This document shows, in pieces, positions 1 to 64,000 of a stretch of 64,000 bases of DNA (within the stretch, counting starts at the first letter, position 1; each line of letters begins with the position of its first letter). Both the position numbers and the translations under genes were made by a program. Source of the DNA: Sphyrna mokarran. Lineage: Eukaryota. The stretch lies in the NCBI GenBank assembly GCA_024679065.1, contig JAGIQG010000022.1:24862001-24926000 (forward strand). Reading direction: 5' to 3'. Below the pieces are notes generated by a model. The model ran no database searches, had not been told where the DNA came from, and was given only the letters and a program-made list of their open reading frames with translations.

Positions 1-769
1 TATCAGGATATTCTAGCTAGAAGTCACATGACTGACATCTACATCAGTCTCACCCCAGCAGAGACCTCCAGATTAGTGGATGCTTTCAGCATTAACCTTT
101 TGATGCCATCATCTGGTAATAGTTCATATCTCATCAGATGCTTTCACACATCATGAAATGTCAGAATTGAAAACCTAGATGACCAGGCACTCTCAAACAA
201 GCAGGCACCAGGAGAAATTATTACAATGACAAGAGGCTGATATCACAGCACACTAGCCAAGATACCAACTCGATAAAGCACCAAGCTAGAGTTAAGATTC
301 AAAAAGATGACGACACTTGATAGACACTTGCCATAATTAATAAGTCCAATATGCATTAGTTTTTTTTTCATATTTGGAGGTCAGTTTGCATTTGGAAGCA
401 GAATTTTTTCAACAATTGCTGTCTTAAGCATCACTAAGGGGGTAGTATTGTTTATCGACTTCGTTAAAAGACAATCCCTTGTTAGTCAACATCTATCCTA
501 TTGTGTGAGCATTTCTTACTTCCTCTTTTACCTTTATTTTAAAGGACACATGAGAATATCCATACAGAGTCCAACAGTAATGGTTCTATGAAAGCCTGAG
601 TAGCACAAGATTTTCCTGTTGGAAGTGTTGAAAGGAAGCTTGCAGAATTGATTTTTAATTGCACAACTAAGTAGGTAGATGGTTCAAGGCCAGTAAAAAT
701 TCAAATCCTCTCAATCCATCCACTTTCTTGTTTGACATGCTCTGAAGGTACTTATTCCTCTTTTTGACA

Positions 770-2010
770 TGAACATAGAACACTACAGCACAAACAGGCC
801 CTTCAGCCCACGAGTTGCGCCGATCACATCTATACCTACCAATCCACAGACCTATCTATAACCCCCTATCCCATTCGTTCCCATGTACTCATCCAGAAGT
901 CTTTTAAAAGACCCCAGCAAGTTTGCCTCTACCACCTCCGACGGCAGCCGATTCCATTCACTCACCACCCTCAGTGTGAAAAACTTACCCCTAACATCCC
1001 CTCTGTATTTGCTTCCCTGCACCTTAAATCTGTGTCCTCTCGTAGTGACCATTTCAGCTCGGGGAAATAGCCTCTTAGAATCCACCCTATCTATTCCTCT
1101 CAACATTTTATAAACCTCTATCAGGTCACCTCTCAACCTACGTTTCTCCAGTGAGAAGAGTCCCAGCTCCCTCAACCTTCTCCAGTGAGAAGAGTCCCAG
1201 CTCCCTCAACCTATCTTCATAAGGCCTACCTCCCAATCCAGGCAGCATCCTTGTAGATCTCCTCTGCACTCTTTCAATAGCTTCTACATCCTTCCTATAG
1301 TGAGACGACCAGAACTGCACACAATACTCCAAGTGGGGTCTGACAAGGATCGTATAAAGCTGCATCATTACCTCCTGACTCCTAAACTCAATTCCTCGAT
1401 TAACGAAGGCCAGTACACCATACGCCTTCTTGACAACTTCCTCCACCTGCAAGGCCGATTTAAAAGTCCTATGGACCCGGACCCCAAGATCCTTCTGCTC
1501 TACAACACAGCTAAGACTCTTACCCTTGATATTGTACTCCTTCATCCCATTATTCTTGCCAAAATGGACCACTACACATTTATCCGCGTTGAAGTCCATC
1601 TGCAACTTCCCCGCCCAGTCTTGCATCCTGTCTATGTCCCGCTGCAACTTTTGACATCCCTCCAGACCATCCACAACATCACCGACCTTTGTATTGTCGG
1701 CAAACTTACTAACCCATCCCTCCACTTCCTCGTCCAGGTCATTCATGAAAATGACAAACAGCAGGGGTCCCAGAACAGATCACTCCATGCAGAAAAAGAC
1801 CCATCCACAACCACTCTCTGCCTTCTGCCGGCAAGCCAGTTCTGGATCCACAAGGCCAAAGCCCCTTGGATCCCATGCCCTCTCACCTTCTCAAGAAGCC
1901 TTGCATGGGGGACCTTATCAAACGCCTTGCTAAAGTCCATGTACACCACGTCCACTGCTCTTCCTTCGTCAATGTGTTCAGTCACATTTTCGAAGAACTC
2001 AACTAGGCTT
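770..2010 (-). mobile_element. CR1-clade LINE (HER1-like), 5'-truncated, relatively young, frameshifted
   Basis: ORF2 RT fragments VDVVYMDFSKAFDKVPHARL, SKFADNTK, LVRPHLEYCVQFW, LGLFSLEKRRLRGDLIEVYK; 3' tail ...gtgttctatgttc. Confidence 0.95.
1144..1212. repeat. 34-bp tandem duplication inside the CR1 ORF2
   Basis: ttctccagtgagaagagtcccagctccctcaacc x2; causes the frameshift between ORFs 1138-1746 and 852-1175. Confidence 0.9.
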
Positions 2011-2207
2011 TAATTTAACCAGGTACAATTCCTGGAACAGGACCATTAACTCTAATTATCCTGTCATTTTCATACAAGCAGCGCTACAGGGGCAACTGAA
2101 TTTTCTATCAGCAGCCAGTTTGTCAGAATTCATTGTGCATTTCAGCAGGCATAACCGTCACATTTTATGAGGGATACTTACCAACCAGTTCTGGACATGT
2201 TAATCAT

Positions 2208-2213
2208 TTTATT
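2208..2213 (-). promoter_or_regulatory. Probable PRPF8 polyadenylation signal AATAAA
   Basis: tttatt on the + strand, ~305 nt downstream of the stop codon on the minus strand. Confidence 0.6.
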
Positions 2214-2518
2214 GCATTCTGAAATTCGCAACAAATTCCACTTGTAATTATAAAAATTATTTAAGCTTTAATCCCTTCTACAGTGTACACTGCACAACAG
2301 AAAATTACAGATACACTAACTGTTTAAAACTGTTCCGTTCTCGTGTATAGATGCCACAGTTGCAAGCAATTATTTAACACAAAGCTACTATGTTGCACAG
2401 ATATTGCACAAAGTTTGGTGTTGACGTATACTACAGACAAATTAAAAGACATAAACTGAATTTAAATCTATTTGTTGAATATCAACAGTACAGAAGTTCC
2501 ATAGTTTCTCTTTGTTTT

Positions 2519-41881
<39,363 letters not shown>

Positions 41882-43004
41882 GTTTGTAAGTCCTGAAGAA
41901 AAAAAACAGATTTCATTTCTTTAATTATCTACAAATCCATGTGAAAAATTATAACGTCCAGATGGATTAAGGAGAGTTTCTAATTTTATCAAGTTGTTAT
42001 AAATGAGGTAGTTCCTAATTAAAATGATTTGGCCTATATCCATTTAACATCCACACATTTGATTGCCTAAAGGTTTAAAAATAACTTCTGTAAATACATT
42101 AAATGGCATAATAAAATGATTGCTGCATGAGATGCAATGTGCGTTGATGGCAGTATAGTCTTTAGTCTTGACATTTATTCCAAACCAGTGGCAACATAAA
42201 GAACGATGTGAATTAAACTGGTTCAGATTAAATGTCAATATAGTGACATTCAGTTCATTTCACCCAAATCAGGTTGGCAATCCATCGCACACAAACTGCA
42301 ACTGCAGATCTAGGATCTGCAAAATTTATATTTCCAGCAAAAAAAAATTCTTGACGCATTAAGTTTCTTTCTAGACAAATGCAGAGTATAGTATAAGTTC
42401 TGACTTTCTTTTTATTCAGCCATGAATATGCACGTAACAGATGCTTTAGTAATTTTCTTAACATCTATGCTTGCAATTGCTAACACTTGAAATATGTTTT
42501 AAAATTTTCTTCTCATGTTTTTGAATGTGCAAATTGAAGTTTTGAATAATATTTTAGAAAAAAAGGTAATCAGTACTTTATATGTAACATTTAGATTTTA
42601 AGTTACTACATCTCATTCAGTTGCTTGTATTTTGACATGAACTAAAAGGTTTGACTTCCAAAATAGATTAGGAGTTCTTAAACTTCTCTGACAGTAGTGC
42701 AAAATTCGAGTGTGCTGCACTGTCCCTAACGCTGGCGAAAATATCACACCCAAACAATTCGAAGAAACAGGTGCAATTCTTTTGGTGCCTGGACAACAGA
42801 TCCCTATCCACCAATGTGTCCAAAAAAGGTGAACTAGTCATTCATATGACTGATATTTGTTTTAACATTTTTGAGCAGAATGATTGATCCATTTATTTAC
42901 ACAACATACACTCCAAAGAATTGTTTTTATATATGACATTTTAATATTGTACAGTGGTATCTAAAGCTAATAGATGCCAGCTAGATTATTTTGCCCTGCG
43001 CCTC

Positions 43005-43290
43005 CCAAAGCAGCACTGCTGCCTTACAATGCCAGAGATCCAGGTTCGATCCTGGCTTGGATGATTGTCAGTGTGGAGGATGCACATTCTCTCCATGTCT
43101 GCTATGGTTTCCTCCTGGTGCTCCATTTCTTCACACAAAGATGTATGAATTAGGTAGATTGGCAATGCTAAACTGCCTCTTAGAGTCAGGGGAACTAGCT
43201 GGCGTAAACGTGTGGGGTTACAGGGATAGGGCCTGGGTGGGATTGTGGTTGGTGCAGACTCTGATGGGCCAAATGACCTCCTTCTGCACT
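43005..43290 (+). mobile_element. HE1-like tRNA-derived SINE
   Basis: agcactgctgccttaca...ggttcgatcc B-box...gctaaactgcctcttag...gggccaaatgacctccttctgcactgtaggattc. Confidence 0.8.
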
Positions 43291-43744
43291 GTAGGATTCA
43301 ATTCTGAGCATGTGTATCAAAACCCAAGCTGCACTTACTGAAATGTTAGTTCCGCTTCTTTCTTTACAAACATTGCCTGAATATTTCCAACATTTTCTGT
43401 TATTTCAGATTTCTAACATCTGCAGTATTATTTTATTAACTTACACTGAGGGGAAAATTTCTTTCCATTTTTCAATAAGTAAAGCATTTATACCAGAAAT
43501 CTCACTGCTATCACCTTTACATTGTTGCAAGTTTTTGCATGCTATGCATCAAATAGTAATGTAAAACTACAAATTTTCTAAGAACACAGTATAACCCCAA
43601 GAGTTGAAAATTTTCAATATGTTAGAGGCATTGAAGGTTTTGTGTTGTTATTCTATACCTTCCTAACATTCAGAAGATACAGTAAGGTTTTCAGCCGTAT
43701 CAGGGAGAAGTTTTATAATAAGGACGTGGTTCAATTTCACTTAG

Positions 43745-43945
43745 AATCCTGACATTGTAGAAGGAGACCATTCAGCCCATCGAGTTTGCACCAACATTTA
43801 CCCAGGTTTACCTCATAACCCCGCACATTTACCTCACTAATCCCCCTAATCATGGGGTATTTAGCATTAGCAATTTAGCATGGCCAATCCATTTAACCGC
43901 ACAATTTGGGGCTGTGGATGGAAACTAGGAGCACCCGGAGGAAAA
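43745..43945 (-). mobile_element. HE1-like SINE (partial)
   Basis: ccattcagcccatcgagtttgcacc...aatttagcatggccaatcc...ggagcacccggaggaaa. Confidence 0.75.
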
Positions 43946-43999
43946 AATGTGCAAGTGATGCAAGAAAAAAAAGAGAACAAAAGGGGGTGAGATTAAGGA

Positions 44000-44470
44000 C
44001 TAAACGGCTGCGCCTCTCTCTCTGGCTCCCCCAGAGTCGGCAGTGAGATCCTGGAGCTGCTCGAGGCTCTTTTTGCAGGAACTCCTACAATGCAAAACAA
44101 CTAGGCCGCAACACAAGCCCAGCTAAAAGAAGGGCCACGCTCGCCCTCCATTCACTTCAAACCATCCGTCCCACGGATCCAACTTACAGTATAAACCGCG
44201 ATTGGCCTGCTCAAGCCCACCAGCACGGTGAGAAACCAAACAGCTGCTTATTCCCTCATCCGCCACTAGGCCTCAGGCTCCATTCACTCCACCCGCCCGC
44301 GAGCGAGGCAGCAACGCACGGCACCCGGATGTCCAGGGGCGGGACTTCCGGCGACAAAAGCGCACCTTCCCATTGGCCCACTGTTCCTGATGGACAGCCT
44401 TCCACCCATTCAGAATGCGGCAGCCTCGGCCCCACCAAGTTACGCAGTGCTGAGAGAAAACCCATCGCAT
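44000..44470. promoter_or_regulatory. CpG-rich PRPF8 promoter / non-coding first exon region (possibly bidirectional)
   Basis: The most conspicuous CpG-dense patch I see in an AT-rich window. GC box GGGGCGGGAC at 44336-44345; ETS sites CCGGATGT (~44325) and ACTTCCGG (44344-44351); ATTGG at 44201 and 44372; candidate minus-strand donor GTAAGT at 44182-44187. Confidence 0.75.
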
Positions 44471-44661
44471 TTTTGCCGAAAATCAAGTGTTTTTTACAAG
44501 TGGAGTTCATATTAGATCCGACAGCGTCTGAAATGTTTGAAAAAAGACAAGCCACTGATTCACAGTTCGAGATTTTTTGCCAACCTTTGGTGATAAGCAA
44601 TTCAGCTAAATTTAGTGCATCTTTGTGACTGCTGAAACAAATTGGCATTTTCATTGAATAC

Positions 44662-44966
44662 CCAAGTGCAGAAAGAGGCCATTTGGCCCATCAAGTCTGC
44701 ACCAACTTGCCAACAGAGCATCTTATGCAGTCCTCCCCTAACCCTAATTCCCCTAACTACACATTTTGGGACACTTAAGGGGCAATTTAGCATGGCCAAT
44801 CCAACTAACCTGCGCATCTTTGGACTGTGGGAGGAAACTGGAGCACCTGGGGGAAACACAGGGAGATCGTGCAAGATCTACACACACCGTCACCTAAGAC
44901 TGGAATTGAACCCAGTTCAATTCTTCATGCTGTGAGACAGTAGTGCTAACCATAACACTGCCACCA
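44662..44966 (-). mobile_element. HE1-like SINE
   Basis: ggccatttggcccatcaagtctgcacc...ggggcaatttagcatggccaatcc...ggaattgaaccc...gtgctaacca. Confidence 0.85.
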
Positions 44967-45654
44967 TAACGAAAAAAAACCCAAGTTGCTTCACATGGGT
45001 ACAATCAATGTTTAGTCGAAGAAGGTTGTGTTAGCAGGGTTGACCAAAAGCTTGATGAAGGAGGTGGGTCATTAATATTGGGTCTTGAATAAAAAGAGGT
45101 GAAAAGGTTCAAGGGGAGCATTCCAGAGTGTAGCACATGAATAGCTGAAAGCACAAGCACCTTTGTTGGGTCCAAGGATGGAGCAATGCATAAAAACCCC
45201 AGAATCAAAGGAATTGGAATTCTAGGAAATTTGTTGGACTGGAAGAGGTTACAGAGAATGAAATGGGCAAAGTGAGGATAAGCTTTGTTGAGAACTTTAT
45301 GCATTGAAGGACGCTAATTGGCAAATGGAAGCAGAGTTTTGCATGAGGTGAAGTTTACTGAGACTGAAGAATAAGAGGCTATTCCAGAGAGCCATAACAA
45401 CTCACATGGTACATTTATCTTAGAAAGCTTAATACAACAAAGTTTACACTGGAACAAAGAAGAGGAAAGAATTAGAATTCCTAACTAAACCTTGGCTAAG
45501 GAGGGTCTTCAAAGATGAGTGAGGTGGAGTCATGGAAGGGTAGTAAGGGACAGAAAAGTCTTCAGTTTATGATGGATGGACAATGATAAGCCAGCCAATT
45601 GACCAGTAACATGAAAACAAATAATGCTGGGAATGCTAATTGCTCATGGAGATA

Positions 45655-45952
45655 ACTGGTAGTACAGTGGTTAGCACTGCTGCCTCACAAAGTCAGGAAT
45701 TCGGGTTCAATTCCAACCTCAGATCACTGTCTGTCTGGAGTCCTGTGTGTTCTCCCTGGGTCTGCGTGGGTTTCCTCTGGTGCTCTGGTTTTCCCCATAG
45801 TCCAAAAGTACATGGATTAGGTGAATTGGCCATGTTAAATTGCCCCTTAGTGTCAGGCTAGCGTAAATACATGGGGATAAGCCTGGGGGGGATTATGGTT
45901 GGTGCAGATGTGATAGGTCAAATGGCCTCGTTCTGCACTGTAGGGATTCTAT
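45655..45952 (+). mobile_element. HE1-like SINE
   Basis: cagtggttagcactgctgcctcaca...gggttcaattcc...aaattgccccttagtgtc...ctgcactgtagggattctatg. Confidence 0.85.
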
Positions 45953-46805
45953 GTTGAATTTTTAAAAATCAAGACTACATTTCCACAATGAAGTAATAAG
46001 AATGACAGAAGCATAAAAGTAGATAGTGAGAGACATAACAAACTTTACACAGGTGGAGAAGAGATGCTTTTTGTATTTGGTGTTTCATTAGCTTGCTGGA
46101 GAAATGTAGAGAGGGTCATTCAACTTGGAAGAAGTTCATGGCTGGAATGGGTGCTAAAATTGAAACGAAAAATCCATTTGTCAATGTAGATATATATAAA
46201 TGTTCAAAAATATATAATGTAAGTAAAAAATGTGTAAATATGATGAATGAGCGATATAATATCTTTATCGAAACTTATAGCTCTCAGTTCCATTATTTTC
46301 ATCTTATATTTTAGTAATTAAGCATAATGCAGACTTGAACTTATTGAATCAAGGAATTACCTTAAGGTGATTTATTGTCATCATGTACATATCTACAAAC
46401 ATATTATTAATGTTGCTTGAAACCACTGCCAAGCCTAAACTAAACTGTTCAGTTTGCCAACTGTTATCTGATAACGGGAGTTGTATAGTTAGAAGAAACA
46501 AATATCTAGGTTATTAAATATTCAATTCAAGTTTATTCGAACTTCCAGGAAAATGCAATTGGTTAAGTGGGTAGTCCTGTGTGGTATTGCTTTAACATTA
46601 AAATTATGGTACTTTGATCTGGTGCAAATCCAGAAAGAGACTTGCTTAGAAGAACCTGCTGATACTTACGAAGAATCTGGGGACTTGCAGCACATTTGTT
46701 ATGTTTAACAGCTAATCTGGTTGAGTCTCTCCTCTCACACAGAGCAAAATTCCCTTTGGCATGCATCATTTCTGATCTCCATTAAAAACAGCGACTGTTG
46801 CAAAC

Positions 46806-46972
46806 AGCAACTTGGGTTTTTTTTCGTTATGGTGGCAGTGTTATGGTTAGCACTACTGTCTCACAGCACGAAGAATTGAACTGGGTTCAATTCCAGTCTT
46901 AGGTGACGGTGTGTGTAGATCTTGCACGATCTCCCTGTGTTTCCCCCAGGTGCTCCAGTTTCCTCCCACAGT
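46806..46972 (+). repeat. 167-bp inverted copy of 44824-44990 (SINE head plus its unique flank)
   Basis: Reverse complement matches 44824-44990 with one mismatch seen, including the A8/T8 run and the non-SINE flank cccaagttgct. Confidence 0.93.
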
Positions 46973-47259
46973 TGTTCTGGTTAAAGGACTCATTGCAATG
47001 CAATTGGGCACAAAGTGTCTGAATTGATATTCTTTTTGAAGGGGTCACTCAGACAGATTTACACGGTACTTTCAACAACAAAAGAAAATGAGTTACAAAT
47101 ACCCTCCTGAGAGGAGAGCATCTTTTTTTCCAGCATGTATGATCTCATAGCAACAAAGGAAATTGATCACAGTTTACTGAGAATCCTGTTGAATATCTTA
47201 TGACTACCTAAATAACAGGTGTTATTGTGACGATCCTGCAAGACCTCAGTCACTGCTGA

Positions 47260-47547
47260 ATGGGGAATAGTTGCTCGTGCACCCACACTACTGTAACTCA
47301 AATTCACTTCTTGCACAGTGATGGCTCTCCACCCTTACAAAGAGAATATAAAGACCAGACACAGGTGGAAGTGAAAGCAGGGAGCAAACATGAAGCAGCA
47401 GAAGTAAAAGAACAATATGAAAAATGGAATATGCTTGCTGGAGAAGTCAAAGCACTACTCGACATTCGTTCAAGAGAAGGCAACGTGGAGGAGCTAATGT
47501 ATCAACTGAATAAAACCTTTAAAGCTGACAGCCTGGTCATGACATCG
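47260..47547 (+). CDS. Putative first coding exon of the calpain (96 aa, MGNSCSC N-terminal extension)
   Basis: ATG directly preceded by an in-frame TGA; 288-nt open frame ending at TCG|GTAATC, phase 0 like the next exon. It has no calpain homology itself, so linkage is inferred. Confidence 0.6.
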
Positions 47548-50500
47548 GTAATCAGATTTATGTGTCATATGTATTGCATAGTGCCAAGCACTTTGATAAG
47601 CATGGGTCTGCTGCTTTTGTCAATTTACTTATAATTTGTGCCTGAAAGATTGTACTGAAATCTTCATTAGTAGCTCATTATTTTAATTGCATTATACAAT
47701 TTAGGTGAAAAAAATCTAAAATGTATATTTTAAAAGAAATCGAAGTTAGAGACTAGAATCTAAAATTCCTTGCCATTACAGTGTTGAGAGGGCTGCACCT
47801 TCCAGAGTCCTTAATATTTACAAAACTGTAATGAGATTGGACTGCAGTATTTGCTTCGATCCCATGTTGTGTTAAGAGCATCTATTTAATATTCAGAACA
47901 TCACATTCTTAATAGTATCTTTAGAAAGTGAAATGTAATTGTATATTAATGTTCAGGCTCAACGGAATTCAGATGGAGATGATGCTACTTTTACAATCTG
48001 CTACCTTAGTCATATATCTGAATTCCAGAGTCTTGTGAAAGAATACTTTTATGTCTTTGATTATAATACATAACTAAACAAATGTTTATCTAACATACCA
48101 GGTCCCACTTTATCAGTGCACTGATATTTGTGGAAAGTAGTACTATAATACTCAAAGTATTAAAATGAGGCTAATACTTAGTAATTGGTTCAATATTTTT
48201 CATTATGTAGGTTTGTTTAGCTTGTGAAATGCTACATTTTAGTCCTTTTCTGTCAGACCAATAAGGATGTTGATTTTTGCTTGGCAAATTAAGCGATCAA
48301 ATGTGAATGACAATTTTGTATACAATTAAAAGAAGTCAAAACTGTTTTAACAAAAAAGATGATGTGATTAATGGGCATTTTAGACTCTGACCAATTAAGT
48401 ATTTTATGTAATTAGACGGGGAGAACTGTCTAAATATATCTTTCATCAGTCATACTGCAATTTACAAATAATTGTCATTTCATGCATGTTTGATTTTTAA
48501 TATGCTGGATATGAGCATTAGTATTCATTTTGGATCAGTTCTGTTGCTGAATTCCTTTTTAATTAGATTTTTCTTCCTGCACTACAGAGTTCAAGACAAA
48601 AGTTTGACCATCTAATCCCATATTTTACTCTAAAACTGCCACCAACAGTAGTAGATGTCACACTGCAGACAATACAATCCCACTAAATATAGAAACATAA
48701 GAAATAGATGCAGGAATAAGCCATTCGGTCCTTCAAGCCTGCACCACCATTCAATATGATCATGGCTGATCATATACTTTGGGTATCTCACTCCGGCTTT
48801 CTCTCCATACCCTTTGATCCCTTTAGCTGCAGGGGTCATTCCAGTGCCTTCTTGAACATATCTAATGCATAATAACTTCATAGTTATATTCTCTTTCTGC
48901 GAGAATGGCAGCATGTGCTCAAAATCTAGTAAGTAGGACTTGCACTGGTGAGTTTCTGTTCTTTCCTCTGAGATTTTGAAGATTGGGGCTTGATTGGGAT
49001 GATTGGTGGGTATGGTCATGAGATGGGAGGAAGCTAGGCTCACACCTAATATTCAAGCACAGATCCTGCTTTTTGAGTAAAGAGAGAGCAGTGTCTCTCT
49101 TCTCCTCTTCGAAGTTGGATACTGGAATCAGCCAGAAGATGTTTCTTTCTTGGAAATTCTGCTGTATGAGAGCTGCTGTTTTGAAAATTGTTGTTTGGAT
49201 CTCTATTAAAAAGCTGAAAATCCAGCATTCTTATTTTTGTGCTAATTCACAAGAAGAATTGTATGCCCTGTGACCAAGACATCGCCCAGGCACACCACTA
49301 CCTGAGGTAACCCTTGGAGTATGTAAATCATGATATTAATATTTAAATCCATCCCACTGGCAAAACAGTGCCAGTAACTCTGCACACAGCATGAAACTGG
49401 TCACAAACTTGATTTCTGGCCTTGCACGCAATCCTATCAGTTCGCTGTGCTAATCGACTGGCACAGCAAGCTGGTAAGATTGTAGCCAAAATCAGTGTGA
49501 GTGGAGTCAATTTGTTTTAAACCTCCCCTGGCACTTTCCGTATTGATGTAGAGATGCTGGCGTTGTACTGGGGTAAACTCAGTAAGAGGTCTGACAATAC
49601 CAATTTTAAATCCTTCCAATTTTAAATGCAGACCAGAACACCTCATTCGCCTGACGAAGGCTACAAAGGCCAAAAGCTTGCAACTATCAAATAAATTGGT
49701 TGGATTTAAAATTGGTGTTGTCAGACCTCTTACTGACTTTCCGTATTGGGCAAGCCTCCAGTTGCCTAATAGGGGAGCTTATGTTCAATGTGGCTCATGG
49801 GGAGATCCATTGACGATCCTCCATGGCCCTCTTAACAAACTGCCCACAACTTTTTAGTCCCTGCCACTGGCTTGAGCAGAAAATCCCACCCAATCTTTCA
49901 GATTAATAGCCTTTCAATTGCACAGCGTTGCCTGCTTTTTGTTCTTATTTCAGATTATCAGCGGACACAATATTTTCCTTTTGGTATAGTGGGAGGAAGA
50001 ATGTTGTTTGAATACGTGATCTGTTAAGTCACTAATATTACCAGATATCATTCCTACCTTGTAATATTTAAATGATTCGTATTATTTTAAGTACACAGAA
50101 ATAAGATATTATTCCATTATAACCATCAGACCTATTTCATTTTTATTCAGAACTTTCAGAAAATTATAGAAGAGCTTGAACTGACTAGCAAACTCTGGGA
50201 AGACCCCGACTTTCTCCCTGAACCTTCATCATTAACTTATGAGGACATAGCCCCAGAAGGAATCAAATGGATGCGCATCTTGGTAACTGTGCAATGATTT
50301 CATACTGATCAGCCTTAGATATAGCTTGCTCCTGTTGAAATGAACAACTATCCTAAAATATTCAGGAAGTTTGAGGATAAAATGATTGGGAATATATGCT
50401 GCAGCATGAAAGGTTGTGAAAAAATGTAAAGATAGAAATTTGCTTTGGACAAATATGTGCAGGTTATGTGATCAGCCATGCTAAATTGCCCCTTACTGTC

Positions 50501-53500
50501 AGGGGACTAGCTAGAGTAAATGCATTGGGTTGGGGCAGTGGGGCCTGGGTGGAATTGTGTTTACTGCAGATTGATGGGCCAAATGGCCACCTTCTGCACT
50601 GTTGGGATTCTATGATTCTATAGATTCTATGACAAAAGAGCAAAACAAGCAGTGTCATGTTAGCTGCCTATTATACAACAGCTCCCACACCCACTATATA
50701 GATAGTTCCTTTAATAGTGGAAAATATCAGGAGGTAAATCAGGAAAATCAGGAGGCCCATTGTAGATGAAGATTTATTGCCCATGACTAATTTTGACTCT
50801 GTACTGTCTTACAAATGATTTAAGACATTATTTCCCATGGACAATTTCAATGAGAAATAAGCAGCTCCAGCACAGAAAGCATGACTTGTTATAGTTTTAA
50901 TTTAGTTTCTTAGAGCTGTCAGGGATAAGTGATAGATTGCAATATGATCCGATAAGAGGAAAACCAAAAATGCTGGAACTTCACATTGAGTCAGCAAGTC
51001 TGCAAAAGAGATAGATTAGCATTTCAGGTATGTTAATGATCGTACATTTCAAGAAATATTTCCTTTAATCACTATTCATTGATGTATAAAGCTATCTGCC
51101 TAAAATCTTAAGGCTACCATCCCTTCTCCACAGATGATGGATGATCTGTGACCATTTCCAGCATTTTCTCTTCAAATTCACATATATTTACTAAATGGCT
51201 GTGCTTTCAATGAATTTTCTTAAAATCTGAGCTGATCTGTTTATTTTCTTTTGTAAGCTATGTGTCATGAGGAATTTAGTATTGAGGATAGTGTGCAAAT
51301 TGAATAAACAATTAAAAAGGAAAGAATTTACAGGGCTTATGGGAAAAGGGCAAGGGAATGGCATCAATTAGGTAGTTCCACTAAAGAATTAGGACAGCTG
51401 TGATGGGCCAAATGGCCTCTTTTATGTAGTTTCACTACATGATTCCCTGAAATGTAAGTTGTTGATTAGAGTTGAAATGGTGACTAGGAGAAGAATACTC
51501 CACCTTGTAAATTCTTTATTTCTTTGTTCTTAGGATCTGCATGAAAATGCTTTCTTTATAACAGATGGGGTTAGCAAAAGTGACATTATCCAGGGAGAGC
51601 TGGGAGACTGCTGGTTCTGGGCCTCTGTGGCTACAATAGCCAATTCCAGAAGACTGATTGAGTGGGTTATTCCAACTGGTGAGAACTTATATTTTTAAAA
51701 TTGAGATTTCGAGTTACCATACTGAAGTTTTCTGTTCACAATGTTTAAAACAAAATATAGAGAAGCTTAAGCTTTGCAGATATGTAGATATATAATGAGT
51801 AACTTGACCTGATAAATTATTGCAAAGGGAACCTTTATCGTATGATTCTGCTTGCCATGATGTTAGAATTTTCAATGCTTATGTAACAAAATGCTGTAAT
51901 ATTTTCCTACTTACGTCTCACCCAGAGTACACCGCACTTATATTCAGTATCACTGGCTTCTGATAATGGAACAAATCAAATTTAATTTTCAATACATGGA
52001 ATCTAGGATTCTTACTAATGTTTTGGAGATCACATTCCATGATTCCATCCACATTAACTATGCATACCTATAAACTTTGGGGAGGGTACTAACTCAATAC
52101 TTTTAAAAACAGAGTCACCCTTTGGGATGCAGCTAGAGGCTTTTAGATGGTCTTTGGAATTGAATAAGCTTCACATTCAAATCAATCTTGACATTTAGCT
52201 TATGATGTTTCCTAGGCTAGGTTTCAGCCTTGTATTTCAACTCAAAAAACTATTATATTTTCCAATTGAGGTTCAAATATGAATCTTATAACACTACCTT
52301 TATCTCTGCAGTATTTTTAATACATATTTCAATTCATTTTAAAGCCTGTTTTGAAATAGCACAGATAGGAAATTAATAGTGAAACCCCAAGGGTTGAATG
52401 TTTTGGACTCTGGAACAGACTGGGAGGCAGGAGGGCTGCAATATTGAAGCAGAAGTTATTGGGAGAAGAGACTGATGTTTTCTTGCCATTGTGATATTTT
52501 ATCGGAAGAAAGTCACTATGGTGAATAGTCACCATGTGGCCAATTGAACCATTTAAGTGCAAACTGGCAGCCTTCTGGAAAGACTCTGGAGGGGTAGGGT
52601 GGAGGCTTTTTTTTTGAGCAATCTAGGGCTTACAAGAGGGCTCCCAGGACAATGACTAACCTGACAGCAACAGCATTGCCAATACTTCACGACCCATTCC
52701 CTCCCATCCCCAATCACATGGGCCTGACTGCCTGGTTCAGCTTCCTCCTGTACAGTCTCAACACTCTTTAAGAGTGCCTGACAATTGAGACATCCTTTTC
52801 CTGTAATGTTGCCTCCATCTGATTGGTCCAACAGCTCCCGAGGTGGGTTGCCATCCTTAATTGGTTGGTGGCCCAGTCAACAGTCTGTTCATTGGCTGTC
52901 TCTGGCAAAATGTCAGTATGGGTCCTGCCACCTGCTAAAGTGCAATTGTTTCTCACTTTCAGCTTTGGCAATGGGACTTGCTGGCAATCAGCAATCTGGT
53001 GATATTGCCTTGAAAAGATGATGGTGGATGTTCTTCTTGAATTGCTGTTGTGTTAATGTTGTTAATGGGGAATCCAAGTGTTTGACTCAGCAACAATGAA
53101 ATAATGGCAAAGTTGCTTAGAAAGGATCTAGACGTTAATGGTATTCCCTTTACATGCATACCTTTGTCTTCCTCTGGGGCATGGAGCTAGGAAATGCTGT
53201 TGAAATAAGCTTGCAACGTTACTGCAAAGCTTTTTGTAATGAATGCAAAATACCATTGCAGTGGTGGAGAGAGTTGTGGTAGGAGCACCAATCAAGAATA
53301 CCGTATTCACCTGGACTTTGTTAGTTGCTACTTTTGGTGTTTTCATCATTGATAGGATTTTGCGGTCCTGCCCGCCCAAGACCAAAAATGTTTATCTGAG
53401 GTTAACAGATCTTTCAATCGTTCATCAAATTGTCTGTCCTGTCCCCAGTGAATTTTATGTGGCGGGTGGGGGTGTGTGGTTTGTAATGGAGATGTGAGTG

Positions 53501-56500
53501 ATCCACCTGGCTATGATGGTGCATGATTTCAAAATTAATCGCCCACGGTTCCGCATGGACTCCCAGTGTTCTAATGTTAGACTTGTACTTAATCTATCCC
53601 ATTAGCAATGAAGTGGAACCACACTGTGCAATGCAGGGTGGCAATTTAAGGATGTCAAAATTAAAGAAATGCATCCAACAAACTAGCAGAGGGAAGAAAA
53701 TGAATAGTTGCAACAAAAGATGTCCTCAGAATTGGTGATAGGTCGAGAGAAATGTGGATGATATTTACTTTTACCTCTAATTAGTGCATTTCTAATTTTT
53801 TCTTCACCTGCAGTTCACTTATTGATGACACAATTCGTTCTGTTACAATGAGGACCTTTAGATCTCTTTCTCTTTCCAGTCAATTATCTCCTGTTCCTTC
53901 CTTTTCTGAAGAGATTGATTTATGATGGGGTTGTTCCAAAAGCATGCTTCAGTAGTTTGATTAGCGGAACATCATTCATGTGTTGTTCTTGACAGTGAGT
54001 ATTGAAAAAGCATCTACTGGACCTTCATTCAATGCTCACACTTAAATTCCCAACAAGGATCACTAGGGTAATCAAGAAAGGAAAGTTTGGCTACTATTTA
54101 CCCCTCCCTAAGCCAGAAATTGTAAGGGCACCATCCACATGAAATTAATTAACTTGACATAGACTGGAAAGACCAAGCATCTGGGAGAACCATGTAGATA
54201 GAAGAGTTGTCTTAACCTTTACCTCTTTGAACCTAGATATGGCTGTGCAATGGGTACTTATCAATAAATTAACAAGCGGAGACCAGCATGCATTCCAATA
54301 TTTATTTGTAGACAGCTTTCAGTAAGTATAACAATTAGATATGTGTCTTTCTGAAAAGGCTGTACAAAGCTGGATTGAGATGTTTCTCAAGTGACAGAAT
54401 CATGTCCAGAGTTCAAGAAGAAAACCAAACAAGGAAATGTTCTTGATGCTAGAAAAGATATTATTTTAGTACATTCAGGAATCACTTGTACCAAAATGCT
54501 AAGTGCTGGTTTGGATTGGCGCCAGCAATGTAATAAAATATCATCATCCCATTTCACTGAGTTTATACCTAATAAAATATTCATACTGTCAAATTCATGG
54601 CAACAGCTGATAACATGATTACCTGTGAATTATATCATGCTGTTTAAATAGGCCAAATGAAATAAGAAATGTGCTGATCAGGAAGTCTGTCAACAAATGT
54701 TTCAAATCACAACTTAAGTGTAAATTTCTCACTTGCAGATGTGCAGTAGACTAACATTCAATTTGTCTTTTGAACACAAATATAAGTGCGTGCAATTTAT
54801 TAATCATTATAATTGAAGATATAGTTAACACCATGGTAACCATATGGAACCACTGTAGGAGGCCATTCTGCCCTTCACACCTATGTCAGCTTGCAGAGAA
54901 AGCAATCTGCTCAGTTCCTTTCCTCTGTTCTTTCCCTAAATTTTCTAAAACATTCATTTTTGAAATATTTATCTGCTTCCCTTGTAAAATCTTGCATGGA
55001 TTCTGCCTCTATTGCTGTTTCTGATGGGGCATTCTGTGCCCCCAAATCTCTCTTTCTTAAATATAACCATCAATCAATTCTTCCATTCAGTCTTCACTTG
55101 TTTGGTAATCTTAATTTGAAGTGTTGACTCACTGACAAGTGGGAATGCTTGTTTCAAATTTATTTCATCAGCCACTTTCTAATTTTGATCATTATAATCA
55201 AATCTTATCTAACTCTGGTTTGGAGAAAAATGCTTGAGTTTCTCTAGTCTCTTCCCATAAATAATTCTCCCACAGGATATCTACTGTACCATTTCCAGTG
55301 TCTTGACATCCTTCCCAAAACAAGGTACCTAAAATTAACCATGATAATCCTACTAAGTATAAGCTTAGTATTCTCTCTTTTTATTTTTTTTACCCTTTGC
55401 TCTTGTTTAAGATTACTCTATGACTTAGCATAATTCCTTTTACAACTTATATTCAATATATCATTTGAAATGAGCTGCTTTGAAGATACAGATTGTCTGA
55501 GAATAAACTTATCCTGTATTTGTGGCGTGTATATAGTGGCACAGTGGTTAGCATTGCTTCCTCACAGTGTCAGGGAGTTGAGTTCATTTCAAGCCTTGAG
55601 TAGCTGTCTGTATGGAGTAAGTACGTTCTCCTTATGTCTGTGTGGGTTTCCTGTAGGTGGTCCAATTTCCTCCCATAGCCTAAAGATGTGCAGGTTAGGT
55701 TGATTGGTCATTTTAAATTGTCACAGAGTGTGAAGAGGGTTAGTAGGTAAATACATGAAGTTATGAGGATAGGGCCTGTGTGAGATTGTTGTCAGTGCAG
55801 ACTTGATGGGCTGAATGGCCTCTGCACTATAGAGGTTCTATGATTCGAGTATTCTTTTTTTTTTTAAAGAGCAACACAGCATGGGAAACAGGCCCTTCGG
55901 CCCATCGAGCCCACGCCGCCGTCATAACTATATAGTAGCAAATCCATTATCCTATTATATTATTCCTATATAATAATATATAGATGAGATGCTAGGCTTT
56001 ATTTCTGGAGATGCAGGTAGAAAGTGAGTGGCTGAATTTTCTGGAGCATTACGACTCTGATACCTGGACAATATGAGGGTCCTGACACTTTATGATCAGG
56101 TGAGAAGGAGTAAACTGGCTCCCTCTATTCAACCTCCCTGGTTTGTCATAATAAAGGTTTAGGTTTCTTTTTCATGAAGATATGCCTTTTCCAAATCAAA
56201 ATGTATTCATATATTTATAAAATAACAAAGAGGAGCAAATCTAACGAGGTTTGTTTGAGTCAAAGAAAGAACAAGTTTAATAATCACTAAACCATTATTT
56301 TGGACTGAATCTTACGTCTCATTAAAGAGATTTTGTGCACACGAGAATCACACGCATCAGTGACATGTCCCCTTTGATTCGCCCATTCTGCGTCAACTTC
56401 ATCCTTGCAATCAATAGGAGTTCTATATAAACAGCTCCCCACCGCTTGTTCTGGAATAACTGCAGGGGATGACAGCCAAGAAGTCTGCACTTCACTTTTA

Positions 56501-59500
56501 GAATGGAGCCCTCACCAGGATGATGGATGGATTGGAGCCGAGGTGGACACACTTTATCTTCGTTCTCGGAGACAGCTTTCCAGCAGGGTTATCACCCTGG
56601 CCTGGGATGCAATGTCTTCCAGACAAGGACAAGACAGCAGTATCAGAAGAAGATAAATGATCTTCTTCACTCAGTCAGATTAAGCAAACCCCCACTTGTC
56701 CTCTGGACACCATTGCACACCCTTTGCTCCTCCAACTCCATCTCTCATCCTTGGGAGTTGTCAACACCAGGGCACCACTACCCCTCCCGCAATCACTGTG
56801 GTTCCCCAGTAGCTGCTATGCTTCTCAAATTGCAGCTTCCACTCAAGCTCCATGTTGCCATAACTCATCACCATCTTCAATCTCACGACTCCTGCCCACA
56901 TTCTCCCTATCTGTGTTAATGCAAGACAAACTCAACCACGACAAACATAAGCAGAAGTACGCAGCATGCCTGAGCTCTGAATTCTCACACATTTTGAGAA
57001 GTGAGCCCTCGAGCTGGCCTTGGAGGAGGAAGACTGCTGGTGAAGTGAGGGCAGCAGATAGCTGTGAGAACCCCAAGACACACTGTGATTCCTCAAGCGA
57101 GTAATTAATGACTCCTCCATCTCCCCTGTTTTGCATTGATGTCATTCCCTTCTCTTGCAGCTAACCAGCTGAACAGACCAGATCATCCTCATGCCCCTTG
57201 GACCCACTAGACAAGCAATTGTGAAGGGGACTTCTCTAGTCCCACCATTGAAGATGCATCACAGCTATCACCCACACTTGGCACCAACACAGATACTCGC
57301 ACCTTTGTGGAATCATTAAGTAAACAAACTTCTGGGCCACGCACTGGTGAGGACCTTACAGTTGAAGATCCACAGCAGGTGGAGGCAGAGATGTCCCAGG
57401 AAATTGGCACTCAGAAGACTGTCAGAGCCCAGGACTCTGCTGAGCCTCTAGCTAGTGATGTGTCCCTGGGCCCTATTGCCCCACAGGTGCTGGAGTGCAA
57501 AAGCATCCGAAAGGATGACAGCATCTCTTCACTGACAGCAAGGCCAACTGGAGGAGTCCCACTGCCTTCTGTCAGGGGAGTTGATACCATCATTGCATCA
57601 CGCCAAGACTAACACTGTCAGTGTGGTGTCCATAGTGGAGACCTTGGCATAGCATGAGCACTCGATGCTAGGAGATGTCCATGTCACGGCCTGTCTGACT
57701 GCATAGGCTCCATGGTGCAGGGCTTTGACTGAATGGTGCAGGCACTGTTGAGAATTGACAAGTGTCAGTGCCCAAAGACAGTGGGGCTTCTGGCTCTCAC
57801 TCCAGCTGCCCTCCTCTATTCCATGGAGGAGCACAGGGAGCCCCGGGACCTCAAACAGAAAAGAATTCAAGAAGGCAGTTCACCACCACCTTCTCAAGGG
57901 CATCTAGGAATGAGCAATAAATGCTTTCCCATGAATGAACAAAAAAAAAGGGATTGGCAGGAATACTGCAGCCAGGAGATTCTAGGCATCTTCAGCCCAT
58001 CTGACATTCTGCCTTCCCTCTGAGCAACAGATCTCCAGCCCCTGACACTGAGAAGGGAAAACGTCCATGCTGCCAGAAAGCAGGCCTGGACTCCCCAGAT
58101 CCTGCCAAGGTCATCTCAGGGAGTCCTTGCCATGTGTAGAAGTCAGCAGGCCACTTCAACCTTAACTGTGGATCCTGAGGATACACTTAGATGTAGCGTG
58201 AGAATGAGGAAGATTAAGAAACTGTAGGTACTTAATAGGCACAGGCAAATATGGGCACTAGTGTAGATGGGTCACCATTGTATTGAATGCTTGTCATTCA
58301 AGTTCACTTTGTTCACCCACAGAGCTTCCACTCTTGTCTGCCTCGTCCCTGTGGAGCGTGAGAATGGCAGTGCTATATCCCTCCCACACTGACAAAGGTT
58401 GCAGTAGTGGGGCACTGCTGCTGGCAGCCCTTCCCCATCCCTGAGTCCATCCCCCAATCCCCATCTGTAAAAGGGTGAGCCCTCTTTACCACCCCTGCTT
58501 CCCCCCCATCAAAGCTCAACCCCTTTTATATCTGGCACTGTTCTGTAATGATCACGTGGCTTTAGTCCTGTTATGCAGTTGAAGCATTGTTGCAGAAGTA
58601 AAAGCAACTATTAGGAGCAAATTGCTAAAGGAAATTTTTCAGATAGTAAGGGGAGTGTCTCACAAATATATCCTAATGCTCACAGGCCAGTATATTACTG
58701 GGAAAACTCCGTACTATGGAATCTTTCGCTTCCGATTCTGGCAATTTGGAAAATGGGTGGAAATTCTGGTGGATGATTATTTGCCAACAAGAGATGGACG
58801 ACTTATTTATGCCAGATCAGAAGCTGACAATGAATTCTGGCCTTCGCTTTTTGAAAAGGCCTTTGCAAAGTAAGTATAATCAATTCCTTGTCGGATTTAT
58901 GTTTCACTGTTACATAACATGCCTGTACCAAACCCATTGTGGTGTGGTGATGTGAACAGGTGACATTCTGTTGAATAGAATTCTCTATTTATACTAATAA
59001 CTGGAGAAAATGTTCAACAATTTCATTATTCTGATTAATATCATGATTGATATATCATATATCCACATCTACTTTTCTGTCATCTAGTTGGATTCCTATA
59101 TCCATGCTTACAGTAGAAATTTCCTGTGTGAATATACCATTCTGTAATTAGGAGTTCCTAAGACTAAGGCAGCACTGAGCTGAAGGGTGAAGTTCTATGT
59201 ATCGTAAAGGGAAGTCCTGCTTACAGCAACATCATAGAATTGTAGGATGGTTATAGCACAGAAGGAGCCCATTCAGCCACTCATGGCTATTAGCACGAGG
59301 AACTCAGCTAGTCGCAGTCCTCTGTCTTTTCCCTGAAATCTTGCAATTTCTTTCTTTCTAGGTTCAATTTCCTTTTGAAAGCCATTATTGAATCTGCCTT
59401 CATTGCACTCTATGTCCCAACCACTCCCTGTGTAAAATGATTTTACCTCATTCCATCTTTGATTCTTTTGCCATTCACCTTAATGAATCAATGCCCTTTG

Positions 59501-62500
59501 GTTCTGAAACCTTTTGCCAATGTGAAGAGGTTTTCCCTGTCTACTCTGTCTATATCCCTCGTGATTTTGAAAATTTCTATAAAATCTCCCCCAACTTCTC
59601 TTTTCTTTGGAGACCAATTCAATTTCTCCAATCTATCTTTAAAATTTGAATGACCACTTACTTGGCATGTGACCAAGATATCTGGGAGATAACAATTTGG
59701 AAACAAGGGCCTACAAGTTAATTATAGGGGTGAGTAGACTGTGAGCGTAGCTCTGCTCTCAAGCAAGGTTATAGACTTTAGTTTTAGAACAAGCAGGATG
59801 CATCTCTTTCAAGCAGAATTCAGTTGAAATTTTGTATGCTGTCTACAAAGAATTAAAACCTCTTGTTAATTGTAAGACTCCTGGCAATGAGTTGGACTTC
59901 TAGGAAAAGCCAAGCAGAGAGAGAGAGAGTTTTAGATGCAAAACTTCAAAGTTAAGGAATATTAAAACGAACAAGGTTTTGACCTGAAGTGGTTCTGCTT
60001 AAGAAGCTAGTGATGCCACTGTGAGCTGGAAGTCTCCAACTATGGGACCTTGGAGGAGATTAAATGGGGCAACCTTTCTAATAATAAGCCCAAGAAATCT
60101 CAGTATTCATTTGAAACTTTGAAACAGAACTGAGACCAGGTTTAATCTTCCAATTTCTGATAAGTATCTGACTTGTGTTTTTGAGGTGTAAGTCAAATGA
60201 GTACAGAAGGAAAGTTGAGCTGGGGGAACTCTCCAGTCATATCAGATGTCCGGTCGAAATCTTGCTGGTCTACAGAAAAGGGTATTGGCCAAAAATTTTA
60301 CAATTAGTGGGTTTGATGACCCATTTACTGGCCCCCGCCATTAGTCTGCCTCTTCAGCAGGAAATACACGAGGTGGGCTTTGATACTGGCAATGTCCAGC
60401 CTGGGCCTGGTGTGCTGGACCCTAAGGGCCCAGGGAGCCACACCAGCCCACCAGTTAGCAAATGCCAGAGACATTCTTCTCTCCACACTGAAATAATGGG
60501 TCACCCCAGTACACAACGCAGACATGGGGTGACCCAACTCAAACTCCCTCAGCCCCCTTTCATCCTCAGAACCCCACTCAGTCTCTTCCCCCACAGACCC
60601 CCACTCAGGGCCCTTTCAGGCCATGCACCGTGGTAGTGCCAATAATGCACTGCCCCTTAGCACCCTGGCAATACACTTGACCTAGCACATTGGGTCCCGA
60701 GGTATGTCCAATGCCAGGCTAGGCTGCAAAGGAAGGGTCCCTCAAGCATACTAGATCTGGTAGGCTGGGGGGCAAGGTGTTGATTTCATCCCTCTCCCCT
60801 GAGATTGGAGGGCATGGTTGAACTGCCTTTTCTAGTCCTGGCATTCTGAAGATCACCCCAGGCATAATGATTCCAGGCAGCTTTGTGATTAATAACTTCA
60901 TTCCTGCCTGTCAACTGTGAAACTTTGAAGTAGTCTAGTCAATTTAATCTCCATGCCCCCCTCAACAGTTGGAAGACTTTTAAATTATAGCAGCACTTTA
61001 TTCTGCAGCAGAGATTTCTCTTTCTCTCTGTCAAAAGCTGAGGTGTGAGCAGACTCCTTTGAAATCTTCTGACAGAGAGATGTTAATTTCACTGTGGATA
61101 GGGTGTGGGTGGGGTTCCTTCTCCACAACTTTTCACTCAGCTCCAATGTATTCCCATAGCTTTTATTTGAAATCTCTGAGCCTTCCTAGAAAGCTGAAAC
61201 ATTTGAAAACTTTTGATCTCTTTCAATTTCATAGCACATTCATAGGACATAGCACATGCTATTAATTCACAGCTTAACGGATTTCTACTCAGCCTTCAGT
61301 CATCTTATTTACTTTTCCCTTCATGCTTGAATGCATCTCAAGTACCCCCATTATTCCTAACCACAATGTTTACAAGATAAACCTGATTGACAGCTGTGGT
61401 TTCTTCCAAGGGAATAAGTGATTTCACTTTCTCTTTTGAAGACAAATATCTGTGTTAACAACATTGTCATTTGTATTCACGTTTTTTGTTTTTTTGTGTT
61501 GTAAAATTGTTTTAAACTATTTTAAACCTTATGACTTAATTCTCAATAAATATCTCCAAAATTTTGAATTTGAAAATTCAAAAGAGAAAGAATGTAAATA
61601 AAAATGCTGCAAGTCTTTGCTGAGATAACAACCACCTTTAATTTAGATTAAATAATATAAAATGAAAGCAGAAAATGGTGGAGGAGCTCTGAATAAGTCT
61701 GTTAGCATCTGTGGAGAGAAAAAACACAGTTAATGTTTTGAGTCCATGTCTTTCAAACTGAAGAATTCAGATCTCATGGATGGAATCCCTACACTGCAGA
61801 AGGAGGCAATTCAGACCATTGAGCCTGCACCAACAACAATCCCACACATGCCCTACTCATGTAATGCCTCGCATTTATCATCAATAAGGATCAATATAGT
61901 GTGGCCAATCAACCTAACTCAGACATCTTTGGAATGTAGGAGGAAAGCAGGGCAGTCAGAGAAAACCCACACAGAAATAGGGAGAATGTGCAAGCTCCAT
62001 ACAAACATCACTAAGACTGGAATTGAACCGCATCCTTGGCGCTGTGAGGCAGCCACCATGCCACTCTGTTTCTCTCTCCACAGATGCTGCTGGACTCCCT
62101 GAGAGTTTTTCCAACATTTCCTGTTTTTCACTTTCAGATTTCCAGCATCCACAGTATGTTGCTTTTAACACGTTATTTTGTTTTGCCTCTCCATTGTCTT
62201 CTCAACCATCAAATAGTATTCAACGATTGTTCTGTGCAGTTATTTGCCTACTTCTTTTGCATCCACATTGGATTTTACCTGCAGGTTGCACGGGTCATAT
62301 AAGGCGATTGAAGGAGGGTGGACACTGGATGCTTTGACAGACCTCACTGGCGGTGTTGGTGAGATCTACAGGTTTTCAGAATTTGCAGATAGGTACGAGG
62401 AACTGTACAACCATCTTGCTGCTGCTTCTCGGAAGAATGCTTTGATGGCCTGTGGAACAGGAAAGGTTAGACAGGTGATATTCTGTAGAAGATTCATACG

Positions 62501-63396
62501 AAACGTTAACTCTGTTTCTCTGTCCACAGATGCTGTCAGACCTGCTGAGGTTTTCCACATTTTCTGTTAAAACAAGTTAAAGTTGATCTTCTTCCTAATA
62601 TTGTTAATTATTTTTTGGAGAGGACTGAATGCTGGCCATAATAAGAGTGGACAGGTTTTCAAAGGGATGTAAAATAAGTTACATGGAATTCGTTGCTTAT
62701 TAAATACCTTGCTAGATTATCCATTCCAATGATGTTAGGTGAATTGACCATGTTAAGTTTGCCCTCAATGTACCTGAACAGGTGCCGGAGTATGGTGAGT
62801 ACTTATTCATAGTAAGTTCATTGCAGTGTTAATGTAAGCCTACTTGTGACACTATAATTAAACTTCAGTATACAATGAGAGTGCTGTGAAGAGGCACATT
62901 TTTACTCAGCCAAAATCTAATCTACTGGAACTAAGCAATAATAACACAAAGTTATTGCATTCATCTTCTTATTTAATCCCAACATTAACATTTCCAGCAA
63001 GATTTTGTGTTCTAATAATACATTTCCAAATGCTGCTTGTAATTTAACAAGTACTTCTTGCTGGCAAGGACCCAGCTTGCCATCACGCTTATTGAGAAAG
63101 TGTGGGACTCTTCATCGAGACTTTTCCCTTGTGTCTGCTTGGCCTGGGCTGCCACTGGACAAAGCTCTCTACTGGCAGATTAAACCTGAAATATTGGTGC
63201 ATATTGTAACTGTCAAGACCAAAGCTAAGTATTTGAGCATAACTCCATGAACTATAGCTGAACTCTTGTCATGTTTTTTGCAGCACTTTTGACTTACGAC
63301 TTTCTCCACCTAAATTTTATTCAGGAAGATGAAGGATATGAAAAGCAAGATGGTTTAGTAGCTGGCCATGCCTATAGTGTTACTGCAGTAAGAAAG
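47260..63396 (+). CDS. Calpain-family cysteine protease (CysPc domain), atypical, 5' portion only; gene continues beyond window
   Basis: Exons 47260-47547, 50151-50282, 51534-51678, 58686-58869, 62285-62465 and 63325-63396 chain in phase (0,0,1,2,0,0) with GT-AG introns. Motifs: WEDPDF, QGELGDCW, GIFRFRFWQFGKWVEILVDDYLP, NEFWPSLFEKAFAKLHGSY, DLTGG, GLVAGHAYSVT. Confidence 0.9.
49579..49736. mobile_element. Inverted-repeat element resembling a Penelope-like element terminus
   Basis: 35-bp inverted arms tcagtaagaggtctgacaa(t/c)accaattttaaatcc; internal cctgacgaagg...ccaaaagcttg; related sequence at ~35281-35370. Confidence 0.6.
50151..50282 (+). CDS. Calpain exon: start of CysPc domain
   Basis: ttttattcag|NFQKIIEELELTSKLWEDPDFLPEPSSLTYEDIAPEGIKWMRIL|gtaact. 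Confidence 0.88.
50445..50630 (+). mobile_element. HE1-like SINE 3' half
   Basis: gccatgctaaattgcccctt...gggccaaatggccaccttctgcactgttgggattctatgattctat. Confidence 0.8.
51534..51678 (+). CDS. Calpain exon with catalytic Cys (TGC 51609-51611)
   Basis: DLHENAFFITDGVSKSDIIQGELGDCWFWASVATIANSRRLIEWVIPT G|gtgag. Confidence 0.93.
55535..55845 (+). mobile_element. HE1-like SINE
   Basis: gtggcacagtggttagcattgcttcctcacag...gatgtgcaggttagg...gggctgaatggcctctgcactat. Confidence 0.8.
56300..58260 (+). mobile_element. Decayed PIF/Harbinger-type transposon carrying a Myb/SANT-like gene remnant
   Basis: Frameshifted MTAKKSALHF...DTLYLRSRRQLSSRVITLAWDAM...RTRQQYQKKINDLLHSVR / QDKLNHDKHKQK, a low-complexity tail and a basic end (RCSVRMRKIKKL*); resembles Myb_DNA-bind/MSANTD-type proteins. 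Confidence 0.65.
58686..58869 (+). CDS. Calpain exon
   Basis: QYITGKTPYYGIFRFRFWQFGKWVEILVDDYLPTRDGRLIYARSEADNEFWPSLFEKAFAK|gtaagt. Confidence 0.95.
59232..59640 (-). mobile_element. CR1 3' end fragment
   Basis: RLEKLNWSPKKREVGGDFIEIFKITRDIDRVDRENLFTLAKGFRTKGH. Confidence 0.85.
61785..62062 (-). mobile_element. HE1-like SINE nested inside a palindromic element (~61660-62165)
   Basis: ggaatccctacactgcagaaggaggc...gaattgaacc...gctgtgaggcagc, flanked by the arms agcatctgtggagaga / tctctccacagatgct. Confidence 0.75.
62285..62465 (+). CDS. Calpain exon
   Basis: LHGSYKAIEGGWTLDALTDLTGGVGEIYRFSEFADRYEELYNHLAAASRKNALMACGTGK|gttaga. Confidence 0.93.
63325..63396 (+). CDS. Calpain exon with catalytic His (CAT 63367-63369)
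   Basis: ttttattcag|EDEGYEKQDGLVAGHAYSVTAVRK|gtaaac. Confidence 0.93.
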
Positions 63397-63850
63397 GTAA
63401 ACTGTCAGAACAAAAACTTGCCATTGTTTCTTATTGCAGAATTTTTAATATTCTTTTTATATTCCCCACTCATTAGTCTCTGTTTCGGGAAATGTGTCAC
63501 TTTCTTTGACAATGTAATTCTGCATATTTTTATAAAATAAATGTTCAATAGATCATTATATATTGGTCATGATAAGTCCTTTCATCCTATGAGTTGTCTA
63601 TCTCTCAATCGGTGGCTGCGTTTTTGTGACACTTTCTGTGCAAGAATGAGAATTTTCTCATGGTATTGCTGTGTAATGTCCTGTGGATTGATTTGTCTCT
63701 GTCTTCTTCTCCCACCAAACCTCTGTCTATTTACTTATATTTCTTCTTCTCTGTACTCTGATATTCAGCACTATTGATTTTTGTCTGTCTTGAACCAAAG
63801 TATTTCTCCTCCCTTGTCCATTTCAACAAATCTCTTTCTCTTTTCATATG

Positions 63851-64000
63851 GGGTGGCACAGTGGCACGATGGTTAGCACTGCTGTCTCACAGCTCCAGGG
63901 ACCCAAGTTCAATTCTGGCCTCGGTTCATTGCAATTGTTCTGGCATCTGCATGGGTTTCCTCCCACAGTCCAAAGATATGCAGATTAGGTTGATTGGCTA
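63851..64000 (+). mobile_element. HE1-like SINE head, truncated by the window end
   Basis: ggttagcactgctgtctcacagctccagggacccaagttcaattc...cctcccacagtccaaagat. Confidence 0.8.

Follow-up and report, generated by a model that had tools for sequence, protein, structure and literature searches.

Gene structure and neighbourhood of the calpain locus

The 64,000-nt stretch of DNA that was analysed (hereafter, the window) contains the first six coding exons of a calpain gene, arranged head to head with a PRPF8-like gene. The complete calpain gene, which we traced through 120 kb of neighbouring genome, has 12 coding exons that encode 588 amino acids in a single open frame, and all its introns are GT-AG; exons 7-12 lie outside the window, on G000:C794. 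The features are the following:

41229..41468, minus strand: exon (PRO8NT) of the divergently oriented PRPF8-like neighbour
44100..44500: intergenic stretch rich in CpG (11 and 14 per 200 bp; the rest of 41500-47300 has 0-5)
47257..47259, plus strand: in-frame TGA directly upstream of the calpain start codon
47260..47280, plus strand: predicted acylation signal M-G-N-S-C-S-C (Gly2, Cys5, Ser6, Cys7); conservation reaches residue 17
47260..47547, plus strand: coding exon 1, residues 1-96, N-terminal extension, phase-0 donor
47299..47318, plus strand: internal splice-acceptor-like site; the exon would begin at 47319, in phase 2
50151..50282, plus strand: coding exon 2, residues 97-140, start of CysPc
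51534..51678, plus strand: coding exon 3, catalytic Cys166 and Ca-site Asp157
58686..58869, plus strand: coding exon 4, CysPc, Glu238
62285..62465, plus strand: coding exon 5, CysPc
63325..63396, plus strand: coding exon 6, catalytic His325
G000:C794:24929901-24929995: coding exon 7, Asn349
G000:C794:24937749-24937826: coding exon 8
G000:C794:24937991-24938076: coding exon 9, GPDF loop
G000:C794:24939731-24939856: coding exon 10
G000:C794:24943728-24943861: coding exon 11
G000:C794:24944719-24944964: coding exon 12, stop

Sequence inspection places the ATG at 47260 immediately 3' of the in-frame TGA, and the frame opened there starts with MGNSCSC and runs for 96 codons up to the phase-0 GT donor that follows 47547, which is compatible with the phase-0 acceptor AG before 50151. 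The first-pass annotation had proposed this exon and this junction as the N-terminus of a calpain; its coordinates are correct, the join continues the 12-exon frame, and the reading frame, the GT-AG introns and the orthologues all point to 47260-47547 as the exon that opens the coding region of an intact 588-aa calpain. We infer that the ATG at 47260 serves as the start codon. A sub-threshold Pfam match of exon 1 to YkuI_C was rejected. Contigs from three DNA runs, representing at most two samples, cross introns; they thus behave as DNA from related animals, about 93% alike, and are uninformative on expression. Among the differences listed for these runs, which leave 470 rows aside, none falls in 47260-47315, and this carries no weight as evidence. 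The same runs show extreme depth over high-copy interspersed repeats, which are found in introns and upstream of the gene (46762-47123, 48572-48933, 49477-49838 and 50382-50743).

From its base composition, the CpG-rich stretch at 44100..44500 is a candidate promoter, possibly shared by the PRPF8-like gene and the calpain. On the other side, around 6 kb past the calpain stop, a motif scan found a TLC-domain (TLCD-like) exon on the minus strand (L004:4738-5106), tail to tail with the calpain; a genome profile search with PF03798 gave no match at this neighbouring TLC gene. A further TLC-gene exon appears near G000:C794:24989258. In humans, PRPF8 presumably adjoins TLCD2 with no calpain between them.

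The deduced protein consists of CysPc plus one CBSW domain, with PEF and C2 absent. PF00648 (CysPc) matched on five of the window exons, and with an E value of 1.7e-100 on the skate orthologue; PF00648 and PF01067 were the only domains of the orthologues. The stop codon in exon 12 falls directly after CBSW, at the same end point as in the orthologues, and in Pfam comparisons no classical-calpain PEF domain follows CBSW in either the shark gene or its orthologues. Likewise, the C-terminal C2 domain of TRA-type calpains was not detected in the 12-exon gene or in the skate orthologue, and the two CBSW domains that are the hallmark of CAPN10/Atypical calpains were not found, there being a single PF01067 stretch.

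The catalytic triad (C166/H325/N349) is intact, which bears out the structural part of an earlier suggestion that the enzyme is catalytically competent; activity itself is a prediction from these residues. Alignment to calpain-1 also identified the acidic residues of the two non-EF Ca sites (D157, E238, E358, D365, D388 and E390), whose positions we take to be those of the ligands in calpain-1 structures. Across the 53 aligned rows of the GPDF family described below, the triad and five Ca-site positions are conserved in 49-53, the misses being mostly gaps, and we infer that proteolysis by the shark calpain would depend on Ca2+. A fold predicted for the skate orthologue from 120 sequences corresponds to CysPc-CBSW (pLDDT 80.9), and its best Foldseek match is m-calpain 3bow_A (E 3.5e-49); a prediction from 12 sequences was unusable (pLDDT 28.5). 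Residues 1-87 and the GPDF loop (408-415) have pLDDT <50 in the skate model, which is therefore uninformative on Ca2+ binding by the loop.

Orthologues, the N-terminal signal and the start of the protein

Exon 1 has only one match within its own genome. A protein search with this exon retrieved four matches among 33 candidates, all from elasmobranchs, and comparison with 50%-identity clusters retrieved two proteins, both elasmobranch orthologues. Two broader protein searches gave 234 matches out of 7996 scored and 209 out of 7995, of which the best 120 of each were listed. Among these, close orthologues came only from elasmobranchs, sturgeons, paddlefish, bichirs, lungfish and coelacanth, and orthologues from teleosts, gar, amphibians, amniotes or lampreys were not present among the best 120 of the 234 and of the 209 matches. 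This distribution makes it likely that the gene was lost in teleosts and land vertebrates. The next matches listed were invertebrate calpains without PEF, with about 40-44% identity; crustacean CalpM and the C. elegans clp-type calpains are of this PEF-less kind.

Identity of the shark protein to RefSeq proteins reaches 82% with Heptranchias and 74% with Amblyraja, and ranges from 60 to 82% for the four direct orthologues that were compared with it. Orthologues in RefSeq/GenBank from elasmobranchs, Acipenser, Polyodon, Polypterus, Erpetoichthys, Protopterus and Latimeria carry the name 'calpain-A-like'. These entries are direct orthologues of the shark calpain, in a vertebrate clade with 100/100 support; their names are automatic, and several are fragmentary or have other N-termini.

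Conservation is very uneven along exon 1. Residues 1-17 are identical to those of the shark protein at 17/17 positions in Chiloscyllium, 15/17 in Amblyraja, 15/17 in Acipenser, 14/17 in Polyodon and 15/17 in Polypterus, whereas for residues 18-96 the respective values drop to 41/79, 28/79, 15/79, 18/79 and 12/79. Since the first 17 residues are near-invariant while the remainder diverges, selection is concentrated on the N-terminal tip. By itself, the motif is weak evidence, because MGxxx[S/T] with a Cys at positions 3-10 also occurs in 4 of the 1588 ATG-opened, stop-free 10-codon frames of the window; it is the conservation that lifts the signal above chance. Gly2, Cys5, Ser6 and Cys7 are invariant across the six vertebrate genera whose models start at the motif.

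The consensus for N-myristoyltransferase (NMT) is Gly2 with Ser or Thr at position 6, and the enzyme reads about 8-10 N-terminal residues. Both Gly2 and Ser6 are present, and in all six motif-bearing vertebrate genera they are accompanied by Cys5 and Cys7, that is, by Cys within around ten residues of Gly2. The first-pass annotation likened this arrangement to the SH4-type dual-acylation signal: the likeness holds for the Cys near Gly2 but does not extend to a basic patch, since the first 20 residues contain no Lys or Arg in the window protein and 0-1 in five orthologues, so that the polybasic second signal of c-Src type is absent. We take the Cys-type second signal of the shark calpain to be like those of Lck, Fyn and G-alpha-i rather than that of c-Src. 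A helical segment proposed to follow the motif is weakly supported, by helices 50-61 and 68-81 in the skate orthologue model at pLDDT <50. For this conserved N-terminus, the sequence leads us to predict, with reasonable confidence, myristoylation of Gly2 likely followed by palmitoylation of Cys5 and/or Cys7.

Available gene models disagree about where the protein begins. Among vertebrate models from 13 genera, six begin with the motif, three have another leader, one starts at an internal Met (Hemitrygon) and three are fragments that do not cover the region; skate and sturgeon have additional X2 isoforms beginning inside CysPc. In the three RefSeq models with divergent leaders (Heptranchias, Pristiophorus and Narcine), unrelated stretches of 5-19 residues replace the motif and are joined at the position of the internal acceptor, equivalent to 47319 in the window. 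Artefacts of prediction, genuine soluble isoforms or loss in particular lineages might each account for these models. The ATG at 47260 is preceded by T at -3 and, within 130 bases, by three other ATGs; a pyrimidine-rich, acceptor-like site (47114-47134), located 126 bases before the ATG at 47260 and followed by these three, points to a non-coding first exon at a greater distance upstream.

The gene might thus produce two forms, one acylated from the ATG at 47260 and the other soluble, through splicing of an upstream exon into 47319 or a start at Met58; this is compatible with lipid anchoring, and certain lineages may make the soluble form predominantly or exclusively, but we consider it somewhat unlikely. 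That RefSeq models from three orders change leader at exactly the same point speaks for it, and the residue before the junction (Thr, Thr, Ala) fits a phase-2 join, as deduced from protein only. Additionally, the 47319 site has 11 pyrimidines in 17 positions, comparable to the 10-15 seen at several genuine acceptors of this gene. An ATG with a GT donor at 45533-45548 (donor 45542) would yield a Met-Glu-Gly leader splicing in phase to 47319 and echoing that of Heptranchias, a post hoc choice of one among nine candidates that may be chance. Against two forms, the three leaders are mutually unrelated and have no convincing upstream homologue in the window (best ungapped scores 15-18), as would fit gene-prediction artefacts. 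Moreover, in the related-animal DNA the changes 47316 C>A and 47317 A>G move the internal AG by one base and alter the phase, which argues against the internal acceptor as an obligate site.

The GPDF family and the placement of the vertebrate gene

The shark calpain shares with a group of invertebrate proteins a loop, GPDF-D-x-D-G-x-x-D, at the CysPc-CBSW junction; the shark copy is in exon 9. Among 54 distinct family rows, GPDF is present in all 54 by definition, and D, D, G and D are found at positions 5, 7, 8 and 11 in 49, 51, 48 and 45 rows, respectively. D-x-D-x-D-G is a calcium-binding motif that the GPDF loop resembles, and a calcium role for the loop is put forward here as a hypothesis. 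The group includes P0041 (XP_005105403.1), which is the AplTRUNC1 of Hastings et al. 2017 (PMC5650170); it starts with MGCSSS, carries the GPDF loop, has the same architecture of CysPc plus one C2L/CBSW only, and is 40% identical to the shark protein. In its available text, that study groups AplTRUNC1 in a 'bilaterian Truncated' family, with weak support and without naming a member from vertebrates, its vertebrate sampling comprising human, Xenopus, zebrafish and Fugu (CAPN17 only).

We compared N-termini starting from 219 proteins of at least 300 aa, 74 with GPDF at the CysPc-CBSW junction, 139 without it and six unassignable, which were dropped. Selecting sequences with a Met start and a catalytic motif preceded by 110 residues or more left 53 family members and 123 other calpains, or 38 and 83 after collapsing identical first octamers. 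MGxxx[S/T] opens 32 of the 38 family N-termini and one of the 83 others, the rows being kin and not independent trials; the predicted acylation signal is therefore a family-wide trait and not an oddity of the shark. Two of the six family exceptions have the motif a few residues inward, and a third has MG plus Cys. The 21 family rows left out by the selection include fragments, and spider and starfish proteins with the catalytic motif spelled ADCW, which start with MGSGCS and MGCGAS. The sole exception among the 83 non-family rows is P0072, an EF-hand-bearing ostracod calpain that starts MG-x-x-x-S-C. A separate PEF-less clade (P0047, P0057, P0062, P0066, P0069 and P0120), nested in arthropod classical calpains, has neither the MG motif nor the GPDF loop, so PEF loss occurred more than once.

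A Cys at positions 3-10 is present in 22 of the 32 motif-bearing family members and absent in ten, and double acylation is therefore not family-wide. These ten are among the arguments for a protein that would be only myristoylated, with the Cys and the invariant H-T-T-V-T-Q-I-H kept for some other use, for instance in partner or metal binding. Conservation reaching residue 17, beyond the stretch read by NMT, points the same way, and S-acylation sites are poorly predictable according to the accessible part of bioRxiv 10.1101/2022.01.25.477766. We nevertheless regard this as improbable, because no basic patch is available as second signal, most motif-bearing members retain the Cys, and a Cys just after a myristoylated Gly is the usual context for palmitoylation, as stated in the same part of that preprint.

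Phylogenetic trees were obtained with FastTree (78 rows), with IQ-TREE from 45 of those rows, the other 33 being dropped for redundancy or gaps, and from 35 rows and 438 columns after removal of the GPDF loop. The vertebrate clade stays outside the classical and TRA-type calpains. In the tree from 35 rows, it joins tunicate and amphioxus members with UFBoot/SH-aLRT of 88/86, and in all four trees the grouping with AplTRUNC1 and the amphioxus, sea urchin and chelicerate members falls on one side of a branch. Support for the branch of the Truncated family was 0.888 in FastTree and 85.4/57 (SH-aLRT/UFBoot) in the 45-row IQ-TREE. For 18 family rows, UFBoot/SH-aLRT was 37/90 with two long outgroups and 100/99 without them. 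Outgroup rows from the shark's own genome fill less than half of the alignment columns, and their CAPN labels (CAPN10-like, TRA-type) are our working assignments. Monophyly of the family is weak once CAPN10-like and CAPN15-like rows are included, and so is the support for a rooted clade.

Approximately unbiased (AU) tests under LG+G4, on groups named after earlier trees had been inspected, rejected the union of the vertebrate clade with vertebrate classical calpains (p 2.3e-5), with all classical calpains (p 0.0012) and with TRA-type calpains, represented by three own-genome loci (p 0.02). These three TRA-type (CAPN5/6-like) loci, L014-L018 on contigs C2, C960 and C993, all keep the Cys at the catalytic position; human CAPN6 is without it. 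Union with the CAPN10-like row, a grouping absent from the best tree, gave p 0.112. Together with the long stem of the vertebrate clade (0.78) and the weak joining of CAPN10 to the Truncated family in the available text of Hastings 2017 (bootstrap 36; PMC5650170), this value leaves some room for a vertebrate gene that is a CAPN10 relative or a separate lineage, not an orthologue of the Truncated calpains, and that gained or kept the motif independently. We judge this very improbable, given the tunicate and amphioxus affinity, the split of the 18 GPDF rows from classical and TRA rows when the two long outgroups are removed, a distinct CAPN10-like locus in the same genome, and the sharing of the GPDF loop (which is outside the tree data), of domain content and of N-terminal signal.

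The shark gene is best read, from these comparisons, as the vertebrate branch of the invertebrate 'Truncated' calpain family, and the idea of an isolated vertebrate novelty falls; orthologues are already annotated as 'calpain-A-like'. Finally, that the MG motif is a chance intronic or untranslated sequence, in a protein never acylated, is hardly credible: four such motifs do arise by chance in the window and the start context is weak, but 14-17 of the 17 residues are identical from sharks to ray-finned fishes while neighbouring coding residues diverge, and RefSeq models of five named genera begin here or at the matching GenBank-model site.

A probable lipid-anchored calpain and its relation to known systems

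Our preferred explanation, which we think probable on sequence grounds, is a lipid-anchored calpain of Truncated type whose dual-acylated N-terminus would hold the protease on membranes. After removal of Met1, NMT would add myristate to Gly2, and this weak anchor would bring the protein to DHHC acyltransferases. Reversible S-acylation of Cys5 and/or Cys7 would then trap the protein on the membrane; since there is no basic patch, the second anchor would most simply be palmitate on Cys5 or Cys7. A probably flexible linker of about 80 residues, mostly of low confidence in the model, would tether the protease, and the active site would be assembled by Ca2+ bound to CysPc in its two conserved non-EF sites, so that local calcium would switch the protease on, possibly assisted by the acidic GPDF-D-x-D-G-x-x-D loop. 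The lipids would thus take the role played by the C2 domain in CAPN5 and by Ca2+-driven membrane translocation in classical calpains.

Classical calpains (CAPN1/2/3/8/9/11-14/17) have the same CysPc-CBSW fold, triad and Ca sites as the shark calpain but they possess PEF, which the shark protein does not, and grouping with them was rejected. CAPN5 and CAPN6 resemble it in being without PEF, in their similar CysPc exon boundaries and in a lipid-linked association with membranes, predicted in the shark. As reported in the available part of bioRxiv 10.1101/2022.01.25.477766, both are S-acylated, S-acylation of CAPN5 favours membrane binding and activity, and the route of S-acylation is described as kinetic trapping. 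A lipid-anchored vertebrate calpain is not, consequently, new as such; what differs is the N-terminal form, because CAPN5 and CAPN6 have a C-terminal C2 and their S-acylation is C2-dependent and not myristoyl-dependent, according to the same portion of that preprint.

Trypanosomatid CAP5.5 is palmitoylated and is not known to be active. As given in the accessible parts of the sources, its Gly2 is myristoylated (PMC4974623), and the calpain of Plasmodium falciparum carries myristate on Gly2 and palmitate on Cys3/Cys22 (PMC2746569). Gly2 myristoylation is thus common to both protist proteins and is predicted in the shark, with architectures that differ in the protists. Along with the S-acylation of CAPN5, these two proteins are precedents for the mechanism proposed here. 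The strings 'myristo' and 'palmit' have no occurrence in the main text of Hastings 2017 (PMC5650170), as far as that text was available, and 'myristo' is absent from the texts of PMC10762896, PMC13413365 and PMC4631099. In a literature search that covered subscription journals thinly, we found nothing on vertebrate Truncated-type members or their acyl anchor. The N-terminal lipid-anchor motif, as a putative shared feature of the Truncated family, has apparently gone unnoticed.

In a broader scenario, which we offer tentatively and hold to be conceivable rather than probable, these proteins would form an overlooked, bilaterian-ancestral class of calpains, anchored by fatty acids and sensing calcium through a D-x-D-x-D-G linker loop that replaces PEF or C2. 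It would have come down to jawed vertebrates in an interval flanked by PRPF8 and a TLC-domain gene, tetrapods and teleosts would have lost it separately, and some fishes would switch between anchored and soluble forms through alternative first exons.

The shark calpain is a variant of a well-known protease family with a well-known lipid signal. The inventory of vertebrate calpains rests, however, on mammals and teleosts, and the Truncated-type lineage is missing from the available text of two surveys, that of Macqueen and Wilcox 2014 (PMC4043111), which is confined to classical calpains, and that of Hastings 2017 (PMC5650170). The latter, in the part available, leaves open how truncated calpains act and are regulated, a question on which the acylation signal and the acidic loop provide two handles, also in Aplysia, whose calpains act in synaptic plasticity. 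If our reading is true, it would add a further membrane route for animal calpains, together with a gene that the human lineage has probably lost.
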